The translations under genes were made by a program, and so were the position numbers. Below, one piece after another: positions 1 through 64,000 of a stretch of 64,000 nucleotides of DNA (positions are counted from its first letter, which is position 1; every line of letters starts with the position of its first letter). This DNA is from a phage. The notes below the pieces were generated by a model that was not told the origin of the DNA, did no database searches, and worked only from the letters and a program-made list of their open reading frames with translations. The stretch lies in sequence record PZ445530.1, one strand, 5' to 3'.

Positions 1-88
1 TGATGACCTAGACTGGAGTCATTCTTCACCAGGATCATCTGCAAGTTCATATGATATCGTTGCTTTTCAGGAATAAGGAGAGGGTGTT

Positions 89-571
89 ATGTCAGATTTT
101 ATGTGGAAAGTAGGCTATGCCACTCCTGAAATGTGCGAGGCTTGCTTTGTGAAAATAGGCCGCGAGGATATCGACAAAGTGATCCTTAAGTTTCGTGATG
201 TGACTGTGATCGGCAACCGAGTGCTTAAGCACTTAAAGAATCTGAAGCTCACCAAAAAGAAGTTCTTCGGGCTTTTCGAAGAGAAAGTTGATGCTTGGAC
301 CCATTGCATTCAGGAAGCTAAATCTCACTACAGTGCTATCGTTACTCCAGAACGGGCAGCTAAGATGGAAGGATTCATTAACAGCACAGAATTTGAGTGT
401 CTGAAAGCTGCACTCGATAGTTATCCGAAATGCCTTAAGCACTTGGACAAGTATGCAGAAAAGGATGGGGAAATGTATCTAACCCTGGACGCATATTATG
501 AGATGCAAGAAATTTTAAATTTAGATTTGACATTGGTATCCACCGAGTATACAATAGGTATCCGGGTTTAA
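89..571 (+). CDS. hypothetical protein
   Basis: 160-aa ORF, GGAG-type SD upstream of ATG; no recognisable motif. Confidence 0.5.
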   Translation: MSDFMWKVGYATPEMCEACFVKIGREDIDKVILKFRDVTVIGNRVLKHLKNLKLTKKKFFGLFEEKVDAWTHCIQEAKSHYSAIVTPERAAKMEGFINSTEFECLKAALDSYPKCLKHLDKYAEKDGEMYLTLDAYYEMQEILNLDLTLVSTEYTIGIRV

Positions 572-577
572 CACTAG

Positions 578-604
578 GCCCTGCCCGAAAGGGTGGGGCT
601 TTTT
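578..604 (+). terminator. rho-independent terminator
   Basis: GCCCTGCCC-GAAA-GGGTGGGGC stem-loop followed by TTTTT; identical hairpin recurs at 11566. Confidence 0.6.
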
Positions 605-1387
605 GCATTAGGAGACAGCAAATTGAAATTTATCTACAAAGAACACTACCACAAAGGTGTTGTGTGGAGTCTATTTGACGGGTCTGGTGGTGCAGTCATT
701 GACTGGGCAAAAGCTGGGTACCTGTGCCTGTGCTTTAATGCAGAAGGCGCTGATCACGGCAGTTATGCAGAGGTGATCACCGATCATCCCAACATTCACT
801 ATGTGGACTATTGGATCGACCCGTGGTTCCCTCAGGAAACTTTTTGCATGTATCCGGCTCCAGATTTTATTCTTGCATTTCCTCCGTGCACGCATTTAGC
901 GGTATCAGGTGCTGCACATTTTAAGAAAAAGCTGGCTAAGGACCCCATGATCCAAATTAATGCTGTAAAGGATGCTCGGGTTGCGGAAGAGCTGGGAGAG
1001 ATTTACGATTGCCCGTGGCATGTAGAGAATCCTGTGGGTGTTATGTCCACACTGTGGCGCAAACCTGATTACCGTTTTCACCCTTCGGATTATGGCGGGT
1101 ATTTACCGGAAGATGATGTAAACCCATGGTTTCCTGAATTTATAGCTCCACGTGATGCCTATCCAAAAATAACTTGCGGCTGGATAGGTAATGGATTTAT
1201 AATCCCAGCCACAAAACCTGTCCCGCAAATAGTTGACGCGGTTAGCGGGTATTCCATGCAACACGCCAAGCTGGGTGGAAAGAGTGCAAGAACGAAGATG
1301 ATTCGAAGCCTCACACCACGTGGCTGGGCAAAAGCCGTATTCCTAGCAAACGAGCCTGTAGTAAGGAGCAGAATTAATGGGAAGTAA
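593..1387 (+). CDS. DNA cytosine-5 methyltransferase-like protein; true start probably near 623 because 593 lies inside the terminator hairpin
   Basis: motif I-like LFDGSGG, motif IV-like FPPCT (Pro-Cys), motif VI-like HVENPVGV; AGGAG SD at about 610. Confidence 0.4.
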   Translation: MGLFALGDSKLKFIYKEHYHKGVVWSLFDGSGGAVIDWAKAGYLCLCFNAEGADHGSYAEVITDHPNIHYVDYWIDPWFPQETFCMYPAPDFILAFPPCTHLAVSGAAHFKKKLAKDPMIQINAVKDARVAEELGEIYDCPWHVENPVGVMSTLWRKPDYRFHPSDYGGYLPEDDVNPWFPEFIAPRDAYPKITCGWIGNGFIIPATKPVPQIVDAVSGYSMQHAKLGGKSARTKMIRSLTPRGWAKAVFLANEPVVRSRINGK

Positions 1388-3455
1388 ATTTATGGCATCT
1401 GCATACAACCGTTTCGGTGAGCCAAACCCGAAAGCAACTAAGTATAAAAGTGGGGGAAGTGTGAAACGAGACTATCGTGATGAAAAAGAAGTTGAAACTG
1501 TAGAGACTGTTTTAGAAAATACTAAAATTGTCCCTGTCCCACAACAAAATATCGGTCTGATGGCTGCACAATATTTTGGTGTGCGATCAGCATTGTCACA
1601 AGAAGACGGTGTGACAGTCACTGCAACATATTTCCCATATTACGACCGCTACGGAAATCTGTCCGGTTTCAAAAAGCGTGACTGGACTATTCCTAAAGAA
1701 CAAAGGGGCCACTTCTCCGTTGTTGGCATCGTAAAGGCCAACTCCCAGATGTTTGGTCAAAAGCTGTGTGCATCTTCCAACAACCGTAAGCAGATTAACG
1801 TTTGTGAGGGGGAAGGTGATGTTATTGCAGCATGGCAGGCTGCATATCAGATACAAGTAAAAGGGATTCTCACCAACGCTAAAGCCCCGGCAAAGGTGAA
1901 GCAGTGGGCTAAAGAAGTCCAGGACGGGATCGATGCAGTTATCAACGGTGGTGATCTGGCAGGAAAACCATGCCTGCCTTTTGTTGGAATTAACTGTGGA
2001 TGTGCAAACGCAGTAGATACTTTTGCAAACAATGAGAAGTTTATCCGTAGCTATGGAACAGTTGTGCTGGCAATGGATAACGATGCAGCTAACGAGGTAG
2101 AGAAGCAAAAACACGTCATTAAAGGTGTTGAGGCCACGCACAATATCGCAGCATTTTTGATGGCTGATAACGTTTACCACGTAGAATACCCTGGTGAAGT
2201 AAACGACCCTGACGGTGTAAAAGATATCCGAGACATGCTGAAGGCTAAAAAGCTGGAAGATATTGTCAACATGTTCCGGCATCCTGTTAAATATGTGCCT
2301 GATGCGGTGTCGGATTTAGAAGACTTCTCTATCGAGTCTTTGCGGAAAAAGACTTCCAACGGGGTAGATATCAGCGCAGAGTTCCCAAAACTGCAAAAAA
2401 TGCTAAAAGGCTTGCACAAAGGGACACTCGTAATGCTTACAGGTCCATCAGGTGGCGGTAAAACAACCGTAGCTAAAAAACTGGAACACTGTATTGCAAG
2501 ATACCTAATGGACCCGACATGCCCGAAGGCTGATGACTATGAAGAGGATGATCGTCTATGTATGATCCATCTTGAGGAGGACCCAGAGGAAGCAATTAAC
2601 TCCTTGTATGCAAACCAGTTAGGGTTTGATGTTAAAGAGTTTGTTGAAGATCCTAGCCAGTTTTTAACTGATCAAGAACACGCAGAGATTCACCAATCAT
2701 GGGCAAAAGCTGGAAAAATCAAAGTGTTCAAACATTTCGGGTCTATTCCGGTGGATGAGTTGATTACCAAGCTTAAGCAAATGGTTTGCCTGTACCATTG
2801 CCGTTATATTGTGCTGGATCACCTGTCCATGGTAATTTCAGGGCTTAATGTTAAGGATGAGCGAAAAGAACTGGACATGGCTATGACTCAGCTGGCTGCG
2901 TTTTGTAAGCAGTTTAACGTGTTTATCTTGGTGATCGCTCACCTCAAACGTACAGAGATTGTGCCTCCTAAGGACAAGGATGGTAACCCGTTACCTTTCT
3001 GGTATCCTGTGCGAAAAGAGAATTTGCGAGGATCGGCGGGGCTTGAACAGTTGAGTTGGGTAGTCATAGGTGTCGAGGCCGAAGAAATGGTGGATCGTTC
3101 TCGTGGACGTGTCCGTCTGGTAGGTCTTAAAAACCGTCCAGCAAAAACTCTAGGTATTGCTGACACTTTGGTTATGGACCCGCACACAGGTAAGTTCCAT
3201 GATGCCAGTAATTGGTACTGGGACAAAGAAATGCAAATGTTTACAGACGGAGAAGGTGGGGAGGTTGTTTGGAGACCTCAGGCTATGTTTGAGGATCAGG
3301 AGCATGCAGTTGTAGAAACACCTATGGGCAAGGTTGTGGCTGATAAGGTTGTAACTCCTACTGTTAAGCCTGTTGACACGCAGGAAGACCTCCAGTACGA
3401 TGATCCGTCCTCTGACCATGTTCCTGGTTTTGAGGATGATGAAACACCTTTTTAA
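1377..3455 (+). CDS. bifunctional DNA primase-helicase (T7 gp4-like)
   Basis: TOPRIM-like CEGEGD; Walker A GPSGGGKTT; DnaB-like C-terminal half; acidic tail ending FEDDETPF. Confidence 0.8.
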   Translation: MGSKFMASAYNRFGEPNPKATKYKSGGSVKRDYRDEKEVETVETVLENTKIVPVPQQNIGLMAAQYFGVRSALSQEDGVTVTATYFPYYDRYGNLSGFKKRDWTIPKEQRGHFSVVGIVKANSQMFGQKLCASSNNRKQINVCEGEGDVIAAWQAAYQIQVKGILTNAKAPAKVKQWAKEVQDGIDAVINGGDLAGKPCLPFVGINCGCANAVDTFANNEKFIRSYGTVVLAMDNDAANEVEKQKHVIKGVEATHNIAAFLMADNVYHVEYPGEVNDPDGVKDIRDMLKAKKLEDIVNMFRHPVKYVPDAVSDLEDFSIESLRKKTSNGVDISAEFPKLQKMLKGLHKGTLVMLTGPSGGGKTTVAKKLEHCIARYLMDPTCPKADDYEEDDRLCMIHLEEDPEEAINSLYANQLGFDVKEFVEDPSQFLTDQEHAEIHQSWAKAGKIKVFKHFGSIPVDELITKLKQMVCLYHCRYIVLDHLSMVISGLNVKDERKELDMAMTQLAAFCKQFNVFILVIAHLKRTEIVPPKDKDGNPLPFWYPVRKENLRGSAGLEQLSWVVIGVEAEEMVDRSRGRVRLVGLKNRPAKTLGIADTLVMDPHTGKFHDASNWYWDKEMQMFTDGEGGEVVWRPQAMFEDQEHAVVETPMGKVVADKVVTPTVKPVDTQEDLQYDDPSSDHVPGFEDDETPF

Positions 3456-3513
3456 TGTTTAACAAAGAGTGGGAGGGGTAGTACAACCGCCTCCCCTTTA
3501 AGGAGAACTGTAT

Positions 3514-5937
3514 ATGAGCATGTGGTCGTTCGATTTTGAGTCATCCGGTTTGCTGGAAGACCCAGATCTTTATTATCACTGCGGCCTGTTTAAAGAGCTG
3601 AATAAGAACCGTTTTATGCTGTTCCTTCCTCTGAATGACCGCACACACTACTCCGAGGAGGATATAGAGAAGGCCAAGAACTTTATTCTGGCAAAGAAAA
3701 CTCTTTATAAGGATTTTGAAGTTCGCATAGCAGATTTTTCGGAGTTGGAAGGTTGGCTTACAGGAAATTCCGACTGGTCACCAACAGCTTTGAACTGCCA
3801 TAACTGCTACAGTTATGACTTTATGCTGATGGAGAGATTATCCGGTATTCATTTTGATATGTTCCGTGATCCTAAATGTATGGGGACTATCAACGACCAC
3901 CAGGTTAACCTGTTTGATACGTTGGCGATGAGCCGAATCTTGTGGCCTGATCGCCCTTTACCAAAAGGTTGTCCGGACTCCGTATTCAACCCGGTTACTA
4001 AGAAAATGCAGCCTGTTGGTCCTCACGGCCTTATGGCATGGGGCTACGCCCTTGGTAACCAGAAAGTTCAAATTGATGATTGGCGCGATCTTCCGTTGTG
4101 GAAGTATGTGGATCGTGTATTCGAGGACGTTATCATCCAGGAGCTACTCTGGAAAGAGCTGGTAGCGGAATCAAAAGGTGTATTCTACGGCAAATCTGAC
4201 ATGCAGAACTTTATGTACGATCCTGCCAAAGAGAAGCCGAAAGGGTTCAAGAAGATCACCTGGAAGAACGCATTGCGCCGGGGTATGCTGCAACACTTCC
4301 TGATGGAGCTGCAGGCCCGTCAGGGTGTGTATTTTGACATAGATGGAGCTATTGCTTTACGTGACCGTTGCGATGCGTGGATGAAAGAAATCGCTGATCG
4401 TGTTGAACCACAACTGCCTTTAAAAGAGCTGTCAATGTCTCAGCGGCCCAAGTTCCCTGAAAAGCCGTTTAACCAAGATGGGACAATCTCTAATAATGGT
4501 TGGAAATGGTTAAAAGATAAGCTTGGCTATCCTGTGGACATGAGTGCTTTAGAGTTCAAAGCCCCACCTAAGCGAGCATTTACCTCTACAGGAGATGTCA
4601 GTAAGATGGGGATAAAATGGTGTGAAGAGATGGGCTGCAAAGACCACGATAAGATGGCTGATTTCTTGAGAGGCTATATTAAGGGCACCTCCACACCACA
4701 ACCTTTACCTAAAGAGCTGATGGATCAGGCAATAAGCGATCTGCAGCAGAAGCGAATGCCTGACTGCAAGATACCTATGAAAATCAGCAATCAGGACGAT
4801 ATTAAGCGATACCTGATCAGTGCTGGTTGGCTTCCGACAATGTGGAGAACTAAGGATGTAACTAAAGACAGCAAGAAGAAAGCTTTACCTGATGCAGATG
4901 TTGATGCACGAGTATATGCATATATGGACGAGCTTTTGGAGTCAGAGTATTGTGACCTAATTATCAACTTCTGGAACAAAACTGATGCTAAGTTCCAGAC
5001 AACCGTGCACAAGTTCCGAAGCTTTCCTAACTCCGAAAGGATTAAAAAGGAAGTATTCGGGAAAATACGTAGAAAAGCTAGGGCACTTATTACTTCTCCG
5101 CAACTGAAAGATACGTTTGGACACCTGTGTCCGAATCTTGAAAAATTGAACGGAGAGATGGCTAAAGATATCGTCTTATGGTTATCATTGCGAAACCGCA
5201 GATCGGTACTTGATCCAATCAAGGAGGATAAGGTTGACACTGGTCTTCTTAATCACCCACGTTTGAAGATTGACCATAAGCTTCCTGCTAAAAGCTCTGG
5301 ATTAACAAACACTTCCAGACAGAAACACAGTATTTGTGCAAACATGCCTAAACCCTCTCCTAAAGTGGTTATGGGTAAAGAGATGCGTAGCTTGTGGGGT
5401 GTTCCTCCAGGATACTTTGAGATCGGTATCGACGGGTCCAACTTAGAGCAGCTTATCGGGGCTTGGGGTGCCTTTGAGTTCGACAACGGCCTGTATTACG
5501 ATGTTGTAAGTAACGGAGACGCACACCAAAACAATGCTGAGGCATATACAAAAGTAGCAGGCAGAGAGGTGTCCCGTAACGACGGTAAACCTATCACGTA
5601 TGGGGTTATGTACGGGGCACAAAAAGATAAAGTTGCAGATATGCTGGACATCTCTCCAGAGTTGGGACAAAGGGTAATCGATGCGCTTTGGGATGCCAAC
5701 CCTGGTCTTAAGGGCCGTAAAGAGGATCTGGAGAAATTCTGGGAAGCAACGGGTAAGAAGTTTATCTACTCTTTTGATGGTCATGCCATCTGGACCCGAT
5801 CTAAACACTCTTTACTTAATGCATACCAACAGAATGGTGGTGCATCGCTGTGTGACTTGGTTGGGATACTTATGCACCACCAAATGGTGAAGCGTGGGTG
5901 GTACGATGAAGGTGTTCGTCGTATTATCTATTACCAT
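3514..5937 (+). CDS. DNA polymerase family A, exon 1 (3'-5' exo domain plus polymerase motifs through motif B)
   Basis: exo motif FDFESSGL; motif B KPITYGVMYGAQ; frame ends ...IIYYH immediately before stop, where motif C HDE is expected. Confidence 0.8.
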
Positions 5938-6779
5938 AAATAACATTGTGGCTTCGTGCAGTGATGCACGTCGAAAACCTCTTTAATTGACGGGAAGGCT
6001 AAGTTGACTTTTACACCTAAACATGGTAAAAGCTCAATATGCTAATCCGCAGCGAAGACTAAAGGGGTGTAGTTAAAATGGCTAGATCAGTTGAGTATCA
6101 CGGATATACCGTGTTTGATGATGGAACAATACCTTTATCGAAACGTGATCATACAACAATGTTTTGTTTTGATAATGGTCGAGGTTACCTTTGCGTAACC
6201 ATGTTCATCGAGGGGAAGCAGTGCACAAAAGGTGTCCACCACTTGGTTGCTGAATGCTTTGTATCAAACCCTGATCCTGAAAGGCTCACATGGGTGAACC
6301 ATAAGGACGGAAACAAATACAACAATGCATACTGGAACCTTGAATGGACCACCCCTGGTGGAAATATCAAACACGCTTATGATAATGACCTCAGAGTAAG
6401 GCCAGTCGGTGAGTATAATGCCAACGCTGTACTGACCGAGGATGAGGTAACGGAGATTTGCGAACTGTTACAAAGTGGTTTACGACAATGCGAGATTAGG
6501 GATCTTGGGTATCCTTATGAGACGGTCAGAGCCATAAAGCAAAGAAGACAGTGGAAACATATCTCTAAAAACTACACCTGGTAGTAACGTTCAGAGACTA
6601 TCGAAAGCATAGCGCCAACATAAATTGGTGCGAAGAAGCGAGTAGAGTAGACCAGCAAGTGCGGTCGAAATGGGAGGTGCCTTGGTAACAAGGTAGTGAG
6701 ATAGTCCGATCCATACAGGAAACTGTATGGCTGTGCACGTAATGGTGCGGGGTAGCTTAACGACCTACCTGAACTATTG
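5938..6779 (+). mobile_element. group I self-splicing intron interrupting the DNA polymerase gene
   Basis: conserved core elements P (AATTGACGGGAAGG ~5985), Q (AATCCGCAGC ~6044), R (GTTCAGAGACTA ~6589), S (GAGATAGTCC ~6698); exon 1 ends in T, intron ends in G; exon frames differ. Confidence 0.7.
6078..6584 (+). CDS. intron-encoded HNH homing endonuclease
   Basis: NHKDGNKYNNAYWNLEW HNH motif; ORF nested between intron Q and R elements; own SD. Confidence 0.75.
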   Translation: MARSVEYHGYTVFDDGTIPLSKRDHTTMFCFDNGRGYLCVTMFIEGKQCTKGVHHLVAECFVSNPDPERLTWVNHKDGNKYNNAYWNLEWTTPGGNIKHAYDNDLRVRPVGEYNANAVLTEDEVTEICELLQSGLRQCEIRDLGYPYETVRAIKQRRQWKHISKNYTW

Positions 6780-7133
6780 GATGAGTACCAACTTCAAGTC
6801 CCTGACACACCGAAGTATAAGACTGTGTACACCTTCGACACAATTGAAGAATTGGAAGCATTTAAGGCAGAGCAGGAGGCCAAACTTCATGTGTTCGACG
6901 GTCATAAGTACAAAAAGGCACGCAAGGATGAAAACGGAAACGAAGTGGTTGACAGAGACGGAAACACGGTGTACGATCCTATCTTGAACGATGACGGAAA
7001 GCTTGAACTTATCTGGAGTCCTGTGGGCGAAATGGTGGTACATTGCTTCTGGCAAGCTTCTAAAATGATGGGAGTCCCGTTCCAGATCACAGGTGAATAC
7101 TTGTGTGGTCGTAATTGGGGTGATTGTCACTAA
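6780..7133 (+). CDS. DNA polymerase family A, exon 2 (C-terminal part incl. motif C)
   Basis: splicing joins ...YYH to DEYQ... giving HDE; C-terminus ...GRNWGDCH resembles T7 pol ...GPNWAICH. Confidence 0.65.
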   Translation, partial: DEYQLQVPDTPKYKTVYTFDTIEELEAFKAEQEAKLHVFDGHKYKKARKDENGNEVVDRDGNTVYDPILNDDGKLELIWSPVGEMVVHCFWQASKMMGVPFQITGEYLCGRNWGDCH

Positions 7134-7182
7134 TGTAAACTATCAACACATGGAAGTGTTGTTGAGCAAAGAGGAGACTTTT

Positions 7183-7467
7183 ATGGTAGTAGAACCAACA
7201 AAAACATTTACATCTATGACTATCCCTGTTATTATGCAGGTGGAGTGTGTTCAGGTATCTCAAGTGTGGCCTGGTACCAAAATCCCAACAGGGCCTGATT
7301 TCTTTCAGGTTGGGAAAGTGTACAATGTCTGGAAGGCACCAGATTGTTACCCTTTCATCAAAGATGACCGTGGAATGTTGTGGTATCTTGGAAATGATTT
7401 GACACTGCACCTTGGGAATGTTATTATTGCAGTATTCAGACTTAACAAGAAGGAGACCGATCAATGA
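7183..7467 (+). CDS. hypothetical protein
   Basis: ATG preceded by AAAGAGGAG SD; inside longer track ORF 7093..7467. Confidence 0.45.
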   Translation: MVVEPTKTFTSMTIPVIMQVECVQVSQVWPGTKIPTGPDFFQVGKVYNVWKAPDCYPFIKDDRGMLWYLGNDLTLHLGNVIIAVFRLNKKETDQ

Positions 7468-7691
7468 CAACTTTGGTTAAAGCTACTTTTGTAGAAGAAA
7501 AGATGACAGACCTGTCATTCTTTAAAGAAGGAAAGACCTACGAGGTTTATTACGATAAAAATCGTGCAAACAAGATGATTAAAGACGAGGAAGGGATTGC
7601 CTGGTTTATCTCCCATCTGGCAAACGGTGAGTATCATATCTACGGAACCACCCTGCTTGCCAAGTTTGTAGCTGTAGAAGAGGACCTATGA
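7464..7691 (+). CDS. hypothetical protein
   Basis: 75-aa ORF, SD AAGGAG, overlaps upstream stop. Confidence 0.5.
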   Translation: MTTLVKATFVEEKMTDLSFFKEGKTYEVYYDKNRANKMIKDEEGIAWFISHLANGEYHIYGTTLLAKFVAVEEDL

Positions 7692-7882
7692 AAGTAAAGT
7701 ATCTTGCTGAAGGTATGAGTAGGTATTTTACCCTTGGCGAAGAATATTGGCCCTTTACAAGCAACGGCGATGTCTACGTGAAAGATAATTTCGGAACGCC
7801 GTGGTTTCTGCACTCTAATGGGCTGGGATACTCCATTTACTGCGGTGCAGTGAACAACACAACTCTTGCAGAGTTCGTTTAG
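7688..7882 (+). CDS. hypothetical protein
   Basis: 64-aa ORF, ATGA stop-start overlap with upstream gene. Confidence 0.4.
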   Translation: MKVKYLAEGMSRYFTLGEEYWPFTSNGDVYVKDNFGTPWFLHSNGLGYSIYCGAVNNTTLAEFV

Positions 7883-7892
7883 AGGAGGTAGG

Positions 7893-8264
7893 ATGTTAGT
7901 AAAAGGTACCCACACAGTCAAACAACGTATTGAAGTTGAGATTGATGATTGTGAGCTGAAGCATATTCTACGGTCATGTTCTAACGTTTTGCTCCTTAGC
8001 ATTCTCCAAGAGCGAGCGGAGAACGAGTTCTTAAATGCATTGGCAGGCCGTCCGGGTGACTTTTGTGTGCGTAAGCGTGGTGACAACAAGTCATGGCTGT
8101 GGGAAATCGATGCCGACTGGGATTACCACAAAAATGAGGGTATAGATGAGCCTATTCGTGAACTGACGGACAAAGAGATTCAGATGTACAATGAAGTTTG
8201 TCATTGGGCAACACGCCAACAAATTTACCTCGACCCTGTGTGGCTGATTGAAAATAGCCATTGA
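7893..8264 (+). CDS. hypothetical protein
   Basis: ATG after AGAGGAGG SD. Confidence 0.5.
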   Translation: MLVKGTHTVKQRIEVEIDDCELKHILRSCSNVLLLSILQERAENEFLNALAGRPGDFCVRKRGDNKSWLWEIDADWDYHKNEGIDEPIRELTDKEIQMYNEVCHWATRQQIYLDPVWLIENSH

Positions 8265-8340
8265 CAAGAAGTAAGATTAGATATAAGATGCTTCACACAA
8301 ACAGATCGGTGATTTTTAAATAACTAAGGAGACTGCCAAG

Positions 8341-8595
8341 ATGAAAATTACTTTGAAGCCAGATTGCGTTGCAAATGACCGAGCTTTTAAAGATTGCCCA
8401 GTCGGTGCAATTTATGAAGCAGAGTTTTGTGAGAACCCTCTGGTAAAAGCCCTTCTGGAAGAAGGGGCCCCTTTATCACAAGAAGAGATCGATGAGCTGG
8501 AAAACTCAGCACAGTGCCTTACCTTTAAAGATGATGAAGGAGACTCTGTCTGGTGCACTGTTAATGAAGTCGTTTTTGTAAAACCTGAACATTAA
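8341..8595 (+). CDS. hypothetical protein (paralog of 8659..8931)
   Basis: shares KPD..AFKDC..DDEGD.VWCT pattern with next gene. Confidence 0.5.
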   Translation: MKITLKPDCVANDRAFKDCPVGAIYEAEFCENPLVKALLEEGAPLSQEEIDELENSAQCLTFKDDEGDSVWCTVNEVVFVKPEH

Positions 8596-8658
8596 TACTT
8601 GACAACAGCGATAGGACCTAGTACAATGGTCCTATCAAAACGAAAGGGGACCACAACA

Positions 8659-8931
8659 ATGACCAAACAATACCAACGAATTAAAGCCAAGGTTAAGCCA
8701 GACTATCTGGAGAAGGACTCTGCTTTTCGGGACTGCACAGCTGACAAAGTTTATACAGGGGCCGTCCTGTTGAACGATGAACTTGAAGTAGATATTCTGG
8801 GTAAAGAGGCAACTATTAAGGACGACCAAGGCGATTATGTTTGCTGCACCACACGTGAGCTAGAAATCTTAGAATACTTCGGTGAAATCTTCACCTCTCT
8901 TGATGATTACTTAGATGATGAGGAAGCGTGA
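8659..8931 (+). CDS. hypothetical protein (paralog of 8341..8595)
   Basis: ATG after AAAGGGGA SD; KPDYLEKDSAFRDC...DDQGDYVCCT. Confidence 0.5.
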   Translation: MTKQYQRIKAKVKPDYLEKDSAFRDCTADKVYTGAVLLNDELEVDILGKEATIKDDQGDYVCCTTRELEILEYFGEIFTSLDDYLDDEEA

Positions 8932-9320
8932 TGAAAAATATTTGGGATATCGATATCTTTGAAGCCTCTAAGCTTGATGGTGCTGATGGAGTGATTATGG
9001 TGTCTGATGGCAAGGCAACACTAACTTCCGGAGATATCATCTATGCCTTGGACGAGCTGGCGCTTCTGAAATCTACCGGTAACACTTTGGAGGAGCGTCT
9101 TCAAGGATTCGCTTTCAAAGAAGGTACAAATACAGCCATGATGTGCACCACACGGACAGTTCAGGTTGGTAACGGTGTCTATATGATTATTGCTGTGTGT
9201 CCTAAATTCAGCAACGTCAACAAAGATGATGCTGACGCGGTCAACGATGTGGTTGTTCTCTTCGTGGGTGACGCTATGGCAGATCTGATGAATGCAGGAG
9301 AAGCAGCAAATGAAGACTGA
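8928..9320 (+). CDS. hypothetical protein
   Basis: 130-aa ORF, start overlaps upstream stop. Confidence 0.5.
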   Translation: MMKNIWDIDIFEASKLDGADGVIMVSDGKATLTSGDIIYALDELALLKSTGNTLEERLQGFAFKEGTNTAMMCTTRTVQVGNGVYMIIAVCPKFSNVNKDDADAVNDVVVLFVGDAMADLMNAGEAANED

Positions 9321-9612
9321 AAACATCACCCCAGCAGGGTTCTTAAAAGTATACCGTGAACTGCTATATACTACAGAGGACAGTGTTCTAGAGTATCCAG
9401 AATATCTTTTGCTGTATAAGTATCTGCAGGAGGCTGGTGAAAATCTGCCAGTTAGTGCAGAAGGTGGTCCAAACTGGATATACAGTGCATGGAGAAAGGT
9501 TGACATTCTCCCAGACCCAGGTAAAGATATGGTAGTTTGGCAGCTTATCAACAACATCGGGATTCCAATCTTTGATGAAGCTGTTAAAATCTATTTTGAA
9601 CTTGACGATTAA
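9310..9612 (+). CDS. hypothetical protein
   Basis: ATG internal to track ORF 9292..9612. Confidence 0.45.
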   Translation: MKTENITPAGFLKVYRELLYTTEDSVLEYPEYLLLYKYLQEAGENLPVSAEGGPNWIYSAWRKVDILPDPGKDMVVWQLINNIGIPIFDEAVKIYFELDD

Positions 9613-9629
9613 TATCAGGAGACCTTAAG

Positions 9630-9875
9630 ATGACTGAAGCAGTTGCTCGCGCAGGACAGAAAGTACGTTGTGTTGAAGTAGGTTTTGGTGGCAAAGGGTG
9701 TCAAAACTTGACTCAAGGTAAGGAATACGCTGTTATCTCTGGGGGCGGAGACGAAAGTATTGTGTTCGAGGGCCACATCCTGGATGCTGAAAACTTTGAA
9801 ATCTTTGACGACGATGGGGACCCGATCACCTGCCTGCTGGACGGGAATTGGGGAACTTTCGAAGTGATTGGCTAA
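9630..9875 (+). CDS. hypothetical protein
   Basis: 81-aa ORF with SD (AGGAGACC). Confidence 0.5.
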   Translation: MTEAVARAGQKVRCVEVGFGGKGCQNLTQGKEYAVISGGGDESIVFEGHILDAENFEIFDDDGDPITCLLDGNWGTFEVIG

Positions 9876-9958
9876 CAAATACCTATTGTAATTTACAGAA
9901 GGGGATGCTAAAATAGTGTCTCCTTCTATGTTGTTCAAATAAAATCGGAGATTCCATA

Positions 9959-10327
9959 ATGGAACAAATGAACGATCAAGCGTCGGTTGCGATGAACGAG
10001 CAAGAACAACCTCAAGAATTTTTCTTAGGGTTAAGTAAAGATCAAGTGTCTCTTCTGCTAGTGCTTTCTTCTTTCATGGGAAGACTTCAGGAGCTCACAC
10101 AACAGCCAGAGGCTGAACAATTATTTCAGGCTCTGCGTGAAGAAGAAAAATATCGTCGTTTGGACTATGCCTTGGGTTGGGTAGCTCAACAACGAGATAT
10201 GCTGATGGCCCTCTCTGGGACCACAAGTTTTGCAATGGGCCTGTTGGCTCAAGTTCAGGACAAATTAATTCAAGCAGGGTTTGCACACACGGCAAACACT
10301 AACGAAGAACAAGGAGACAAAGAATGA
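9959..10327 (+). CDS. hypothetical protein
   Basis: 122-aa ORF, SD CGGAGA. Confidence 0.5.
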   Translation: MEQMNDQASVAMNEQEQPQEFFLGLSKDQVSLLLVLSSFMGRLQELTQQPEAEQLFQALREEEKYRRLDYALGWVAQQRDMLMALSGTTSFAMGLLAQVQDKLIQAGFAHTANTNEEQGDKE

Positions 10328-11550
10328 GCGTTATTCAACAATTCGCTAACCCGATGAATCCGCGTGAAACTGTTTTACTGGCTCACGGCATGATTAAACG
10401 CGTCAGCATCAAGCCTATCAAAGGTGCTGATCCTACAACAGGTATTAAAACCACTGTGTGGCAAGGTAAGAAAATTGAGTCCAGCCACACCATCTCTTTA
10501 CTGATTTCTGAACTGGATTCCTCTGATAACCTACTTCAAGGTGGTGAAGAAGTTTGGATCAGTATGGGCGATAAGCTGCTTAAACCGGGTCATCAAGACT
10601 CTGTCTCTGTTAAAATTGATGACAAGTGGGAAACCGTAACGCCAGGATGGATCGTAAATATCCCTTTGAAGGCAAACGAGCATAACGGTAAGACCTACTA
10701 CAAAGGCTCACTGGCTAAGATGGTTAAGCTGGGTGCAGGAGAGGCTCCAGCAGCGACTCAGCAGCAAAAACAGCAACAAGGTGCACAATCACAAGGCCAG
10801 AAGCAGAAACCTCAGCAGAATGCCAATCAGGACGTTTTACGCATCTATGGTGATGTGACTCAGATTGTTGGCAACGTGGTTACTGTTAATGACCACAAGA
10901 TTGGCGAAGGTGCTATGGTTGTAACTGATGAGCAGCTTAAAGACCTGGTGGTAGGTGGTCGTGTTGCAGCCATTGTTGACAAAGACACCGGAAACATTAT
11001 CAGTGGTTTCAAAGCCTATCCTCCTAAGGCAGAGAACGGTACTCAAGGCTCTGGTGGCAAGCGTAAATCCTCTTACGACCCTATCGGTGTGGAAACGGGG
11101 CATAGCATCAATGCGTTGCAAATCATCCTGGATCGCGGGTTTAAGGTAGACGACCCACTAGGAGTGGCTAAAACACTACACGTAGTCACTATTGAGCTTA
11201 AGAAAGAGTATGCTCAAGCCACCAACCGAACTGAAGATGAAGTAGGTGCCAGTGTCGGTAATGCGGTGTTGAACGCTTGTCGCCGTATTGACAAGAAAAC
11301 GAAAGTTGATGATTTTGCAGCGGCAATTACTGCAGAAGCAAAAGATGTCTTGACTAATCTGGCTGAGCCGTTGTACGATTGGATCAAGAACGGTGCTGGG
11401 TCAACTGACCATCAAGAACCTCAGGCTGCCAAACAGGAAGCAGCTCCACAGCAAAACACTGTAGACGCTCCTCCTGTAAATGATGGGGAAGATGACCCGA
11501 TGGATCAGAATCCAGCACAGTACGCCTTTGATGATGACATCCCATTCTAA
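10324..11550 (+). CDS. putative single-stranded DNA-binding protein
   Basis: Q-rich linker and C-terminal acidic tail ...FDDDIPF identical in type to bacterial SSB tail; location in replication module. Confidence 0.45.
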   Translation: MSVIQQFANPMNPRETVLLAHGMIKRVSIKPIKGADPTTGIKTTVWQGKKIESSHTISLLISELDSSDNLLQGGEEVWISMGDKLLKPGHQDSVSVKIDDKWETVTPGWIVNIPLKANEHNGKTYYKGSLAKMVKLGAGEAPAATQQQKQQQGAQSQGQKQKPQQNANQDVLRIYGDVTQIVGNVVTVNDHKIGEGAMVVTDEQLKDLVVGGRVAAIVDKDTGNIISGFKAYPPKAENGTQGSGGKRKSSYDPIGVETGHSINALQIILDRGFKVDDPLGVAKTLHVVTIELKKEYAQATNRTEDEVGASVGNAVLNACRRIDKKTKVDDFAAAITAEAKDVLTNLAEPLYDWIKNGAGSTDHQEPQAAKQEAAPQQNTVDAPPVNDGEDDPMDQNPAQYAFDDDIPF

Positions 11551-11565
11551 CATCTAGTTAACATA

Positions 11566-11593
11566 GCCCTGCCCGAAAGGGTGGGGCATTTTT
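11566..11593 (+). terminator. rho-independent terminator
   Basis: same GCCCTGCCC-GAAA-GGGTGGGGC hairpin as at 578, followed by T-run. Confidence 0.6.
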
Positions 11594-11612
11594 GTATAAG
11601 GAGATCTGAAAA

Positions 11613-12029
11613 ATGACATTAGAAGATATCATTGTTAAACCTGAGAACTATGACCAATACAACCTGTCAACTCAATCTGTAGACCTTGGATGCGCCACAG
11701 TTAGTGCGTGGCTGGTTAACGGAAAAGAGCTGGACAAGTGCTTAGAAGCTCACATGTCTGTTAACAAGTTTCTGGATGAAAATACTCACTGGCTGGAAGG
11801 TGCAGGCGTATATGCTTCATGGTTGGAGAGCATGGGCTTTGACTATCAATCTGATGAAGGGTGGTGGAGCTATCTAGCTATCTGTCCAGAAACACGGCAA
11901 TGCTTCATGAAATACTCTGAAGATCTTGAGTACCGAGCGGTGGTTGATAGTGCTATTGCCCGTTATAGCCGTAAACCTTTTTCCCACGACATTAAAACTG
12001 TGGAAGAATTTGTTGAAGTTTTCTGTTGA
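11613..12029 (+). CDS. hypothetical protein
   Basis: 138-aa ORF, SD AAGGAG. Confidence 0.5.
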   Translation: MTLEDIIVKPENYDQYNLSTQSVDLGCATVSAWLVNGKELDKCLEAHMSVNKFLDENTHWLEGAGVYASWLESMGFDYQSDEGWWSYLAICPETRQCFMKYSEDLEYRAVVDSAIARYSRKPFSHDIKTVEEFVEVFC

Positions 12030-12125
12030 CACAGGTTGAAAGGTGTGCAATTATAACTTCATATAACGGGAGGACGCGATGAACGAAGAAAACTGGGATG
12101 TATAACTAACAGGAGGCCACTGCCC

Positions 12126-12323
12126 ATGATTTATCGAATCCGTGTAAGAGAAGATGCACCAGGCTGTTACTTTGACTGGCGTGGGTGGTGGTTTCTCCAC
12201 CCAATGGATGGACTCACAGATAGAATGCTGGATGCTGCCCTTTATACAGATACCGACATAGAATATAATCTCTATCTGAAGGACGGTATAGATAACGGTC
12301 TATTTGAAGCAATTCCTGTGTAA
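12126..12323 (+). CDS. hypothetical protein
   Basis: 65-aa ORF, SD AGGAGG. Confidence 0.45.
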   Translation: MIYRIRVREDAPGCYFDWRGWWFLHPMDGLTDRMLDAALYTDTDIEYNLYLKDGIDNGLFEAIPV

Positions 12324-12388
12324 GAGACTGTGATAGCCATGTTTTATGATCTTCCTGTAGCACCACCTGTTGAACCTAGAGAACTAAG

Positions 12389-12814
12389 ATGATCTATGAA
12401 ATGCCAAAACTGATTCGTGACGATGCCCAAAACGCTAACACCATTATTATGGGCAAACGCATGGATATTATTTGTCATAAAGATTTCTGGGAAGGGAGTT
12501 ACTTCACAGAGTATTTTGGTAAACTGGACAATGGTCTGCTGATCCAGTTCTACACCGATGCGGAAAACAATATCTGCTGGGAGTTCGAAACTGAAGATAT
12601 CCATAAACTTTTCACCTTCCTAGGTATTAAGGTTGAGGCCAAGTTCGAAGAAGGTGAGTGCGACGATTGTGGATTCTACGAGGTAACAGATTTCTATCTC
12701 CCAAGTGGTGAGAACCTTTACTATGAAAGCCACTTCGGTAACTCCAATATGCCACAGTGCTGGACTGAGTTTTTTGAAATTGCGGAAGAGGAGCTGGCAT
12801 ACCGTGATTATTGA
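12389..12814 (+). CDS. hypothetical protein
   Basis: 141-aa ORF. Confidence 0.5.
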   Translation: MIYEMPKLIRDDAQNANTIIMGKRMDIICHKDFWEGSYFTEYFGKLDNGLLIQFYTDAENNICWEFETEDIHKLFTFLGIKVEAKFEEGECDDCGFYEVTDFYLPSGENLYYESHFGNSNMPQCWTEFFEIAEEELAYRDY

Positions 12815-13262
12815 TACTGTAGAGGGAGATTTAATCTCCCTTTTTAAGAGCGGTGCTGGTCACCTGATCCACGGTTGTAACTGCTTCCACACAATGGGCA
12901 AGGGGATAGCAAAACAGATTTCCCGTGAGTTCCCTCAAGCATTGGCAGCTGACAAAGAGACTAGATATGGTTGCCTAAGTAAACTGGGTGCGTTCTCCCG
13001 ATGGGAGCACTTATCTCCGAGAGGTATTGTCTACGGAATCAATCTGTATACTCAGTTCTACCCAGGACCTAATGCTGAATATTTCTCAATTCTGAAAGGC
13101 TTTGAGCTAGTCAATGAGGTATTCAGTAGATCGACTTTACCATTCTACATCCCTAAGATCGGGTGCGGCATAGGCGGTTTGAAGTGGGAGCACGTAGAGG
13201 ACGTTATTAACCTTGCCACTTTTGATATGGATATTATCGTGGTAGACTACAAAAAGTGTTGA
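12804..13262 (+). CDS. macro-domain protein (ADP-ribose / Appr-1''-p processing), putative GTG start overlapping upstream stop
   Basis: VEGDLISLFKSGAGHLIHGCNCFHTMGKGIAKQI and IPKIGCGIGG resemble macro-domain motifs. Confidence 0.45.
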   Translation: MIIDTVEGDLISLFKSGAGHLIHGCNCFHTMGKGIAKQISREFPQALAADKETRYGCLSKLGAFSRWEHLSPRGIVYGINLYTQFYPGPNAEYFSILKGFELVNEVFSRSTLPFYIPKIGCGIGGLKWEHVEDVINLATFDMDIIVVDYKKC

Positions 13263-13315
13263 CAGCTGGTTTTTGGGATGGTGTAGTCACCACAACGATT
13301 GAGATAGGGAGCACT

Positions 13316-13486
13316 ATGGAGACTAAAATCTTAATTCTAGCTGTGATAGATACAACCGAAGGGGCTGTGTTCGAATCTGCAGGAGGGTATTTCTACCTAC
13401 CCTACGGAAAAAGAACTGCTGAACCAGGTAAAGATTCAATCATCAAAGTGTTCCCGTGTGCTTTCTGGCTGGAGATTTTGGTATAA
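13316..13486 (+). CDS. hypothetical protein
   Basis: ATG after GGGAG SD. Confidence 0.4.
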   Translation: METKILILAVIDTTEGAVFESAGGYFYLPYGKRTAEPGKDSIIKVFPCAFWLEILV

Positions 13487-13512
13487 GATTGCAGAGGATT
13501 TGGGAGAGAATT

Positions 13513-13707
13513 ATGAGAAACAAGAGAGAGCTTTACTCTGGCGAGTGGATAAACGATCAACAGGTTGGAGAGGTAACCTGCTTCCGGTGTTTTACTCGGT
13601 ACAATCTTAAAACTGCACCAAAAAGTATTCCAAAGACTGATGGTTATTACATAAAAGAACCTCATTGCCCGAAATGTAAATGCCGATTATACTGGAGCAA
13701 CCTGTAA
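13513..13707 (+). CDS. zinc-ribbon protein
   Basis: CFRC ... CPKCKC cysteine pairs; SD GGGAGAG. Confidence 0.45.
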   Translation: MRNKRELYSGEWINDQQVGEVTCFRCFTRYNLKTAPKSIPKTDGYYIKEPHCPKCKCRLYWSNL

Positions 13708-13770
13708 AAGATTGACATCTGAAAACTACAGTGTATAATATACGCACAGACTAACAGAGAGCGATGTATT

Positions 13771-13962
13771 ATGGTAATTTTTAACCGGGATGGTATCATA
13801 GTTAGACAGCACCCCTTCCTTGAATACTATCAAATTGAGCAATGGTGCTACGGGGATTGCAGTCACTCCTATGGGCAAAGTTGGGGATATCGCACAGTTT
13901 TTGAATCAACAGACCTTGACAAAGTAAGACAGAAAGTTTTAGAACTTATTAACAACAAGTGA
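13771..13962 (+). CDS. hypothetical protein
   Basis: 63-aa ORF. Confidence 0.4.
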   Translation: MVIFNRDGIIVRQHPFLEYYQIEQWCYGDCSHSYGQSWGYRTVFESTDLDKVRQKVLELINNK

Positions 13963-13971
13963 GTATGATAC

Positions 13972-14304
13972 ATGGTAACATTAGAAAGACGTAAAGCTAT
14001 CGCCGCCACACTGGCAGACATCTTTTGGGATTGCAACTTAAAAGATACCCGAAATTGTGGCGCATCTGTAGATGTATTATTCCCACGGCCCACCATTGTT
14101 GCAATGGGAAACCTGTTAAACGTAGTGTACGGAGCATGGGACAAAGAAGGTGGATTCTATATCTGGCAACCTGACTACGGAGCCTGGAAAGAGGTAAGGG
14201 GTGCGGATGACTTTGGGCCTACAGTTGCTAAGATGGATGGCTGGGAAATTTATGTTGGAAACGACATGAAGCTGAAAGGCGAGATTGTTTACTGGTTACC
14301 TTAA
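13972..14304 (+). CDS. hypothetical protein
   Basis: 110-aa ORF. Confidence 0.5.
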   Translation: MVTLERRKAIAATLADIFWDCNLKDTRNCGASVDVLFPRPTIVAMGNLLNVVYGAWDKEGGFYIWQPDYGAWKEVRGADDFGPTVAKMDGWEIYVGNDMKLKGEIVYWLP

Positions 14305-14324
14305 GAAAGTGCAGGAGATAAAGT

Positions 14325-14570
14325 ATGAACAAAGGGTGGACATTTGTAGACGGCGTTAAAAACATGCCTCTAGGAAAGTATATCGTAGCCATGGCTGATG
14401 AGGATGGCAATGTAGATTTCGGAGCTTGCGAGGTTGTTCTTGCAGGATCTGGTAACTATGTGAGTAAAACCGGGATAATTAACGGTCAGTTCTACTTTGA
14501 TCACAACCCTGTTGTAGCGTATATGACTATGCCAGAGTTCAAGTTCCCAAAGGAGGGTGCAGATGTTTAA
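14325..14570 (+). CDS. hypothetical protein
   Basis: 81-aa ORF, SD AGGAGA. Confidence 0.5.
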   Translation: MNKGWTFVDGVKNMPLGKYIVAMADEDGNVDFGACEVVLAGSGNYVSKTGIINGQFYFDHNPVVAYMTMPEFKFPKEGADV

Positions 14571-14760
14571 GCTTAAATCTGCATGGAACATCGCTGTGGG
14601 GGACGAGATCCGTATCCCAGGTGGAAAGACCATTATGAAGATATCTCGTATTGAGTACGAAGGTGACCGTGTATTCCACATCCTCGCAGAAGATGGTCGA
14701 GAAATTTATATACAGGCAGGTTCTCACATTTATATCCGTAAGAAAGGGGACGACAAATGA
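14557..14760 (+). CDS. hypothetical protein
   Basis: 67-aa ORF, SD AGGAGGG. Confidence 0.5.
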   Translation: MQMFKLKSAWNIAVGDEIRIPGGKTIMKISRIEYEGDRVFHILAEDGREIYIQAGSHIYIRKKGDDK

Positions 14761-15086
14761 CAGAGATCATCATTTCAACTGCAGGGTATGTGTTCCTGAC
14801 AATCATTGCACTGACTATTTTGGTGACAGTGTATGGGTTTGTTATCCTTCCTATCCTTGAGACATTTAGTTTGTGTCGGTGTTGGAGAAAAGCTTACGGT
14901 CCACAACCATGGAAGGACTGGCCCCACCTGGTGCGCTTAGCGTTCTCTTATGCTTACGATCACTCCAGTAGTGCATGCATAACCGGATACCACGCCCACA
15001 ACTGGAGCTGGGAAGGATTGAGGAAATGGAATGTTACAAAGACCATACCTCTACGCATGTACAAACCTAAAAACAAAGACAGCTGA
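14757..15086 (+). CDS. putative membrane protein
   Basis: N-terminal hydrophobic segment IISTAGYVFLTIIALTILVTVYGFVILPIL. Confidence 0.5.
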   Translation: MTEIIISTAGYVFLTIIALTILVTVYGFVILPILETFSLCRCWRKAYGPQPWKDWPHLVRLAFSYAYDHSSSACITGYHAHNWSWEGLRKWNVTKTIPLRMYKPKNKDS

Positions 15087-15119
15087 TACTTGAAAATTCC
15101 TGGCATATCAAGTGTAAGG

Positions 15120-15700
15120 GGGATTTCTAAAATGGATTTCCTCCTTTTGATATTTCACCGGGCTGGATATTTTAAAATTCTTAGAAAATCAGAAAATGGA
15201 TCGAAAACTAAAATGGATTTTTCAGAGTAGGCGCGACAAGCTGAATAACTCATCCTATCGTTTGCACCATATTCCAGGCCACCATTATAGATTTTCCACA
15301 CATGCTAACCTCCCTCTACTAGAACTTCCTCCACTTGCCCTTAACCTTCTATGGTAACAATCTAACCACTATCTTGAAGTTGCGGTGCAGCTTTCCAAGT
15401 ACTCGATCTGTTTTTCATTTCATGGCTTGGATTTTCTGAAAATTTTTCTCGATAAATTTCTCAGTACTCGATCTGTTTTTCGTTTTCTGAATCGGATTTT
15501 CTGGAAATCGTTCCGGATCTCGACCTGAAATTTTTGGGGACGAAATCGATTTTTCGTTTTCAGAAATGGATTTTTAAAATTTCTATATGGGAATATTTTA
15601 TGGGATACTGTTTTATAGGAAATTGTTACGGAGGGTAATTAGCATGCTAATTAAATTTATTAAATGCGAGGAGTTCTCATTTAGAATTTTGAATGATAAT
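15120..15700. repeat. AT-rich non-coding region with short direct repeats (AAATGGATTT x4, AGTACTCGATCTGTTTTTC x2)
   Basis: no ORF with SD; repeated motifs visible by eye. Confidence 0.5.
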
Positions 15701-15900
15701 CATTCTCGTTTGCAGAATAACGGGCAGGCCCGGTGATTGTCTCCCGGCCCCTGTTGCCCCGGCTTGTTATTATAGTATCACACAGGACAAAGAAAGCAAG
15801 GATTTTTTGCATAAATTTTTAAATGATAATGATAACCGTTCTCATTTTATGCAGCGCCCATCCCCGGTGGTTGTCTTCCCCGTCACCGGTGCCTGCCGTC
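15690..15900 (+). repeat. two copies of an ~80-nt element (AATGATAAT...TTCTC.TTT..GCAG... then GC-rich CCCGG tract)
   Basis: copy 1 ~15690-15770, copy 2 ~15820-15900; followed by three CCTGGCGGGGCC motifs (~15926, ~15989, 23100). Confidence 0.4.
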
Positions 15901-16114
15901 CTTTCGATAGGTATATTGTGCCACCTGGCGGGGCCGCTGTCAACACTTTTCAAAAAATTTTTCTAACCTGATGCGCTAACCGCTGCAACCTGGCGGGGCC
16001 AGCCTGGCAGGACCTAACTGACCAGGTAGGAGAGAATGAAGGCTTGTAAACCTGGTGGGCCTATGCTATAGGACAGGTAACAATTGAAGAGGAGGTACAA
16101 AAATAAAAGGTAAT

Positions 16115-16273
16115 ATGATCCCCCTGGAAAATGTAGCTATTAATGACGCTGAGGCTATCGCCCTGGTTGAAAAGGCCATGGCGGGAGCGTTGGAACATAA
16201 AGAAGAGTACGAAAAAATGATGGTTAACCTGGCAGGGCGGCGGCAGGTGGATTCTATCATAAAAATAATTTAA
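16115..16273 (+). CDS. hypothetical small protein (52 aa)
   Basis: ATG with AAGG SD 5 nt upstream; below ORF-track length cutoff. Confidence 0.35.
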   Translation: MIPLENVAINDAEAIALVEKAMAGALEHKEEYEKMMVNLAGRRQVDSIIKII

Positions 16274-16281
16274 AATAATTG

Positions 16282-16309
16282 TTGACAACCGGGGGAGTCC
16301 TGCTATTCT
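16282..16309 (+). promoter_or_regulatory. sigma70-type promoter
   Basis: TTGACA-16nt-TATTCT. Confidence 0.5.
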
Positions 16310-16361
16310 TACCCTACAAGGTGAACAACACCGCACTAACTAGTAAAGAGGATAAAAAATC

Positions 16362-16559
16362 ATGAACGCATACGGAATCAAAGTACGTCGCAACACTCGC
16401 CAGGTGGTCACCGATCAAGTGGTTTGCCTGGTGGATGTAACCATCAACAACGGGCAAGGCCTTTATAAATTTCGTCGCGGTCATAGCTATACCCTGCAAC
16501 AGCTTAATCGTTGCGCCCTGACAAAAGGTCAGATCAATCACTGGTTTAATAAAAAATAA
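16362..16559 (+). CDS. hypothetical protein
   Basis: 65-aa ORF, SD AAAGAGGA. Confidence 0.55.
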   Translation: MNAYGIKVRRNTRQVVTDQVVCLVDVTINNGQGLYKFRRGHSYTLQQLNRCALTKGQINHWFNKK

Positions 16560-16562
16560 GTA

Positions 16563-16591
16563 TTGACATACGCCCCGACACAAAATATACT
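16563..16591 (+). promoter_or_regulatory. sigma70-type promoter
   Basis: TTGACA-17nt-TATACT. Confidence 0.55.
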
Positions 16592-16623
16592 GAAATCACA
16601 AAAGACACTAAGAGGATAAAATC

Positions 16624-17022
16624 ATGAAAACCACAACCTTTAATTTTGACAATGCCGACTTCTCTTTTTCTGATGTCAAGAACTGCCGCCGTGATCGTGG
16701 ATTTTACAAGGCTTATAATCTGGTTGGCCTGGACGATGATAATAATTTGCACGAAGTAGCGGAGATCCGGTACTATGCCGCCGCCAGCGGTAACACTAAC
16801 TACTGCGTTTTTTGGATACACGACAACAAGAACAATAAGTACGGTTATACTGGCGGCAAGGCGAGCGGTCACGGTTATGATAAAGCTAACGCAGCACTTG
16901 AGAGCGCATTAAATGCTATGGGGATCACTGCCAACGGCTGGATCTACGAAGAAGAGTTTTTGTCGGCACTTGCTGACCACCTAGGCTATAAAAAGCACAT
17001 TGTAACATGTGCCCACGAATAA
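16624..17022 (+). CDS. hypothetical protein
   Basis: 132-aa ORF, SD AAGAGGA. Confidence 0.55.
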   Translation: MKTTTFNFDNADFSFSDVKNCRRDRGFYKAYNLVGLDDDNNLHEVAEIRYYAAASGNTNYCVFWIHDNKNNKYGYTGGKASGHGYDKANAALESALNAMGITANGWIYEEEFLSALADHLGYKKHIVTCAHE

Positions 17023-17029
17023 AAAATTA

Positions 17030-17057
17030 TTGACACGCTGCAAAATTCAAGTAAACT
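17030..17057 (+). promoter_or_regulatory. sigma70-type promoter followed by 5'UTR hairpin GGCGGGG-atgttt-CCCGCC (~17068-17086)
   Basis: TTGACA-16nt-TAAACT. Confidence 0.5.
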
Positions 17058-17105
17058 AGACACAAAAGGCGGGGATGTTTCCCGCCAGCACAAAGGAAAA
17101 AGATC

Positions 17106-17510
17106 ATGAATAAGAACGTACGCCGCATCATGAACGAACTGGCAAACGATGAAAAAATTATTGACATGCATTTATTCAACATTTGCCGCCGTTGTGTAAC
17201 ATATAACAACCGCGCCGCAAAAGCGCGTGAGATGAACGCAAAAGGCACCTTAAAGCCATTCCAGGTGGTGGTAAAGGCCATTAAAGATGTAACTAATACG
17301 GCAAACCAGGTACAGGGGAACACCAACGAGAGTACCAATATTGATCCGGCTTACATCATGAAACGGATCCGGACCTGCAAGAACAAAGAGCAAGTGTATA
17401 ATATCATAGACTGGTTGGATTCTATGGGCGATGTGGTTTACAATAGGTTTTCTGCAGCTATCGAGATCCAGCTTGACAGGTTGGACGGTAAAGTACTGAA
17501 AACTTACTAA
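17106..17510 (+). CDS. hypothetical protein
   Basis: 134-aa ORF, SD AAGGAAA. Confidence 0.55.
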   Translation: MNKNVRRIMNELANDEKIIDMHLFNICRRCVTYNNRAAKAREMNAKGTLKPFQVVVKAIKDVTNTANQVQGNTNESTNIDPAYIMKRIRTCKNKEQVYNIIDWLDSMGDVVYNRFSAAIEIQLDRLDGKVLKTY

Positions 17511-17512
17511 GT

Positions 17513-17560
17513 TTATTTTTAGATGGCCTTGACTTCAGGGCCATCAATAAAGTAAACTAA
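17513..17560 (+). repeat. repeated intergenic element containing hairpin GATGGCC-TTGACTTCA-GGGCCATC and promoter-like TTGACT/TAAACT (copy 1)
   Basis: near-identical copies at ~18134-18180 and ~21853-21898; variant at ~18472-18520. Confidence 0.55.
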
Positions 17561-17591
17561 TCTCAACTAAGCGAAAAAAGGGGGCTTTAAG

Positions 17592-17711
17592 ATGAGCACT
17601 ACACGCCAATACACAAAGGTAACTATTATCGTTTGCGTTGTCGGTTACATCCTGGCGCAAATGTTAATGAGTAGCGCTAACAGTTTTGCAAAATTTTTCT
17701 TAAATTTTTAA
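17592..17711 (+). CDS. small hydrophobic peptide (39 aa)
   Basis: ATG after AAGGGGG SD; TM-like TIIVCVVGYILAQMLM. Confidence 0.35.
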   Translation: MSTTRQYTKVTIIVCVVGYILAQMLMSSANSFAKFFLNF

Positions 17712-17739
17712 TTGACAAACTAACTTAGATCGATATACT
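17712..17739 (+). promoter_or_regulatory. sigma70-type promoter
   Basis: TTGACA-16nt-TATACT; hairpin GGGAAaactTCCC in 5'UTR. Confidence 0.55.
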
Positions 17740-17790
17740 TAAACACGTAAACGGGAAAACTTCCCAGAGCACACAAAAGGAGAAAACACC

Positions 17791-18132
17791 ATGACTACTA
17801 TGACCGCCGCAGAAAAAGCTATGCAGATCGCCGCGCTGAAAAAACAGATCGCAGACCTTGAGAACAAGATCGACAACTTTGAAATCGACGAGGACAAGTA
17901 CGACGAAAACTATGATGAATGGTTAGACGAGATCTACGGCGAAATTATGATCGGAAACATTTCTTTTCTTCCGTCGCGTATCCTCAAGGAGCTAGATCCT
18001 ATCGCTTACCGCTGCGGATTTAGCGACTACATCGACAGCCTGGATATTGAGGAAGATGAAGAATACCAGGAACTACAGACAGAGTTAGAAGAAGCAAAAG
18101 AAGAGCTTGCGGAGCTGGAAGAAAACGAGTAA
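17791..18132 (+). CDS. highly acidic coiled-coil protein
   Basis: 113 aa, about one third Asp/Glu; SD AAGGAGA. Confidence 0.55.
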   Translation: MTTMTAAEKAMQIAALKKQIADLENKIDNFEIDEDKYDENYDEWLDEIYGEIMIGNISFLPSRILKELDPIAYRCGFSDYIDSLDIEEDEEYQELQTELEEAKEELAELEENE

Positions 18133-18133
18133 G

Positions 18134-18180
18134 ATTATTTTTAGATGGCCTTGACTCCAGGGCCATCAATAAAGTAAACT
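18134..18180 (+). repeat. repeated hairpin/promoter-like element (copy 2)
   Basis: ATTATTTTTAGATGGCCTTGACTCCAGGGCCATCAATAAAGTAAACT. Confidence 0.55.
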
Positions 18181-18221
18181 TTATACTGTTAACACTGAAC
18201 TAATTCAGAGGAGTTAAAACC

Positions 18222-18467
18222 ATGGCAGCACTAATCACCAAATATTATGCCCCTACCAACACCAAAAGCGCCCGTATCATGGTAAAAGGCTTCGGACGTA
18301 AAAAGGTTTACACCTGGGATTATGCCTTAGACATGGAAGACAACTACACCAACGCGATGACCGATTTTATTAATGATCTGAACACGCGGATCTTGACAAA
18401 TTATAAAATTACCGATATTGCCTATATAGGGGAAGGCGGGATCTGTTTTGTCGGTATCGTCAAATAA
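18222..18467 (+). CDS. hypothetical protein
   Basis: 81-aa ORF, SD GAGGAG. Confidence 0.55.
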   Translation: MAALITKYYAPTNTKSARIMVKGFGRKKVYTWDYALDMEDNYTNAMTDFINDLNTRILTNYKITDIAYIGEGGICFVGIVK

Positions 18468-18542
18468 GCTGTTTTTTCGGTGGTCCTGGTAGCAGGGCCA
18501 TCTATAAAGATAGTTTATCAACACAATGAAAGGAGAAAGTAC

Positions 18543-18890
18543 ATGATCAGCGGGGCAAGTTTTATTATTGGCGCTATTGCTACGGCTTTAATTGTAAACA
18601 AGATCCAATCTAAAAACGAAAAAGAGAGCAACGCGCTCACAGAATACCCATTTTGGGTATTCAACGACAATGAAGACTACATTATCAAGTACAAGAATGA
18701 GAAGGGCGACCAGGTAACACCGCGACCGATCCCGGCCTACAAGATGCAAGAAACACTATACCGCCTAAAGGCTGGAGGCGCAAAAATCGTAGACTTTTGG
18801 GGATATGATTGCAAGGATCAGGAGGTTATAAAACGGCGTATCCGGGCTATTCAGGCCAATATTGAAGTTAGCAAGGGGGGGAATATATGA
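18543..18890 (+). CDS. putative membrane-anchored protein
   Basis: ATG after AAAGGAGAAAG SD; N-terminal TM SGASFIIGAIATALIV. Confidence 0.5.
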   Translation: MISGASFIIGAIATALIVNKIQSKNEKESNALTEYPFWVFNDNEDYIIKYKNEKGDQVTPRPIPAYKMQETLYRLKAGGAKIVDFWGYDCKDQEVIKRRIRAIQANIEVSKGGNI

Positions 18891-19084
18891 AGATTAATTT
18901 TGAGAAGATTGTAAAGCGATCTCATGATTCCGAAGAGCTGCCGGAACGACGCCAACGTAACAATAAACTGAATAAGCCAAAAAGATTTGGAAAGATCTGG
19001 CGAAATCATTATGATCGTAAATTGCCTGGCCTACTTTTGGAACGTGAACGACAGGCAGAACGATACCGCCATAAAGACAAATAA
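18887..19084 (+). CDS. small basic protein
   Basis: 65 aa, Arg/Lys-rich; start overlaps upstream stop. Confidence 0.45.
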   Translation: MKINFEKIVKRSHDSEELPERRQRNNKLNKPKRFGKIWRNHYDRKLPGLLLERERQAERYRHKDK

Positions 19085-19242
19085 CAACCAACGCCCCCGC
19101 CATTGTGCGGGGCTTTTTATTTCTATCCTACGAATAGCGCCCCTGGTTGGCCCTGTAAGCGCCAAAAAGGCCCCACCTATGCAATCGCCCCCTTTAACCT
19201 GAAAACATCGCCCAGGGCCGTTTCATGGCGTTAAAAATATCA

Positions 19243-19270
19243 TTGACATCGTCAACAGGTTAGCTATACT
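19243..19270 (+). promoter_or_regulatory. sigma70-type promoter
   Basis: TTGACA-16nt-TATACT. Confidence 0.55.
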
Positions 19271-19302
19271 AACCACATCAAAGAGAGAAAGGAGTAAACG
19301 CC

Positions 19303-19563
19303 ATGCGTAAATTAAAAAATTTTGATAAAGTTGATGTTGTCCTGAATAATTTTTACTACTGCAACAACAAGGCCATTTGGTGGCGTGATAGTTCCACCGA
19401 TAAAGTCAAGGCGCGCTTTCTCCAGGGGCACTGGCAAGGCCGCCCAGTGATTAAAATCATGGGGCAATTGGTAGCGTTTAAAAATTGCCGCCGTGTTGAT
19501 GACGTTGAGGAGATTTTAAACATTTTGCGCCACAATAATTTAAAAAATAGTGTTGACAAGTAA
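19303..19563 (+). CDS. hypothetical protein
   Basis: 86-aa ORF, SD AAAGGAG. Confidence 0.55.
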   Translation: MRKLKNFDKVDVVLNNFYYCNNKAIWWRDSSTDKVKARFLQGHWQGRPVIKIMGQLVAFKNCRRVDDVEEILNILRHNNLKNSVDK

Positions 19564-19580
19564 ATCTCAATAAGTATAAT
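19553..19580 (+). promoter_or_regulatory. sigma70 consensus promoter
   Basis: TTGACA-16nt-TATAAT; hairpin GGCGGG-aaaactta-CCGCC downstream. Confidence 0.6.
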
Positions 19581-19637
19581 TAAACACACAGGCGGGAAAA
19601 CTTACCGCCACTAACAAAGAAAACAGGAGAAAATATC

Positions 19638-20262
19638 ATGACCACCGTTAACATTACCACAGGTTACAATTTATCTTTCGACGTGCTGACCGATGAACAA
19701 AAAAGAAAAAGCTATTGAAATGGTCCGCGAAAGAGAAGAACACAGCGGGGATAACTTTTTTGCAGAAAGTGTAATTGAAGACTACAAAGAACATATCTTT
19801 CCAGAGTATGGCCTTGAAGATACCAAGGTACATTGGTCCGGCTTTTGGTGCCAGGGCGACGGCGCGTCAATCAGTGCGGAAAACGTGGATTTAGAAAAAT
19901 TCTTGCGTAAAGTCAAGTCTCTGACTAAATTCCGCTCAATTCGTCACTTGTTCGGCACAATGCACGATGGCGAGCTATCCGCAAGTGTTGAGCGTGATCC
20001 ATATAGCCGCTATAGTCACGAAAACACTGTAAGCGGGTACATCGATACTACATGGCTAGACCTGACAGCCAAGCAAGAAAGTAAGGTTGAAGAGCTGGAA
20101 GAGTTGATCACCGAGAACGTACGGGAACTATCCCGCAAGGTTTACGTAGACCTGGAGCAAGCTTATCTTGAACAATTTACTACCGAAAACCTGATCGGCC
20201 TTATCGAGGCCAATGATTGGCGGTTTGATGTGGATGAATATGGAGAGATGAGTTTTTCATAA
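19638..20262 (+). CDS. hypothetical protein; reading frame interrupted, needs a +1 shift in an A6 run (~19699-19704) or the sequence has a homopolymer indel
   Basis: promoter, hairpin and AGGAGA SD serve ATG 19638, which stops after 26 codons; long ORF 19693..20262 continues in +1 frame without its own SD. Confidence 0.4.
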
Positions 20263-20270
20263 ATAAAGTG

Positions 20271-20298
20271 TTGCAATAATCTAAAAACCTGCTATATT
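20271..20298 (+). promoter_or_regulatory. sigma70-type promoter
   Basis: TTGCAA-16nt-TATATT; hairpin GGGGCAA-gacgtt-TGCCCC downstream. Confidence 0.5.
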
Positions 20299-20352
20299 AA
20301 AACTCAAGGGGCAAGACGTTTGCCCCCCACACAAAACAAAGAGGAAAACATC

Positions 20353-20733
20353 ATGAAAAACACTACTAAAGCTATTGACACCGTCATGTTTAACCTGGTT
20401 ACCTTTCGCGAGGATATGAAAGATCTTCCACGTGAAACAGTGTGCGATCACATTGAAAACTATCGCAAACTAATCAAAGAGTTGCCTTTAAAACGTGATC
20501 AGTATGCGGCTAACGCCATGCTTAATGCCATGATCAAAAAGATGATCCAGTGTGATTTAACTCTGGCCTATGACTATGCGGGTGGTCGTTTTGCAGTATA
20601 CAATCAGCCCGTGCCCGGTATGGGCACCACCGAAGAATTGCACGCGTTAAATCTGAAGCAAGATGTATGGGATAACATGCCCCGCGTGGTGGTGTGGGCA
20701 GAAAGCGGAAAGATTTACGGCGATAATTTTTAA
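20353..20733 (+). CDS. hypothetical protein
   Basis: ATG after AAAGAGGAAAA SD. Confidence 0.55.
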   Translation: MKNTTKAIDTVMFNLVTFREDMKDLPRETVCDHIENYRKLIKELPLKRDQYAANAMLNAMIKKMIQCDLTLAYDYAGGRFAVYNQPVPGMGTTEELHALNLKQDVWDNMPRVVVWAESGKIYGDNF

Positions 20734-20797
20734 TCAGGTAACAGGCGGCATATTTGCCGCCTTATTGTTAAACAGAGCTGCAAAAGAGGTACATAGA

Positions 20798-21169
20798 ATG
20801 GAATTTATTATTTTGGCTGTAGTAGTTGCCTTGTTCAACGCCTGGATAGCTGGCAAAATAGGTAGATCCGCTTTTCTATGGTTTGTTATATCTATTTTCC
20901 TGGGAGTGGTTGCAACCATTGTACTAGTTATCCTTGCAATTGTTGACAAGGATAATAATAAGAAGGGTAAAGTATTTTCCGACCTGTATGACGCCCAAAC
21001 TTTTGTTAACGCCTATTATAGTGATCTTCCGGTCTCCTTGCGCTGCAGCCTGGCGCAACAAGTTTTTGATGAGGCTAAAACCAGAGATCAAGCCCATGAG
21101 ATATGTTTAACTGAGGCGGATCGCCTATTTGAGAGGAATAGAAAATATGTGGGCCAGCCGTTTAAATAA
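20798..21169 (+). CDS. putative membrane protein (2 TM)
   Basis: ATG after AAAGAGG SD; hydrophobic segments FIILAVVVALFNAWIAG and LWFVISIFLGVVATIVLVILAIV. Confidence 0.5.
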   Translation: MEFIILAVVVALFNAWIAGKIGRSAFLWFVISIFLGVVATIVLVILAIVDKDNNKKGKVFSDLYDAQTFVNAYYSDLPVSLRCSLAQQVFDEAKTRDQAHEICLTEADRLFERNRKYVGQPFK

Positions 21170-21392
21170 TACCACGTTAATTAATCCCTTTAGTGAAGAT
21201 TTGAAGCCAGCCGCCTGGCGTGATGGATTCAATAACGAACGCTTTATTTTCAAGCCTGATCTTGAGGAATTTTATAACAATGGATCGAACAACAGCGGAG
21301 ATAATTTTTCTTGGGATGTGCGTGGTGATGGTACTCCTGGGGGCCATTGTAAACCACGTCACTACTACCAGGAGGAAAGGGGGAGACGATGA
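21147..21392 (+). CDS. hypothetical protein
   Basis: ATG after GAGGAA SD. Confidence 0.4.
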   Translation: MWASRLNNTTLINPFSEDLKPAAWRDGFNNERFIFKPDLEEFYNNGSNNSGDNFSWDVRGDGTPGGHCKPRHYYQEERGRR

Positions 21393-21508
21393 CAACCAAG
21401 GATAAGCCCCGTACCGATAAGGCGCGCCGGGTTATGGTATGGCTTGAGATCATCGCCCTTGAAATATTGCTAGGCGTAGGGATGTACTTTATCGCTGTAA
21501 GTAACTAA
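21389..21508 (+). CDS. small membrane peptide (39 aa)
   Basis: ATGA overlap with upstream stop; GGAGG SD; hydrophobic C-terminal half. Confidence 0.35.
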   Translation: MTTKDKPRTDKARRVMVWLEIIALEILLGVGMYFIAVSN

Positions 21509-21563
21509 GAACGGCCCCCGATCATGGGGGCCTATCTTTTTAAAAAATTTCCCTTTCAGGGTG

Positions 21564-21591
21564 TTGCAATCCGGTCCGCAATATGGATAAT
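21564..21591 (+). promoter_or_regulatory. sigma70-type promoter
   Basis: TTGCAA-16nt-GATAAT; hairpin CGGGGaaacaTCCCCG downstream. Confidence 0.5.
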
Positions 21592-21650
21592 AACAATCAA
21601 CGGGGAAACATCCCCGCCACACAAACAAAAGCCCGAAGAGGAGAAAGAAG

Positions 21651-21850
21651 ATGAGCAACAATATCCGCGTTATTAACTTCAAAAAGAAGAAAAAATTGCC
21701 GTGCTGATTGACGGTCAAGAAATCTTCAAGGGCGACTATGAAGATCATCAAACGGCGATTAGTATCACTCGCGTGATTGGTTATCATAATTTCTACCCCC
21801 AAGGCGCTGAGGCAGCAGTTAAACGAATCAAAGAGATTGTAGGCCTGTAA
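21651..21850 (+). CDS. hypothetical 66-aa protein requiring a -1 shift at AAA-AAG (~21681-21687), or sequence indel
   Basis: ATG with GAGGAGAAAG SD stops after 18 codons; -1 frame continues ...EEKIAVLIDGQEIFKGDYEDH... to stop at 21850. Confidence 0.4.
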
Positions 21851-21852
21851 AA

Positions 21853-21898
21853 TTTATTTTTAGATGGCCTTGACTTCAGGGCCATCGATAAAGTAAAT
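21853..21898 (+). repeat. repeated hairpin/promoter-like element (copy 3)
   Basis: TTTATTTTTAGATGGCCTTGACTTCAGGGCCATCGATAAAGTAAAT. Confidence 0.55.
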
Positions 21899-21943
21899 TT
21901 AAACCCTGTTAAAATACCACGCAGTTAACAAGGAGTGATAGAC

Positions 21944-22243
21944 ATGTTTATCCAGGCTAATAATCTTTATTTCTTTGATGGTCAGATCGTAGATGGTGTG
22001 GAAGTGGAGATCACCGGGTGCCCTGGTGGTCAGGCTATGACTTTCCGGAATAATGCCTTTGATGATTCTCATATCGTTATGAGAATGGAAGTTACGAAGC
22101 TGGACGACAAGAAAACACTTATTGACTATTCTGTGAAAGATCATCCAGACTACCACATGATCTATGGTGATTTGTGCATTGTTGACCGTGACAAGGTGGG
22201 CGGCATTGTGATCGCTATTGTGAACGATGTTTTCTCAAACTAA
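21944..22243 (+). CDS. hypothetical protein
   Basis: ATG after AAGGAG SD. Confidence 0.55.
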   Translation: MFIQANNLYFFDGQIVDGVEVEITGCPGGQAMTFRNNAFDDSHIVMRMEVTKLDDKKTLIDYSVKDHPDYHMIYGDLCIVDRDKVGGIVIAIVNDVFSN

Positions 22244-22260
22244 TTTCAGCAGGTGATTTT

Positions 22261-22611
22261 ATGAAAGTAAAACTATATTACCTTAATGAGCTTAACCCCC
22301 TTGCCCAGGTCCGCGCCCTGGCTAATACCTTGATTTGTGAGAAATCTGTATATTGTGTTGAGCTTAACGCCATGCGTGAACGTCTCAAAGGTGGTTACTT
22401 TGACATCCATGCTGCAATCAACGGCCTGAATATGGAATTTATCCGCTTACGTAACAACAGCCGGAATCTGGCAAGAATGGAACAAGATCCGGCCCACCTT
22501 CGTAAGCTGGTTATTGAAAATCATCTGATGTTCAATGCCGAGGGTGATTATTACCATTTTCACCGCAAACGTTGGTACCGTGGCGGCAATACAAGCAAGA
22601 ATGCAAAATAA
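22261..22611 (+). CDS. hypothetical protein
   Basis: 116-aa ORF. Confidence 0.5.
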   Translation: MKVKLYYLNELNPLAQVRALANTLICEKSVYCVELNAMRERLKGGYFDIHAAINGLNMEFIRLRNNSRNLARMEQDPAHLRKLVIENHLMFNAEGDYYHFHRKRWYRGGNTSKNAK

Positions 22612-22729
22612 GGCCCCTAGCAGGGCCTGCAGCGATATAATCACATAAAGGCTATGCGGTTGCATGGCCTTTATTATTTTAGCGTTACAGCGACCCCTAA
22701 GGCGCTTAAAAAATTTTTTAAAGAAGTAC

Positions 22730-22757
22730 TTGCATCAAGCCCTACAGTATGGATAAT
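22730..22757 (+). promoter_or_regulatory. sigma70-type promoter
   Basis: TTGCAT-16nt-GATAAT; GC hairpin GGGGGGCGGCCCCC downstream. Confidence 0.45.
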
Positions 22758-22813
22758 AGGACGTGTCGGGGGGCGGCCCCCAATCATTAACCGGATAGAT
22801 AGGAGTTAAAACC

Positions 22814-23098
22814 ATGGCTATTGTTACCGCTGGCGATGTAGTAGAAATGGAAGCAAAATACTTAAAAGCGGGTATGCATATCCTACGCAACGATCTTGAA
22901 CTGGTCCTGACAATGGTTGACTATAACCCAGGGCAAGATTATCCAAGTGTTGACTACTTTTTTGAGTATGTTGATGAAGAATTAAAAGAGGATGAGGCTT
23001 ATCAGGGCGAATTCTGTAATTTCTTTTGCTCTGATGAGGTTGTAAAAGTTATCTATCAACCTGGCGTACCTTTCCCGCTGCACGCTATCAATAAATAA
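22814..23098 (+). CDS. hypothetical protein
   Basis: 94-aa ORF, SD TAGGAG. Confidence 0.55.
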   Translation: MAIVTAGDVVEMEAKYLKAGMHILRNDLELVLTMVDYNPGQDYPSVDYFFEYVDEELKEDEAYQGEFCNFFCSDEVVKVIYQPGVPFPLHAINK

Positions 23099-23154
23099 AC
23101 CTGGCGGGGCCGAAAAGGCCCCCCAATTATGAAAATAAAGAGAGGCAAATCATC

Positions 23155-23388
23155 ATGATGGAACAAATTAAACGCGCCGAGGCTATTAATGGCAACGTGA
23201 TCTATTTTGTCAGCAAAAACGAAAAAGGCGTACCCTATGCGGCTGTAATAGTACAGCCTGACGGCGATTATTGGTGCACTGTGTACGGCGCTTATTCTTT
23301 TGGGCGTCCAGTGCATGATAAAATTTTGAAAGTAGCGAACCCTACCGGGAAAAATATTACAGCAGAAAAATTTTTTGAAAAGTGTTGA
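23155..23388 (+). CDS. hypothetical protein
   Basis: 77-aa ORF, SD AGAGAGG. Confidence 0.55.
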   Translation: MMEQIKRAEAINGNVIYFVSKNEKGVPYAAVIVQPDGDYWCTVYGAYSFGRPVHDKILKVANPTGKNITAEKFFEKC

Positions 23389-23412
23389 CATGACCTTATA
23401 AGACTGTAGAAT
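23385..23412 (+). promoter_or_regulatory. sigma70-type promoter
   Basis: TTGACA-16nt-TAGAAT; hairpin GGGGGGC-aacaa-GCCCCCC downstream. Confidence 0.55.
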
Positions 23413-23466
23413 ATAAATCAAAGGGGGGCAACAAGCCCCCCACCAACCACAAAGAGGATAAAAATC

Positions 23467-23646
23467 ATGGCTATTATTGCAAAGACTGAGATCGTAGGCT
23501 TAGATTCTATTCTCCTCGCATATGAGGAAGCTATAGAAATGTATGTGGTTTCCTATGGTGAGTATATTCGTGAATATAAATCTATTGATCTGGCTTTTGA
23601 ATGTTATATTCGCCAGGTAAATAAAGCATATGATGATTATCGTTAA
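23467..23646 (+). CDS. hypothetical small protein (59 aa)
   Basis: ATG after AAAGAGGATAAAA SD; below track cutoff. Confidence 0.45.
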   Translation: MAIIAKTEIVGLDSILLAYEEAIEMYVVSYGEYIREYKSIDLAFECYIRQVNKAYDDYR

Positions 23647-23652
23647 AATAGT

Positions 23653-23680
23653 TTGACAACAATTACAAATCGGGTAGAAT
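23653..23680 (+). promoter_or_regulatory. sigma70-type promoter
   Basis: TTGACA-16nt-TAGAAT. Confidence 0.55.
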
Positions 23681-23731
23681 GTATTTCGTAGGGCGGCAAT
23701 GATGCCGCTCACAACTAAAAGAGAGATCATC

Positions 23732-23926
23732 ATGGCGCTTAAAAAACTAACAAGCAATACTCGTTGGGATGAAATCGACGGGGAAGTTTACATTTTTGCC
23801 CGTAAACCAGGGGATCAAAAATGGTCAAAGGCTTTTACTTGCCATCCTGCAACAATAGATCTGATAAAAAGTCAAGGACTACGTGAAGCAGTAGCAAGAA
23901 GTTTACTGATCCCTTGTAAAAATTAG
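23732..23926 (+). CDS. hypothetical protein
   Basis: ATG after AAAAGAGAG SD. Confidence 0.5.
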   Translation: MALKKLTSNTRWDEIDGEVYIFARKPGDQKWSKAFTCHPATIDLIKSQGLREAVARSLLIPCKN

Positions 23927-23927
23927 T

Positions 23928-23955
23928 TTGACAACAGTCAACAATCTGGTAAAGT
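23928..23955 (+). promoter_or_regulatory. sigma70-type promoter
   Basis: TTGACA-16nt-TAAAGT. Confidence 0.5.
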
Positions 23956-24003
23956 GTACTACATAGCGCGGGAATACTTCCCGCCATTAATGAGGGTAAT
24001 TTA

Positions 24004-24141
24004 ATGAAAACTTTCAACGCAACAGCCTCGACAATTGGTTATATTATTACAGTACAAGCCGTGGATCTGGTAGCAGCAGCAAACAAGATTAAAAAGATGA
24101 TTCCGCCAGGTAGTGAATTTTCCGTTTGGGAAGTAAAATAA
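24004..24141 (+). CDS. hypothetical small protein (45 aa)
   Basis: ATG after TGAGGG SD. Confidence 0.4.
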   Translation: MKTFNATASTIGYIITVQAVDLVAAANKIKKMIPPGSEFSVWEVK

Positions 24142-24144
24142 ATC

Positions 24145-24172
24145 TTGACAATAATTTATTACTTGATAGACT
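24145..24172 (+). promoter_or_regulatory. sigma70-type promoter
   Basis: TTGACA-16nt-TAGACT. Confidence 0.5.
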
Positions 24173-24224
24173 GTATTTCGTAGTGCGGGGAAATAAGGCA
24201 ACGCCCATTAATGAGGGTAGAATC

Positions 24225-24329
24225 ATGTTAGAGAAAATTTTCACGGTTGTAGTAGTTGGCCTGGCATTATCGGTTGGATGGGTTGCAACTATGGCTAACA
24301 TGATCCTATCTTCCCACGGTATCGGTTAA
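24225..24329 (+). CDS. small hydrophobic peptide (34 aa)
   Basis: ATG after TGAGGG SD; FTVVVVGLALSVGWVATMANMIL. Confidence 0.4.
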   Translation: MLEKIFTVVVVGLALSVGWVATMANMILSSHGIG

Positions 24330-24339
24330 GGTGAATCAA

Positions 24340-24555
24340 ATGATCACGAATAAAACAGGTAAAACGGAATTCTTGCGCGGCTTGCAGGTCGGCAAGCCTG
24401 AGATCTGGCATTGCACTAAAACACCACGTGACGAAATGAAAGACTTCACCGCCACGCTGCAACGGGTAAAGATATCCATTACGCAGAAAAAAGCCTTGAT
24501 AGTGGTGGAAGGTGAGATCCCTCAAGCCGTTGTTATAGTTGAGCGTACAGCATAG
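24340..24555 (+). CDS. hypothetical protein
   Basis: ATG after AAGGTGA SD. Confidence 0.45.
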   Translation: MITNKTGKTEFLRGLQVGKPEIWHCTKTPRDEMKDFTATLQRVKISITQKKALIVVEGEIPQAVVIVERTA

Positions 24556-24646
24556 TTTAATTTATACCGATACCCGAAAATTAACCAACAAAGCATAAAC
24601 AGGCGGTTGCCGCCGCCTTAAACGTAGCAGAAAGAGGATAGATACA

Positions 24647-24880
24647 ATGAAAAAGATGATCGCAGTAGTTGCCCTGGTTCTGGAAGAAGAAATTAAAGCC
24701 ATGCACCATAGCAACAGATTTATTGGTGACGCGCAGGATAATATGAAAGTATGCCGCCATAAAGTTAATGAAGTGCTTAAAGAGTACGGCTATAAAGATC
24801 TTATGATCAAACGTGAGGAAAAATTCCGCTACCGTAACGACCTGGCAAATCGGATTTTTGAAATATACGAATCATTATAA
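24647..24880 (+). CDS. hypothetical protein
   Basis: 77-aa ORF, SD AAAGAGGA. Confidence 0.55.
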   Translation: MKKMIAVVALVLEEEIKAMHHSNRFIGDAQDNMKVCRHKVNEVLKEYGYKDLMIKREEKFRYRNDLANRIFEIYESL

Positions 24881-24898
24881 TTTTTTAACTGAATTATC

Positions 24899-24923
24899 AA
24901 GGGGCTTAGGCCCCTTTCTTTTT
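24899..24923 (+). terminator. rho-independent terminator
   Basis: AAGGGGC-TTAG-GCCCCTT followed by TCTTTTTGT. Confidence 0.6.
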
Positions 24924-24930
24924 GTCTGCT

Positions 24931-27360
24931 CTTCTCCTACCATAAACGGCCCTACCTGGCAAGTGGAATAATTGACTAGCCATCAATCCCACATACTGTA
25001 CAAATATACATGGAAAATAACTATTGCATAATTTTTCATTGTGTGGTAGCAAGTCCATTTTTACCCGTTTTCTCTCCCAAAAGTGCACGTAATGCCGCTA
25101 TTGCACAAATTTTAACCTGATGCACATCTCCAATATCTTGTCAACAACTAAAAATCTTTATAAGTCATACACTTACACAGCATCGAAAGCGTGTTCTACG
25201 CGAAAAATCGAGTATAACTATAGCCGCCAGATCTCAGAATTCACGTACGCACGCCATTCTATAGCCTGCAAAGTATTTATTCCAACCACAGAATAACGGA
25301 ATAGTCAATACCTGCATAAAATAATTATTCGTGCAAACTGCATAACATAAATCAGCTCAGGTGTCAACATTTTTCGTAAACAGTCCGAAATTATAACGAT
25401 GAGTTATCATAAACAGAGAAATCTTTAGTCGTCTAATGTTTACTGTACATTACTATACTGACTGGAATCATTAGATGACTAAGAGAAAGATAAGAAATAA
25501 TTAATAATGTAATTATTTTACCTGTAACAATAAGGCAACTATGCAAACGAATGGCATGGCGCGACGGAGTCGCGACATAATATAAAAGCAGTAACCATCA
25601 CCCCCGTGATAGTTTGTCTGCAAACTATTAATCAGATCATAGTTGCCTTGTATTTAGTTAATCATGACATAACAAGCAAGGCAACTATAGATCTGCTAAT
25701 AGTTGCCCTGCTTTTATATTATGTCATGCTAATTATAATCAGTGCGATTATTGTCATGTATAATTATTGTCATGCAAACGAATGGCATGGCTGATTATCG
25801 GTGTGTAAACAGTCAATCATGTAAATGGTTAGCATGTGAACAATCAGGAATGTAAACAATCCAGTGTGTAAACTAATAGGTGTGTAAAAGTGTCATGTTG
25901 TGTCAGTTAGGTCACATTATGTCAGACAAGTTTTTCTCCTCTTTGTCAAGTGCTGCATGAAAAATTTACAAACTGGTATGGTAGCATTTTTGCGGCCCTG
26001 TTTACATTCAGTAATGTATGTATAATCCTTGTTGTGTGGGCGTTTAGACGTCTAGACGGTTGGAAGTCCACAGGTCAATATCTAATCTATCGGCTGCTAA
26101 CTATATCCCACACAAATAGCAAGAAATATGATTGTTATATGCGTAAACTGTAACTCATGTTATCAATCCCTGTATGGATCGCCAGTGGTGCGCATAATGG
26201 GTATTATGTTAAATTGCCCGTAATGATAACTATTCTCACAATGATAGGTATTCTCATTCATCCACATAAAATAGGTTGCAAATGTTGTGCCACTGTGTGA
26301 ACGGCCTGGCCTATTAATTTGCCTCACTGCCTTGATATTTGAGAATTGTTATAAGAATGAGAAGTATTCCCATTTCGTCCGCCTGGCAGCACTCCTGTAG
26401 GTCAGGTCAAAATCGTGGTAGAATTGGGCCTGTTCAGATATTTCTGGCTGACTCTTCAGGTCTGTGTGGGAAAAGCCAACCTCTCCGGCGGGGCAGGGGG
26501 TCATGACGGGAAAATTGCAGGTCAATTAAAAATTTACGTGGTGTATGAAGCGCTCTTCAGGTAAGGCATGTATTATGGGATGAAACCCGCTTCAGGCAAT
26601 GATATTTGTGGGTGTGATATTTGCTGGAAAGCCAGATATGACGGGACTCCCGGCGGGGATGGGGTAGTACAGACAGGGAAAATATGAGAATGTAGTTGGG
26701 GAAATTGATCAGACAGGTAGAGTATGGAATATGTTACAAGTATGTTAAATATGGAGGTTGAATATCTGTAGGATTTGTGTGTAAAATCAAAGACTTAAGG
26801 GGTGTTGTGGTATTTTCTATAAATAATTCAAGTTTAATAGGCAATATTTGTCTCTATCCGTTTTGTGTGGTAAACAGATTCAGATTAGATTGGTTTACAA
26901 GTGTATACATAATATACAAATTAAAGATACAAGAAACCCCCCTCCCCCCTTCGGCTACCATTCACCTTTTCCTCTGACTGGTACTTAAACACTTATTCAG
27001 ACTCTTCAGGTTATCACCCATATATCATATGGCAGTGACTGGTGTCCTCCGGCCCCTCTTTCGTCACCCGTCCGCTTCGCCATGCTAATGCCATAGCCAA
27101 TGGTTCGGTTGTTCACCCTGTTCACTCAGGTGTATCTCCATACCCCTTCAAACCGAAGAGAACAGAAAACCCGAATTACTCGGTAAAAGAAAAGAGAAGA
27201 ACTTAATTTTATCAGGATAGGCAAGAATGTCAAGGCATGACTGCTCACTAAACAAGCAAACAGTCATGTGTGGAAGGTAAGTGATTGTGGTGGTGGGAAA
27301 TTTAGTTGAAAGATGTGTTATAGGTGCTTCCAGCACTTTAGCCGGGCAGCTAATTGTGTG
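24931..27360. repeat. 2.4-kb AT-rich non-coding region dense in direct and inverted repeats
   Basis: no ORF with SD; 20-bp direct repeat ATGCAAACGAATGGCATGGC at ~25541 and ~25772; inverted GGCAACTAT/ATAGTTGCC; GTGTGTAAAC x3; CTCTTCAGG x4; CCGGCGGGG x2. Confidence 0.55.
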
Positions 27361-27576
27361 TCAGTCCAGCGGTTCATCCTCTACTTCACTGAAATCAATG
27401 TTCATGGTCTCTTCCCAACCATCGATCTCAGCACAAGAGTGGAGTTCTTTAGGGTTTACTCCCAAAGCCTCAGCAACAGAGTCTATATTTAACACCTCTG
27501 GCAGGTATGATTCATCGAATTCAAGGTAAATCAGGCCACGAGTGTTGTCAGCTCCACCAAATATTTCTATCTTCAT
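27361..27576 (-). CDS. small acidic protein (MKIEI... family)
   Basis: 71 aa, acidic, N-terminus MKIEI as in other members. Confidence 0.5.
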   Translation of the reverse strand: MKIEIFGGADNTRGLIYLEFDESYLPEVLNIDSVAEALGVNPKELHSCAEIDGWEETMNIDFSEVEDEPLD

Positions 27577-27697
27577 GAAATCTCCTCTGGAAATGAGAGT
27601 GTGAACAGGGTTTTATACGTTCCGATGCACAGGAATTATGCACGTTTGCCTCTTCAGGCCATGCTTTAGCATGAGGAACCTGTGTGGGCTCGGTGCT

Positions 27698-27910
27698 TCA
27701 TAGTCTACCACCCCTGAACTCTTCGTGCTCAGGCATAATAGAGAACCAGATATCTACGATGTCTTCCCACGTTAGGTCATCAGCCTCAGGATCTACCTGG
27801 AGCGAAGATGGAGAATCTTCAGAATCTAAGTTTTCCTCTTTCACTGGCTCAGCCAAGGGACATATAGTCACTCCTTTGGATGTCTCTTCAGATGCATGTG
27901 TGTTTATCAT
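27698..27910 (-). CDS. small acidic protein
   Basis: 70 aa, Asp/Glu-rich. Confidence 0.45.
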   Translation of the reverse strand: MINTHASEETSKGVTICPLAEPVKEENLDSEDSPSSLQVDPEADDLTWEDIVDIWFSIMPEHEEFRGGRL

Positions 27911-28270
27911 GTTCCACCCGTGAGTATTCCGGCAACAGCCGCTATGGACGTAATGATCATCAGGATCACCACTAAAACTTCGGACAATGTTCTCATTGTG
28001 TACTCCATATTCTACAAACTATGTGTGGATACTATCACTGGATCGGTAATGTGTCAACAGAAACGCCGCGAGGGTTTGGTTAAAATCCGAGCGTATGGTG
28101 ATTTGGGTCAAAACGGACGTGCGTTCTCGCTACGCTCGAAATACGGAGTTGTTTGTAGGGAGCTCTTAAACGCTCTGTAATGAGATTAACTGCCCAAGGT
28201 ATGCAATCGTGCACCAGATAAAGAAAAGGACGCCACAGAGCGTCCTAGGTGTCTTAAATTTGATATTTTG

Positions 28271-28582
28271 CTATACCCACGAGGGCTTATCAAGGTTGGA
28301 GTAGCTGAAAGGTGTCAAAAGGTGACTGTCAAAATCTCTCAAACTATCCAAATCTTTTTCCTCGTCCTGACACCATCTGTGCCTACATTTGTTGTTGTAG
28401 TGCATGGAATGCATAGCGTTCTGCAACTTAACAGGCACAAGTGATTCAGGAGTAGATAGTATTGTTGGGTATGCCAGAACCACCTCAAACAGTGGAAACA
28501 CATCGAAACTAAAGTCTACCTCTGCAGAGGTTGATGGCATGTAGGAGTATTTAGCCGCCTTTGTAGACATAATCCACCTCAC
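28271..28582 (-). CDS. hypothetical protein
   Basis: 103-aa ORF. Confidence 0.45.
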   Translation of the reverse strand: MRWIMSTKAAKYSYMPSTSAEVDFSFDVFPLFEVVLAYPTILSTPESLVPVKLQNAMHSMHYNNKCRHRWCQDEEKDLDSLRDFDSHLLTPFSYSNLDKPSWV

Positions 28583-28911
28583 ACAGGTTTGATAATACCT
28601 TCACCGAATAGCTCTTCGTATCTAATCTTGTCCGGATCCCACTCCTGGATAATTTCGAAGACAATATCCAACCCAGGAACAATCACTTCTCCAGTGTCAA
28701 GCTTAGCAAGAACAAAACCGGAAGGTTGAATGGTTTCCCAGTTACGGCGATCAGAATAAAATACTTCGAAAATATCACCAACCTCAATCCGTTTCTGTTG
28801 CTCAAGATGCTCAAGGTTCTCTTTCATACGGATGCAGCGTATTTTTCGTGCAGGCCATAGACCACCTGCATCACGTTCATTCAATTCTTTTACAGTGATC
28901 GGTATACCCAT
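28579..28911 (-). CDS. hypothetical protein
   Basis: 110-aa ORF. Confidence 0.5.
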   Translation of the reverse strand: MGIPITVKELNERDAGGLWPARKIRCIRMKENLEHLEQQKRIEVGDIFEVFYSDRRNWETIQPSGFVLAKLDTGEVIVPGLDIVFEIIQEWDPDKIRYEELFGEGIIKPV

Positions 28912-28938
28912 CTCAAATCTCCTTCATAGATAGTAAAA

Positions 28939-28958
28939 AGAGGGGCCCAAGCCCCTCT
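28939..28958 (-). terminator. bidirectional hairpin terminator
   Basis: AGAGGGGC-CCAA-GCCCCTCT flanked by A-run and T-run. Confidence 0.5.
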
Positions 28959-28966
28959 TTTTGTCA

Positions 28967-29272
28967 TTATTCTACAGAGCGTTTGAACAGAATGTCTGCC
29001 TCGGACATGTGCTCAACCTCTTCTTCGATTTTAGCTCGACGTTTTTCAGCCTCATAGCGAATATCGAACTCGGTAGCCACCAGAGATTTGATGAATTTAG
29101 GAGAATACAGGTGATCCTGCTTCTCAACGAGAATGATATCCTTAATGGCATCTTTCAGATCTTTAATCTGAAGTTGGAGTTCCACCAGTTCTTCGATTGT
29201 CTTGCGAAGGCGATCACGCTCTGCAGTGTCAGAAGGAAGAGAGGTGAACAGTTCAACTTTAGATTTAGCCAT
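28967..29272 (-). CDS. coiled-coil protein
   Basis: 101 aa, heptad-like charged pattern. Confidence 0.5.
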   Translation of the reverse strand: MAKSKVELFTSLPSDTAERDRLRKTIEELVELQLQIKDLKDAIKDIILVEKQDHLYSPKFIKSLVATEFDIRYEAEKRRAKIEEEVEHMSEADILFKRSVE

Positions 29273-29300
29273 AGTAAGAGTCTCCTTATGTTGTTTTAAA

Positions 29301-29552
29301 TTAACGTTCTACAAAAATACCGTTCAGTTCAATAACCAGGAATTTCTGGTCTTCACTGTCGTCTCGTGCCAGCACCTCACAGACGTATCGGTCATCTCCA
29401 TCATCATCGCAGTCAAATACAAGACTGAGGACTTTATCATGATAAACCTTCGCCACTACCGCCTCGTAAGTATTGCCGATTGTGAATCCAAGATAATCTC
29501 CGATGCATTTGACAACAACATGGTCGCCAGCATTCAAGTCAATCTTCGTCAT
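29301..29552 (-). CDS. small acidic protein
   Basis: ATG after AAGGAG SD; DCDDDGDD acidic patch. Confidence 0.5.
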   Translation of the reverse strand: MTKIDLNAGDHVVVKCIGDYLGFTIGNTYEAVVAKVYHDKVLSLVFDCDDDGDDRYVCEVLARDDSEDQKFLVIELNGIFVER

Positions 29553-29707
29553 TACTGCGCTCCTTGGGTAATAATACTGTATGTAAAACTTTAACCAGAG
29601 ATGTGAATAACGCCCCAAAACACACCGATAGCGCTAAAACAGACAAGGCCATCATTAAAGCTTCAGTAAAATCAGTCACTCCTCACCTCTTGTTAGTCAC
29701 TATACTG

Positions 29708-29971
29708 TCATTTATCCTTGCCGTCAAGAACTTTTTTAAATCTTTCAGGGATATCGCCTGTTCTTAGATAGCTCATGACCTCACAAGGTTCCCACTTGAA
29801 TTTCTTACAAAGCAGGGCGGCTGAGATTGTTTCATTGCGAAAAGAAAGGATATTAATATCCCATTCTGAGAACCCCAACTTCCGAAGGGTAGCTACAGAA
29901 ATCCTCACCGCAACCCAGCAGCAAAAACATGCAACAAACGCCACTGCTATAACCCACATCAGGATGTTCAT
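29708..29971 (-). CDS. putative membrane protein
   Basis: N-terminal TM ILMWVIAVAFVACFCCWVAV. Confidence 0.45.
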   Translation of the reverse strand: MNILMWVIAVAFVACFCCWVAVRISVATLRKLGFSEWDINILSFRNETISAALLCKKFKWEPCEVMSYLRTGDIPERFKKVLDGKDK

Positions 29972-30060
29972 ACAAGCACCTCACTGAAATACAAGACACA
30001 GTGTTAAGGTTACAGACCAGCAAATAATTAACAGTGCCGTTGCAACCTTGGCAAGATTTA

Positions 30061-30348
30061 TCATAGTGCCTCTAAGATTTCATATCCTTCGGGTCGGAAT
30101 ACAAGCCACTCCGTGGCTCCGTTTGGTCGATACGTTTTATACAGAACAACCTGATCTCGGCACATGCACATAGCTACATAGTTTTCATCCACACCTGCAG
30201 CCTGCATTGCAGCTTCTTCTCCGGCAACTGCTTTGCTTACAACCTCCTTAGTAGGCAGGTGTGCGATCAGCTCGTCACCATCATTAATTCCAAAATGGCT
30301 GAGTTCTCCATTGGTATCTTTAATCTTAATCTTAACCAGATCTTTCAT
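30061..30348 (-). CDS. small acidic protein (family member; ends ...YEILEAL)
   Basis: GGAGG SD; start overlaps stop of the alternate frame of the upstream gene. Confidence 0.55.
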   Translation of the reverse strand: MKDLVKIKIKDTNGELSHFGINDGDELIAHLPTKEVVSKAVAGEEAAMQAAGVDENYVAMCMCRDQVVLYKTYRPNGATEWLVFRPEGYEILEAL

Positions 30349-30400
30349 TAGTCTTCCTCCAGGTTCAAAGGCCCTAAGATTTCATATGCCAGATTAGAAG

Positions 30401-30679
30401 TTACCAGAGGGTCTTCTGCATCTTTAGTATTATACCACCCGTGAATAACCAGAGTCCCACACTCTGTTTCATATCTAACTGGAACTGTTCTGCAGTTTCC
30501 TCATCCATCTCTAAGATCTCCATAAGGTACTTGATGTTAGGAAGGTATGCAGCTGTTACAGTTCCCTCTACCAGACCTTCGGGCCAACCTACATCCGGAT
30601 GACAAGTAGGAACCAGATTAGTCAGCTTAATAGTGTACGCTTTTTCTGCACGAGCCTTCAGTAACGGGTCAATCTTCAT
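30401..30679 (-). CDS. small acidic protein (family member); 3' end may continue in another frame to 30351
   Basis: alternate frame is open to a TAA that overlaps the next ATG and encodes a family-like C-terminus ...YEILGPLNLEED. Confidence 0.45.
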   Translation of the reverse strand: MKIDPLLKARAEKAYTIKLTNLVPTCHPDVGWPEGLVEGTVTAAYLPNIKYLMEILEMDEETAEQFQLDMKQSVGLWLFTGGIILKMQKTLW

Positions 30680-31029
30680 TATTCGTCCTCCTCTTCGGTG
30701 CCTGCTTCCAGTAATAAGTTAAGAATATCTTCTGCACAAGGCTCATAGAACTCTTGGCCTTCATTATCAATGATTTTGTAGTCATCTCCACGAATAATCA
30801 GGGGATCACTCTCAAAATTATCGAGACCTTTAACAACGACAACACGATCGATTGCCATCATTGTAAGAACTTTATCGACATCTTCCTCTGCTACACCATA
30901 CTGCAGCAGAATGTCTTTGGTAGGAGGAACAGCATCCACCACAACGCCGTTACCAAAACCTTCCGGAAGTTTAGCTAAAATATCTTCCGGAACCACATTC
31001 ACATCAAAACCGGTAATTTCTACTTTCAT
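30679..31029 (-). CDS. small acidic protein (family member)
   Basis: MKVEI... start, ends ...EAGTEEEDE; shares GFG...EED...VVV pattern with 31030..31290 and 32454..32723. Confidence 0.55.
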   Translation of the reverse strand: MKVEITGFDVNVVPEDILAKLPEGFGNGVVVDAVPPTKDILLQYGVAEEDVDKVLTMMAIDRVVVVKGLDNFESDPLIIRGDDYKIIDNEGQEFYEPCAEDILNLLLEAGTEEEDE

Positions 31030-31290
31030 TTACAGCACCTCTTCGTCAACTACTTCATAAAAATGGCCTGGGATTGCAATAGCGTTCTCACCTTCACCTA
31101 CAAACACAGTTCCGTCAAGAATCAACATCATAAGAATTTCTGTAATATCCTCTTCCGGAACGTTGCCAAAACCTTTAATCAGCTCGTAGGTTGGAATATT
31201 TACCTCTAAGATGTCACCATCTTTAGAACGGAAATCAACACCGTCCTGAATCTCTGCCGTTTCAAGGTTTTTCAATTTAATCTTCATCAA
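31030..31290 (-). CDS. small acidic protein (family member)
   Basis: MMKIKL... start, ends ...YEVVDEEVL. Confidence 0.55.
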   Translation of the reverse strand: MMKIKLKNLETAEIQDGVDFRSKDGDILEVNIPTYELIKGFGNVPEEDITEILMMLILDGTVFVGEGENAIAIPGHFYEVVDEEVL

Positions 31291-31366
31291 TCGGTCTCCT
31301 GTCTTGTTAAGATGAAGGTATTATTTCACACAGGGTTGGCGTTGTCAACACCTGTGTGCAAGAAAA

Positions 31367-31762
31367 TTACTGAAACAGTGCGGATAAATTACCTTCTGGT
31401 GGGAACTTATCTGCCAAAAACGGTGTTAGCACAGTAGCCTTCTGAAGATCTGGGGTCCACTCGTTGTTCAGAACATCCCAGTAGTACGCAATGTTGCTGT
31501 GTGGGTGCCGCATTACGAACTTTTTCCCTTCGTAGTCATCTGAAACCTCTACAGAAGAAATAACAACAGAATCTTCAAGGGTTTCTTCATAGAAAGATCC
31601 ACCTTCAAATTTCCAACGAGATGCAAGAGCCCCTGCCTTGAACGCTGCAGATAACGGACTGTCGGCAAGAACATACATTTCTTGCACTCTGTCGCTGCGA
31701 TCTTTGCTTCTTACGTTGTATACAGTATCTGAGCTATACTCAACACGGTATAGGCTTACCAT
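31367..31762 (-). CDS. hypothetical protein
   Basis: 131-aa ORF. Confidence 0.5.
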   Translation of the reverse strand: MVSLYRVEYSSDTVYNVRSKDRSDRVQEMYVLADSPLSAAFKAGALASRWKFEGGSFYEETLEDSVVISSVEVSDDYEGKKFVMRHPHSNIAYYWDVLNNEWTPDLQKATVLTPFLADKFPPEGNLSALFQ

Positions 31763-32121
31763 TACCGCACCTCCTCAATAACTTCCACATCTGAACCTAC
31801 CGCAAATGCAAAAGGACAGGTTTCATGAAAGATATCCGGATCGCCGCCAAGCTTGCTAACAATTTCTCCACCACTAATAAACACAAGCTCACCGATATTC
31901 ATCAGATTGCTGAAATAGTACCCATAATGATTAAAGAATGCAGCAGGGTCAGGTAGACTAGTAGCCTCAAGCACTACATCGGTTGAGGTTACTTTCTTAT
32001 CATAACCTCTCGCCTTTTGAGATGCAAGATCTGCAGAATCCTCAGGAGACCGGAGATGCACAGGAATTGTTTCACCAATAAAGCGTACTTTCATATTATC
32101 ACCCAACAACCATAGCTTCAA
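31762..32121 (-). CDS. hypothetical protein (ends ...VEVIEEVR)
   Basis: 119-aa ORF. Confidence 0.5.
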   Translation of the reverse strand: MKLWLLGDNMKVRFIGETIPVHLRSPEDSADLASQKARGYDKKVTSTDVVLEATSLPDPAAFFNHYGYYFSNLMNIGELVFISGGEIVSKLGGDPDIFHETCPFAFAVGSDVEVIEEVR

Positions 32122-32362
32122 AAGGAGTCATGAACGAATAAACGGCATCATCATCTGCTTCAGGGAATGCTCCCAAAGACTTCATGTCTGAGCCCTTGAC
32201 AAATACAAGGTTTTGATCAAAAGCTTCTTGGGGGTCAATCCGATACATATTTCGTAGAATATCGCTTACCTCCTCATCAAGAGGTGAGTATGCTGTGCAC
32301 GTTTTTCCGATCAAGCTTTGAGAATCAGGGTAGCCACCTGAAGTTTTAAAATAAACAATCAT
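32099..32362 (-). CDS. hypothetical protein
   Basis: 87-aa ORF. Confidence 0.45.
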   Translation of the reverse strand: MIVYFKTSGGYPDSQSLIGKTCTAYSPLDEEVSDILRNMYRIDPQEAFDQNLVFVKGSDMKSLGAFPEADDDAVYSFMTPFEAMVVG

Positions 32363-32453
32363 ATAGTATCACCTCTGGTAAGAGATTGGGATTCCTTTCC
32401 CATAAATAATTACAAATCTTCCTTAGCGAGGAAGTATGCTAATCCAAGCAGGA

Positions 32454-32723
32454 TTATTCCTCTACAATCTCATACACATCAGGAGTTACAATCAACTCTT
32501 CTCCGTTACCCGGTGCAACAAACACCACCAAGCCTTCAGGTGTGTGCTTTTTAGCCATCTCGATAACATCTTCTCGCAGAGCTGGCTCCATCAGATCAAA
32601 GCCTTCACCCAGGGCATCACGAACCACCTTCATATAGTCCACTGGTTGTGCTTCAACAATCATGCCTTCAACCAGTCCACAGTTTTTGTCTGCCAGCTCA
32701 GTTTTGAATAATTTAATTTTCAT
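32454..32723 (-). CDS. small acidic protein (family member)
   Basis: MKIKLFK... start, ends ...PDVYEIVEE. Confidence 0.55.
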   Translation of the reverse strand: MKIKLFKTELADKNCGLVEGMIVEAQPVDYMKVVRDALGEGFDLMEPALREDVIEMAKKHTPEGLVVFVAPGNGEELIVTPDVYEIVEE

Positions 32724-32775
32724 TTAGAGGTCTCCTCAATTATTTGATATTAATAGCCGTAACCTAACACATTAA

Positions 32776-33030
32776 CTACAACTGCGATTGCAAACATAAT
32801 TTCAAAGCATGCCCATGGTAAAAATCTTTGTCCTTAGACAGTTTCTCATCTATATCTGCATCAACACATTCGTGATCCATAGCATTTTGCCTGAACGCAT
32901 CGGTTATGCCAATGCACGCCTTGCTCTCAAGACTGGTATATCCGATATCTTTTAATTCAGTTTCCCAAGTCCAGTACCCTATAAAAGCTAAAACAGCTAC
33001 CCACAGTAATAACGTTTTAATCTTTGGCAT
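32776..33030 (-). CDS. small secreted/membrane protein
   Basis: N-terminal hydrophobic LLLWVAVLAFIGYW. Confidence 0.45.
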   Translation of the reverse strand: MPKIKTLLLWVAVLAFIGYWTWETELKDIGYTSLESKACIGITDAFRQNAMDHECVDADIDEKLSKDKDFYHGHALKLCLQSQL

Positions 33031-33092
33031 TCTCTCTACCTCTTTCTTAGTTTATTTCACTATGGCACATCCTTTGTGCCATATCTCAACTA

Positions 33093-33563
33093 CTACTTAA
33101 ATAGTAGTTCAAAATAGTGCAAAATTAACAGAAGTTGAACTACACCTAGTGCAACGGCGAGTATGTTAATCTTAGAATCGAAAAACTTCTTAACTTTTAC
33201 TCTAAAAGGTTCCTTAATGTCCTTTACGATCCTATCTATAGATGACCTCATATCTCTGATTACCCTCCTGAACATTAAAGACGGATGCTCCCCCATCTCT
33301 GTAACGGAATCGAAAACATACTCTCTTCGGTCATAAGGGCCGCCAGCTCTGCGTATTAACCTCTCCACAGAGACCTCGAACGTCACACCTGTAACGTAAT
33401 CATCTATAACAAGTCGTGACGGGTCTTTACCTTTACTATCAAGAGGTATCAAAGTTATCTTTCCAGATTTTGTTAAAATTTCCCCTTTTTCAAGCAAGGT
33501 GTACCAATGCTCTCTGCCAAGACTGTTGAGGCACGTTTTTACATATTTAACAAACATCGTCAC
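33093..33563 (-). CDS. hypothetical protein
   Basis: 156-aa ORF with C-terminal hydrophobic segment. Confidence 0.5.
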   Translation of the reverse strand: MTMFVKYVKTCLNSLGREHWYTLLEKGEILTKSGKITLIPLDSKGKDPSRLVIDDYVTGVTFEVSVERLIRRAGGPYDRREYVFDSVTEMGEHPSLMFRRVIRDMRSSIDRIVKDIKEPFRVKVKKFFDSKINILAVALGVVQLLLILHYFELLFK

Positions 33564-33763
33564 CCCTCATCGCACGTCTGATATAACCACTCTATAAAAT
33601 CTTGATACCATTCGCCCTCTGAGCGCTCCGTAGGCCAATAATCTTCACCCTCTCGTGCATTAAAATCTGAGTATTCAACTTTCCACTCCTTTACCAGCTC
33701 GTGGAGAAGGTTTTCAGCCTGCTCTAAAGATTTATTTTTTACCATTGCTGTCTCCTTTTTCAA
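33560..33763 (-). CDS. hypothetical protein
   Basis: 67-aa ORF. Confidence 0.45.
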   Translation of the reverse strand: MKKETAMVKNKSLEQAENLLHELVKEWKVEYSDFNAREGEDYWPTERSEGEWYQDFIEWLYQTCDEG

Positions 33764-33964
33764 GATAGTTATACATCAGAACTGCACCACCTAAGATGGC
33801 TACCAGTAACAATACCCCAGATAGCATCTCAATAAACATGGCTTGAAACACTGGAAGGCCTCCCTAAATTAACGCACCATTTTAAATACATGCTCTTTTC
33901 CCATAAAGGTGCCTGGCTAAGATCTGCGTAGAACGCAATCTCTTTAAGAACAGTATAAACAGTT

Positions 33965-34201
33965 TTAGGTGCGGTCTCCATCCCTACCCTCCTTTTTCTC
34001 CTTACGGATATTCTTGTAGTAATCAACCAGGCACATTATCACGATGAAGATAACAACAGGCCAAAAAGGTGCAGCAGTGATGATGGTGATAAAATCATCA
34101 AACTTCACCCTTCGTCTGGACACGATGCATACACCTGTCAAGAATACCGCTGTTATAACGGACATTACCAGGTAACCTATTAGCACAACATTTATACTCA
34201 T
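33965..34201 (-). CDS. small membrane protein
   Basis: two hydrophobic segments. Confidence 0.45.
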   Translation of the reverse strand: MSINVVLIGYLVMSVITAVFLTGVCIVSRRRVKFDDFITIITAAPFWPVVIFIVIMCLVDYYKNIRKEKKEGRDGDRT

Positions 34202-34231
34202 TGGTCCTCCCTTTGTAGGTTAAATTGTATA

Positions 34232-34765
34232 CTACAAATGGCAGCTGAGGGTGTCAAGAAAATTATCCCGTTCTTTCTCAGAGTTTTCATGGGTGTAGCT
34301 GAAAAACATATCGAGAATAACCTTATTGATATATTCCAGCTCCTCTGTGTTCAGATGCTTAGCAGGATCTACAATGACATCCCAAATATCATACAGACCC
34401 CACTCATGATACCCATAACGCCACTCAATTGTCAAGCTGAGCGGCAAATCTTTACCGTCACAAACAACCTTCCATCTACATATGTTGGTATCTGGTCGTA
34501 CCTGTGCACGGTACACCTGTACAAAATCCAATTTGAATTTGAGGTACTCGTCATACAATTTAAGCACAAAGCTCTCGATTTGTGGAGACACTTTTGCAGC
34601 AAACTGTGCGTATTTGTACTTGCACTGGATGATCTTTCTGCGTTTTGCAGTTAAATTTTTTGCCGCCAGTTGTTCTTCAGTATATCTCCACCTACGATCA
34701 ACAAACGCAACAGGGTCTTTGTCTCCATAGAGGTCTTCCCAGTTAATCAGAAGCATACCTGTCAC
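34232..34765 (-). CDS. hypothetical protein
   Basis: 177-aa ORF. Confidence 0.5.
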   Translation of the reverse strand: MTGMLLINWEDLYGDKDPVAFVDRRWRYTEEQLAAKNLTAKRRKIIQCKYKYAQFAAKVSPQIESFVLKLYDEYLKFKLDFVQVYRAQVRPDTNICRWKVVCDGKDLPLSLTIEWRYGYHEWGLYDIWDVIVDPAKHLNTEELEYINKVILDMFFSYTHENSEKERDNFLDTLSCHL

Positions 34766-34995
34766 TCCTCTACAACTTCAAGGCCTTTACCGCCTCGCTC
34801 TGGCAGATTACTTAAAGATAGGTAATACATATAATCAGGAGAGATCCTGCCAGACTCTGCACCTGCAGCTAGTAAATCCTTCCCTTTAACCAGGACAACA
34901 TTCTCGTTTGCAGATAGCCGTTTTGTTTCCACAATTTTACCAACACAGTCAACCAAGGAAGGGTACCCTAAATCTGTAAGAAATTTAACTTTCAT
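34762..34995 (-). CDS. small acidic protein (family member; ends ...GLEVVEE)
   Basis: MKVKF... start. Confidence 0.5.
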   Translation of the reverse strand: MKVKFLTDLGYPSLVDCVGKIVETKRLSANENVVLVKGKDLLAAGAESGRISPDYMYYLSLSNLPERGGKGLEVVEE

Positions 34996-35032
34996 GCTAC
35001 CTCCTACCTACCGTCCCTGGTAAGATAAATTA

Positions 35033-35431
35033 TTACTGAACAGAGCGCGGTGCTGGGAAGGATAACTCTTCTAAAGAGAAGATTTCATTTCCTACCACCC
35101 AAGTTGCTGGGTCATCTGGATCAACAGGTTGGATAATCATTACCTCATCCGCCTCGCACACACGTTTCCCACCCATAGTAGCGTCAGCCACTAACATACG
35201 CGGCTCTTCAGAAATGCACAGGTAGCCACCTCGGCCCACTGTTCCTTCCACGGGATCCTGCCCTTTGACCACAATGAATACCTTCTCTCCTGTGGCGATA
35301 TTACTTTTCACACTAACAGTTTGACCAACTTTAGATGTACCGATCTTGGTGGCTTCAAACATTAAATCCCGAATTACTGTTGCATAGTTGCCGGACACTT
35401 TCTTACCTTCTTTAGTAATCTCAATCTTCAT
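35033..35431 (-). CDS. hypothetical protein (MKIEI... start)
   Basis: 132-aa ORF. Confidence 0.5.
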   Translation of the reverse strand: MKIEITKEGKKVSGNYATVIRDLMFEATKIGTSKVGQTVSVKSNIATGEKVFIVVKGQDPVEGTVGRGGYLCISEEPRMLVADATMGGKRVCEADEVMIIQPVDPDDPATWVVGNEIFSLEELSFPAPRSVQ

Positions 35432-35703
35432 AATCTAGGCTCCTTAAATGAATCTATGTAATCAATTAAATCCCAAACATCGCGATGGGCTGTCAGAGGG
35501 TATACTTCTCCGAGAGGGATCATAGCAATAAGTCTATCAAAAACCCAGTCTGGACGCAACATTTTATGGTGATATTCCCACTCACCTTCCACAGATTTTT
35601 TCTGAGTGATCAGGATCTCTGTGTAGTGTTTCGCCTGTCTTGAGTAGATTGAAAATGACTTGTACATAAATGACCCCCTCTTGTTGAAAACAACAATACA
35701 CAA
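35428..35703 (-). CDS. hypothetical protein
   Basis: 91-aa ORF. Confidence 0.45.
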   Translation of the reverse strand: MCIVVFNKRGSFMYKSFSIYSRQAKHYTEILITQKKSVEGEWEYHHKMLRPDWVFDRLIAMIPLGEVYPLTAHRDVWDLIDYIDSFKEPRL

Positions 35704-36018
35704 CTACCAGGTTACTGTCAAGTAGGCAACCGTATTATTTTTCTCTGGGGAGATGCCAACAACATCTACCTGCAGACCTCCTGCCCTTAAATCTCCAACA
35801 ATGTGCGGGAAGTAATCTGAGAGATGCGAGGGTAGATTTATCGAAAATCCGCACCCCAGAAAGCCTGCTAACGCTTTATTTTGTATCTCCCCCACAATCG
35901 AATCATAAATGGAGTTAAGCTCGTCAGGGAGCGTTACAGGACGTTTTAGCGCTAACTGGTGTAATTTGTCCTTAGCACTCATTTTCATTTCAGGTCTACC
36001 TCTGGTGGTGCCAACCAC
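35704..36018 (-). CDS. hypothetical protein
   Basis: 104-aa ORF. Confidence 0.45.
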   Translation of the reverse strand: MVGTTRGRPEMKMSAKDKLHQLALKRPVTLPDELNSIYDSIVGEIQNKALAGFLGCGFSINLPSHLSDYFPHIVGDLRAGGLQVDVVGISPEKNNTVAYLTVTW

Positions 36019-36518
36019 ATAAATGGCGGCAAGCCTAAACGGTTTTTCTTATCCCACACAAAATATGCATATGCTTGCCCGTCAGTTCTGCCATTTGATT
36101 GAAAAGATGGACGCTTAGATATTGTGATCACAGAGGTAGGTGCATTATCAAGCCACCATTCAAATCTGGCTTTGCTTTCCAGAAAATTAAGACGCAAAAG
36201 CATAATAACTACGTCAGCATCTTTCAACGCCTTGTCTACAAACTCACGAGCCAAACTGTATGGTGGGTTGGTGATAATACAGTCAACATGGTTGTATTCT
36301 GTATTCAGATAGTCAACACCTTCTTGGATTTCTCCCCATGCAGATCCTAACGGCATACGGGAGTAGAACACACCTGAGGCACTATTCCTGCAAGGCTCTA
36401 AGTAGGTCCAGTCTTCTGGGAACGGAATAAGGTCATACAGCCCTTCTGCACACCACTCCGGTGTCACATACTCATCGTAAGCGTTACGTTGTTCATCAGG
36501 TTTTCTAGCACAAGTCAT
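35985..36518 (-). CDS. DNA methyltransferase (N6-adenine/N4-cytosine type, DPPY class)
   Basis: catalytic motif DCIITNPPY; upstream YVTPEW. Confidence 0.6.
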   Translation of the reverse strand: MTCARKPDEQRNAYDEYVTPEWCAEGLYDLIPFPEDWTYLEPCRNSASGVFYSRMPLGSAWGEIQEGVDYLNTEYNHVDCIITNPPYSLAREFVDKALKDADVVIMLLRLNFLESKARFEWWLDNAPTSVITISKRPSFQSNGRTDGQAYAYFVWDKKNRLGLPPFMWLAPPEVDLK

Positions 36519-36534
36519 GCAAATCTCCAGATCA

Positions 36535-36557
36535 TAAAAGCCCTCCGAAGAGGGCTT
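36535..36557 (-). terminator. hairpin terminator between ClpP-like and MTase genes
   Basis: AAAGCCCTC-TTCG-GAGGGCTTT followed by TTTTAT on minus strand. Confidence 0.45.
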
Positions 36558-36569
36558 TAGAATTAATGT

Positions 36570-37616
36570 TTAAGCTTCTTCGACAATTCCTGCACCCAGG
36601 ATTTTTTCATTGAGCTCTTTTGCTGTTTTAATAATATTGTCCACCAGACGCTTGCGAGTCTTATCTTTTACCTTAACCTCTTCACCGCCGTTCAGGGTTG
36701 TCTTCAATTGGGACAGAATGTCTTGAAGTTCAACGACAGAGAATCGCTGCAGATCTTCTGAGGTAATCTCACCTAAGGCAATCTTAATGGTCTCACCACT
36801 TTCCATCTGCAGATTTAGGAACACAGTGTGAACATCACCTTTCGAACCAACCGCTTTCGCAGATTCAACAGCATGAACTAGCTCATCTAAAGAGGTGCAC
36901 TGGTGAATCTCAGGAAGACCTGCTTCACCTAACACGCCTTCATCACCTTTTGCCAGAAGCTTTTTAGGTTTTTGTCCGTTCTGGATGCGCTGTATGTTAC
37001 CTTCATCCAGAATGATGGCTCCAGTTCGAGCTGCCAGCTCCTCTCCGTCCAACCACACTTCACCACCAGCTGTGATGGATGCGATCTCATCTTCTGTCAG
37101 CACCCCACCGTAGTATTTTTCGATCAGGCGTTCAAAACGTTTTTTCCAGTAGCTGACCTGAGTATTCATGTTCACACCGTTACCATAAGTGCCACCTTGA
37201 TAGTAGTGGAACATAAATTCTGTGTCCGGAGCCACAGTGCGTTCTTTACAACCCAGCCATAAGATTGTTCCCGCAGAGCAGCACATCCCTTCAGCATGTG
37301 CAACAACGCTTGCCTGAGACTCGCGGAATGCCTGCAGATAAGCCATTGCAATGTGCACGCAACCACCAGGGCTATTGATGATCACCCGAATGCTTTCTTC
37401 CGGCTGAGCCATACGGATCGTCTGCAGACGAGACATATGATCCTGCAGGTCTTCCAAATCGTCGATATAAAGAACGTGGTCAACAACAGGTGTTGGGTAG
37501 CTGTATGTTTCCATGATACCGCCCGGCATACCAAACATTTTATTACTCATAGGTTCGAAACCGTTCTGTTTTTCTTTCATGCCGTGTACCATGGTGCTGC
37601 GAGGTGTTAAATTCAT
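36570..37616 (-). CDS. ClpP-like serine peptidase (S14 family) with N- and C-terminal extensions
   Basis: INSPGGCV... GMCCSAGTIL ... FMFHYYQGG align with ClpP INSPGG / GQAASMGAFLL / MIHQPLGG. Confidence 0.6.
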   Translation of the reverse strand: MNLTPRSTMVHGMKEKQNGFEPMSNKMFGMPGGIMETYSYPTPVVDHVLYIDDLEDLQDHMSRLQTIRMAQPEESIRVIINSPGGCVHIAMAYLQAFRESQASVVAHAEGMCCSAGTILWLGCKERTVAPDTEFMFHYYQGGTYGNGVNMNTQVSYWKKRFERLIEKYYGGVLTEDEIASITAGGEVWLDGEELAARTGAIILDEGNIQRIQNGQKPKKLLAKGDEGVLGEAGLPEIHQCTSLDELVHAVESAKAVGSKGDVHTVFLNLQMESGETIKIALGEITSEDLQRFSVVELQDILSQLKTTLNGGEEVKVKDKTRKRLVDNIIKTAKELNEKILGAGIVEEA

Positions 37617-37676
37617 GAGAAATCCTTAATATTGGAAGTTGAAAGCTATTTATTTAAACCTGATTCACATTTACCT

Positions 37677-37988
37677 TTATTTAGCAATCACTATGGAATA
37701 CTTACGATTGTCAGAAGCATCACAACTCAATGATTGCCAGTCTACCACATACCACGTATCATTGTCAACAATTACTTTATCGCCTGTTCTGTAGCAAGTG
37801 CTGCTTTCAATAATTCGAGACTCGATAAAGAATCTGTGTCGGCGCTCACGTAGCAACGCTAAGTTAATTATATTACCACCGCTGTCCTTGGTCCACACAT
37901 TCTTGGATCCTTTATTTGCCAAAATTGTCTCGCCGTTATAGACAAACAGGCAGTATATTTTATTCAATCTCTCTTGTATTGTAGCCAT
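37677..37988 (-). CDS. hypothetical protein
   Basis: ATG with upstream minus-strand promoter TTGACA-17-TATTAT. Confidence 0.45.
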   Translation of the reverse strand: MATIQERLNKIYCLFVYNGETILANKGSKNVWTKDSGGNIINLALLRERRHRFFIESRIIESSTCYRTGDKVIVDNDTWYVVDWQSLSCDASDNRKYSIVIAK

Positions 37989-38089
37989 ACTGTCCTTCTC
38001 TTTGTTTTGTCCGATAATAATATCTAAAGCTTGCCTATTTGTCAACAACTGTTTTAGATATTTAAGGGTGGAATAACCACCCTTCTATA

Positions 38090-38878
38090 TTACTCGGAAA
38101 CAGGGGTCCAAATATGATTTGCACGATCCTCAATAAGATTGAGTGCGATCTGACGACCCAACCCGGAACGAACGACATCGTCTGGACTATCAAAGCTGAT
38201 CATTCCAACCTCAGGATCTGGATGACGAGTAAAGAAATCCGTCACCCATGCAAGTCCAGATTTACCAGGGATGTCACGTTGGCTATTATCCCCCATAATT
38301 ACAAGGGTGGCCTGATCAGAGATCCTTGTGATAATTGACAACATTTCTTCAGGGTTAGTTTGCTGTGCCTCGTCAATCAGGACAAAGCATCGCTCATCGA
38401 AACTACGACCACGAATGCTTTCAACTTCACAAATCTCGATACGGCTGTTCTGACCGTCTCCCAGCATTGCGGCAAAAGCACCTTTGCCAACACGGCGACA
38501 AATCGTGTCCATCATGCTTCGAAGATAGGGCCACAGTTTCTGCATTGCATTTCCAGGTTTAAATCCTGAAGTCTTCCCTGTCTGAACGTAAGGGCGTGCA
38601 ACAATGATCTTATCAATCTCGTTCTTACGCAGAAGATCACCTGCATATGCAGATGCCATGAATGTCTTACCGGATCCAAACACACCGTTTACAATAATAA
38701 TCTTACGTGACCCTAGATAATCAAGGTACTTTTGCTGCTTTTTATTCATTGGTCGGAGAGCTGGAGCGGTGTGCTCTCTTTCGTCAGCAAATTTCTCAGC
38801 AGCCTTACGCAGGCGATCAGATTTGCGAGCCTCTCTAGCTTCATCACGCATGCGTTTTGTTTCTTTAGCTCGACCCAT
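38090..38878 (-). CDS. phoH: PhoH-like ATPase
   Basis: Walker A GVFGSGKTF, Walker B FVLIDEAQ; PhoH-like overall pattern. Confidence 0.7.
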   Translation of the reverse strand: MGRAKETKRMRDEAREARKSDRLRKAAEKFADEREHTAPALRPMNKKQQKYLDYLGSRKIIIVNGVFGSGKTFMASAYAGDLLRKNEIDKIIVARPYVQTGKTSGFKPGNAMQKLWPYLRSMMDTICRRVGKGAFAAMLGDGQNSRIEICEVESIRGRSFDERCFVLIDEAQQTNPEEMLSIITRISDQATLVIMGDNSQRDIPGKSGLAWVTDFFTRHPDPEVGMISFDSPDDVVRSGLGRQIALNLIEDRANHIWTPVSE

Positions 38879-38916
38879 GTTGGGACTCCTTTCAGATTGA
38901 GATGTGCCAAGTACTT

Positions 38917-39267
38917 TTACTGCAACAGTTTTTCAATAGCCGCTTCCATGCTGCTTGCAACAGCCTGAACTCGGATATTCATCTCTTCTTGGTGGATCAG
39001 CTCCTTAAGCTCTTTAATGGTAAATTCTTTAGAGAAACCTTCCACCATAATCTTGTGCAAGGCTTCTTGCGTGTCTACTTGCAAGAACTTTTCCAGTTTG
39101 TTGGCAGAGGCTTCTAAATCAGCCCGAATACGAGGGTCATCTGTGCGATTCAGCATTAGGCGTAAGCCATCAAGATTAGTAGAAATAGCATCTGCATGTT
39201 GAGTAACTAACCGTGGCAAAATGAGATCTACAACCTTATTAGCCAAATCGATACGTTCTTGTGTCAC
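38917..39267 (-). CDS. hypothetical protein
   Basis: 116-aa ORF. Confidence 0.5.
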   Translation of the reverse strand: MTQERIDLANKVVDLILPRLVTQHADAISTNLDGLRLMLNRTDDPRIRADLEASANKLEKFLQVDTQEALHKIMVEGFSKEFTIKELKELIHQEEMNIRVQAVASSMEAAIEKLLQ

Positions 39268-39377
39268 TGTTGCACCCCCTCTTCATCTTCATGATGTTTC
39301 TTTTCACGCTTGTGTTTTTTCTTAAGCTCAAGCGCAATCTCTTTCTTGTACGCCTTCTTCAAGGCTTTTTTAGCCAT
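39264..39377 (-). CDS. small lysine-rich protein (37 aa)
   Basis: ATG after GGAGG SD; MAKKALKKAYKKEIALELKKKHKREKK...; stop overlaps next start. Confidence 0.3.
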   Translation of the reverse strand: MAKKALKKAYKKEIALELKKKHKREKKHHEDEEGVQQ

Positions 39378-39408
39378 TTGGCACCTCCTCTGCTTTCATT
39401 TTACGATA

Positions 39409-39438
39409 ATTATACCTATCTACACCAAGCTTTGTCAA
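39409..39438 (-). promoter_or_regulatory. sigma70 consensus promoter (minus strand)
   Basis: TTGACA-18nt-TATAAT read on minus strand. Confidence 0.5.
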
Positions 39439-39441
39439 CAA

Positions 39442-39915
39442 CTAGTCTACCTGAACCCAACCGCCTGCTACTTTTTTAAACATTCTTTGGTTATCGCTGC
39501 CTCGGAACGGTTTCTTGGTTGGTAAATCTTTTACATACTTACCGTCAATGATGATATCAGCCAGTTTAAGAACATCACTAGAGATATGGTCAAATGTGAA
39601 CCCAGTATATACAAGAATAGTTTTCTTGTCACCAAATTTTTCCTTAATTTTCTCCATCAGGCTAATAATACCTGGCTCATTATAGTATGCTAAGGGTTCT
39701 CCACCCAGCAGAGAGATACCGCACACAGACGGGTTATCCAGATCTGACAAGATTTTTTGCAAATCTTCTTCAGTGAACTCCCTCCCCTTATCTTTTGACC
39801 AAAATGCCTGATTAAAGCAACCAGGGCAAGCGTGTGGGCACCCAGATACCCACAAGGCAGTTCTAATACCTGGCCCTTCTGTGTAAGATACTTCTGTGTA
39901 TCCGACAATGTTCAT
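39442..39915 (-). CDS. nrdG: anaerobic ribonucleotide reductase activating protein (radical SAM)
   Basis: CPHACPGC (CxxxCxxC) cluster near N-terminus; adjacent to nrdD. Confidence 0.75.
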   Translation of the reverse strand: MNIVGYTEVSYTEGPGIRTALWVSGCPHACPGCFNQAFWSKDKGREFTEEDLQKILSDLDNPSVCGISLLGGEPLAYYNEPGIISLMEKIKEKFGDKKTILVYTGFTFDHISSDVLKLADIIIDGKYVKDLPTKKPFRGSDNQRMFKKVAGGWVQVD

Positions 39916-39944
39916 AGATACTCCGTATCACATTTAGGGCAATG

Positions 39945-40028
39945 TCAAATAAAATCGTCTAGTGCCTTGCACCAACGAAGATTGCAACGACAACCACACT
40001 TGCAAATTTTATAAATACCTGTAGACAT
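39945..40028 (-). CDS. cysteine-rich micro-protein (27 aa) between nrdD and nrdG
   Basis: MSTGIYKICKCGCRCNLRWCKALDDFI; GGAGG SD 6 nt upstream of ATG. Confidence 0.35.
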   Translation of the reverse strand: MSTGIYKICKCGCRCNLRWCKALDDFI

Positions 40029-40091
40029 ACTGTACCTCCTAGCCCACTGTGTGTCAATAATATGCCACATCCTTGTGGCTTTTGTCAAGTA

Positions 40092-42215
40092 TCAGCAACT
40101 ACAACTTCCATAGTGCTTAACTCGCTCGATAACTTCCGCTTGCTTACCTTTATTGTAAGGACGGGAGTTAGGACTGGAAAGGTATCCAGACACTCTTCGG
40201 ATCACTGAGATATATTGTTCATCGTGGCATCCGCACGCAGGGCAGCAGAACCCTTTAGCTGTTGCACTGAACTCACCAGAGAAACCACACTTGAGACATT
40301 TATCTACAGGTTGGTTAATACCAAAATACATAATGTGTTTATACCCGAAGTCAACAAGAGCCTCTAAAGCATCCAGGTTGTTTTTCAGGTTAGGTGTCTC
40401 TACGTATCCGATGTTGCCACCAGAGGAGATCATAGCAAAACCTTCCTCATACTCCCACTTATCAAAAGGAGAGCTATTTATCCATACTGGCTGATGGAAA
40501 CTGTTGGTGAGATATTCATGCTCGTGCTTCAACACTTCCGGATATTCACGATCCAGACAGGTTGCAGCTTTATAGCATAGACTCTCAGAAGGAGTGCCGT
40601 ACAAGCTAAACGCTAGTCTACTTTCCTTCTTGTATCGCTCACAAGCATCTCTCATGTGCTGAAGGATTCCAAGAGCTAAAGCCTTGTCACCCTCTCTACC
40701 CAAAATCTGACAGGTTTCATACACACCAATATACCCAATACTGATGGAAGCGTACCCGTCATAGAAGAGTTTATCAATACTCTCTTCAGGATCCAGGCGA
40801 GCAAGAGCTCCTTCACACCACATGATGGGGTTCTGCCCTGCCTTTGTTCCTTTTAGACGGTTAACCCTTACAAGGTGAGCCTCGTATGCAAGATCCAAGT
40901 ATTCGTCAAGAACTGCAAAGAAATCAACACCTTCCGTCTTAGCTTTTGCCGCAATCATTGGCAGGTTAAGGCTAACAACGCCTAAGTTAAATCTGCCAAG
41001 GTATTTCTCCTCGCCTGTTTCCAAGTCATTGTATTTGCTAAGAAAACTCCTGCAACCCATGCTAGTTACTTTGCCATCTGTCGAGCCTGTCACTTTTCTA
41101 TTTAGTGGTACAGATACGAAGTCAGGATAGATACGTTCTGCACAGCATTCCAGAGCTAATCGTTTCAAATCATAGTTAGGATCCCCAGGGTTCATGTTGA
41201 CACCCTCTTCCAGGAAGAACAGCACTTTAGGGAACACAGGTGTGATACGTTCTTCACCAAGACCCATTTTGTGGACTTTCAAGTAGTTTTTGGTAATCAT
41301 TCTACCAAAGACCGAGGTATCCAGCCCTAAACTTAATGTTATGAATGGAGTTTGCCCGTTGACAGAGGTTAACGTATTGATTTGATAGAGCAAAGTCTGC
41401 ATGCTGTCAAATACGTCTTTATCTGTCATTTGCATTGCAACAGTCTCAGCATCTGGCAACCAATGTTCCTGGCAAAATTTAAGGTTCTTCTCATAAGTTG
41501 CTTCAGCATATTGTGCCAGATAATGATCAATATGGCTCATAGTCTGACCACCATATTGAGCACTAGCTACCGCACTAGAGATTTGGCTAAGGATTGTTGT
41601 TGCAACCCCTATTGACTTCGGCTTACTGACATGGGCGTTACCAATGTTGAATCCGTTTTCCAACATATCTGGATAATTTACCAAACAACAGTTTGTTAAC
41701 GGACTGATCAAGTAGTCAAGATCATGCACATGGATGAATCCTTTATTGTGCTCTTCGGAGACACGGTCTGGCAGGATCTGTGTTGATGCAAGGTGTTTGC
41801 TAAGAATACCTGCAAGCAGGTCGCGATGAGTGTGTACATGATTAGTAGGCTTATTTGCGTTTTCTTTTGTAAATTCATCACAAGTTCGATCCAAGAAGCC
41901 ACTAATATCTGCAAGCAGTTTTCCACCTGCCTCTCTGTTATTATCTCTTGTCTGTCTATACTGGATGTATTCTCTGGCTGCACATTTTAAACCCATATCC
42001 ATAAGAGCATCTTCAACAAGGATATGGATATTTTTTACAGAGATCGTGCACTGGTCGGTTGGTAGATTGTTAGCAACAACTTCATTAACTGCACAAGCTA
42101 TCCGGTAAGCTTCTTCTTCAGTATGTCCAGACTCAAGTAAGGCGGACTCTGCCGCCTTGATCACCTTAATTCCGTTATAAAACTCTTCTCTACCGTCCCG
42201 TTTTACAACTTTCAC
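40092..42215 (-). CDS. nrdD: anaerobic ribonucleoside-triphosphate reductase (class III)
   Basis: C-terminal glycyl-radical motif RVSGYLS and Zn site CLKCG...CPACGC; 707 aa. Confidence 0.85.
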   Translation of the reverse strand: MKVVKRDGREEFYNGIKVIKAAESALLESGHTEEEAYRIACAVNEVVANNLPTDQCTISVKNIHILVEDALMDMGLKCAAREYIQYRQTRDNNREAGGKLLADISGFLDRTCDEFTKENANKPTNHVHTHRDLLAGILSKHLASTQILPDRVSEEHNKGFIHVHDLDYLISPLTNCCLVNYPDMLENGFNIGNAHVSKPKSIGVATTILSQISSAVASAQYGGQTMSHIDHYLAQYAEATYEKNLKFCQEHWLPDAETVAMQMTDKDVFDSMQTLLYQINTLTSVNGQTPFITLSLGLDTSVFGRMITKNYLKVHKMGLGEERITPVFPKVLFFLEEGVNMNPGDPNYDLKRLALECCAERIYPDFVSVPLNRKVTGSTDGKVTSMGCRSFLSKYNDLETGEEKYLGRFNLGVVSLNLPMIAAKAKTEGVDFFAVLDEYLDLAYEAHLVRVNRLKGTKAGQNPIMWCEGALARLDPEESIDKLFYDGYASISIGYIGVYETCQILGREGDKALALGILQHMRDACERYKKESRLAFSLYGTPSESLCYKAATCLDREYPEVLKHEHEYLTNSFHQPVWINSSPFDKWEYEEGFAMISSGGNIGYVETPNLKNNLDALEALVDFGYKHIMYFGINQPVDKCLKCGFSGEFSATAKGFCCPACGCHDEQYISVIRRVSGYLSSPNSRPYNKGKQAEVIERVKHYGSCSC

Positions 42216-42490
42216 TTTTTCTCTCCAAAACCATTCTTAACAAAAGAGATGAAATCGTCTGCACCGCCTATATGGACACTGTCAAGATCGCTTTCTAAGA
42301 AGATCTGCGGCAACGTTCTGGGGACGATTGGACTACACTTCTCAATAAGCTCTTCTTTTGTGTAGCCCTCGCCAAGTGTCTTATATACAAAAGGCAGACC
42401 TTTGCTGATTGCAAATTCTTTTGCTCTGACACAATGTGGGCAGTTATCCTTACCGTAAATGATGATGAAAAAAGATTTTTCGCAGCTCAT
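42212..42490 (-). CDS. glutaredoxin/NrdH-like redoxin
   Basis: CPHC active-site motif near N-terminus; located between nrdB and nrdD. Confidence 0.65.
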   Translation of the reverse strand: MSCEKSFFIIIYGKDNCPHCVRAKEFAISKGLPFVYKTLGEGYTKEELIEKCSPIVPRTLPQIFLESDLDSVHIGGADDFISFVKNGFGEKK

Positions 42491-42493
42491 ATA

Positions 42494-43582
42494 TTAAAAC
42501 TCCCAAATTTCTTCTTCAGCGTCGTTAACAGTTGTGTTGACGCGGTAGTCAGTGTTCGACATTTCTTGGTTCGCCGTCTGTTGCAATGAAGGTTTCATCC
42601 ACACCTGCATAAACGGTAGCGGGTCCTTTGTTGGCGGCACAAAGTCTTTGTCGATGTCGTAGTAATCATAAATCGGTGAGCAGTTATAGTCAACCCACTC
42701 TTTAAGCAACGGTGAGTTAAGACCTATAATCGCTCTTCCTTCGCTGAAAATATAGTCACTCCAGCCGTACTCTTTGGTTCGTACTTCATCAAGAATCTCT
42801 TTTAACTCCCCCTTTATCTCAAGGAAGCTTTTCTCCCATGCGGGATCATTAAGCAAGATATCAATGATGGCAAAATCACCTTTCGAATGTAGCATTTCGT
42901 CAAGCATGATTTTTTGAACAAGCTGCGCCACCTGAACAAAGATACCCTGTTCAGCTACTGCGAAAGTGCATGCAAAACTTGCAATAAACTCAATACTTTC
43001 CAGAGCTAAAAGTGCAAAAAGCGCTCTAAGAATGCATTTCCGCACAACATCTTCTTCAACACTAGAAGGATCCAGTCGGTATTTTGCACCAATAACCTCA
43101 AGCTCTTGCATGTATTTGACAATAACTCCGGATCTGCTCAGAACGTTTTGGTTTTCCTGAATCTCTTCTATAATCTCACGGGCATTAGGGAGGCATTGTC
43201 TAACAATCTCTGAGTAAGTTAGTGCGTGAAGAACTTCAATCTCTGACTGTTTCATCAATAGAGTGAAAAGCTCACTATTAGTGATGAATGGTGAAAAGAG
43301 GCAGATGATCGATCTTGCCGCAACGCTATCAGCCTCCCATTGCCACATCAAGGTCTGCACCATCACGTCATAAGTTGACTTTGAGCATGTTACAAAATCT
43401 GAAATAGATTGCGACAAATCCACTTCATCCTCTGCCCAATCTTGCTCTTTTTGTTTTTTGTATAGTTCAAACAGTTGTGGATATTTTTTGTTGATAGAGT
43501 CGTACATACCCATTTGCTGTCCCAGAAACAGCGGATAGTCACCAGTTTTATGAGCGGTGTTCTCAGCATTAAATACAGCCAT
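42494..43582 (-). CDS. nrdB: ribonucleotide reductase class I small (beta) subunit
   Basis: size and position next to nrdA; helical ferritin-like pattern; ATG at 43582 with GAGGT SD (track ORF extends to 43642). Confidence 0.7.
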   Translation of the reverse strand: MAVFNAENTAHKTGDYPLFLGQQMGMYDSINKKYPQLFELYKKQKEQDWAEDEVDLSQSISDFVTCSKSTYDVMVQTLMWQWEADSVAARSIICLFSPFITNSELFTLLMKQSEIEVLHALTYSEIVRQCLPNAREIIEEIQENQNVLSRSGVIVKYMQELEVIGAKYRLDPSSVEEDVVRKCILRALFALLALESIEFIASFACTFAVAEQGIFVQVAQLVQKIMLDEMLHSKGDFAIIDILLNDPAWEKSFLEIKGELKEILDEVRTKEYGWSDYIFSEGRAIIGLNSPLLKEWVDYNCSPIYDYYDIDKDFVPPTKDPLPFMQVWMKPSLQQTANQEMSNTDYRVNTTVNDAEEEIWEF

Positions 43583-43620
43583 TATTCTACCTCTAAAATG
43601 GGGCCGAAGCCCCTTTAAAA

Positions 43621-45936
43621 TTATAGTGCACAGCTTTCGCAATACGGATCTTCAACTGAACTATCTGCAATCAAAGGATAGTTCTTTCTGGTTTCATCTT
43701 CAGCCTGTTTCTTGGCATGAAGTTCCTCTGCCAAGGAGTCACCAGCACCAACCCTAGAGTTTAAATAATACCATGTCTTCATCCCGAATTTAGTGGCACG
43801 GATAAGGTACCCTAACTGCTCCTTCATTGAAATTTTACCATCTTTCAACTTGGTGTAGTCTATGTATAAATCCGCGCTGATTGCCTGACCTGTGAATTTT
43901 TGAATCACGGCATACATATCGATCATGTCGTTAGTATCAACGTCCCAAGCCGAGGTGTAATACTCTTTCAACTCATCATAGTCAGGAACGATAAACAGCA
44001 CCTGCCCTTGTGGCGACTTTTTAAAGATAATGTGCTCACGGACAGGATAAACCCCGTTAGTGGTGTTTGTTGCCAGCGAAGAGCTTTCATTAGGCATATA
44101 TGCTTCAAGAACGCTATTACGTAGCCCACCATTCTCAATGATTTCTTTACGTAACCCTTCCCAATCCTGTTTAAGAGAAGGATCTTTCACCACGCTATCG
44201 ACCTCTTTGTTATAGGTGTCGATTGGTAACCAACCTTCTGGATATTTTGTTTTATGCATCCACTCGCAGACACCACGCTCTTTTGCCAACCGTAAACTTG
44301 CCTTATGCAAGCTGTAGCTGTGAAGTTCTGCAAGATCGTGAACGAGCTGTTTACTTTCAGGAGACCCGTAAGTAACCTTGTGGCTGGCAATAAAATGTGC
44401 AACATTGGTAAGGCCAACCCCGATGGATCTGCGTTTTTTAACTGTGCTTTCCATATTTTCATACGGATATGTCATGATTTCCATAACATTGTCAATCATA
44501 AGCACCGTGTAGTATGCAACATCCTCATACTCCTCTGGAGTAACCCTTCCAGCTACAAGAGATGACAGGAAGCACAATGCAACCTCTCCATCATCAGCAT
44601 CGTACTTGAAGATATTACGCATATCTGAATAGCCTTTTGTCGGGAGGGCTATTTCTGCACACAGGTTACTTGAATAGATCACATCTTTAAAAGGTGTATG
44701 TCTATTCATCTCATCTGTCCAGTATACATACAGCCTTCCCACCTCAGTACGCTGCGTGATCAGTTCAACAGCAAGATCTCTGGCTCGGATCCATGTTTTA
44801 GGAATACTGTCATCTTTAGCAATACGCTCAACCTCTGCATCGAACTCCTCCATAGACATGGTGAAGATACCCTCATGCAGTTGAGGAGCGTGCTTATAAG
44901 AAACAAGCATCCAATCTAAATTCTTAGCCACACGGTTGATAAACGACCTATTAATACCGATGGAGTAGTCCATGGTGTTGATTCTTTTTGAAGCAACAGT
45001 CATAGGGTTTCTCAAACGGATTAGCTCATCAATCTGCGGGTCCAGTGCAAGGAATGATACTGTTGCAGAACCGCCACGTGATTGTTGTCTGTTCTCCTTA
45101 ACACCAGCATCAATACCTCGATAATATGGAATCTTACCCATATGTTTAATAGTGTTACCACGAACACCATCGCCTGCAGATCTTGAGGATAAGTAGTAGC
45201 CGATACCTGCTTGGTTAACCGTCATTGTGTACGCAACTTCACGTGCCACACCAATAGATTTTGCTGTATCGTCAGCTTTTATTACACAACAAGATGCATA
45301 CCCTGTCTTACCTGTGCGCAGCCCGTTTAAGTACGGTGTCGGGGCATTGATCTTTAAGTCGGACAGATAAGTGTATAATTTTACAACATCGTTGATACGA
45401 CGTTCTTTCGGCATATTCTTCATGACAGCCATTGCTATCCCCATAAACATCATCTGGGGAGATTCAAACAAGGTGTCTTTAAGAGTATCCTTGATCCCGT
45501 ATTTGTCGCGAAACTGTTTAAGGACTGCATAGCCATAACCGAGATCTTTACTGTGGTCAATAACAGCGTCTAAAGTGTTTAGCTCGGTAAAGCTATAACC
45601 CATATCCTCCCAATAACCTTTCTCAACCATGTCATTGTAAAATGATGGTAAGGAAGGGATCTTTGTAAACCCTCCAAAAGCCTCTTTATAGATCTGACCA
45701 ATAAGAACACGACCAGCCATACGGGAATGTGCTTCGTCTTTACGGCTAACACAAGAGTCTATAATAGCTTGGTTAACTTCTTTGGTTGTACATCCATCAT
45801 ACAACCGCTTGTAGGCATCCAGTGCAATATGTGACCAATTGCCGTTACCATCGTCACCGAAAATAGCTGCCTTATTTAAACGTTCTGGATCGAATGCTAC
45901 TTCACATCCGTTGCTTTTAATTACCTTGGTGATCAA
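43621..45936 (-). CDS. nrdA: ribonucleotide reductase class I large (alpha) subunit
   Basis: 771 aa; C-terminal redox cysteines ...CESCAL; gene order nrdA-nrdB. Confidence 0.8.
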   Translation of the reverse strand: MITKVIKSNGCEVAFDPERLNKAAIFGDDGNGNWSHIALDAYKRLYDGCTTKEVNQAIIDSCVSRKDEAHSRMAGRVLIGQIYKEAFGGFTKIPSLPSFYNDMVEKGYWEDMGYSFTELNTLDAVIDHSKDLGYGYAVLKQFRDKYGIKDTLKDTLFESPQMMFMGIAMAVMKNMPKERRINDVVKLYTYLSDLKINAPTPYLNGLRTGKTGYASCCVIKADDTAKSIGVAREVAYTMTVNQAGIGYYLSSRSAGDGVRGNTIKHMGKIPYYRGIDAGVKENRQQSRGGSATVSFLALDPQIDELIRLRNPMTVASKRINTMDYSIGINRSFINRVAKNLDWMLVSYKHAPQLHEGIFTMSMEEFDAEVERIAKDDSIPKTWIRARDLAVELITQRTEVGRLYVYWTDEMNRHTPFKDVIYSSNLCAEIALPTKGYSDMRNIFKYDADDGEVALCFLSSLVAGRVTPEEYEDVAYYTVLMIDNVMEIMTYPYENMESTVKKRRSIGVGLTNVAHFIASHKVTYGSPESKQLVHDLAELHSYSLHKASLRLAKERGVCEWMHKTKYPEGWLPIDTYNKEVDSVVKDPSLKQDWEGLRKEIIENGGLRNSVLEAYMPNESSSLATNTTNGVYPVREHIIFKKSPQGQVLFIVPDYDELKEYYTSAWDVDTNDMIDMYAVIQKFTGQAISADLYIDYTKLKDGKISMKEQLGYLIRATKFGMKTWYYLNSRVGAGDSLAEELHAKKQAEDETRKNYPLIADSSVEDPYCESCAL

Positions 45937-46241
45937 TTTGCTTCCTCCACTTCACTAACGTATTTATCAAGGCAGGTATCAGTATCTTGCTGGATAAAAG
46001 TATCCTCTTCTACAGAGATATTTATAATTTTACCTGTATACTCGTCATAATAGACATCATCATACATTTTAATATCGTTTGTCAGGCCATTGAACCAAAG
46101 CCAACCAACATACTCTGCCCGACTTGCAAAACCAAGATCCTTCCACTTGGAGTTATGACTCATCTTCACCACCTTAGCTTTCAATACCGAATAATTTTTC
46201 CAGGCGATGCAGATCTTCAAAATTGAAAGGTTCATCAACAA
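45933..46241 (-). CDS. hypothetical protein
   Basis: 102-aa ORF. Confidence 0.45.
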   Translation of the reverse strand: MLMNLSILKICIAWKNYSVLKAKVVKMSHNSKWKDLGFASRAEYVGWLWFNGLTNDIKMYDDVYYDEYTGKIINISVEEDTFIQQDTDTCLDKYVSEVEEAN

Positions 46242-46674
46242 TATGAATATCTTCAGCCTTTTCAGATTGTTTTGTATACTTTCTTACATTAACACGATCC
46301 TCTACAGGGATATCATACGGGAGATCTTGAACAAGCATTGCCTCACCAGGTGCTTTATCTACATCTAAAATATCTACACCGTTATACATTTGTGGGTATC
46401 TAAAGTCTGCACGCATGACACCAGCAAATACATCTGCCTTTCGATAATGTGTTGGCTTATTTTTGCATCGAACGTTTTTTCCACGAAGAACATCAATACT
46501 TTTTAAATCAAACCCTACGGCAAAGAGTGCAGCTCGGAGACCGTTTCGTGTGCGAACGTTAAACCCGGGGACGGTAGATAGAAAATCTAAAGTAACTGAA
46601 ATAAATGTCTTTTTAGGAATCATAACATTACTCATATCTGTCTCCATTTCTGGCTCACCAACAAAGTGAGCCAT
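46174..46674 (-). CDS. hypothetical protein
   Basis: 166-aa ORF. Confidence 0.5.
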   Translation of the reverse strand: MAHFVGEPEMETDMSNVMIPKKTFISVTLDFLSTVPGFNVRTRNGLRAALFAVGFDLKSIDVLRGKNVRCKNKPTHYRKADVFAGVMRADFRYPQMYNGVDILDVDKAPGEAMLVQDLPYDIPVEDRVNVRKYTKQSEKAEDIHIVDEPFNFEDLHRLEKLFGIES

Positions 46675-46733
46675 TATTATAGATTATCTAATACTATTAG
46701 TCAACACAAAAGTTACCTATCGCTGTGATAGGA

Positions 46734-47717
46734 TTAACCTTTCACGAAGTGGTTATTAAGCAGTTGTCTGTGCTGAACCCACCCACAAAAGTTGGCAGAC
46801 CAGAATTTACCATCACGGTCTTGATGGGTTACACCTTCCTGCCAAGTACTGATGTCTTGTGTGATTTCACATGAAGACAGGTAGTAGTTTAAACGTTCCA
46901 TTGCATTATCGTGATCCATAGGTGTTGCCTGGTGCTCGTAAGGGCTTGCATGAATACGATCCCCACCAATCAATTTTTTAGCAACACTATCTGCCTTTTC
47001 AAACGTGCTGTCAATATTTCGATAAGATACTTGTGCACAGCAACTAGCACTGATAGACAGAGCTTCTTTAGTATCGAGAATGCAAAGCTTTCCTTCTGTG
47101 TCACGTACAGCGTAGTTAAACTCTCCGTCCAAATAAACGTGCTCTACATATGGGGTGTGCCATTGACCCGGTTTAAGGATTTCAGGAGTGCTATTCTCAA
47201 GAGCCTCCCACATACAATTAGCTAACATCTGAATCGTAGGATCCGCATCGTGCCAGCAACGGAGGTGGAAAAAATTATTCCACTCGGTGCTTGTTACAAC
47301 TGTTTTCATGCGCTGGAACGGCTCCACTAAGCGGTTACATACTTGCTTATGGTAACCAGCAAGGGCGAACTTCTCTGCATGCCAAGCGGCGTTTTTTGCA
47401 GCTTCTTTCCAAAACTCTTCAGGAGTTAGCTCCATGTCAGTGTACTCTACACGGATCTTTTGATCGTGTTCCCCACCATCTTCCATTCCTCGCTTATTTA
47501 CACCGAAGCGAACTGGCATTGCCGGATTCTCCACAATCTGTTGCAGCATCTTGCCGACAGGTACTGCACGGGAAGACATGGCGTTTCTGCTGAACACTCG
47601 GTGCGTCATAAGCTCTGAGTGAATAATTCGAGGATACTCTAGTTCAAAAGTGGTGATACGCTTACCTTTCTCGGAAATGCTGTCAGCAATAATCTTTGCA
47701 GTGCACAGTTTTAGCAT
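46734..47717 (-). CDS. thyX: flavin-dependent thymidylate synthase (ThyX-like)
   Basis: ThyX-type motif ...HRVFSRNAMSSRAV (RHR-x7-S pattern, first residue T) and NRLVEPF. Confidence 0.6.
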   Translation of the reverse strand: MLKLCTAKIIADSISEKGKRITTFELEYPRIIHSELMTHRVFSRNAMSSRAVPVGKMLQQIVENPAMPVRFGVNKRGMEDGGEHDQKIRVEYTDMELTPEEFWKEAAKNAAWHAEKFALAGYHKQVCNRLVEPFQRMKTVVTSTEWNNFFHLRCWHDADPTIQMLANCMWEALENSTPEILKPGQWHTPYVEHVYLDGEFNYAVRDTEGKLCILDTKEALSISASCCAQVSYRNIDSTFEKADSVAKKLIGGDRIHASPYEHQATPMDHDNAMERLNYYLSSCEITQDISTWQEGVTHQDRDGKFWSANFCGWVQHRQLLNNHFVKG

Positions 47718-47917
47718 TATTTAGCTCTCCTTGTTTTAATTTTGGAAATTTCGTCTGGGTTTATGTTGGCCTTAAATGCAAGGTATCTGTTGAACATGTC
47801 AGAGCACATATCTTGGGTGATCCTAGAGGCATACACTAGCTTACCTCCTAGATCATACACCTCTAGCCAGTCACCATATCTGACTACAGGATCGCCACCT
47901 TTAGAACATCTGCCCAT
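47717..47917 (-). CDS. hypothetical protein
   Basis: 66-aa ORF. Confidence 0.4.
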   Translation of the reverse strand: MGRCSKGGDPVVRYGDWLEVYDLGGKLVYASRITQDMCSDMFNRYLAFKANINPDEISKIKTRRAK

Positions 47918-47918
47918 T

Positions 47919-48512
47919 TCAAATACCTTCTAAAAATTTTCCTATTTTATACCAGCTATTAGCGGTATAGTCAACACTGACCTTTAACTCCTCGAATTGC
48001 TCATAAGGCGTATCTTTTAGGATTTTAATAACTTCAGGTCGTGAAGCGAATTGGTTCAGGTATTCATGCCTGTCGTCAATTATAACATCTACAGCCACAT
48101 TCCCTTTGAAATGTGTGGCGTAGAAGCCGTGGCCCTGGGTGTGGTCGTCCAGATCCATAAAATCACTGGTCCAACGCTTTAAGAACCTTGATTTAGATGC
48201 AAGGTGACCTTTCTTGCATACCGAGATAAATGCAAGCTTGTGACCACGAGCCACCAAATCTTTCATAACCTCAATAGCCCCCTCTTCAGGCTTAAGGAAG
48301 TCGTAGAGGAACGGATCACTCCAGAAATCAAAAGGTCCTATGATGTTTTCTTTGGGACGATCAGGCCAATACTTTGACAGATCGTAATACATTAGCCCAT
48401 TAGAAGGTTTAGCTACTGTCTTACTGGCTGGACCATACAAACGCTCCAACCACTCCCACCATGCTGTTCCTGAATCTACCAGTGTCAGATCTACATCAAT
48501 TCCGATTAACAT
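47919..48512 (-). CDS. HAD-superfamily phosphatase (putative 5'-nucleotidase)
   Basis: HAD motif I IGIDVDLTLVDS (DxD). Confidence 0.5.
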   Translation of the reverse strand: MLIGIDVDLTLVDSGTAWWEWLERLYGPASKTVAKPSNGLMYYDLSKYWPDRPKENIIGPFDFWSDPFLYDFLKPEEGAIEVMKDLVARGHKLAFISVCKKGHLASKSRFLKRWTSDFMDLDDHTQGHGFYATHFKGNVAVDVIIDDRHEYLNQFASRPEVIKILKDTPYEQFEELKVSVDYTANSWYKIGKFLEGI

Positions 48513-49120
48513 TCTTCTTGGGCCTCTTTAACATCAATATACTTGCACACAATCTCCGATGCACACTCCCAAGGTGCACCTTCAGGGTTTACAACATCAA
48601 ACTCAACCCCTTTTATTCCGTTCTTTTCCAGACTTAGATAGGTTCTGGAATCATTTCCCCAGTCATATCCTACACGGTGAATACGGAACAACAACAGATC
48701 TCCACCTGTGCTGTATGCGTACTCGCTAAGGCATGCCAGCTCCTCTTTGAATCCCCCATCGGAGTAAACAATAACCCCTTTACCTTCAGGGAAATCTTTC
48801 TTCAAAGATGCGACTGCGGCTTTACCGAAAGCATCTTCACCAAAGATAGGTTTAATCAGATTTTCACTACAATGGATCATCCATTCTCGCGGAGAAACAT
48901 GCTTGCCGTCTATCATTAAGAAAGGGCAAGGCTCTTCTTTGTAGTGGCGGTCATAAAGTGCATTCCAGAGTTGAGGAGTTACACCAGCTGCCTTAATTGC
49001 CACACTGAAGAGCATTTCCTTAACCTCACGGTGGTGTGAGTTAGGAATAGCTTCCAACAAGAGATCTGCAATGTGATCCTTACCACTGCTGGGTGGGGCG
49101 TTAAGAACAATAATATCCAT
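48506..49120 (-). CDS. P-loop nucleotide kinase-like protein (possible dNMP kinase)
   Basis: N-terminal NAPPSSGKD P-loop variant of the SGKD type. Confidence 0.4.
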   Translation of the reverse strand: MDIIVLNAPPSSGKDHIADLLLEAIPNSHHREVKEMLFSVAIKAAGVTPQLWNALYDRHYKEEPCPFLMIDGKHVSPREWMIHCSENLIKPIFGEDAFGKAAVASLKKDFPEGKGVIVYSDGGFKEELACLSEYAYSTGGDLLLFRIHRVGYDWGNDSRTYLSLEKNGIKGVEFDVVNPEGAPWECASEIVCKYIDVKEAQEEC

Positions 49121-49323
49121 TAAAAACCTCCGTGGTATTCTTCAACTGCATCAATAATACTTTTACACTTATCTACCAGCTCGTTAGCCACTACAGCATC
49201 GTCTTCCCAAACAGCCTCCTCAATCTGATCAAGCAATGATCGCATCTTACTCATCATTTCTGGGATAAAGTTTTCTGAAAAGCTGTCTGGAATTGTTAAC
49301 TCTAGTGTCATTTCGGTCTCCAA
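49120..49323 (-). CDS. hypothetical protein
   Basis: 67-aa acidic ORF. Confidence 0.4.
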   Translation of the reverse strand: METEMTLELTIPDSFSENFIPEMMSKMRSLLDQIEEAVWEDDAVVANELVDKCKSIIDAVEEYHGGF

Positions 49324-49338
49324 TCATACTATGCGTTA

Positions 49339-49797
49339 TTAGAAGTTTGTTTTTACACGTCCCTTCTCATCAACCTCGTTGTTAGCTAAAAGCGTTACAA
49401 AGTCTGTGAAACGAACATGAAGAACCCTTTTCTTATCAAGGTATCCTAAAGCCACCCCTGAGAAATTTAGCATCAAAGGGGCTAAAGAAGCTCTGGCACT
49501 GAAATGCTGTTGTTCTACCCTTCCAACACCCTTAGTGTAGGATGGGTTAAGATTGTAAGTTCTGAATCCCAGTTTTGTTGGAGCTTTAGAATTAAAAACG
49601 ACTTTATAGCGTTTCTTACTCAACTTATGCTCCAGGATAAGCATTCCCTTATCACCTTTGATAAGTTGAAAATCTGTAAAGTGCTCTTTTAAGACGAAAG
49701 GTAGTGCCAGTCCCATCGCCTGTCCTCTTTGTACCGCTGTCTCACCAAAAGCTTTTGCATCAGTAAGTTCTTTGGTCAAGTCTATGCTTTTGATCAT
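49339..49797 (-). CDS. hypothetical protein
   Basis: 152-aa ORF. Confidence 0.5.
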   Translation of the reverse strand: MIKSIDLTKELTDAKAFGETAVQRGQAMGLALPFVLKEHFTDFQLIKGDKGMLILEHKLSKKRYKVVFNSKAPTKLGFRTYNLNPSYTKGVGRVEQQHFSARASLAPLMLNFSGVALGYLDKKRVLHVRFTDFVTLLANNEVDEKGRVKTNF

Positions 49798-50608
49798 ACC
49801 TGGTCTCCAAAATGTATTGTAGTTCTTTCTTACCTATACTCTTCATTCCAGCAGTCTTACCTGCTTCTTCTTGAAAAGAAGAATAGCATTCAGCAAACAC
49901 TCTGTCAACACCGTTAACTAAAGATTTTATGAAATATGTTGATTCTTCAGATTTTGGGTCATCATCCCCCAATACTTTTCCAGCATTATACCCAACACGT
50001 CTTACACAGAAGTCGTAGTCATCTGGTGTGCTAAAAGAAAATAACTTATTCTCTCCAATCTCTACAGGATCCCTATTGCACGCCTTTTTCTCCCAAATTT
50101 GGAAAACACATGGCACGTCATAAGGTTTGCCATTAAGTAAAAACGAATTCTTAGGGCACCTTTCGCTGTAGACAAGGTGCATCGACATGTCCAGTTTGTT
50201 TGCAAAAAATATTTTTTCAAATGTCCGTGGCAAGATGAAGGCTATAGCCCCTCCAAGCTCTAGCAATGATGCACAATGGTTAAAGAATTTGCAAGCTAAG
50301 GATGAATTCTTGCCAAATGGTGGGTTACCTATGAAGACATCTGCCTTGGGATGCACCTCCAAGAAGTTTGCCTGAATGCACGGTGTTGGTCCTTCAAATT
50401 CAGGATCTGGTACTAAATCGTACGACAGTATCTCTGAAAATAGTTTTGAAAAAGAACCCCTTCCAGCAGAAGGCTCAACGTATGCACAATTCCCATACTT
50501 ATCTTTTACTTTACCAACAAGATATTCTGCATACTCAGGGTTTGTGTAGTATTTGTCGTTGGACTCTTTCTTGCTCAAAGTGCCTCCAAAAGGAAAAGGG
50601 AGGCGCAA
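49760..50608 (-). CDS. DNA N6-adenine methyltransferase-like protein
   Basis: motif I-like VEPSAGRGSF and motif IV FIGNPPFGK; non-ATG start. Confidence 0.6.
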   Translation of the reverse strand: MRLPFPFGGTLSKKESNDKYYTNPEYAEYLVGKVKDKYGNCAYVEPSAGRGSFSKLFSEILSYDLVPDPEFEGPTPCIQANFLEVHPKADVFIGNPPFGKNSSLACKFFNHCASLLELGGAIAFILPRTFEKIFFANKLDMSMHLVYSERCPKNSFLLNGKPYDVPCVFQIWEKKACNRDPVEIGENKLFSFSTPDDYDFCVRRVGYNAGKVLGDDDPKSEESTYFIKSLVNGVDRVFAECYSSFQEEAGKTAGMKSIGKKELQYILETRYDQKHRLDQRTY

Positions 50609-50623
50609 GCCTCCCTATAATTG

Positions 50624-51607
50624 TTAGATTATCTGAATCAGGGTATTTTTCATTTCTTCTCTGGTGCGGATGTTGTTACGGTCACGAACAACAGATCCAC
50701 AACCTTCGCAGCGGTATGTTTTAAATGCACTCAGTTGAGTATACGCCAAAGCTTCTTCCTCGTGAAGGTGTTCTCCACCACAGCGTGGGCAACGAACTTT
50801 TGGCTCCTCATCCTGGTAGTACAATGACATGTTGGGGTGCTGCTTAGCAAACGGGCGAGCCAGCAAATACAGGCCTTCCAGAGATAGGATATCGCCAACA
50901 TTGTACTCCCGCATCTGTTTAAACGCCTCAAGATCACCGTGAACACACTTGATCCACATTTCAAATGTGTGGTCAATCAGTTTCTGTCGGGCAAGTTGGA
51001 AGTATTTGCATGCATACTCCAAAGTGTTTGCATTCAAACGGAATGCCTTCTTGATCATTTTAAGGGTGTCAACCTCTTTGTAGGGGCTTGTTGGAGGCAA
51101 TCCGTGAAATGCAAATCGTTGGTTGGCCCACCCACAGTCAAAACCTGAATTGTGGGCTACTGCGACATCACATTTATCCAGATAATACCACAAATCCTGA
51201 ATCAATTCGAGATCATTGTGAATATCCTCATCCCACATTTTGTAATCAGGAAGAGCGCAGTCAACCACACTAGGACTGTCTAACCACTTACCTGCGAAAG
51301 TTAGCATGTAGGGCATAATTTCAATACCGCAGGTTTGAATGTTGGTCTTATAGTGCCCAAAGAACCAGCCGTTTGTTGGAGATGTCTCTGTATCATACAC
51401 CCAAACTTTAGCACCTTTGTGCTCTTCAAGGAAGCGCTCCGTTGCTTCTCCTACAATCTCTGACATATTCTCTTGTGCACGTTTAAGCTGTAGTCGGATC
51501 CAGCTCTCACGTGACTCACGGCCTAAAAATTCACGAGCAATTTGTCTATTAGTGTATCCCTGTTGCTTTAGTGTTAAAATTTGCTCAAGAGTTAACTTTG
51601 TCATCAT
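50624..51607 (-). CDS. DEDD-family 3'-5' exonuclease with N-terminal HTH and C-terminal Zn ribbon
   Basis: Exo I VYDTETS, Exo II VAHNSGFD; CPRCGG...CEGCG. Confidence 0.65.
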   Translation of the reverse strand: MMTKLTLEQILTLKQQGYTNRQIAREFLGRESRESWIRLQLKRAQENMSEIVGEATERFLEEHKGAKVWVYDTETSPTNGWFFGHYKTNIQTCGIEIMPYMLTFAGKWLDSPSVVDCALPDYKMWDEDIHNDLELIQDLWYYLDKCDVAVAHNSGFDCGWANQRFAFHGLPPTSPYKEVDTLKMIKKAFRLNANTLEYACKYFQLARQKLIDHTFEMWIKCVHGDLEAFKQMREYNVGDILSLEGLYLLARPFAKQHPNMSLYYQDEEPKVRCPRCGGEHLHEEEALAYTQLSAFKTYRCEGCGSVVRDRNNIRTREEMKNTLIQII

Positions 51608-51619
51608 CGTTAAGATTCC

Positions 51620-51841
51620 TTAGTAAAACTGAAGAATGTCTTTTAAAGCGAAGTCACGATATTCGCCCTTGTCTACATCGAAGGCACGCATCAACCACTG
51701 CTCTTCTTTATGATACTCTGTAGAGCCAAACCATAAATTAGGCTCAGTAACGCAGCGATCTGCAACAACACCTTTCCAGTTACGGTATTTCATCCTGATC
51801 AGGACTGAGTCGCAAGGATTGAATACCTTTTTCATCCCCAT
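51620..51841 (-). CDS. hypothetical protein
   Basis: 73-aa ORF. Confidence 0.4.
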   Translation of the reverse strand: MGMKKVFNPCDSVLIRMKYRNWKGVVADRCVTEPNLWFGSTEYHKEEQWLMRAFDVDKGEYRDFALKDILQFY

Positions 51842-52385
51842 AGAAATCTCTCTCCTCAGTTTTCTTTATAAACTCCTGCATGTAGGACTCAATAGCCTCA
51901 TGCTTGGTGCACTCTGGATTAATGACAAGATTGAGATCTGATTCTGCTCGTGCAATAATCGTAGCTTTAGAGCATCTCCTCAAGAACTTTGTCATATCAT
52001 CTCTGTAGTTTTTGTGGAGCGGGAAGTCGCTGTAGTCTTTCTCCAGATAGTCAGCCATCCGGCGCAACGCCTCTGATAAACTGCAATCTGTATACTCGTT
52101 ACAGTATTTCATCCAGTATTTAAGCACATACCCCTCAAAGGTATTAGTGCACTGAGACAAAACACCCCTGCAACGACCAGTCAGATGATCATGATCTAAA
52201 CAAGGCTTACGAAGTGGCTCGCACAAGATCGGATCAAGACCATCCTGCTCCTCTGACAATTCTTTTCGAAAGTTGGCTATGTCCTTAGAATCTTTTAGCC
52301 ACCCGCTATGAACGGGGGCTTTGACAGCTTTCTTTCTTATTTTACGCTTTGCGATAACCCCTCCAGATGCGCCCTGCCTATCCAA
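51780..52385 (-). CDS. recombination endonuclease VII-like junction resolvase
   Basis: CEPLRKPCLDHDHLTGRCRGVLSQCTN matches EndoVII Cx..C.DHDH.TG..RG.L..CN signature. Confidence 0.65.
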   Translation of the reverse strand: MDRQGASGGVIAKRKIRKKAVKAPVHSGWLKDSKDIANFRKELSEEQDGLDPILCEPLRKPCLDHDHLTGRCRGVLSQCTNTFEGYVLKYWMKYCNEYTDCSLSEALRRMADYLEKDYSDFPLHKNYRDDMTKFLRRCSKATIIARAESDLNLVINPECTKHEAIESYMQEFIKKTEERDFYGDEKGIQSLRLSPDQDEIP

Positions 52386-52966
52386 TAAGCATCTGCGAGA
52401 TCGGCCTTACCTTGTACCAAATTGATCCCATCTAGGAACCCTGGTTCAGATACTTCGCAGGCCTTAACCATCAACTTTTTATCCATCGTAACAGGTTTCT
52501 TCACAGTATGCTCTTTACCTGTCTTTTTGTCAAGCTTTTTCTTCTCCTCAAAAGCAAGTTCTTCAGGAAGATGACTACGAGCAAACTTTTTGGCAGTTGT
52601 TGGTGTCACTGTGTGAACCTTAAACAGGCCGTCATTTTCACAATCAGCTAAAGCATCCCAAAGCATAACTTCGAGACCGTAAAACAACCCAGCCAGTTCA
52701 CGTGTGGCATCCCCGCGAGATCCGAAGGAAAGTCCTTCCATAACCACGGTGTCAACTCCGTGCGTGTGGATATAATATCTGACCTGTTTGCAGATCCAGT
52801 CAATACGCTCAGCAGCTGTTGCAAAAGAAACCGTCCCTGGTTTCTTCTCTTTTGCAGATGAGCTTTGAGTTCGTAACACAACCTTATGAACAGGCTTTCC
52901 ATCGTCCCATACAACGCAAGCTGTGTGTGTCAACGACTGGTCTATGGATAATAGACGCTCTCTCAT
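52337..52966 (-). CDS. RuvC-like Holliday junction resolvase
   Basis: LLSIDQSLTHTACVVWD (Asp), VVMEGLSFG (Glu), ADLADAYWIGRAHL (Asp) in RuvC order. Confidence 0.5.
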   Translation of the reverse strand: MRERLLSIDQSLTHTACVVWDDGKPVHKVVLRTQSSSAKEKKPGTVSFATAAERIDWICKQVRYYIHTHGVDTVVMEGLSFGSRGDATRELAGLFYGLEVMLWDALADCENDGLFKVHTVTPTTAKKFARSHLPEELAFEEKKKLDKKTGKEHTVKKPVTMDKKLMVKACEVSEPGFLDGINLVQGKADLADAYWIGRAHLEGLSQSVK

Positions 52967-53298
52967 ACTTCCTCATCCTCCTCTCCTTCATCAGGAGCAT
53001 AAGCCTTATCTTTGAACAAGACGAGAGAGCAAAGCTTAACATCTGTTTCCACACTGGTGAACATGCATAACCGCTCGCCCTCAATCAGTTCACAATCCTC
53101 TTTTAAAACAGCAGACCATACACGGTCATCTGCGTAATCATCAGTGTACAGGATGTATGAAATGGTGTCATCTTCATACAACCGCCACATACCTGTGGCA
53201 ACAACGAATGTATTTTTTGTTTTAAGTGTCCCTGTTGTATGATCATCCTCAAAAACAGCTTCCATAATTGCACTATCTACAGAATTTTTAGTCATCAA
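52963..53298 (-). CDS. hypothetical acidic protein
   Basis: 111-aa ORF. Confidence 0.45.
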   Translation of the reverse strand: MMTKNSVDSAIMEAVFEDDHTTGTLKTKNTFVVATGMWRLYEDDTISYILYTDDYADDRVWSAVLKEDCELIEGERLCMFTSVETDVKLCSLVLFKDKAYAPDEGEEDEEV

Positions 53299-54434
53299 AT
53301 TGCTCCAACATTTCTAAGAACGTTAACAAGTTTTGTTTGATCATTGAATGTTCGCTTCATATACAAACAGTCAAAAATTATACTCATCCATTGACCTACG
53401 GAAATTCTACGATCAACACCATTGAAGTCAGTATACTTAACAACACCTTTCGGGAACCACTTCTTGTACTGATCAATAATAGCCACCCACATCTCCTTTG
53501 GAGTGCTGCACTGAGACAGTAGGTAGAATGCTGAGGCATCCCCGAACTTACCCTTACCGATAAGTCCTTGATACGGCTTGATATTGTCGGCAGAGTCACC
53601 ACACAGCATTTGGTATCCGAAGAACAGCATTCCGTAACCACCAACCTCTCCATTAGGCTTCATGAAGATGTTCCCCATACCGTTATCGATCAGCATAGGG
53701 GTTTCCCTTACAAAATCTCCCTTATCGTTTCGCATGGGATCGAACACAAGCCCCGGCAGTGTTCTTTGGTCCTTATCAATAGAGATAATAAACTTGTTGA
53801 ACTTACCTGTTTTTTGGTAGTGGTTCCAACCTTCAAATTGCTGGATAGCTAACCAGTCGTCAGCCTCGATACCGTTGATCACTTGAGCATTATACTGCTT
53901 TTGGAGATACTGTCTTGCATCTCCAAGCAGCAGTGGTCGAAGAGTATTGTTACGGTTGGCTTTATATCTTTCCGGCATGGGAAGATCTAGTCTGAAATTA
54001 CCTGTGCCTCCAAGTACCCCCACGCACCGATCTTCCGGAATACCGAGATAATTAAGGACTGCATTAGCTTTACACTTAATTGTGTGCAAGCAGTTCTCTA
54101 CAGGATCAGGGGTTTGGATATCCAAGACATCGAAATCTTCTCGTGTCCACGGAATAAACTCCTTGCCAGCCTTTTTACATGCAGCTTCACGGTTGGTATT
54201 CTCAGCTTTTAACCAACCACCAACGGTGTTCTTCTGCCGCCCCCAGAACTCTGTTCGTGTTTTAAACATCTTCTTACGTCCGGAGGCTTTGTGTGTTACC
54301 TCAATTGTCCTTTTTTCACAACTTGCTGCAGCTTGATATGCAACCTGATCGAAGTCATAATAAACTATAGCGTCAGGTTCAAGAAGATCAGCCAGACAAT
54401 CTATGGACTCAATAAGTGGATATTCTCTACTCAA
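53295..54434 (-). CDS. 5'-3' exonuclease / flap endonuclease (FEN)
   Basis: GIEADDW, SIDKDQ and CGDSADNIKPYQGL match the EADD / DKD / GDxxDNIPG FEN motifs. Confidence 0.75.
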   Translation of the reverse strand: MSREYPLIESIDCLADLLEPDAIVYYDFDQVAYQAAASCEKRTIEVTHKASGRKKMFKTRTEFWGRQKNTVGGWLKAENTNREAACKKAGKEFIPWTREDFDVLDIQTPDPVENCLHTIKCKANAVLNYLGIPEDRCVGVLGGTGNFRLDLPMPERYKANRNNTLRPLLLGDARQYLQKQYNAQVINGIEADDWLAIQQFEGWNHYQKTGKFNKFIISIDKDQRTLPGLVFDPMRNDKGDFVRETPMLIDNGMGNIFMKPNGEVGGYGMLFFGYQMLCGDSADNIKPYQGLIGKGKFGDASAFYLLSQCSTPKEMWVAIIDQYKKWFPKGVVKYTDFNGVDRRISVGQWMSIIFDCLYMKRTFNDQTKLVNVLRNVGAI

Positions 54435-54735
54435 AGACCCTCCTGTTAGTTATTCTGCAAGATGGTTGGATGCTGTAATGGAATGCATCATCACTCTCTG
54501 CAATAAGTGACTCAACATCCCAATACTTTTCAAAAAGGAACGGATTAGACCCCCAGTGGTGGGTTATTTTCATCAAGGAGTCTGATATCATATAACCACA
54601 GATCTTAATTACATCGCCAGGTTGAATTGTGTTTTCATGAAGGTTGCTTGCCTTCTTCAGAATCATACCTTTATGATTCTCGTTTGCATACAACTGGACA
54701 ATATCTTTATCTTCAACAATAAAAATTTTAAGCAT
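54427..54735 (-). CDS. hypothetical protein
   Basis: 102-aa ORF. Confidence 0.45.
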   Translation of the reverse strand: MLKIFIVEDKDIVQLYANENHKGMILKKASNLHENTIQPGDVIKICGYMISDSLMKITHHWGSNPFLFEKYWDVESLIAESDDAFHYSIQPSCRITNRRVFE

Positions 54736-54794
54736 ATCTAGTTCTCCTAGTTTATAGATATCTGACCGATAATATCAGATTAATAACACTTTTG

Positions 54795-55088
54795 TCAAGA
54801 CTTTTTGGTCTTTCTTGGAGAGCTTTTTGTTGATCTTTTCCTTTTGTGGTAGATTCCAAGTGCAGCGTTTTCTTGGGCGCACGTTTTAACAGTTCTCAGA
54901 CAAGAACTTTCAGCTTTAGGCAGGTTTAACTCCCACCAACCAAGCCAGTAAAGTTCTGATTCAGACAACTGCTCAGATTCAGCCTTCCGATACAAGGATT
55001 GCATACCTCTGATGATGTCGTCCAGAGGTGTATCGAATACAAAAGCTGTCTTATCAAATTTCTCTTTTAAAGGTTTCTTAGCCATCAA
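54795..55088 (-). CDS. hypothetical protein
   Basis: 97-aa ORF. Confidence 0.45.
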   Translation of the reverse strand: MMAKKPLKEKFDKTAFVFDTPLDDIIRGMQSLYRKAESEQLSESELYWLGWWELNLPKAESSCLRTVKTCAQENAALGIYHKRKRSTKSSPRKTKKS

Positions 55089-55542
55089 GGTAACCCTCTA
55101 TCCACGAAAAGTCAGTCTTCCATTCTGGAACTTTACTAAGCTCACGCCACTCTGCAAAGCAGTCTCGGTAATACGCCTCTGCCATACCCTTGGTGATCTT
55201 ATTCACCTTAGCCAACTGACTAACTGCCTGAGCATACTTTCCACGGATATTTGCTAACCCAGGATGCACAGATGTGTGACAATCTGGGCACAACGCTATC
55301 AGTCCGACAAGCCGGATCACTCCCTCTTCGAAAGTGTAAAGTTCATGACACTCCACTGGGTGTTTGCTGCCTTTACCGCCGCACACCTCACAGGTGTAGT
55401 TGGCTTCTCTATAGCACTTCTTGCGGATCTTATCCCACTCACTCTTCTTTACAGCGTTTCGGAGGTTATTATACCAAGCTGTTTCTGGGATCAGTTGCAC
55501 AATAAGCCTGCGTTCAGACTTCATTAAACGTCCGTCTTCCAC
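55078..55542 (-). CDS. HNH nuclease-like zinc-finger protein
   Basis: CEVCGG...HPVECHELY...LCPDCHTSVH. Confidence 0.5.
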   Translation of the reverse strand: MEDGRLMKSERRLIVQLIPETAWYNNLRNAVKKSEWDKIRKKCYREANYTCEVCGGKGSKHPVECHELYTFEEGVIRLVGLIALCPDCHTSVHPGLANIRGKYAQAVSQLAKVNKITKGMAEAYYRDCFAEWRELSKVPEWKTDFSWIEGYLDG

Positions 55543-55551
55543 GTATCCCCC

Positions 55552-55758
55552 TTATTCAAAGAAATGGGTGCGAGGGCAGGAACCTGCCTCGCCTTGTTTC
55601 ACAAGCTCGTAGAGCTCACCTTGGCTTGTCTCATAAAGGCAAATACGTTTACCATTGTCCCGATATACATCGACAAGATACGCTGTTTCACCTGCAAACA
55701 CGACACCACAGGCCAGACATGCTGCCATGAACAAAATTGCCAACAGAAAATCTTTCAT
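55552..55758 (-). CDS. putative small lipoprotein/secreted protein
   Basis: signal-peptide-like MKDFLLAILFMAACLACG with possible lipobox Cys. Confidence 0.4.
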   Translation of the reverse strand: MKDFLLAILFMAACLACGVVFAGETAYLVDVYRDNGKRICLYETSQGELYELVKQGEAGSCPRTHFFE

Positions 55759-55826
55759 GGTTAAACCCTCCCTAACATTGTATGAGGTAACAATACCACG
55801 TCCGTGTGGTCATGTCAATGATACTG

Positions 55827-56525
55827 TTACAATCTTTCAGCAAGAGCCTTTGCGTAACACGCTTCAGCAGACTCTTTGGTGTCAAACCTGCCTAGCGTTT
55901 TTCCTCTGAAAGTTACTTTCCATTTGCCCCTATCTGCTTCAAATCTGACACCTCTAGATTTATCCCTCCCTAAAGGCTGTCCACGATATTCCCTGACAAA
56001 CGTGCCACTTTCAAAAGACTTTTGAGCAGCAAGGGCCTCTTCTAAGGTATCGTATTCTCCTAGGTCTTTCTTATAGTAATGACCTACCTTACCAAAAGCA
56101 GCATACCTTCCAGTTCTAGCATGAAAATATACACCCAAGTGTCCAGTGTTAGATTTAGGTATCTTGCGTGCCAGGCATCCGTCATCTGCCGCCTTTTTTG
56201 CGTTTTCTTCTGGTGTTAACAGTTGTAGGTTTTCTATCCTGTCATCAGCAACACCATCGGAATAGAAAAGTGGCTTTATGTGATCAACTTCGTACCCTTC
56301 TGGAATTGGTCCATAATGCATCTCCCACACCAATCTATGCCTGTAGTAATGCACGCCGCGATAGATTATATCCCTGTACCCGTCCATGTTAGTACATCCA
56401 GCCTCCTTTCCCATCAGTTGAGGTTTGTTTTTTGGTGGGGACTTCCAAAACAACCTTCCAGTGCCTGTATCGTATCTAAAGACACTCCACCAGTCAATCC
56501 CGTTACTCATCTGTAACAACTCCAC
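55827..56525 (-). CDS. HNH homing endonuclease
   Basis: HRLVWEMHYGPIPEGYEVDHIKPL...NLQLLTPEENAKK HNH signature. Confidence 0.7.
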   Translation of the reverse strand: MELLQMSNGIDWWSVFRYDTGTGRLFWKSPPKNKPQLMGKEAGCTNMDGYRDIIYRGVHYYRHRLVWEMHYGPIPEGYEVDHIKPLFYSDGVADDRIENLQLLTPEENAKKAADDGCLARKIPKSNTGHLGVYFHARTGRYAAFGKVGHYYKKDLGEYDTLEEALAAQKSFESGTFVREYRGQPLGRDKSRGVRFEADRGKWKVTFRGKTLGRFDTKESAEACYAKALAERL

Positions 56526-56991
56526 CTGCCTTCTTAAAGATCTCCAGCATCTTGTCTATACTTTCTGCTCGCTGATTGTACAGCTTTCCAGCCCCTGGCG
56601 GTGGTGGGAAGCTTGCCCAGCGGCTGCGGCATTTATAAATGGCCTGATGAATACGCCCTTCATCAATGTCGGCGAGAGCCTTGCACTCACGGATCAGTTG
56701 CAACGCAATCTTGTCCTGACTGTCAGGGCCAAAATCTGGTAATCCTAACTGTTTCATGTAGTGTTTAGCAAACTTCTCCAAAACCTGGTAACGCCCAGCA
56801 GCGGAGGAGGTAAGTTTAGCATTTAGCTTAACGTAAACACCGGGATGCTTGCTGTAATCGCTGAACAGCTTGCCTCCGACTATGACATCGTACCCCCGAT
56901 CCTTGGTAGGTTGTCTACCATTATCTGTGCCTTCCGAATATGCGATCATATCCAAGAAAGCTTTTCGTTGAACATTTTTATCAAGTTTCAT
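56503..56991 (-). CDS. endolysin, lambda R-like lytic transglycosylase
   Basis: near-colinear with lambda R: QRKAFLDMIAYSEGTDNGRQ...GYDVIVGG...FSDYSKHPGV...AAGRYQ. Confidence 0.8.
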   Translation of the reverse strand: MKLDKNVQRKAFLDMIAYSEGTDNGRQPTKDRGYDVIVGGKLFSDYSKHPGVYVKLNAKLTSSAAGRYQVLEKFAKHYMKQLGLPDFGPDSQDKIALQLIRECKALADIDEGRIHQAIYKCRSRWASFPPPPGAGKLYNQRAESIDKMLEIFKKAGGVVTDE

Positions 56992-57115
56992 TTTTCATAC
57001 TCTCCAGTTTACTCATAACTAACCCGATCAACAACACTGCATAGTGTGGTTATGTAGGTGCCAATTGAAAAACCATCATTCAATTGGCTACCGTTACCTA
57101 CTGAACCTCCCTACA

Positions 57116-58399
57116 TCATTCCAGCACCTCCCAAGTGTCTGGGTTAACATTTCGGACGCAGATACCGACAGGGAATTGGTAGTTGTTGTCTTCTGTCCTT
57201 GCTTGATATTTGAAGGTGACAAACTTGCCGATCATTTCCTGCATCCTGTCATAGCTACGCTCCTCGTGCGTGCCTTTCATCTTCATTTTAACAACAACAC
57301 CTTCCTTGTCAACACAGATAAGAACACCTTCATCATTCTTATCTTTCTCAACGTCAATAACTTTCACCTCTGCGTCGTTGAACTTTTTCCATTTCAATGC
57401 TTCAGATGTTCGCTGACCATACTCATATTTACCACAGAAGTTACGCATAATGGTACCTTCATATCCTTCAGACATAAATATACCAACAGACTCTTCGCAC
57501 CGATCAACCGTATATGCAAGCTCTGCATCAACAACCTTAATATGATCAAGCATCAAAGAAGTAATAGCACCGTTTGCCTCCATAAGATCCTTACAGCGAC
57601 CAGACTCTGTTTCAGGATCCCACCACACCTTATCGCTAGGAATATCGAAAATATGATACTCTAAGTCGTAGCTGCAGTACCCTCCGTAACGCAAATCATC
57701 ACGAACAGGCTCAACATCAACAGGAATGTCCACCTTGTTGAAGTTTTTGTATGTTGCTAAACCTGCTTTAATCGCAGCCTGACGGCGTTTTTTATCTGCC
57801 TTGTAGTCTTTATCGATCTCGGCCTGAATTTCTTCCTGTGTGCGCCACCGTTTAGCAAGAGACACTATTTTCTGCAAAGGAAGACCATGAATGTATAGTT
57901 CCCCATCAAGTTGTTTAATCCCAGTGGTAGAATGGAAAGAACGAAGTTGCTCTAAAAGCTTTCCTTGAATAGGGTAGGACTTATTACCACGGGAAATAAA
58001 TTTAGGCTCACCATTTTGGAAAACAACAAGCAGACGAAGGCCATCTAACTTACGCAAGATCCAGCAAGGTAATTTAAGTGCCTTGCCACGCTTCAGGTAG
58101 TCATGCACCAGCATGGGTAAAAGATCAACACCCTGCTCGCAATCTTCCATGTTTTCAACATACCCCAGACGGACTTGTTTTTCCCACTTGCTGATAGCCT
58201 CAAGCTCGGCCTGTTGCTCAGCTGTAGTCTCGTTGGCACGACCTACGTTCTTAGGTGTGCATACCGTCTCTTTGTACTGCAGTTTACCATCAAGCTTGCC
58301 AAACTCTACGATAACCTTATCACCATCCGTGAATACTTTCCACTGTTGGTAGCTGCCATCTTTATTCAGTGCGTACAGTGTTGTTTTGATCTGATGCAT
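57116..58399 (-). CDS. ATP-dependent DNA ligase
   Basis: motif I KLDGLR, motif IV EGYEGTIMR, motif V ALKWKKF. Confidence 0.75.
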   Translation of the reverse strand: MHQIKTTLYALNKDGSYQQWKVFTDGDKVIVEFGKLDGKLQYKETVCTPKNVGRANETTAEQQAELEAISKWEKQVRLGYVENMEDCEQGVDLLPMLVHDYLKRGKALKLPCWILRKLDGLRLLVVFQNGEPKFISRGNKSYPIQGKLLEQLRSFHSTTGIKQLDGELYIHGLPLQKIVSLAKRWRTQEEIQAEIDKDYKADKKRRQAAIKAGLATYKNFNKVDIPVDVEPVRDDLRYGGYCSYDLEYHIFDIPSDKVWWDPETESGRCKDLMEANGAITSLMLDHIKVVDAELAYTVDRCEESVGIFMSEGYEGTIMRNFCGKYEYGQRTSEALKWKKFNDAEVKVIDVEKDKNDEGVLICVDKEGVVVKMKMKGTHEERSYDRMQEMIGKFVTFKYQARTEDNNYQFPVGICVRNVNPDTWEVLE

Positions 58400-58668
58400 T
58401 ACTCGGCCTCTTCCTTAAAAATTTTAAACATCTCTTCTTTACTCATTACCAACCAGTCTCCCATAAAGTCAACTAGCCAATCCCCCTGGTACAAGACAAG
58501 GTTACCAAAAGGCTCGACAAGCTCACACATGCGACGAAGATCTCTGGTCCGAACAGGTGACGATGTAAACACACCTGTATCAATCCACCGTTGCAGATCA
58601 GATACTGATGAAGAGCTTCCGTCAAACTGATGTGCTTCTACAGGTTTAGCAAGATTAAATAACGGCAT
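58399..58668 (-). CDS. hypothetical protein
   Basis: 89-aa ORF. Confidence 0.45.
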   Translation of the reverse strand: MPLFNLAKPVEAHQFDGSSSSVSDLQRWIDTGVFTSSPVRTRDLRRMCELVEPFGNLVLYQGDWLVDFMGDWLVMSKEEMFKIFKEEAE

Positions 58669-58963
58669 TGCAGTCCTCCTTCTGTAGTAGGTCTTTTATA
58701 GGATAAACAAGTAAGTGTGGGTCGTAATAACGTATAGTCCTATTCTGCCACACTATGAACTTTATTACAACCAAATTTACAATATCTTTATCACCATGTA
58801 GCCCAACACACACATTTGTCCATATTTTGTGGTTGAAGACCTTGCTATCGATGTAGATTTTAGTGTCAAACTTATCTTCCATTCTACCAATAAGTTTGAT
58901 CAGCTCCTTCATCTGGTCGCCAAACACAGCATCTTTTTCAAGATCTCTGGAATGCTTGTACAT
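58655..58963 (-). CDS. hypothetical protein
   Basis: 102-aa ORF. Confidence 0.45.
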   Translation of the reverse strand: MYKHSRDLEKDAVFGDQMKELIKLIGRMEDKFDTKIYIDSKVFNHKIWTNVCVGLHGDKDIVNLVVIKFIVWQNRTIRYYDPHLLVYPIKDLLQKEDCNAVI

Positions 58964-59025
58964 AACTGACTACCTCACTGCATACTTTCCATAATAAGTA
59001 AAGCCGGGTAATCCCGGCTATGTTG

Positions 59026-59739
59026 TTAAATATACTCTGTTACATCCTTGAAGCTCGAAGGCTTCATAATCTTACCTTTACTGTCAAGGAATATAATAAC
59101 TTTATTGCCGTTGTAGAACTCCTCTTTAGCAACGAAACCTTCGTAGCGACCACCAAAACGACGCTCAAGATCTTTAATCTCCAACTCGATGAGTTGTTCA
59201 GCAGGCATATCTGCACTGGCACCGTGTGAATGCCGTAGATGGTTGATCCGTGCAAACTTACTGTCATTAGATTTTAGAACCTTCCGCATCATCCCACACA
59301 CATCCCCGCTAAGCTGGAACAGCAAAGCTGTTGATAACTCCGCTAGTCGGTAAGCTGACGCTCTTTGCTTGGATGTGTTTTTCGCAGCGATCAGTGTATC
59401 ATAGAACTCACCGATCTTGAACTTAAGACCTCGCGGATTATCAAACAGGTTTGACCACTTTTCGTGGTTATCATTAACAAGATAAGCTGCATAACTTGTG
59501 ACAACGTGAAGATCGCAGGCCTCTTTTAGCAGGTGATCTCCACCATCACCTTTCTCCAGCTCTTCCAAAACCTCATTGAACTCTTCCTCAATGAAGCTAA
59601 GCTGTAATTCGAATGGTGTGTATGATTTTTTCACTTTAGCTGCCACACGGTTCCAGTTTTCCACCCAGTTGGCAGACCAAAGGTAGTTTTCAGGCTGGGA
59701 CAGTTTTTCCAGGTTGTCGATCAGTTTAGTATTCAGCAT
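59026..59739 (-). CDS. hypothetical protein (weak MazG-like EExxE...E..D pattern)
   Basis: IEEEFNEVLEELEKGDGGDHLL. Confidence 0.35.
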   Translation of the reverse strand: MLNTKLIDNLEKLSQPENYLWSANWVENWNRVAAKVKKSYTPFELQLSFIEEEFNEVLEELEKGDGGDHLLKEACDLHVVTSYAAYLVNDNHEKWSNLFDNPRGLKFKIGEFYDTLIAAKNTSKQRASAYRLAELSTALLFQLSGDVCGMMRKVLKSNDSKFARINHLRHSHGASADMPAEQLIELEIKDLERRFGGRYEGFVAKEEFYNGNKVIIFLDSKGKIMKPSSFKDVTEYI

Positions 59740-59752
59740 TAAAGGTCTCCTT

Positions 59753-60286
59753 TTAAAGTTCCATAAAGTTTTCTACAGTTTCAATAAATGCTTTATCAGA
59801 GAAAGCGTCAACAGCACCGTTAAACCATACAGGGATCCCGCGATCCTCATATTGATAAAGGTCGCTACGTGAAATGCCACTTCCATCTGCACTCTGCGAA
59901 TCATACTTGTTTACAATCAGCAGTTTTGTGCCTTTACAAGTAGCAGGAAACAATTCCCAGTTAAAATTAATAACTGTGTTAGAACAACCTACCAGGATCA
60001 CCATATCATTGCTTGTGAGAGATGTCAACAGGTCATACATGTCTGTATACTTAGGAGCAACCTCACCGAAGAACACTACATTGGGCTTAACCCAGGTATA
60101 CTTGCCTGTATCTACCTCCGTGTATCCGATATTTTTAATTACATCATTACCTTCAGCATCTTCGTAGGTGATTTCAGGCAAATACCCGTGGACATGTAAA
60201 ATATCTTCATGTTTTACACCAGCACGCTCCAGCAAATCATCTACATTGGTAGTAAGGTTGATCACACGACCAGACCAGCGGGTCAT
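59753..60286 (-). CDS. Sir2-like (sirtuin-fold) protein, apparently lacking the N-terminal NAD-binding GAGIS region and the Zn-binding cysteines
   Basis: NVDDLLERAG, ILHVHG, KPNVVFFGE, MVILVGCSNTV match sirtuin motifs QNID.LH.RAG / LHG / RP.VV.FGE / LV(I/V)GTS. Confidence 0.45.
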   Translation of the reverse strand: MTRWSGRVINLTTNVDDLLERAGVKHEDILHVHGYLPEITYEDAEGNDVIKNIGYTEVDTGKYTWVKPNVVFFGEVAPKYTDMYDLLTSLTSNDMVILVGCSNTVINFNWELFPATCKGTKLLIVNKYDSQSADGSGISRSDLYQYEDRGIPVWFNGAVDAFSDKAFIETVENFMEL

Positions 60287-60791
60287 GGAGTTTGATTCAT
60301 GTCAAAAACACAGATCTCAGTATGATCACAATCTTGACAGTATGAATGCGGGAATCATCGCCGAGTGGAACTCTGTTGTGTCACCTGCAGACACTGTGTT
60401 CCACTTGGGAGATATTGCGTGCACTAATGATAAGAATATCAACAACTTACTTCCAGATATTCTAAATATGTTGAACGGACATATTATTCTTGTTCGTGGC
60501 AACCATGACACAAGGACGACTGTCAGAATTATGAAAGAGTTCGGTCATGAGGTTGTAGATTATTACGAGCTTCGCCACAACAAGAATTTAATCTGTATGA
60601 GCCATTACCAGTTTGCAAAGTGGAACAGAAAGCCTCACGGATCAGTCCAACTGTTCGGTCATGCTCACGGAACCACACAACAGTTGTTTGGCAGGCAGCT
60701 TGATGTCGGTTGGGATGTGTGGGGGAGACTCTTACCATTAGAAGAGGCATACCGTATTGCAATGAGTTTTGATATTGACAGCAGGGAGTAA
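60285..60791 (+). CDS. metallophosphoesterase-like protein, N-terminal metal-binding motif I absent or degenerate
   Basis: IAEWNSVVSPADTVFHLGDIA (motif II), LVRGNHD (motif III), GHAHG; start abuts the Sir2-like start codon on the other strand. Confidence 0.45.
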   Translation: MEFDSCQKHRSQYDHNLDSMNAGIIAEWNSVVSPADTVFHLGDIACTNDKNINNLLPDILNMLNGHIILVRGNHDTRTTVRIMKEFGHEVVDYYELRHNKNLICMSHYQFAKWNRKPHGSVQLFGHAHGTTQQLFGRQLDVGWDVWGRLLPLEEAYRIAMSFDIDSRE

Positions 60792-60838
60792 TCCCTGCTA
60801 TTTTAAAGAAAATTGCCACACAAGGAGAATCAGGAGAT

Positions 60839-61189
60839 ATGAAAGATGGGGATAAGCTGCTATATCTTAAAGTCCCCCTTGAAATACTATCTATGTCAAA
60901 AGTTTTGAATGACACAACTGGGGAGGTTGTTGTTCTTGACTTGTATGACAAGATCGTATACTGCTACCTGCACAACTGGTATAAGCTTGGAGGAAATTCA
61001 CGCTTCACACCAAGCACAAGGAAAATTGCAGCAGATGTTGGGATAAAGAAAACAAAAGCAGCAGCGTGCGTTAAAACTTTAGAATGTGCAGGAGTGGTTG
61101 AAACATCCACACAAGGGAGAGGTAAAAGATGCACATTTTCCAAAGTTTTGCCACCAGAAGAAGTTATTCGGATGTCAACAACTGGTTAG
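60839..61189 (+). CDS. helix-turn-helix DNA-binding protein
   Basis: STRKIAADVGIKKTKAAACVKTLECAGVV HTH-like segment; SD AGGAGA; immediately upstream of palindromic operator array. Confidence 0.5.
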   Translation: MKDGDKLLYLKVPLEILSMSKVLNDTTGEVVVLDLYDKIVYCYLHNWYKLGGNSRFTPSTRKIAADVGIKKTKAAACVKTLECAGVVETSTQGRGKRCTFSKVLPPEEVIRMSTTG

Positions 61190-61264
61190 ACCAGTAAAAA
61201 CTTAAATATCTGTACTATAAGGATTCGTATGTTTTATGTTCGCCATGGAACGGATACTATTAAC

Positions 61265-61345
61265 TGTCCGTGATACGGACACTACTGTCCGTCACGCGGA
61301 CACATCTGCCCGTAATACGGACACTAACTGTCCGTGATACGGACA
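61265..61345. promoter_or_regulatory. array of four 17-bp palindromic sites TGTCCGT-N3-ACGGACA at 21-22 bp spacing
   Basis: copies at ~61265, ~61286, ~61307, ~61329; copies 1 and 4 perfect. Confidence 0.6.
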
Positions 61346-61349
61346 CATA

Positions 61350-61480
61350 AAGAATATAACTAAAATAACTAAATAATAAAAAATAAAAGATCTAGTACTT
61401 ATGGTACTAAGTACATATACTTAACTTATGTAGAATATACTAGATCCTAAGTACCATGTTTTAAATTTATTACTTACTAT
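61350..61480. repeat. AT-rich region with palindromes (GTACTTA...TAAGTAC)
   Basis: lies between operator array and GC-rich element. Confidence 0.4.
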
Positions 61481-61484
61481 GGGC

Positions 61485-61750
61485 AGTGTCGGCCCTTCAT
61501 TGGCACTCGCCTACGAGGGGCGAGATGCCGGGCCTCCTTGGTGCACACAATAACAGAAGTTCATACATGCAGGTCTGTTAACATGTGTGGGAGCGAAGCG
61601 ATAGCGCAGGCCAAAGGCCGAGCACTGATGTGGACCACCGACGAAAGCTTGCCAGCGCCGTAAGGAGTCGGTTGAGAGTCTCCCGCGCGAGCTTGGATGA
61701 AGTTTATGTGTGGAAACTGACAAGAAGGCCCCTAAATCGCTCCACAGCTA
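61485..61750 (+). ncRNA. candidate structured non-coding RNA (GC-rich island, unknown family)
   Basis: marked local GC excess, long imperfect hairpin ~61491-61534, no credible ORF on either strand. Confidence 0.25.
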
Positions 61751-61850
61751 TATAAACTATACCAGGTAATGCAATCGCACCAGTTTGATAGAAAAGCTCG
61801 TTACAAAGCGATACAGTGAGTTTTTCTATAACTTGAAGAGGGGGGCAGCT

Positions 61851-62429
61851 ATGGGTTCACGCAAAGATGACCGTGAAAAGATTGCAAAACGTTATCAGAA
61901 TGAAGAACAGATGGAGAAAACTTTCAAGTGGAAGCCCGGTTTCCAGCGTAATCATTCTAACGCTCGTGATCGTAAGCATCCGGATAAGTGGCTAACACCG
62001 CCAAATGATGGCATGCAGGTTGGTGATGAGAAGGAGATGTCACCTGGAAAAGATGGCAACTACATTCGCACTAAGGAAGCTGGTCCAAAGGATGACAGCT
62101 ATCTTGTAGATAAGGTTCTTAATGGTATTGATGTAGATGTTGACACTGCACGAAACCTTTTTCTTGGTTGGTATCGTACAGGGTTTTTCGACATCAAGGC
62201 TATTCGTCGTGTTTGTGATATTAAAAAGTCTGCCTATGATGATGACTCCCTACATCGCACTCTGAGACAATACTCAGAGAGATACGGTCATCCAGTTATC
62301 ACTCTTGACGATATTAACGAAGTGATGTATCATGCAGAGGTTGTTGCAGGTAGATTCGGTGATGCATATCTAGATATCCTTTCTGCAAAGGATGAGGTAA
62401 TGTTAAATAAGATTTACTATGAACGCTGA
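61851..62429 (+). CDS. hypothetical protein
   Basis: ATG after GAGGGGGG SD; 192 aa. Confidence 0.5.
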   Translation: MGSRKDDREKIAKRYQNEEQMEKTFKWKPGFQRNHSNARDRKHPDKWLTPPNDGMQVGDEKEMSPGKDGNYIRTKEAGPKDDSYLVDKVLNGIDVDVDTARNLFLGWYRTGFFDIKAIRRVCDIKKSAYDDDSLHRTLRQYSERYGHPVITLDDINEVMYHAEVVAGRFGDAYLDILSAKDEVMLNKIYYER

Positions 62430-62628
62430 GGGGTGCTTAATGAACAATCCGGTAGCAAAGAACTGTACTAAGTTTAACAAGTCTGCGATTCACACTGACA
62501 GGAAAAAGGGCTGGTCTCCTGACATTGACGAGGAGCTTGAGAGTTACTTTGAAGACCTGGTCACTAATGCAGATGAGGTTGCGATTAAAGAATACACAGA
62601 CAGGCGAGATAAGGCCGGAATCTGTTGA
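62419..62628 (+). CDS. hypothetical protein
   Basis: 69-aa ORF overlapping upstream stop. Confidence 0.4.
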   Translation: MNAEGCLMNNPVAKNCTKFNKSAIHTDRKKGWSPDIDEELESYFEDLVTNADEVAIKEYTDRRDKAGIC

Positions 62629-62704
62629 CAAAAATAATGTTACCTGATAAGATCTGCAATATGATGTGATACAATTTTAACTTACGAGGTCTACAGGTAA
62701 TGCT

Positions 62705-62947
62705 ATGTTTAAGGTTAAGCTCGTTTTTCGTTCCATGAATGAGGATTATTTAGAAGATGAAGGTGAATTTCGTGCACTGGATGATGCAATAGATTTTGCC
62801 AACGACTTAGCTTGTATGAATACGGGTTATGGGCTATGCTGTTGGGATGGTGGTGTTCAGATCGGTGATAGCAAGATCTTCTACTTCTACCCTGAGCCTG
62901 ATAACAAACAAATTAAGTATGTTTTATTTATTTGTGCTTTACAATGA
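62705..62947 (+). CDS. hypothetical protein
   Basis: 80-aa ORF. Confidence 0.45.
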   Translation: MFKVKLVFRSMNEDYLEDEGEFRALDDAIDFANDLACMNTGYGLCCWDGGVQIGDSKIFYFYPEPDNKQIKYVLFICALQ

Positions 62948-63291
62948 GGTTGTTTTCGTGTATCATGATGAATATCCAATTTAAAGATGAATTTGATGGC
63001 TTTATCTCCGGATGCTTTGAAACAGGGTTCGGAGAAGGCTGAGTTCCCCTTAGAGGGCTTGATAGTGCACCACACTTAAAATGGTAGGGGCAGCCAGCAC
63101 ATGACGATGTGACCCCAGCCAACCTGTAATAAGGTCTAGCCAAAGCGCGGTAATGGGCTCTGGTAACCCACTTGTTGGGTCTTGCTGGTCCAGGACGCTG
63201 GACAAGTCGCAGGGAATACCACCCTGCGGCGAACTTGACAATCAGTATTTGCTATGATAAAATCCACCTATCACGTGATAATGGAGGAAAC

Positions 63292-63630
63292 ATGGCGGAT
63301 ACAACTAAAAAGCGTCGCCGTAGAGGCAGACCTCTGAAAGAGGAGTCCAACGCCATTCAGCTAGAGAAGAACATCCTTGATATGAAGGAATCTTTTATAG
63401 CGATGGTTCCAGAAGCTCACAAAGTTCTAAGAGAGCTGATGTTGGACCCGAAAACCAAACAAAATATTCGTCAAAGCATTGCAGAGTATGTTCTTGATAA
63501 GGCAGACCGAATGCAGGAAGAATATGATGAGATGTTTGGTGAAGAGGAAGAGGTGGTAGTAGAAGAGGCTGAAAAACCAGCACCTTTTATGCCATTTACC
63601 ACAGAAATACAACCTGTTAGCAATAGCTAA
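63292..63630 (+). CDS. hypothetical protein with basic AT-hook-like N-terminus and acidic C-terminus
   Basis: ATG after GGAGGAAAC SD; KKRRRRGRPLK; upstream promoter TTGACA-17-TAAAAT (~63236). Confidence 0.5.
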   Translation: MADTTKKRRRRGRPLKEESNAIQLEKNILDMKESFIAMVPEAHKVLRELMLDPKTKQNIRQSIAEYVLDKADRMQEEYDEMFGEEEEVVVEEAEKPAPFMPFTTEIQPVSNS

Positions 63631-63639
63631 AATATTTTC

Positions 63640-63668
63640 TTGACAAACTTTGCTTAACAGTGTAATAT
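63640..63668 (+). promoter_or_regulatory. sigma70-type promoter upstream of tRNA genes
   Basis: TTGACA-17nt-TAATAT. Confidence 0.5.
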
Positions 63669-63726
63669 TGTAAACATGGTCTCACACCTTTTCTGGCGGC
63701 TAAGGTGTAAAAGAAAGCCACCCAGT

Positions 63727-63801
63727 GCCCTGTTAGCTTAGTGGATAAAGCAGCGGCCTTCTAAGCCGTTGACACTGGTTCGAGTCCAGTACGGGGTGCC
63801 A
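63727..63801 (+). tRNA. tRNA-Arg (anticodon TCT), CCA encoded
   Basis: cloverleaf folded by hand: 7-bp acceptor, GCTT/AAGC D-stem, anticodon loop CTTCTAA, T-arm ACTGG-TTCGAGT-CCAGT. Confidence 0.75.
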
Positions 63802-63805
63802 AATT

Positions 63806-63892
63806 GGGGAGTTATCCCGTAGAGGTAGCGGTGTAGACTGTAAATCTATTGTCATTACGACTCGGGTGGTTCGACTCCACCACTTCCCACCA
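63806..63892 (+). tRNA. tRNA-Tyr (anticodon GTA), long variable arm, CCA encoded
   Basis: anticodon stem-loop GTAGA-CTGTAAA-TCTAT, T-arm GGTGG-TTCGACT-CCACC; close to E. coli tRNA-Tyr through anticodon and variable arms. Confidence 0.75.
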
Positions 63893-64000
63893 AATTTATA
63901 GTTTTAAATGCATAAATCATACAGATAATGGCATTGATATTTATCGTCGTTTATACTAGTCACTAACTGCTCGAAAATCAGTGTCATTATCAGTATTGTT

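Follow-up and report, generated by a model that had tools for sequence, protein, structure and literature searches.

A conserved non-coding region of rV5-like phages with iterons, predicted tandem promoters and Fur-operator-type palindromes

A gene-free region with a recurring layout

The window, that is the whole 64,000-nucleotide stretch of phage DNA analysed here, derives from a Vequintavirus, an rV5-like E. coli myophage. Positions 15087-16114 constitute a non-coding control region and not a gene. Among the genes upstream are a DnaB-type primase-helicase and a family A polymerase, together indicating a T7-type replisome, and the neighbouring genes all belong to PHROG families of unknown function. 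The region is non-coding: each of its ORFs is broken by a frameshift or a stop in relatives, and substitutions within them show no codon-position bias. A 92-aa ORF (15693-15971) was rejected as a protein in view of its frameshifts and stops in relatives. The first-pass annotation had held that no ORF here has a Shine-Dalgarno sequence; a 48-aa minus-strand ORF (15155-15301) does carry one (GGAGG) and is annotated in several GenBank records, but it too is frameshifted or stopped in relatives and was rejected as a protein. Many GenBank records currently mis-annotate the element as small hypothetical proteins.

Three blocks (15121-15230, 15389-15590 and 15640-15945) are near-invariant in 11 Vequintavirus genomes, and the segment 15231-15388 is saturated with changes among the same genomes. 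The architecture is common to the genera of the Vequintavirinae and to Phapecoctavirus: AT-rich direct repeats are followed by one to four palindromes and then by a module comprising a hairpin and a minus-strand promoter. The same succession was seen in Seunavirus, Mydovirus, Certrevirus, Henunavirus, a Serratia phage and Phapecoctavirus, always within a gene-free gap of about 0.8-1 kb. A literature search found no published description of the element. The module has no match in E. coli genomes, and a host origin was rejected since the 30 hits obtained in 185k bacterial species, all in unrelated taxa, are those of chance. A scan of IMG/VR using a flanking protein yielded just 2 loci, and a pattern scan of metagenomes yielded 75 hits, about 9 of which are true homologues. 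A reading as a pac site or genome end was also discarded, as record starts fall elsewhere than in this region, with the exception of one assembly.

The features of the region are listed below by window position:

15121-15230, plus strand: left conserved block with GGATTT/AAATGGAT(TT) direct repeats, near-invariant in 11 Vequintavirus sequences with diverging flanks
15121, 15134, 15194 and 15215, plus strand: positions of the GGATTT/AAATGGAT(TT) repeats in the left block
15149 and 15166, plus strand: two GATATTT motifs in the left block
15231-15388, no strand: fast-evolving spacer containing the DnaA-like TTTTCCACA (15292-15300), with many substitutions among close relatives
15389-15590, plus strand: three AT-rich iterons of about 65-74 bp (repeat families D1, D2 and D10)
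15591-15662, no strand: AT-rich linker from iterons to boxes, within the GC minimum of 0.31 and moderately variable in the genus
15663-15681, no strand: degenerate palindromic box AATGCGAGGAGTTCTCATT, with 4 of 18 positions mismatched to the phage box consensus
15692-15710, no strand: Fur-operator-type 9-1-9 palindrome of E1, AATGATAAT C ATTCTCGTT, with 2 mismatches to the idealised Fur 9-1-9
15722-15759, minus strand: GC-rich hairpin of E1, minus-strand loop GAGACAAUCA, -21.6 kcal/mol, z = -1.25
15772-15799, minus strand: predicted promoter P1, TTGCTT (15799-15794), 16-nt spacer, TGaTACTAT (15777-15772), as read from the sequence
15822-15846, no strand: two overlapping Fur-type boxes of E2, offset by 6 bp, AATGATAATGATAACCGTT and AATGATAACCGTTCTCATT, each with 3 mismatches to the 9-1-9
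15851-15896, minus strand: GC-rich hairpin of E2, stem CCGGUG/CACCGG, outer stem GCAG/CUGC, -18.7 kcal/mol, z = -1.65
15915-15943, minus strand: predicted promoter P2, TTGACA, 17-nt spacer, (TG)CACAAT, scan score 10/12 plus TG
15944-15968, no strand: AT-rich, UP-element-like stretch upstream of P2 (inverted repeat I2)
15984-16062, plus strand: further copies of a GC-rich motif (15989, 16003 and about 16051), from motif counts

Repeats, paired modules and predicted promoters

All four copies of AAATGGAT in the 64 kb window fall in this kilobase, as do 7 of the 20 plus-strand copies of GGATTT. The four short direct repeats AAATGGATTT described in the first pass are in fact three exact copies (15130, 15211 and 15564; 0.34 expected, and none of 100 shuffles reaches three) and one near-copy, AAATGGATCG, at 15194. 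The two-copy direct repeat AGTACTCGATCTGTTTTTC, a 19-mer, was confirmed at 15398 and 15463 (0 expected). Both of its copies lie inside a family of three direct repeats of 47-62 nt (15389-15574) with spacings of 65 and 74 bp. The iteron unit reads GTACTCGATCTGTTTTTC ... (T/C)GGATTTTCTG ... AAATTT, the third copy being degenerate. This block is near-invariant within the genus, and equivalent triple repeats with CTCGATC are present in PVP-SE1, BIS47, Kashira and Certrevirus. The AT-richness previously remarked on is real: the GC content drops to 0.31 at 15400-15699 from about 0.44 in the flanking sequence.

Two other signals were dismissed. The near-DnaA-box TTTTCCACA is present at 15292, but relaxed DnaA boxes are at chance level (5 found against 8.5 expected) and the sequence is changed to TTTCCCACA or TTTTCCGCA in close relatives; with a single relaxed box, no cluster and no conservation, a DnaA-dependent (oriC-type) origin was rejected. 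Clustering of Dam sites, seen by eye in other genera, was likewise rejected: at 4 GATC per kb the window lies below the genome-wide 5.4, and Hena1 and anhysbys have none.

E1 and E2 are paralogous modules in which, on the minus strand, a predicted sigma-70 promoter is followed by a GC-rich hairpin and then by a 19-bp 9-1-9 palindrome. The existence of two related elements, noticed at first sight, is borne out by repeat families D5 and D12, which connect them, and by a profile of 30 homologous modules, which matches 15690-15746 (E=2e-20) and 15828-15879 (E=1e-4) and has no further full-length match in the window. The E1 hairpin is invariant in the genus except for a GG/CC dimorphism at 15727-8, and its homologues are present in every genus examined. 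The E2 hairpin, whose loop contains GGGGAAGACAAC, is a paralogue of that of E1, and its nearest relative is E1 of the Serratia phage Kashira.

P1, with an AT-rich stretch upstream and a predicted start near 15765, is weak in the window (7/12 hexamer matches plus an extended -10). The equivalent position in other genera carries TTGCAA-17-TATATT, TTGATC-16-TATTAT or TTGCTT-16-TATTCT, with spacers that vary. For P2, whose predicted start is near 15908, the hexamers are kept across genera and the spacer sequence is variable; in the window the spacer contains CCTGGCGGGGCC (15924-15935). Minus-strand promoters were found independently at homologous positions in four genera, with retained hexamers and diverged spacers. 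Inverted repeat I2 pairs the AT stretch upstream of P2 with the AT-rich region upstream of the 16282 promoter, and in other genera the same stretch also serves a divergent plus-strand promoter, a layout exemplified by Certrevirus. A reading of E1 as an ECF-sigma or sigma-E promoter was rejected on our own reading of its spacing and AAC core, which do not fit.

The GC-rich 12-mer CCTGGCGGGGCC, for which three copies had been claimed, is a genuine repeat (7 matches in total at up to 2 mismatches, 1.4 expected), but two copies in the region are exact (15924 and 15989), and those at 16003 and about 16051 are diverged. Outside the region, copies lie at 16228 and 23100. Overlooked at first was that the rightmost minus-strand promoter has one of these copies as its spacer. 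In KaOmega one 18-mer, CACCAGGCCAGCCGGGCC, serves as the spacer of both divergent promoters. The copies at 15984-16062 resemble degenerate duplicates of promoter spacers and small hairpins. Segment 16012-16057 is deleted in two relatives, with end-points in the repeated motif.

Palindromes of the Fur-operator type

The 'AATGATAAT' starts of the two elements are, in their sequence, Fur-operator-type palindromes, a property overlooked in the first reading. The 19-bp 9-1-9 repeat is the single-dimer unit of Fur recognition, and the ryhB site ranks among the strongest Fur sites of E. coli (PMC2189734). The phage palindromes have 1-3 mismatches to the idealised 9-1-9, for which chance predicts 0.005-0.075 sites per 64 kb; on the same score the validated operators of ryhB, fhuA and fepA-fes have 2, 4 and 4 mismatches, respectively. 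The E1 box, with 2, equals the ryhB operator, and 0.005 such sites are expected per 64 kb. Moreover, GATAATCATTCTCGTTT of the E1 box shares 16 of 17 positions with the fhuA operator AATAATCATTCTCGTTT, 15825-15843 agrees with the classic Fur 19-mer at 16 of 19, the ryhB operator agrees with the phage box consensus at 16 of 18, and the 15-mer ATAATCATTCTCATT is common to the ryhB operator and the boxes of several phages. The palindromes match the ryhB and fhuA operators as well as ryhB and fhuA match each other. Palindrome length and symmetry equal those of the Fur operators of Enterobacterales, and the 6-bp offset of the E2 sites resembles that of natural clusters, which typically overlap at 3- or 6-bp offsets (PMC2189734).

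The phage sites differ from these operators in several respects. They reside in a virulent phage, and their consensus has G at heptamer position 4 (TGAGAAT), where Fur prefers T. In other genera they form arrays of 2-4 separate palindromes of 21 bp, 28-29 bp apart from centre to centre. In addition, the predicted minus-strand starts lie upstream of them by about 45-75 nt, and no strong promoter has its -35 and -10 elements covered by them, an unusual arrangement for Fur repression. The sole promoter over the E1 box is a plus-strand TTGAAT-18-CAGAAT (8/12). A plus-strand RNA made from this Fur-overlapped promoter was rejected, since the promoter is sub-threshold, its -10 A2 is unconserved across genera and no terminator accompanies it. 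The possibility that the boxes act as RNA hairpins was rejected as well, because half-site changes are uncompensated (for example, AATGATAAT T ATTCGCATT).

At least five high-scoring boxes are present in the window, and in Certrevirus up to four occur in a row. Those of the window are confined to two non-coding regions, the second being a gene-poor region at about 25.3-27.9 kb that also has three such boxes. Subfamilies whose iterons are no longer recognisably related still share one box consensus, which fits a host factor acting on the boxes and a co-evolving phage factor acting on the iterons. A phage-encoded Fur was rejected, no Fur homologue having been found in the window or in any Vequintavirinae record.

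A candidate origin and competing readings

The reading that we favour, tentatively and with a probability of about 0.4, is that of a lytic origin of the iteron type that is activated by transcription, or of the control region of such an origin, with host Fur as the gate. P2 (near 15943) and then P1 (near 15799), as tandem sigma-70 promoters, would transcribe leftward against the flanking genes; each is followed by a conserved GC-rich hairpin-forming sequence (E2 and E1, respectively) and then by a 19-bp Fur-type palindrome. Leftward transcription would enter the AT-rich block of three iterons and the further GGATTT repeats. Such an origin would work like the transcription-activated or -primed origins of T7 and lambda, and host Fe2+-Fur bound to the operators would gate the amount of transcription reaching the iterons. 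From the sequence we infer firing of the predicted promoters P1 and P2, binding of Fur at the boxes and a start of replication in this region.

Several observations are consistent with this proposal. Direct repeats lie beside an AT-rich segment in gene-free DNA, in an arrangement kept across genera, and conserved promoter-like hexamers point toward the iterons. The earlier suggestion of a second origin-like region stands insofar as it can draw on conserved iterons, AT-richness and promoters aimed into repeats beside a T7-type replisome module; the DnaA box cited in its favour falls away. In the primary origin of T7 an AT-rich segment follows the tandem promoters phi1.1A/B, and the lambda origin combines iterons, an AT-rich region and transcriptional activation. 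The phage region resembles both in that a gene-free, AT-rich segment with repeats lies in the path of two predicted tandem promoters, its direct repeats being conserved in number and position, and it resembles T7 further in the primase-helicase and family A polymerase. It differs from both in that its promoters are of the host sigma-70 type, its iterons measure 65-74 bp as opposed to about 19 bp, and Fur-type operators together with a conserved hairpin lie in between. No initiator gene is identifiable because the neighbouring genes are all of unknown function. There is no clear inflection of GC skew at the region, and skew analysis in the rV5 genome paper failed to locate the origin (PMC3606486). 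The region at about 25.3-27.9 kb, with its three boxes, could equally be the origin.

A wider generalisation, that the Vequintavirinae and Phapecoctavirus, together a large group of strictly lytic phages of Enterobacterales, recruit host Fur to conserved operators between tandem promoters and origin iterons so that iron tunes either origin firing or two small RNAs, is doubtful. Therapy cocktails and O157 typing both make wide use of rV5-like phages, and a conserved, precisely delimited cis-region offers a specific starting point for mapping the origin and for engineering the phage. If host Fur does bind, the region would illustrate how a virulent phage can read out a metal-stress regulator of its host, which matters because the gut and infection sites are iron-limited. 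These phages may in this way link replication or small-RNA output to the iron status of the host, and the boxes could also account for condition-dependent phage efficacy.

The foremost competing view, which we judge rather unlikely, is that E2 and E1 are a pair of trans-acting minus-strand regulatory RNAs of about 50-100 nt. On this view a target of host or phage origin would base-pair with the conserved loop (G)AGACAAnCACC or be sequestered by it, the 3' ends or the level of the RNAs would be set by the Fur-type boxes, and the iterons would be an unrelated neighbour. A pair of small structured RNAs had been proposed at the outset, and it is true that the two elements are paralogues, each behind a conserved predicted minus-strand promoter whose predicted start falls at the hairpin base. 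The loop motif is kept across genera in which the stems differ, including a metagenomic homologue (L061) with a replaced inner stem, and G.U pairs preserve the minus-strand outer helix where the plus strand would have A x C. The second position is occupied in other genera by another RNA-like element, 98% paired, with a covariation score above all 500 shuffles, and the BIS47 genome has an extra module elsewhere, between genes.

These points are offset by the lack of an intrinsic terminator at either hairpin (no G+C hairpin with a U-run follows E1 or E2 on either strand) and by conservation that is of the sequence-level kind and continues through the boxes. The fold and covariation check advised in the first-pass annotation gave only a marginal fold stability (z = -1.25 and -1.65), and the outer helix of E1, 81.5% paired against 21-50% when slid, shows covariation no higher than in shuffles, 70 of 500 of which reach it. 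RNAalifold gave no consensus on a MAFFT alignment of 26 E1/E2 sequences, in which the 5' arms are out of register. The Rfam scan, also advised, matched no family in the region or in 8 related loci: at the gathering threshold the window yielded only a tRNA at 63727, and searches of these loci with E-values of up to 10 gave nothing credible. Support for RNA structure is modest. Fur-repressed small RNAs (RyhB, NrrF, HrrF and PrrF) share with the phage units the tight linkage of a Fur-type box to a short, promoter-driven, hairpin-forming non-coding unit, and PVP-SE1 has the 12-mer TTGTCTCGCGAT of the ryhB -10/start region. However, the phage box is downstream of the promoter and not over it, the units have neither a U-tailed terminator nor an Rfam match, and they show no sequence similarity to the RyhB body.

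Somewhat less probable still is that the palindromes are operators of a phage-encoded dimeric DNA-binding protein, controlling an early/middle switch or the leftward promoters, with the likeness to Fur sites due to coincidence or mimicry. The arrays of other genera (2-4 palindromes of 21 bp, 28-29 bp apart) are indeed closer to the operator arrays of lambdoid phages than to the overlapping clusters typical of Fur (PMC2189734), and the restriction of the boxes to two non-coding regions of the window would suit such a protein. Against it, the consensus is the same across two subfamilies despite the divergence of other non-coding sequence, the likeness to the ryhB and fhuA operators reaches past the core, and the E2 box of the window shows the 6-bp-offset overlap typical of Fur clusters. 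No candidate repressor is identifiable, because the neighbours are all of unknown function.

It is improbable that the boxes serve as a decoy, titrating host Fur as the genome amplifies and relieving repression of the Fur regulon (iron uptake, RyhB, NrdEF) to the benefit of the phage, with no need for a cis role in the region. The number of high-scoring sites (at least 5 in this genome and up to four consecutive ones in Certrevirus) and their position away from strong promoters would be compatible with titration, but the sites are few relative to cellular Fur, which amounts to thousands of molecules per cell. In every genus they occupy the same place, immediately behind the hairpin and ahead of the iterons, which speaks for a cis function.

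The idea that the iterons are a repeat-type antitoxin mimic directed against type III toxin-antitoxin abortive infection, like the pseudo-ToxI of the Pectobacterium phage PhiTE (Certrevirus), is very improbable: PhiTE provides a precedent in the same subfamily, its non-coding tandem repeats expanding to give escape from ToxIN (PMC3475682), but the present units of 65-74 nt differ from its units of about 36 nt in length and sequence and fall outside the range of type III antitoxin repeats (about 34-45 nt), and the CTCGATC-type repeats, conserved far more broadly, are kept in phages of many host genera, unlike a host-specific decoy. A search of the 8.9 kb PhiTE locus (L020) for 12-mer matches to the version of the ToxI repeat that was used found none, and PhiTE, apart from its pseudo-ToxI, has at this locus the same region as described here with iterons of its own.

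Layout of the gene-free kilobase

The gene-free kilobase at 15087-16114 lies between the replication module and the cassette island. A search with 15000-16300 gave 122 matching phage records (80-99% identity), every one a Vequintavirus; these are rV5-like E. coli myophages with genomes of about 136 kb, MaxTheCat, FFH2 and APECc02 among them. Some 16 records named as Campylobacter phages are near-identical to E. coli Vequintavirus; position 1 of one such assembly (MG065682.1) is an end inside the region, near window position 16031, among GC-rich repeats. The flanking genes are on the plus strand throughout and annotated as hypothetical, and genes for a DnaB-type primase-helicase and a family A DNA polymerase are located upstream. 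Tiny ORFs within the region are annotated inconsistently between GenBank records. An alignment of 11 Vequintavirus sequences shows the region to be non-coding: each ORF is frameshifted or stopped in at least one relative, and variable sites are spread evenly across codon positions. The ORFs so broken include one of 92 aa annotated by several records and a minus-strand one of 48 aa. The latter, though disrupted in relatives, is preceded by GGAGG, contrary to the first-pass annotation, which saw no ORF with an SD here. The same alignment provides a constraint map:

15121-15230: near-invariant block, GGATTT/AAATGGAT repeats
15231-15388: substitution-saturated segment between near-invariant blocks
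15389-15590: near-invariant block, iterons (three AT-rich direct repeats)
15640-15945: near-invariant block, both modules (E1 and E2, each with predicted promoter, GC-rich hairpin and palindrome)
15945-16110: indel-bearing segment to the right of these blocks

In two relatives 16012-16057 is deleted, with end-points within a repeated GC-rich motif. The proposed pair of 19-mers AGTACTCGATCTGTTTTTC was borne out (exactly two copies, 0 expected) and is part of the three direct repeats of about 65-74 bp. The four reported copies of AAATGGATTT proved to be three exact copies and one near-copy (0.34 expected). All four window copies of AAATGGAT, and 7 of the 20 plus-strand GGATTT copies in the 64 kb window, fall inside the kilobase. 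The motif CCTGGCGGGGCC, described as present three times, is indeed repeated, but the region has two copies that are exact and two that are diverged, and more lie outside it. The two related elements of about 80 nt are true paralogues (profile matches E=2e-20 and E=1e-4), and a 30-module homologue profile found no full-length match in the window other than E1 and E2. The near-DnaA-box TTTTCCACA is present, but DnaA-like boxes occur at or below chance and the site mutates in close relatives.

A sensitive search detected a conserved core of about 75-160 nt (~15644-15808 in the window) in 249 records, including Phapecoctavirus, Klebsiella Mydovirus, Salmonella Seunavirus (PVP-SE1), Certrevirus, Erwinia Henunavirus and a Serratia phage. 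It is without annotation in nearly all of these and sits in a 0.8-1 kb gene-free gap in every genome fetched. Reading and aligning the gaps revealed a common order, given in flanking-gene orientation:

1. Short AT-rich repeats
2. Three long direct repeats, of CTCGATC type in most genera, of other sequences in Phapecoctavirus and Hena1
3. Between one and four palindromes with the consensus AATGAGAAT C ATTCTCATT, 28-29 bp apart where there are several
4. GC-rich, hairpin-forming element
5. Minus-strand promoter hexamers
6. Second element, served by a separate promoter on the minus strand
7. Promoter for the genes that follow, on the plus strand

In Klebsiella Mydovirus genomes a further box-hairpin-promoter module, inverted and intergenic, is found at a distance of about 7.4 kb from the main copy (locus L021, 4969-5085; L014, ~4317), so the module behaves as a self-contained unit. 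In an IMG/VR Klebsiella-phage-like contig (L023, 6312-7041), an insertion of about 730 bp separates the E1 module from the second element. No host copy of the module was found in the collections searched.

A possible origin and a second boxed region

We propose, with a probability of about 40%, that the region may be an iteron-type origin activated by transcription, or a region controlling such an origin, with host Fur as the gate. The proposal draws on the conserved layout (promoters followed by operators, and these by the iterons and an AT-rich stretch), on its orientation against the flanking genes, on the T7-type replisome genes upstream and on analogy with two origins, the primary one of T7 and that of lambda. 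It also draws on the fact that no origin is known for rV5-like phages; the rV5 paper sought one by skew analysis without success (PMC3606486). Its weak points are that the operators are downstream of the predicted promoters, that the E1 promoter P1 is weak in the window, that no initiator was identified, and that the window holds another boxed non-coding region. This second gene-poor region (25300-27900, about 2.5 kb) is located at the switch from plus-strand to minus-strand genes; in MaxTheCat nothing is annotated at 90051-92584. It includes three further Fur-type boxes within 26222-26374 (at 26222, 26240 and 26356) and GATATTTG repeats, which in Certrevirus are found directly left of the iterons, within the region-homologous non-coding gap. 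It is probably the grey 'non-coding' box of the rV5 genome figure. No description of the element, or of Fur boxes in virulent phages, was found in the literature searched; the components are each of a known kind, but the combination and its conservation are new.

Predicted promoters and hairpin elements

Promoter scans predicted minus-strand promoters independently in the window and in three homologous loci (L013, L005 and L006). The hexamers are conserved between genera and the 16-17 nt spacers differ.

15943 to 15915, minus: P2, predicted promoter, TTGACA-17-CACAAT with TG
15799 to 15772, minus: P1, predicted promoter, TTGCTT-16-TGaTACTAT

The P2 spacer is one CCTGGCGGGGCC copy. In KaOmega a single 18-mer forms the spacer of both divergent promoters, and the extra CCTGGCGGGGCC copies are accordingly read as putative promoter-spacer duplicates or small hairpins. 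In several genera TCTTTACnnnTCTTTACAAA, which on the minus strand reads TTTGTAAAGAnnnGTAAAGA, is repeatedly found a little upstream of the -35 of minus-strand promoters (L013 1612-1640; L006 2614-2640; L021 4733-4757) and could be an UP element or activator site; it is missing from the Vequintavirus window. Downstream of the region, a run of near-consensus plus-strand sigma-70 promoters with G+C-rich spacers (16282-16309, 16563-16591, 17030-17057, 17712-17739), each ahead of a small gene, makes up the 'cassette island'. GC-rich hairpins immediately 3' of stop codons, neither with a U-run, are present at 22610-22630 and 23100-23125 (GGCCCctagcaGGGCC; CCTGGCGGGGCCgaaaaGGCCCC), the latter reusing the CCTGGCGGGGCC 12-mer.

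That E1 and E2 encode a pair of small RNAs is a less likely alternative. Evidence for RNA structure in them is modest. On the minus strand the fold z-scores are -1.25 and -1.65, compared with -0.41 and -1.21 for the plus strand; totalled across 30 modules, folding energies give the minus strand a slight advantage (-484 vs -459 kcal/mol). In the outer helix 81.5% of positions pair, compared with 21-50% when the register is slid, and several lineages retain this helix via G.U pairs whose plus-strand equivalent is A x C. Its covariation shows no excess over shuffles, RNAalifold gave no consensus structure from the sequence alignment, and neither hairpin is followed by an intrinsic terminator. Sequence conservation gives the strongest signal: GAAT(A/G)(A/G)C(G/A)GGCA(GG/CC)nC(C/T)GGTG(A/T)TTGTCTC is kept beside the box, even in divergent metagenomic copies. 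A recurrent dimorphism at 15727-15728 (GGCA-GG-CCCGG vs GGCA-CC-CCCGG) arises independently in several genera and is uncompensated within the predicted hairpin.

E2 is closest to E1 of Serratia phage Kashira. Outside Vequintavirus, a highly conserved element of about 110 nt (...CGCCACCCCACGGCGAAAAGGCGGGGCUAACGUACC..GGAAGGUGGAUCGCCGGUAG) with its own promoter takes the place of the second module (minus strand; L006 2625-2745, L013 1620-1745, L005 2660-2785). Pairing in this element reaches 98%; 7 of 16 sequences show a G-C to A-U exchange, and the covariation score is higher than in any of 500 shuffles. It has a covarying hairpin of variable loop length. This element, missing from the window and without an Rfam match, is a candidate new phage RNA.

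Fur-type palindromes

The boxes were compared with three validated E. coli K-12 Fur-regulated promoters, prompted by a likeness to the fhuA operator. The window E1 box reads TTGAATGATAATCATTCTCGTTTGC and the phage box consensus TTGAATGAGAATCATTCTCATTTGC.

Mismatches (of 18) to the idealised 9-1-9 Fur repeat AATGATAATnATTATCATT
Window box 15692: 2
Window box 15822: 3
Window box 15828: 3
Boxes of other genera: 1-4
ryhB operator, GACAATAATAATCATTCTCATTCGC: 2
fhuA operator, TTTATAATAATCATTCTCGTTTAC: 4
fepA-fes operator: 4

A 64 kb stretch of random first-order Markov sequence would hold 0.005 sites with <=2 mismatches and 0.075 with <=3. Chen et al. (PMC2189734) conclude that the single-dimer Fur unit is a 19-bp 9-1-9 repeat, and rank the ryhB site (25.2 bits) with the strongest E. 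coli Fur sites. Judged by sequence, the phage palindromes are Fur-type operators. Half-site changes are uncompensated in the opposite half-site, so the boxes are protein sites rather than RNA hairpins. Such sites could also be operators of a phage repressor, which we consider unlikely: the box consensus is constant across two subfamilies while the iterons have diverged there, and this suggests that the boxes are bound by an unchanging host factor and the iterons by a phage factor evolving along with them. No Fur homologue is encoded in the window or in any Vequintavirinae record. A Fur decoy, which would likewise engage the host protein, is improbable. A ToxI-like mimic is highly implausible. 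Neither the region nor eight related loci match any Rfam family; the sole gathering-level match in the window is a tRNA gene (63727-63798).

The PVP-SE1 E1 carries TTGTCTCGCGAT (plus strand, L006 2550-2561), identical to 12 bases spanning the end of the E. coli ryhB promoter and the first bases of RyhB (L034, ~106-117). This identity may be accidental or may reflect shared ancestry; in other genera only TTGTCTC of it is retained.

Follow-up and report, generated by a model that had tools for sequence, protein, structure and literature searches.

Promoter-hairpin modules resembling the PeSL cassettes of T4-like phages in a probable early-gene region of an rV5-like coliphage

Among known systems, the locus described here comes closest to the PeSL ("promoter-early stem-loop") cassettes found in T4-like phages (PMC2839356, PMC4122927). 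A PeSL stem-loop placed between a promoter and lacZ lowered expression as strongly as rrnB T1 (PMC2839356), indicating that hairpins of this kind can attenuate. Structures at the 5' end stabilise mRNA, as RppH and RNase E require single-stranded 5' ends (PMC3997798). RNase III substrates span about two helical turns; where they contain internal loops, they are cut only once and a protective 3' hairpin remains (PMC1540722). The gp11 protein of rV5 is Srd-like (PMC3606486), and Srd of T4 is an activator of RNase E on host mRNA (PMC4980113). For the Vequintavirinae, the literature gave no mapped transcription starts, mRNA half-lives or cleavage sites, and the +1 positions used here are predicted. 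The promoter-hairpin design is already known from T4-like phages; the present locus shares it with a different geometry, and in both systems the junctions of indels and replacements fall on the modules.

The window (the whole 64,000-nt stretch of phage DNA that was analysed, record PZ445530.1) belongs to a Vequintavirus, an rV5-like coliphage, with 96.6% identity to Escherichia phage A51.2; 255 phage records matched it, almost all of them with Escherichia or Vequintavirinae-type labels. A preliminary description of an island of about 25 autonomous single-gene cassettes held for the number of small genes (26) but not for their autonomy, as only ∼16 had a promoter-like site of their own (13 class A promoters and 3 promoter-like class B elements), 10 were coupled or without a promoter, and only four canonical terminators were present. 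The suggestion that the island is more GC-rich than its flanks was contradicted by values of 0.424 for the island, 0.442 for the left flank and 0.426 for the right flank. Very acidic, basic and small membrane proteins were all present among the products, as described, and the reported lack of recognised families was borne out: each of the 26 proteins matched a different PHROG, all of unknown function, and no Pfam family was detected among them other than that of g09, leaving 25 without an annotated family. The largest protein, g11, gave a confident predicted model, for which no solved structural relative was found. As a whole, the earlier observation was partly confirmed and its interpretation partly supported.

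All 13 promoters previously reported were found (Table 1), with a 16-nt spacer in 12 and a 17-nt spacer in 1. Each class A module opened with an AT-rich tract overlapping the last part of the gene before it, followed by a near-consensus sigma70 promoter (TTGACA/TTGCAA-16 nt-TAnAnT). After a linker of ∼10 nt came a short hairpin, G-rich in its 5' arm and C-rich in its 3' arm, then a leader that was A/C-rich and unpaired and, beyond it, a strong Shine-Dalgarno (SD) sequence and an ATG. The 25 nt 5' of the -35 hexamer averaged 76% AT across the 13 promoters, and in 10 of these the hexamer overlapped the upstream stop codon or lay 0 to 8 nt from it. Scoring against 300 dinucleotide shuffles of positions 16061 to 24930, the check that had been proposed as a refutation, left the excess in place on the + strand only: 11 sites, all of them on the + strand, matched at least 10 of 12 consensus positions (shuffles, 1.71 ± 1.34), and 6 sites matched at least 11 of 12 (shuffles, 0.13). 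A 16-nt spacer was present in 9/11 strong island promoters versus 5/41 strong promoters elsewhere in the window. These sequence features support reading the predicted promoters as sigma70 promoters of host type that drive small ORFan genes. The promoter type proposed in the preliminary description was therefore supported, and the early timing would follow from the presence of such promoters in front of such genes.

Table 1. Features of the island and its modules (promoter and module rows begin at the first base of the -35 hexamer; energies in kcal/mol)
Feature	Coordinates	Strand	Promoter	Hairpin or structure	Energy	z	Remarks
Hyperplastic early-gene island (putative)	16100..24930	+					26 small genes, g01-g26, 34-207 aa; counterpart of rv5_gp199..gp171
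P02	16282..16332	+	TTGACA-16-TATTCT	weak, 4 bp, 16320-16332	-4.4	-0.66	
P03	16563..16591	+	TTGACA-17-TATACT	none			
P04 module	17030..17086	+	TTGACA-16-TAAACT	GGCGGGGA/TTCCCGCC, 17068-17086	-14.1	-2.58	10-nt linker
Class B copy 1	17508..17558	+	TTGACT apical, TAAACT 18 nt downstream		-28.7	-5.0	starts at g04 stop codon
P06 module	17712..17765	+	TTGACA-16-TATACT	weak, GGGAA/TTCCC, 17753-17765	-5.9	-1.0	
Class B copy 2	18130..18180	+				-3.7	after g06
Class B variant	18465..18515	+	no promoter-like hexamers		-27	-4.8	after g07
g09	18887..19084	+					Phage_1_1 (T7 gene 1.1 protein), Pfam E 2.2e-11, 44.5 bits vs cutoff 21
T1	19095..19120	+		CCCCGC..GCGGGG then CTTTTTATTT			canonical intrinsic terminator
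P10	19243..19270	+	TTGACA-16-TATACT	none			
P11 module	19553..19609	+	TTGACA-16-TATAAT (12/12)	19591-19609	-10	-3.7	
P12 module	20271..20326	+	TTGCAA-16-TATATT	GGGGCAAG/TTTGCCCC, 20308-20326	-12.1	-2.4	
H13	20743..20762	+	none	GC hairpin			between g12 and g13
T2	21513..21542	+					canonical terminator
P16 module	21564..21616	+	TTGCAA-16-GATAAT	21601-21616	-11.9	-3.3	
Class B copy 3	21849..21899	+			-29.6	-5.6	after g16
Hairpin + T3	22611..22682	+		hairpin 22611-22628			canonical terminator T3, 22645-22674, + T-run
P19 module	22730..22781	+	TTGCAT-16-GATAAT	GGGGG/CCCCC, 22768-22781	-11.3 (centroid)		z not significant; leader GC-rich
H20	23106..23122	+	none	GC hairpin	-19	-2.8	between g19 and g20
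P21 module	23385..23441	+	TTGACA-16-TAGAAT	G6C/GC6, 23423-23441	-17.2	-3.6	left joint of gene replacement in phage JEP1
P22 module	23653..23710	+	TTGACA-16-TAGAAT	GGGCGGCA/TGCCGCTC, 23691-23710	-14.9	-3.2	family D2; recombination joint in five relatives
P23 module	23928..23984	+	TTGACA-16-TAAAGT	GCGGGAA/TTCCCGC, 23968-23984	-12.2	-2.0	recombination joint
P24 module	24145..24206	+	TTGACA-16-TAGACT	degenerate, ∼24185		+0.16	recombination joint
H26	24601..24618	+	none	GC hairpin			upstream of g26
T4	24899..24924	+					canonical terminator; closes island

A hairpin had been described after each promoter. The example at P04 was found exactly where reported, but clear hairpins followed only 7 or 8 of the 13 promoters, with 3 others having weak or degenerate ones and 2 having none. 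In eight modules (P04, P11, P12, P16, P19 and P21 to P23), the hairpin started 9 to 12 nt past the -10 hexamer, placing it ∼2 to 5 nt from the predicted mRNA 5' end, whereas the distance to the ATG was loose (19 to 34 nt). In the predicted folds of seven of these leaders, a single 5'-proximal hairpin (-10 to -17 kcal/mol; z, -2.0 to -3.7) left the remaining leader, the SD and the AUG all unpaired. G-run/C-run hairpins accompanied 5/11 strong promoters in the island versus 0/41 elsewhere in the window (Fisher P = 1.8e-4), and 0.12 hairpin-bearing strong promoters were expected from shuffles. Stems were kept and loops varied among orthologues; the P12 stem carried a compensatory A-T to G-C change in two relatives, and 81 distinct modules had 39 distinct 5' arms. 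The 5' arm had a G:C ratio of 25:6. Comparison of these sequences indicated that it is the predicted structure, not the sequence, that is conserved. The + strand folded better in 32 cases versus 16 for the - strand, which weakly favours the + strand, the sequences being non-independent.

The same module was detected in the Phapecoctavirus phages phAPEC8 and ESCO37 (16/27 promoters) and also in the jumbo phage PBECO4. Ten distinct indel or replacement events were identified by comparison with nine relatives, and 13 of the 20 junction ends lay inside modules, which make up 18.7% of the island (P = 7e-6). A point on the other side is that P21 to P24, modules that closely resemble one another, account for most of the events. 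In phage S127 BCL3, an extra 282-nt cassette was located at the P10 -35 hexamer. Homology overlaps at the joints were 7 to 56 nt, and crossover points were spread across the UP/-35 region, the hairpin and the SD region, which fits homologous rather than site-specific exchange. From these alignments, the modules are probably the break points at which related phages gain, lose and swap genes.

The explanation that we favour, with moderate confidence in the whole, is that this rV5-like phage carries here a hyperplastic early-gene region organised by PeSL-like modules which combine 5'-hairpin protection, module recombination and, for class B, RNA processing. Judging from the consensus match, host RNA polymerase would fire the promoters straight after infection, and the hairpin would be the first structure in each mRNA. 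By the established rules of mRNA decay in E. coli, such a hairpin may hinder RppH and 5'-end-dependent RNase E and so prolong the life of short early messages, whose unpaired A-rich leader and SD would promote translation. Each early message would probably thus be given a protected 5' end. Since the modules are repeated 50- to 90-bp sequences, homologous recombination between them deletes, inserts or replaces whole promoter-gene units, as seen in the relatives. With the start placed as early as is plausible, 5 to 7 nucleotides at the 5' end of some leaders (e.g., P23) would be unpaired, which counts against protection, as this reportedly exceeds what a stabiliser tolerates in work on ompA. The 5/13 promoters with a weak hairpin or none are a further point against it.

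It is rather unlikely, in our judgement, that the hairpins instead play the attenuator or insulator role proposed for PeSLs, partly stopping or pausing transcription from upstream promoters; expression would then not pile up along tandem promoters, the upstream message would gain a protective 3' hairpin, and the place behind the next promoter would be incidental. Some hairpin was present in ∼16/20 intergenic spaces of at least 54 nt, three of these without a promoter, and the three or four similar GC hairpins lacking a promoter (H13, H20, H26 and the one preceding T3) indicated that not every gene-boundary hairpin depends on a 5' end. In the lacZ test, the PeSL stem-loop acted like a strong terminator (PMC2839356), and annotators of the relatives Alma (including the P04 site), EdH4 and Murica labelled hairpin sites as terminators; the label in phAPEC8 is "PHIRE promoter". 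However, the 8 nt past the stem averaged 1.15 T, 4.36 A, 1.94 C and 0.56 G over the 81 modules, with at least 4 T in only 2, compared with 5 or 6 T in the four real terminators, which were placed upstream of promoters and not downstream. An upstream-acting terminator needs neither a tight distance to the -10 hexamer nor a loose one to the ATG, and a promoter would be of no use if its transcripts were efficiently terminated before reaching its gene. The leader position and the lack of a U-run, both as previously described, mean that class A hairpins cannot be efficient canonical terminators.

A role at the DNA level, with the inverted repeats serving as operators of an early shut-off repressor or as integron-like targets of a site-specific recombinase, appears very improbable. 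The repeats are centred near +12/+13, which is the position of lacO1 relative to its promoter. The GCGGGAA-NNN-TTCCCGC arrangement, with its free 3-nt central spacer, is typical of protein-binding palindromes; copies within one genome are very alike (GGGCGGCAATGGTGCCGC occurs six times in ESCO37), and the PeSL authors speculated on a recombination protein. A single sequence-specific protein would not tolerate 39 different arms that are all still self-complementary, however, and conserved G.T wobbles, as in GGGCGGCA/TGCCGCTC, break the symmetry of a duplex palindrome. The G-first, C-second polarity is strand specific, and the scattered crossovers again point away from site-specific exchange. 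There is a slim chance that the hairpin itself does nothing and that a promoter-hairpin-SD repeat was spread and homogenised by recombination, hitch-hiking with useful promoters. Sequence sharing well past the functional hexamers in module families D2 (68 to 77%) and D7 (70%), the 95.9% identity of the P22 module in Justusliebigvirus phages and the recombination at modules are consistent with such spread, but linker length and hairpin were both kept across unrelated linkers (A-rich versus GTATYACRTAG), loops drifted while stems were held by compensatory changes, and the module persisted in three phage groups in at least 81 distinct versions.

A distinct 51-nt element (class B), absent from the preliminary description, was present in four copies. 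Each folds, immediately at a stop codon, into a 20-bp hairpin made up of two 10-bp helices (-25 to -30 kcal/mol; z, -3.7 to -5.6). Pairing was retained in 98.2% of cells versus 35 to 55% when the partner was slid; both sides had changed at four pairs, and every one-sided change was to or from G.U. The element resembles an RNase III processing site and, in read-through RNA, most likely functions as a site for RNase III-type processing or for stabilisation of the 3' end. That it is primarily a promoter with its -35 inside a palindromic operator, like the PeSL subclass with a stem-loop overlapping the -35, is rather unlikely but would explain some features: TTGACT/TTGACA, an 18-nt spacer and TAAACT/TAAATT were kept in 3/4 copies and in all nine relatives, no other promoter serves g05, g07 or g17, and RB49 PeSLs commonly have the stem-loop inside the promoter. 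Yet the match is only 9/12 with a non-optimal spacer, and the variant without hexamers retains the full 20-bp structure through G.U pairs and compensatory changes. Covariation in the lower stem and the G.U-type nature of all upper-stem changes point to selection on the single + strand. Promoter and RNA-processing roles could also be combined in the one element.

Megablast of the island (16100-24930) matched 255 phage records. The top match, Escherichia phage A51.2, was 96.6% identical at 97% coverage, and many Vequintavirus genomes came next at 92-94%; these matches indicated that the window is part of an rV5-like E. coli myophage. Twenty-six genes (g01 to g26) were called on the + strand from 16115 to 24880; in annotated relatives, the island is a series of "hypothetical protein" genes running from rv5_gp199 down to gp171. 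Pfam analysis of all 26 products yielded a sole family above the cutoff, Phage_1_1 (T7 gene 1.1 protein), for g09 (18887-19084). The earlier statement that no product belonged to a recognized family was thus correct for the other 25 products, which had no Pfam match above the cutoff, and incorrect for g09. Each of the 26 products had its own PHROG, all of "unknown function," and therefore even the membrane peptides of 34-39 aa are conserved genes. Acidic, basic and small membrane proteins were present as described, with pI values from 4.1 to 10.6 and a TM-like segment in five products. A PDB sequence search with g03, g04, g11 and g12 produced no match; the AlphaFold model of the g11 family was confident (pLDDT 86.5), and no solved structural relative of this model was found. 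Host takeover or anti-defense, the role proposed for these products, is a possible one. In relatives (loci L001 to L011), several small island genes, ORFans of 60-120 aa, carry doubtful product names ("DNA translocase," "30S ribosomal protein S2," "phosphoribosylpyrophosphate synthetase" and "putative holin"), which are probably annotation artifacts. Two reading frames were broken in the window by poly-A differences from all nine Vequintavirus relatives compared: g11 has A6 at 19699-19704 (A5 in 9/9 relatives), and g16 has A5 at 21681-21685 (A6 in 9/9). These differences are either sequencing or assembly errors or two real pseudogenes in this isolate.

Promoters were sought in 16061-24930 on both strands as TTGACA-16..18-TATAAT with a match of at least 10/12, and the counts were compared with those of 300 dinucleotide shuffles. 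The 11 matches detected were all on the + strand, versus 1.71 ± 1.34 (maximum, 7) in the shuffles; at a match of at least 11/12, there were 6 in the island versus 0.13. The promoter pattern therefore survived scoring against shuffled sequence, and this consensus enrichment upheld the sigma70 part of the early-gene reading. The 13 promoters of the preliminary description were reached by adding two TTGCAA promoters and one TTGCAT promoter, and the regular spacer was confirmed, being 16 nt in 12/13. The 25 nt upstream of the -35 had a mean AT content of 76% in these 13 promoters, and in 10/13 the -35 overlapped the previous stop codon or started 0-8 nt after it. Strong promoters were found throughout the window on the coding strand; a 16-nt spacer was present in 9/11 island promoters versus 5/41 elsewhere in the window (p = 2e-5), where a 17-nt spacer predominated. 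The rV5 genome paper had listed 33 sigma70-type promoters and 20 terminators distributed genome-wide and had proposed use of the host polymerase throughout (PMC3606486), so that the island promoters as such are already known. A literature search found no published transcriptome or start-site data for Vequintavirinae. The impression that the island is more GC-rich than its flanks was refuted, with GC of 0.424 in the island, 0.442 in the left flank and 0.426 in the right flank.

At eight promoters (P04, P11, P12, P16, P19, P21, P22 and P23), a GC hairpin started 9-12 nt past the -10 hexamer, which bore out its proposed position in the 5' leader. When the leaders were folded over the interval between the predicted +1 and the AUG, seven formed a single hairpin near the 5' end (-10 to -17 kcal/mol; z, -2.0 to -3.7), and in these the SD, the AUG and all sequence downstream of the hairpin were unpaired. 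The P19 hairpin was present with a z-score that was not significant. Hairpins were weak at P02 and P06 and degenerate at P24, and none was found on folding at P03 or P10; a hairpin after each promoter was thus an overstatement, with seven or eight clear cases. At strong promoters, a hairpin was observed in 5/11 cases in the island and in 0/16 and 0/25 cases in the rest of the window (Fisher p = 1.8e-4), and the value for shuffles was 0.12. Within the window, the association of promoter and hairpin is specific to the island. This combination of promoter, linker, G-run/C-run hairpin and leader is referred to as the class A module. The 5' arms were G-rich (G:C = 25:6). Thirty-nine different 5' arms occurred across all loci, each still complementary to its partner, and in alignments of orthologues the loops were variable and the stems were held. 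At P12, an A-T to G-C double change was present in two relatives and a G.T intermediate in a third. A strand-folding test, in which the + strand folded better in 32 versus 16 cases and G.U counts were uninformative, was too weak for reliance, and when 27 paralogous class A hairpins were aligned with MAFFT, the stems lost register because the loop lengths differ. Scanned against Rfam at E ≤ 1, the 15-27 kb stretch had no hit that reached the gathering score, and its three hits (E, 0.1-0.9) were far below threshold.

The sequence 3' of the stem was examined in 81 distinct modules taken from the window and 12 loci. The means for the first 8 nt were 1.15 T, 4.36 A, 1.94 C and 0.56 G, and only 2/81 modules had at least 4 T, whereas the four genuine terminators of the island had 5-6 T. 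The arrangement of an intrinsic terminator, in which a GC hairpin is directly followed by a U-run, was not found in the module hairpins, and the earlier view that they are not canonical terminators was supported. As only four T-run terminators are present in the island, most promoters must read into downstream genes. The description of the island as about 25 autonomous cassettes was accurate in that many genes have their own element and inaccurate for ten genes without a class A or class B element. The previous gene overlapped g09, g14, g15, g18 and g25 or ended ≤17 nt before them, and three intergenic spaces, before g13, g20 and g26, contained a GC hairpin without a promoter (H13, H20 and H26).

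The class B element is a 51-nt repeat that had been passed over in the preliminary description and not separated from the other elements. It starts with the stop codon of the preceding gene and contains TTGACT and, 18 nt on, TAAACT, which give it a promoter-like look. The element folded into one long hairpin (-25 to -30 kcal/mol; z, -3.7 to -5.6), in which an A/U-rich lower stem and a GC-rich upper stem, each of 10 bp, are separated by a 2/3-nt internal loop and capped by a loop of 4 nt. Covariation was analyzed in 22 distinct copies, drawn from nine relatives as well as the window, with the partner slid by 1-3 columns as the control. Cells were paired in 98.2% of cases versus 35-55% with the slid partner. 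The lower stem had two-sided changes in four pairs, and each one-sided change in the upper stem was to or from G.U. Because a G.U pair is a C.A mismatch on the opposite strand, the class B structure under selection is that of the sense (+ strand) RNA. In the variant copy, the structure was kept and the promoter hexamers were missing. Close copies number three per genome in ∼121 Vequintavirus records. These results indicated that class B is a well-supported structured RNA, absent from Rfam and uncatalogued.

Coordinates of class B elements, canonical terminators and D14 motif copies
Feature	Position	Strand	Description
Class B close copy	17508	+	51-nt repeat
Class B close copy	18130	+	51-nt repeat
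Class B close copy	21849	+	51-nt repeat
Class B variant copy	18465	+	69% variant
Island terminator	19095		
Island terminator	21513		
Island terminator	22645		
Island terminator	24899		
D14 motif copy	20815-20833		19-nt motif
D14 motif copy	24245-24263		19-nt motif
D14 motif copy	24658-24676		19-nt motif

The class B fold was compared with the RNase III signals of T7 early mRNA (R0.3 to R1.3, of which R1.1 is the model substrate [PMC1540722]). Both are intercistronic within a phage early polycistronic region and have about two helical turns (10 + 10 bp in class B) and an asymmetric internal loop, which is the RNase III substrate feature. Class B has no sequence similarity to the T7 sites and contains the promoter-like hexamers in addition. 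Internal loops confine RNase III cleavage to one strand, leaving a protective 3' hairpin (PMC1540722), and by these substrate rules the fold is read as a probable RNase III-type processing or 3'-stabilizing site; three copies possibly double as a promoter. A stretch at 23084-23102 (GCTATCAATAAATAAACCT), which runs from the last bases of g19 into the H20 spacer, is 79% identical to the 3' half of class B (repeat family D5) and may be a remnant of a former copy.

The 15-27 kb stretch of the window was compared by blastn with the nine relatives, and ten distinct structural events were detected inside the island. Phages Alma and pangalan lacked g22, with the joint formed by a 56-nt overlap of the P22 and P23 modules; A51.2 lacked g23, with a 15-nt overlap of the P23 and P24 leaders; and typing phage 14 lacked both g22 and g23, with a 22-nt overlap of P22 and P24. 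In S127 BCL3, an additional 282-nt cassette was inserted exactly at the P10 -35, and in JEP1, an unrelated gene replaced g21 from the P21 -35 to the start of P22. Homology overlaps at the joints were 7-56 nt. The modules occupy 18.7% of the island, yet 13/20 junction ends fell within them (binomial p = 7e-6), and at least one end was in a module in 9/10 events (p = 4e-4), in a sample where most events came from the very similar P21-P24 cluster. The crossovers were scattered, with points in the UP/-35 region, in the hairpin and around the SD, which fits homologous exchange between repeats and not one specific site. A further rearrangement was observed in g26 (24647-24880), which is a fusion; 9/9 relatives have an extra 0.9-2.2 kb with several genes at this position. 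In most relatives, this stretch is flanked by two copies of a 15-19-nt repeat encoding an N-terminal MKKMIAVVAL-type segment. The repeat is present in g26 at 24661-24679, and loss of the stretch in the window joined one gene's start to another's end; the PHROG match of g26 covers only residues 67-139 of 139. The 19-nt motif GGyTGTAGTAGTTGsCyTG (family D14) corresponds to the N-terminal hydrophobic segments of g13, g24 and g26. As a D14 copy is the joint of the g26 fusion, short repeats in coding sequence are also recombination substrates.

Sequence comparison placed the class A module beyond the Vequintavirus genus as well. In phAPEC8 and ESCO37 (Stephanstirmvirinae), a hairpin was present at 16/27 strong promoters in a very regular module, TTGACA-16-TAAnAT-GTATYACRTAG-GGGCGGCA-ATGG-TGCCGCTC-ACAA..GAGA..ATCATG, and the P22 module had 95.9% identity in Justusliebigvirus phages. 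The 348-kb jumbo phage PBECO4 (Asteriusvirus; locus L012, 1350-7500) encodes homologues of some island genes, with ∼70% DNA identity to g12 and others, and has modules of the form AAGTACTTGCAA-16-TATAAT-GTTTTACATCGAG-GCGGGAA-NNN-TTCCCGC, SD included, before at least 10 small genes. Given both the module and the gene homologues in PBECO4, the module therefore crosses phage families. Existing annotations of these hairpins differ: the GenBank record of phAPEC8 labels the sigma70 part "host dependent promoter (MEME)" and the 20-mer directly behind it, which coincides with the hairpin, "promoter determined with PHIRE," while in Alma the same hairpins are annotated as terminators (numbers 16, 18 and 19 are the P04, P11 and H13 hairpins). 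Both labels, terminator and phage promoter, are probably wrong. The portions of the rV5 text and of the GenBank records of rV5-like phages that were consulted describe neither a composite promoter-plus-5'-hairpin module nor its island restriction and role at recombination joints.

Among published systems, the nearest is the promoter-early stem-loop (PeSL) cassette of T4-like phages (RB49/phi1, T4/PST and KVP40/nt-1; Arbiol et al. 2010, PMC2839356; Comeau et al. 2014, PMC4122927), an analogue that the preliminary description overlooked along with the recombination role. A PeSL combines a sigma70-like early promoter, an AT-rich upstream region with the previous stop codon and a polyG/polyC stem-loop (PMC2839356); PeSLs are concentrated in hyperplastic ORFan regions and mediate indels, replacements and mini-circles (PMC2839356, PMC4122927). 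Four of these defining features, promoter, stem-loop, location and junctions, were all found in the island. In both systems, a consensus sigma70 early promoter lies behind an AT-rich tract that starts at the previous gene's stop codon, a polyG/polyC stem-loop is adjacent to the promoter, and the leader is CA-rich and runs into GGAG/GAGG and ATG. Both are also concentrated in hyperplastic regions with many small ORFans and have indel or replacement junctions between close relatives on the motifs. Further features of PeSLs are termination or attenuation by the stem-loop, a promoter of very high strength in vivo, and mini-circles that arise by exchange between flanking motifs. The systems differ in lineage (Vequintavirinae versus Straboviridae) and in stem-loop position. 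When RB49 was inspected directly, most stem-loops lay between the -35 and -10 or enclosed the -10 and are therefore absent from the promoter's own transcript. This position was not found in class A, in which the stem-loop follows the -10 and, unlike that of most RB49 PeSLs, forms the transcribed 5' end of the message; "downstream of the -10" is just one among five subclasses in the PeSL paper (PMC2839356). Class B overlaps the -35, another PeSL-like position. A literature search found no publication connecting PeSLs with rV5-like phages. With the island, the PeSL principle reaches rV5-like phages and the large coliphages related to them, in a form whose 5' hairpin is transcribed.

The distance of the hairpin to the -10 was tight (9-12 nt) and that to the ATG was loose (19-34 nt), and a function at the transcript start is therefore favored over one for the upstream gene or the ribosome-binding site. 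With transcription predicted to start 6-8 nt past the -10, 2-5 unpaired nt would precede the stem in most modules. RppH and the RNase E 5' sensor need single-stranded 5' ends, the accepted explanation of stabilization by 5' structure (PMC3997798), so that the hairpin would hinder both and extend the life of short early messages. The ompA and papA leaders are 5'-terminal stabilizer hairpins of E. coli mRNAs (reviewed in PMC3997798) and, like the island leaders with their predicted 5' ends, have a stem-loop a few nt from the 5' end and then an unstructured leader and ribosome-binding site; their mechanism, blocking of RppH and the RNase E 5' sensor, is known. Those leaders are long and belong to single host genes, whereas the island hairpin is a repeated module on many phage genes. 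Such protection would be especially useful if the phage speeds host mRNA decay. The gp11 protein of rV5 is reported to be Srd-like (PMC3606486), and in T4, Srd activates RNase E against host mRNA (PMC4980113); the Srd-like gene lies outside the window.

The main rival to 5' protection is that the hairpins are attenuators or insulators of transcription arriving from upstream, as the PeSL authors proposed in reading their stem-loops as terminating or attenuating upstream transcription (PMC2839356). The promoter-less hairpins and the PeSL reporter result (PMC2839356) support this reading, and the tight spacing to the -10 argues for the transcript start. The two functions could be combined, in that one hairpin could cap its own transcript at the 5' end and form a 3' barrier to the transcript from upstream. 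Termination of antisense transcription was judged unlikely, as T-rich tails on the - strand were present at only 4-5 modules and were absent from modules with the GTATYACRTAG linker. An antitermination RNA of the lambda boxB/N type or HK022 put type was rejected, since there is a single short hairpin only and the loops (TAG, TAC, TGT, AAC, GTG, CTC and others) are not conserved. Returning to 5' protection, we regard as improbable an extension in which the hairpin and the initial sequence GTATYACRTAG, with GGGCGGC.. or GCGGGAA.., form a shared "5' tag" of early mRNAs. Phage mRNA would thereby escape the decay that the phage itself unleashes through Srd-type RNase E activation, monocistronic messages would with class B be protected at both ends, and a self/non-self marking of mRNA would travel with the cassettes; its users may be the unrelated large-coliphage groups Vequintavirinae, Stephanstirmvirinae and jumbo Asteriusvirus.

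Nearly the same module is present in at least three further lineages. If the reading as a transcribed 5' hairpin holds, the PeSL principle is not peculiar to T4-like phages, and small modules that express and shuffle ORFan genes are a general design of large virulent coliphages. The hairpin-first geometry would then be a testable link between phage early expression and host decay by RNase E/RppH, and the modules would be ∼80-bp parts for synthetic biology, each with a strong promoter, a stabilizing 5' hairpin and an open ribosome-binding site.

Several observations were made around the island. Directly upstream, 15090-16060 is ∼1 kb without convincing open reading frames, with direct repeats at 65-74-nt spacing (15389-15574) and two copies of a 17-nt repeat (15919 and 15984); this region is the counterpart of the box marked "non-coding" on the rV5 map (PMC3606486) and is possibly an origin or other cis-acting region. 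Downstream, 24930-27000 is AT-rich (GC, 0.38), and blocks of + strand and - strand genes converge there; it contains 34-nt repeats 60 nt apart (25623 and 25683) and an 18-nt tandem repeat (26222-26256). Genes for tRNA-Arg(tct) and tRNA-Tyr(gta) on the + strand (63727-63892) lie beside seven strong + strand promoters clustered at 60-64 kb. Finally, 23 GenBank records (MG0656xx) labeled "Campylobacter phage" (host, Campylobacter jejuni) were 93-95% identical to the island and, by this identity, look like mislabeled or contaminating sequences of rV5-like coliphages.

Follow-up and report, generated by a model that had tools for sequence, protein, structure and literature searches.

What is the role of a hairpin element that recurs between the small early genes of a phage and carries promoter-like hexamers? 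The question arises from a 64,000-nucleotide stretch of phage DNA (sequence record PZ445530.1), referred to here as the window. In this Vequintavirus (rV5-like) genome, four copies of a spacer of about 50 bases lie between small early genes at positions 17508-21900, all on the plus strand. A sequence-only reading had reported three near-identical copies and one variant, and had suggested that formation of a DNA hairpin and use of the promoter could be mutually exclusive.

Copies of the element and their transcription units

The repeat search of the 64 kb window bears out three near-identical copies, at 17512-17558, 18134-18180 and 21853-21899, and a variant at 18469-18515. The 24-nt core GATGGCCTTGACTTCAGGGCCATC occurs at 17522, 18144 (with one mismatch) and 21863, and none is expected by chance according to 100 shuffles. 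As a 51-nt repeat, the group has four members, at 17508, 18130 (96% identity), 21849 (92%) and, for the variant, 18465 (69%). A covariance model matched exactly these four copies in the whole window, and did not detect additional or degenerate ones there, in T7 or at distant loci. A match to the core at 29644, with three mismatches, lacked covariance model support and was rejected.

Every copy begins at the stop codon of the upstream gene and, as the sequence-only reading had also stated, lies just upstream of a small gene, with 27-44 nt to its ATG. Copy 1 (17508..17558, stop codon TAA at 17508-17510) is followed by a 39-aa gene (17592..17711, phrog_16391), and copy 2 (18130..18180, TAA at 18130-18132) by an 81-aa gene (18222..18467, phrog_3199). 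The variant, copy 3 (18465..18517, TAA at 18465-18467), precedes a 115-aa gene (18543..18890, phrog_12734), and copy 4 (21849..21900, TAA at 21848-21850) a 99-aa gene (21944..22243, phrog_7366). All of these plus strand genes begin with ATG, at 17592, 18222, 18543 and 21944, and PHROGs assigns all flanking genes to the category of unknown function and to nothing else.

Each copy, abutting its upstream stop codon, lies in a unit that opens with a strong promoter of the sigma-70 type and closes at the next canonical terminator, all on the plus strand. Transcripts from the strong sigma-70-type early promoter TTGACA-16-TAAACT (17030..17057) must cross copy 1. Those from the strong early promoter TTGACA-16-TATACT (17712..17739) cross copies 2 and 3, before the unit ends at a canonical intrinsic terminator (CCCCGCC...GCGGGG followed by a T-run, 19095..19122). 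Copy 4 is crossed by transcripts from the early promoter TTGCAA-16-GATAAT (21564..21591), in a unit that ends at the canonical intrinsic terminator at 22645..22684. The copies are therefore transcribed within polycistronic early mRNA.

The hairpin as a sense-strand RNA

The earlier description of the hairpin, as a 7-bp stem with a loop of 9-10 nt, has to be replaced. As plus strand RNA, the whole element of about 50 nt adopts a two-tier fold, in which a 10-bp upper stem capped by a tetraloop is separated by a 2x3 internal loop from an AU-rich lower stem, also of 10 bp. In copy 1, the lower stem pairs 17510-17519 with 17549-17558, the internal loop comprises 17520-17521 and 17546-17548, and the upper stem pairs 17522-17531 with 17536-17545 around the tetraloop ACTT (17532-17535). 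The two-tier hairpins of the other copies span 18132-18180 (copy 2, tetraloop ACTC), 18465-18517 (variant, GTAG) and 21850-21900 (copy 4, ACTT). The lower stem consists of the T-run paired with AAAGTAAACT, and one of its pairs is A-U in copy 4 and G-C in copy 1. The upper stem holds one U.G pair; in the variant, it is formed by GGTGGTCCTG/CAGGGCCATC and includes two G.U pairs. Minimum free energies range from -21 to -27 kcal/mol on the plus strand, with z-scores from -6 to -7.8. None of the curated covariance models of Rfam matches the four sites, even at E <= 1.

The two-tier fold (about 20-22 bp, or about two helical turns) is shared by the four copies and 41 distinct homologues. In the alignment of 41 distinct copies from 17 genomes, 94.6% of the cells are paired, compared to 35-56% after sliding the partners. 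The upper helix is paired throughout (100%), and its three varying pairs differ by wobble alone, whereas the lower helix exhibits both-sided changes at five pairs. The covariation score of 0.168, against 0.110 in shuffles (none of 500 reach 0.168), is derived from closely related copies with few independent covariation events, and is partly a comparison of paralogous copies. Folding is better on the plus strand in 41 of the 41 distinct copies, with means of -23.3 and -14.4 kcal/mol for the two strands. Covariance model scores are likewise 71-84 bits on the plus strand versus 30-43 bits on the minus strand; the invariant U.G pair and several G.U substitutions become A.C mismatches on the opposite strand. 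The wobble-only and compensatory changes in the 41 copies and the strong strand asymmetry indicate that the plus strand RNA is the target of selection. Of the 141 columns of the element, 13 vary, as opposed to 43 of 114 (p = 5e-8) in the 5' UTR next to it and 163 of 676 (p = 4e-5) in the flanking coding sequence.

The promoter-like sequence

Three copies contain a T-run followed by TTGACN-18-TAAAYT, with nine of 12 matches to the sigma-70 consensus, a level expected by chance in about one of 20 random 50-nt stretches. The hexamers are TTGACT and TAAACT in copy 1 (17529-17534 and 17553-17558) and in copy 2 (18151-18156 and 18175-18180), as the sequence-only reading had them, and TTGACT and TAAATT in copy 4 (21870-21875 and 21894-21899). 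In the variant, the -35 box is absent (CTGGTA), and only a -10-like hexamer, GATAGT, is kept. The spacer measures 18 bp in the element and 16 bp in nearly all strong promoters of the region. PhagePromoter calls are present at these sites in the Gotham record. TAAACT also partners a perfect TTGACA at 17030, and in phage PD114 the AATAAAGTAAACT context supplies the -10 region of a TTGCAA-16-TAAACT promoter that has no hairpin. Judging from these motifs, the three copies are plausible early sigma-70 promoters, probably weak to moderate.

The -35 box lies within the upper stem and loop, and the -10 box within the lower stem. Among 32 canonical sequences, the A and C of TTGAC (loop positions 1-2) never vary, and positions 3-4 occur in six states. 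TTG, the T-run and TAAACT can all be accounted for by base pairing alone. The promoter resemblance may thus partly be a by-product of structure, because the lower stem is formed by the T-run and the "-10" pairing with each other. The hairpin has a role independent of the promoter, since the variant keeps the whole hairpin without the -35 box. This, together with the substitutions, folding energies and covariance scores in favour of plus strand RNA, speaks against the suggested mutual exclusion of DNA hairpin and promoter use. An RNA begun at the embedded promoter would exclude the hairpin entirely.

Occurrence in related phages and recombination

As the sequence-only reading had proposed, we searched related genomes for the element, and found it conserved in 121 phage records, usually with three BLAST-detectable copies each. 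Beyond this group, the 14-base core GGGCCATCNATAAAG gave 120 matches in viral contigs, mostly by chance. A metagenome scan with a looser pattern added only four more Vequintavirus-type contigs and no new variants. A search of IMG/VR with the 113-aa protein retrieved a single Vequintavirus, and distant relatives that lack the element.

Homologous recombination acts on the copies, which are direct repeats of 50 bp, and thereby deletes or moves early-gene cassettes. In ECP26, the left flank of copy 1 is fused to the right flank of copy 2 by a deletion. 241Ecol014PP has a chimeric copy 2/3, and the 81-aa gene (18222..18467) has been deleted by recombination between copies 2 and 3. The phi92-like phage KKE7M shares the module 17711-18184, which has one end inside the element and the promoter at 17712..17739 as its left boundary. 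One gene module has thus moved into a phi92-like phage, with the repeats serving as recombination points.

A candidate RNase III signal with a putative embedded promoter

RNase III requires about two helical turns and at least 11 bp from the tetraloop to the cut. Internal loops confine its cleavage to one strand, which leaves a protective 3' hairpin, and its substrates have a canonical UA/UG distal box, while G-C at position 2 of the proximal box is an antideterminant (PMC1540722). In the element, the 2x3 internal loop is located immediately beneath the 10-bp upper stem, in agreement with the position about 10-11 bp below the hairpin loop that confines RNase III cleavage to one strand. With the box positions deduced from the text of PMC1540722 and not from its figure, the canonical copies have U-A and U.G as the second and third pairs from the loop, and A-U as pair 9. 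In the variant, pairs 2 and 3 are U-A and C-G, a replacement of U.G in the distal box that also occurs in T7 R0.5; pair 9 is G.U. Proximal-box position 2 is free of G-C in the canonical copies and the variant alike. RNA folding of T7 R0.5, R1, R1.1 and R1.3 yields the topology of the element.

On balance, we consider it moderately probable that the element serves as composite punctuation between the genes of rV5-like early operons, combining an RNase III-type hairpin with a weak promoter. We infer both cleavage and promoter activity from the sequence; a literature search found no paper that maps the 5' or 3' ends of Vequintavirus transcripts. The polycistronic early mRNA carries the conserved two-tier hairpin of about 22 bp, which starts at the upstream stop codon. 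The predicted cut by host RNase III lies 13 nt past the tetraloop, on the 3' side of the internal loop, and follows CAAU, UAU or GAU, in the manner of the T7 early sites R0.3 to R1.3. The predicted cuts in the plus strand RNA are between 17548 and 17549 (copy 1), 18170 and 18171 (copy 2), 18505 and 18506 (variant), and 21889 and 21890 (copy 4). Cleavage would free the downstream cistron and leave a protective 3' hairpin on the upstream one. In three of the four copies, the DNA would also restart transcription for the next small gene, and the variable part of the -35 box would be placed in the tetraloop, the sole part of the hairpin that is free of pairing constraint. The overlap of -35 box and hairpin would be an economical packing of two signals, not a switch.

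It is possible, though rather unlikely, that the element is a dual-coded insulator of 50 nt, which acts as a sigma-70 promoter in DNA and as an RNase III site in RNA, with the hairpin only in read-through transcripts. In this case, read-through RNA would be cut within about 17 nt of the promoter-initiated start, the downstream gene would obtain nearly the same 5' UTR by either route, and each small early gene would be an autonomous, portable expression module. In related phages (L146, L147, window 8599), it is the -10 box that is placed in a hairpin loop; these would share the insulator principle.

Alternative explanations

The element could be an attenuator or terminator fused to a promoter, as proposed for the PeSL cassettes of T4-like phages, so that the hairpin lowers read-through and the embedded promoter restarts transcription. 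The order of parts matches the PeSL cassettes (stop codon, AT-rich tract, stem-loop over the -35 box, -10 box, SD and ATG), one PeSL stem-loop cut lacZ expression as much as rrnB T1 (PMC2839356), and two copies are annotated as terminators in the Murica record (GenBank KT001917). However, a drop in lacZ expression is equally expected from RNA cleavage, and a terminator does not need the conserved lower stem and internal loop. Moreover, there is no U-tract after either stem, AAUAAAGUAAACU follows the upper stem, and the terminator scan omits all copies, yet finds true terminators at 19095, 20743, 21513 and 22645. We regard this alternative as unlikely. A plain intrinsic terminator can be ruled out on the same scan, the missing U-tract and the 3' flank AATAAAGTAAACT. 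Like intrinsic terminators, including bidirectional ones, the element is a GC-rich hairpin between genes flanked by A/T runs, but it is the inverse of a bidirectional terminator, with a T-run 5' and an A-rich run 3' of the stem on both strands. The sequence-only reading was therefore right that neither strand of the element, with the T-run 5' of the stem, forms a canonical terminator.

An improbable alternative is a sense-strand RNA hairpin with another role (3' stabiliser once other nucleases have cut, binding site for a phage RNA-binding protein, or modulator of downstream gene translation), without RNase III or promoter. The RNA structure is well supported, the variant indicates that the hairpin matters without the -35 box, and a dedicated binding protein is possible, as the neighbouring genes are all of unknown function. 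On the other hand, the two-turn helix, the internal loop 10 bp under the tetraloop and the UA/UG distal box are specifically the T7 RNase III design, and a 22-bp helix in E. coli mRNA is by default an RNase III substrate, barring antideterminants.

Control of the sigma-70 promoter at the DNA level, by an operator for a dimeric regulator of phage or host, or by a supercoil-driven cruciform that hides the -35 box, is highly improbable. The dyad symmetry is centred on the -35 box, the element is conserved more strongly than flanking coding DNA, and folding of the single-stranded top strand is favourable (-11.7 kcal/mol). Nevertheless, operator and cruciform were rejected, because pairing survives substitutions solely with G.U allowed and solely on the plus strand. 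In addition, the half-site centres are 17 bp apart and do not lie on one helix face, a cruciform is disfavoured by the G.T and A.C mismatches and the internal loop, and the variant is conserved genus-wide despite loss of the -35 box and alteration of three of 10 bases in one arm and none in the other.

A selfish or passive repeat without regulatory role (miniature mobile element or recombination linker) is barely credible: copies bound two deletions and one horizontally moved module, and loop variants tend to be common to the copies of one genome, suggesting gene conversion, but the same four orthologous positions (which led us to reject a MITE-like element) are filled in about 120 genomes, each of the two deletions is a singleton, no transposase, target-site duplication or additional insertion was seen, and purifying selection on pairing is unexpected of a passive repeat. 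N4-type hairpin promoters have 5-7-bp stems and 3-nt loops, and require a phage RNA polymerase. Such a promoter for a virion RNA polymerase was rejected, since the stem of the element has 10 bp and its loop 4 nt, and since published descriptions have the rV5 group depend on host RNA polymerase (PMC3606486, PMC7344957). An RNase E site was rejected because the AU-rich tracts are base-paired.

Comparison with known systems

The element would be an ordinary but undescribed phage gene-expression punctuation. The published rV5 promoter and terminator tables do not list it, and Vequintavirus records label it differently, one as "terminator" and another as "promoter", a conflict that the composite reading would resolve. 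This reading would extend T7-style RNase III punctuation of early mRNA, and the idea of PeSL-style promoter/stem-loop cassettes that double as recombination linkers, to the large group of rV5-like therapeutic-candidate coliphages, with hints in phi92-like phages. It supplies exact predictions for cleavage (four positions) and for transcription starts (three sites). Confirmation of the reading would help to define portable early-gene expression modules, and to explain the loss or exchange of small early genes between phage subfamilies.

The closest known kinds are the PeSL cassettes of T4-like phages and the T7 RNase III signals. We compared the PeSL systems of RB49/phi1, PST/T4 and nt-1/KVP40 (PMC2839356, PMC4122927). 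PeSL cassettes and the element share an upstream stop codon in an AT-rich tract, sigma-70-like -35 and -10 boxes ahead of SD and ATG, and a stem-loop containing G-T pairs, which overlaps the -35 box in one of the five described PeSL subclasses. Both are repeated among small non-essential early genes, and lie at the borders of deletions or exchanges between close relatives. The -35 and -10 boxes with the AT-rich stop-codon tract are present in three copies, whereas the variant lacks the -35 box. A stable stem-loop overlaps the promoter boxes, and the repeat is found at indel and exchange borders in a plastic early region, although such events are rare singletons among about 121 records. Unlike PeSL cassettes, which number dozens, the element occurs in four copies at fixed positions. 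It also has a weaker promoter (18-bp spacer, nine of 12 matches) and a two-tier 22-bp hairpin without GGGG/CCCC tract or U-tract, and belongs to another phage lineage.

The T7 sites R0.3, R0.5, R1, R1.1 and R1.3 are, like the element, repeated intergenic units of about 50-60 nt in a coliphage early operon transcribed by host RNA polymerase, and begin immediately behind the stop codon of the preceding gene. A lower stem, an internal loop, an upper stem of 9-10 bp and a tetra- or pentaloop are common to both, as are U-A/U.G in the distal box beside the closing pair and a distance of 13 nt from the loop to the 3' cut, which is predicted for the element. The 2x3 internal loop and the dot-bracket topology recur in T7 R1, and a 10-bp upper stem with a tetraloop in R1.1. 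The element has no sequence homology to the T7 sites, its cleavage is a prediction, and its phage is a myovirus (Vequintavirus) unrelated to T7. Its lower stem, in contrast to those of T7, is almost purely A-U/G.U. Some of the T7 sites overlap promoters too, phi1.1A in the lower stem of R1.1 and phi1.3 in that of R1.3 (PMC1540722), whereas the overlapping promoter of the element would be of the host sigma-70 type, with the -35 box in the loop.

Genomic setting and copies of the element

Between 17000 and 22500, the window shares 93-96% identity with over 110 Vequintavirus genomes (rV5, FV3, Murica, FFH2 and others), and the counterpart of this region in rV5 is a minus-strand early-gene cluster at ~110-116 kb. 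The genes of the region, all on the plus strand, are small and of unknown function. The early genes are arranged as short promoter-to-terminator units, which open with a sigma-70 promoter near the consensus (mostly TTGACA-16-TAtACT, preceded by an A/T-rich tract and followed by a hairpin in the 5' UTR) and end in a canonical terminator, a hairpin followed by a T-run.

Repeat grouping places 51-nt copies of the intergenic element, in register and on the plus strand, at 17508, 18130, 18465 (a variant) and 21849. The repeat noticed in the sequence-only reading is genuine, as its 24-nt core has three occurrences against a chance expectation of none, and a covariance model of the family matches only the four element sites within 64 kb. 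Every copy starts at the stop codon that closes the preceding gene, and 27-44 nt separate its end from the ATG that follows, in agreement with the earlier placement just ahead of small genes. That reading had also suggested looking for the element in related genomes; it is found in 121 phage records, nearly all of them Vequintavirus, usually with three BLAST-detectable copies per record, and four metagenomic contigs of this type carry it as well. An Rfam search with the element gave no match.

Seventeen GenBank records (MG0656xx) titled 'Campylobacter phage', with C. jejuni as host, share 94-95% identity with E. coli rV5-like phages in the element region and are likely to be mislabelled or contaminated. 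Two early genes of the window are frameshifted at A-runs (~19700 and ~21690) when compared with FV3, FFH2 and Murica: the 207-aa gene (19639-20262) has one A more, and the 66-aa gene (21652-21850) one A fewer. Either the homopolymers were misread in sequencing, or the two are true pseudogenes.

RNA structure and its conservation

In the plus strand RNA, the entire element folds into a single structure (MFE -21 to -27 kcal/mol, z -6 to -7.8). A lower stem of 10 bp, in which the T-run pairs with AAAGTAAAC(T), is separated by a 2-nt/3-nt internal loop from a 10-bp upper stem, GAUGGCCUUG/CAGGGCCAUC, which includes one U.G pair and is capped by a tetraloop. The 7-bp stem with a 9-10-nt loop that had been described before is therefore an under-reading of this two-tier structure.

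For an alignment, the region was taken from 16 further genomes, yielding 41 distinct 59-nt sequences. On the two-tier structure, standard pairs occupy 94.6% of cells, a share that drops to 35-56% if the 3' partners are displaced by 1-3 columns. Pairing in the upper helix is complete (100% of cells), and the three varying pairs of this helix show one-sided wobble changes only (A-U/G.U, C-G/U.G, U.G/C-G/U-A). In the lower helix, five pairs have changed on both sides, among them G-C in copy 1 versus A-U in copy 4, and U-A versus C-G and A-U versus U-A between the canonical copies and the variant, which itself has two haplotypes. The covariation score is above that of all 500 shuffles, with few independent events behind it because the alignment consists of paralogous copies from close relatives.

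The pairs of the element include one invariant U.G and several G.U, which would be A.C mismatches on the other strand, and hence all 41 sequences fold better on the plus strand (mean -23.3 versus -14.4 kcal/mol; for the variant, -24.3 versus -9.0 kcal/mol). Covariance model scores are 71-84 bits on the plus strand and 30-43 bits on the minus strand. Varying columns are rarer in the element (13/141) than in the adjacent UTR (43/114, p = 5e-8) or the flanking coding sequence (163/676, p = 4e-5). The element is a real, strongly conserved sense-strand RNA hairpin of rV5-like early operons, and these patterns point to selection on its RNA structure.

Recombination at the element

Occasionally, the element doubles as a recombination linker. 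In ECP26, a single element has copy 1's left flank on one side and copy 2's right flank on the other, and the 39-aa gene, the 113-aa gene and a promoter are lost. In 241Ecol014PP, the 81-aa gene has been removed, and a chimeric element (TTGACA-17-GATAAT) combines a canonical 5' part with a variant 3' part. Each deletion is a singleton among ~121 records. KKE7M, a Justusliebigvirus from a different subfamily, carries a 474-bp module that corresponds to window positions 17711-18184 and occupies the place that an unrelated gene has in the sister phage PD114. Of the two crossovers, the left one lies within the spacer of a shared sigma-70 promoter, and the right one within the shared AATAAAGTAAAYT. 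Further blocks of homology with KKE7M, which is phi92-like, begin or end at promoter cassettes in window 23645-24192, where three ~56-nt cassette repeats (AAAATAGTTTGACAAC...TAGAAT...GTAGGGCGGC) are found. Loop variants are often common to the copies within one genome, which suggests gene conversion among them.

Other regulatory features of the window

Downstream of all strong early promoters, the 5' UTR has a short GC-rich hairpin such as CGGGAAAACTTCCCAG or GGCGGGAAAACTTACCGCC (17740-17790, 17058-17105, 19581-19638, 20299-20353, 21592-21651, 23413-23466). The leaders run from this hairpin through a CACA/AC-rich tract to the SD, in what looks like a conserved design, with the hairpin perhaps acting as a 5' stabiliser. 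Positions 15360-15690 comprise ~330 bp without ORFs and three ~65-74-nt spaced repeats (families D3/D4; TTTC..GTACTCGATCTGTTTTTCGTTTTC..GGATTTT). This stretch is probably the 'non-coding' box on the rV5 map, and a replication origin or iteron array is possible. The same strong terminator, GCCCTGCCCGAAAGGGTGGGGC with a T-run, occurs twice (578-604 and 11566-11592), matching rV5 terminators t232 and t213.

Promoter, cruciform and terminator readings

The published account of the rV5 genome lists 33 promoters and 20 terminators, and the element is absent from them (PMC3606486, Table S4). GenBank records conflict: the element is a 'terminator' in the Murica record and a 'promoter' in the Gotham record, where PhagePromoter called the element sites.

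The promoter-like hexamers pointed out in the sequence-only reading are present in three copies (TTGACT-18-TAAACT or TAAATT, 9/12 matches) and incomplete in the variant, which lacks a -35 and is yet conserved genus-wide. The layout resembles a promoter, in that the T-run, around -43 to -52, precedes TTGACN and, after 18 bp, TAAAYT. The -35 was thought to lie inside the hairpin loop; this is correct for the AC of TTGAC, but TTG is at the top of the upper stem, and the '-10' hexamer forms the 3' strand of the lower stem. The A and C are invariant in the 32 canonical sequences, while the next two loop positions vary freely (loops ACTC, ACAC, ACTT, ACGC, ACCC or ACAT). Also in favour of a promoter, the AATAAAGTAAACT context recurs as the -10 region of a TTGCAA-16-TAAACT promoter that has no hairpin, at the equivalent position in the phi92-like PD114, and at 17030 TAAACT is combined with a perfect TTGACA. 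Against a promoter, chance alone would give a 9/12 match in ~5% of 50-nt stretches (36 found versus 19 expected in 9 kb), the spacer has 18 bp versus 16 in the strong promoters of the region, the matching bases are mostly accounted for by pairing already, and the conserved variant has no -35. The odds that the element has promoter activity are roughly even, and such activity would be weak. A transcript started at the embedded promoter would exclude the hairpin, and the proposed mutual exclusion of hairpin and promoter therefore has no basis at the RNA level.

A DNA cruciform or operator is disfavoured by the wobble pattern. An intrinsic terminator can be dismissed, as had been anticipated, since neither stem is followed by a U-tract and a terminator scan picks up none of the copies.

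Comparison with known systems

The same packing, with the -10 in the loop, occurs in relatives from other genera. Klebsiella phage phi1_175008 (locus L146, 720-790) has TTGACT-16-TATAAT and a two-tier hairpin with TATAAT as loop (-26.7 kcal/mol). In Serratia phage ChuuTotoro (locus L147, 478-548 and 1510-1585), a two-tier hairpin with CATAAAG inside directly follows a stop codon, and a second hairpin encloses CATAAT. The window itself applies the packing principle of the element to a -10 at 8599-8640, where a promoter-like site, TTGACA-17-TACAAT, has its -10 in the loop of a 9-bp single-stem hairpin (arms GATAGGACC/GGTCCTATC, -15.3 kcal/mol, z -3.2). In a distant relative of the locus of the 113-aa gene (L125, 5436-5497), a 21-bp intergenic hairpin just past an ORF (-21.4 kcal/mol, z -4), a weak covariance-model match (13.6 bits, E = 5.6), may function similarly as a processing site, or as a terminator.

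Its architecture makes an RNase III-type signal for processing or stabilisation the most likely role of the element, which overlaps a probable weak sigma-70 promoter. We retrieved the T7 genome and folded the intergenic regions with R0.3, R0.5, R1, R1.1 and R1.3. Like the element, these RNase III signals place a 9-10-bp upper stem, capped by a tetra- or pentaloop, on an internal loop and a lower stem, and begin directly after the upstream stop codon. R1 shares the 2x3 layout of the internal loop, and R1.1 the 10-bp upper stem and tetraloop. E. coli RNase III substrates are typically two helical turns long, at least 11 bp are required from the tetraloop to the cut, and internal loops confine cleavage to one strand, leaving a protective 3' hairpin (Pertzev and Nicholson, PMC1540722). 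The canonical distal box is UA/UG, and a G-C pair at position 2 of the proximal box blocks binding (PMC1540722). Below the loop of the element, pair 2 is U-A and pair 3 is U.G, as in R1.1; the variant, like R0.5, has U-A and C-G. Pair 9 of the element is A-U. At a distance of 13 nt from the loop, the one mapped for the R1.1 cut (CCUUUAU|G), the predicted cleavage would fall exactly where the 3-nt strand of the internal loop ends, CAAU|AAAG (CUAU|AAAG in the variant).

The kinds described so far that come closest are the RNase III signals of T7 and the PeSL cassettes of T4-like phages. Some PeSL subclasses have a stem-loop that overlaps the -35 or the -10, their stems include G-T pairs, upstream stop codons lie in AT-rich tracts, and the cassettes recombine with one another (PMC2839356, PMC4122927). 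The element belongs among these known kinds, and the mechanism proposed for it is not new.
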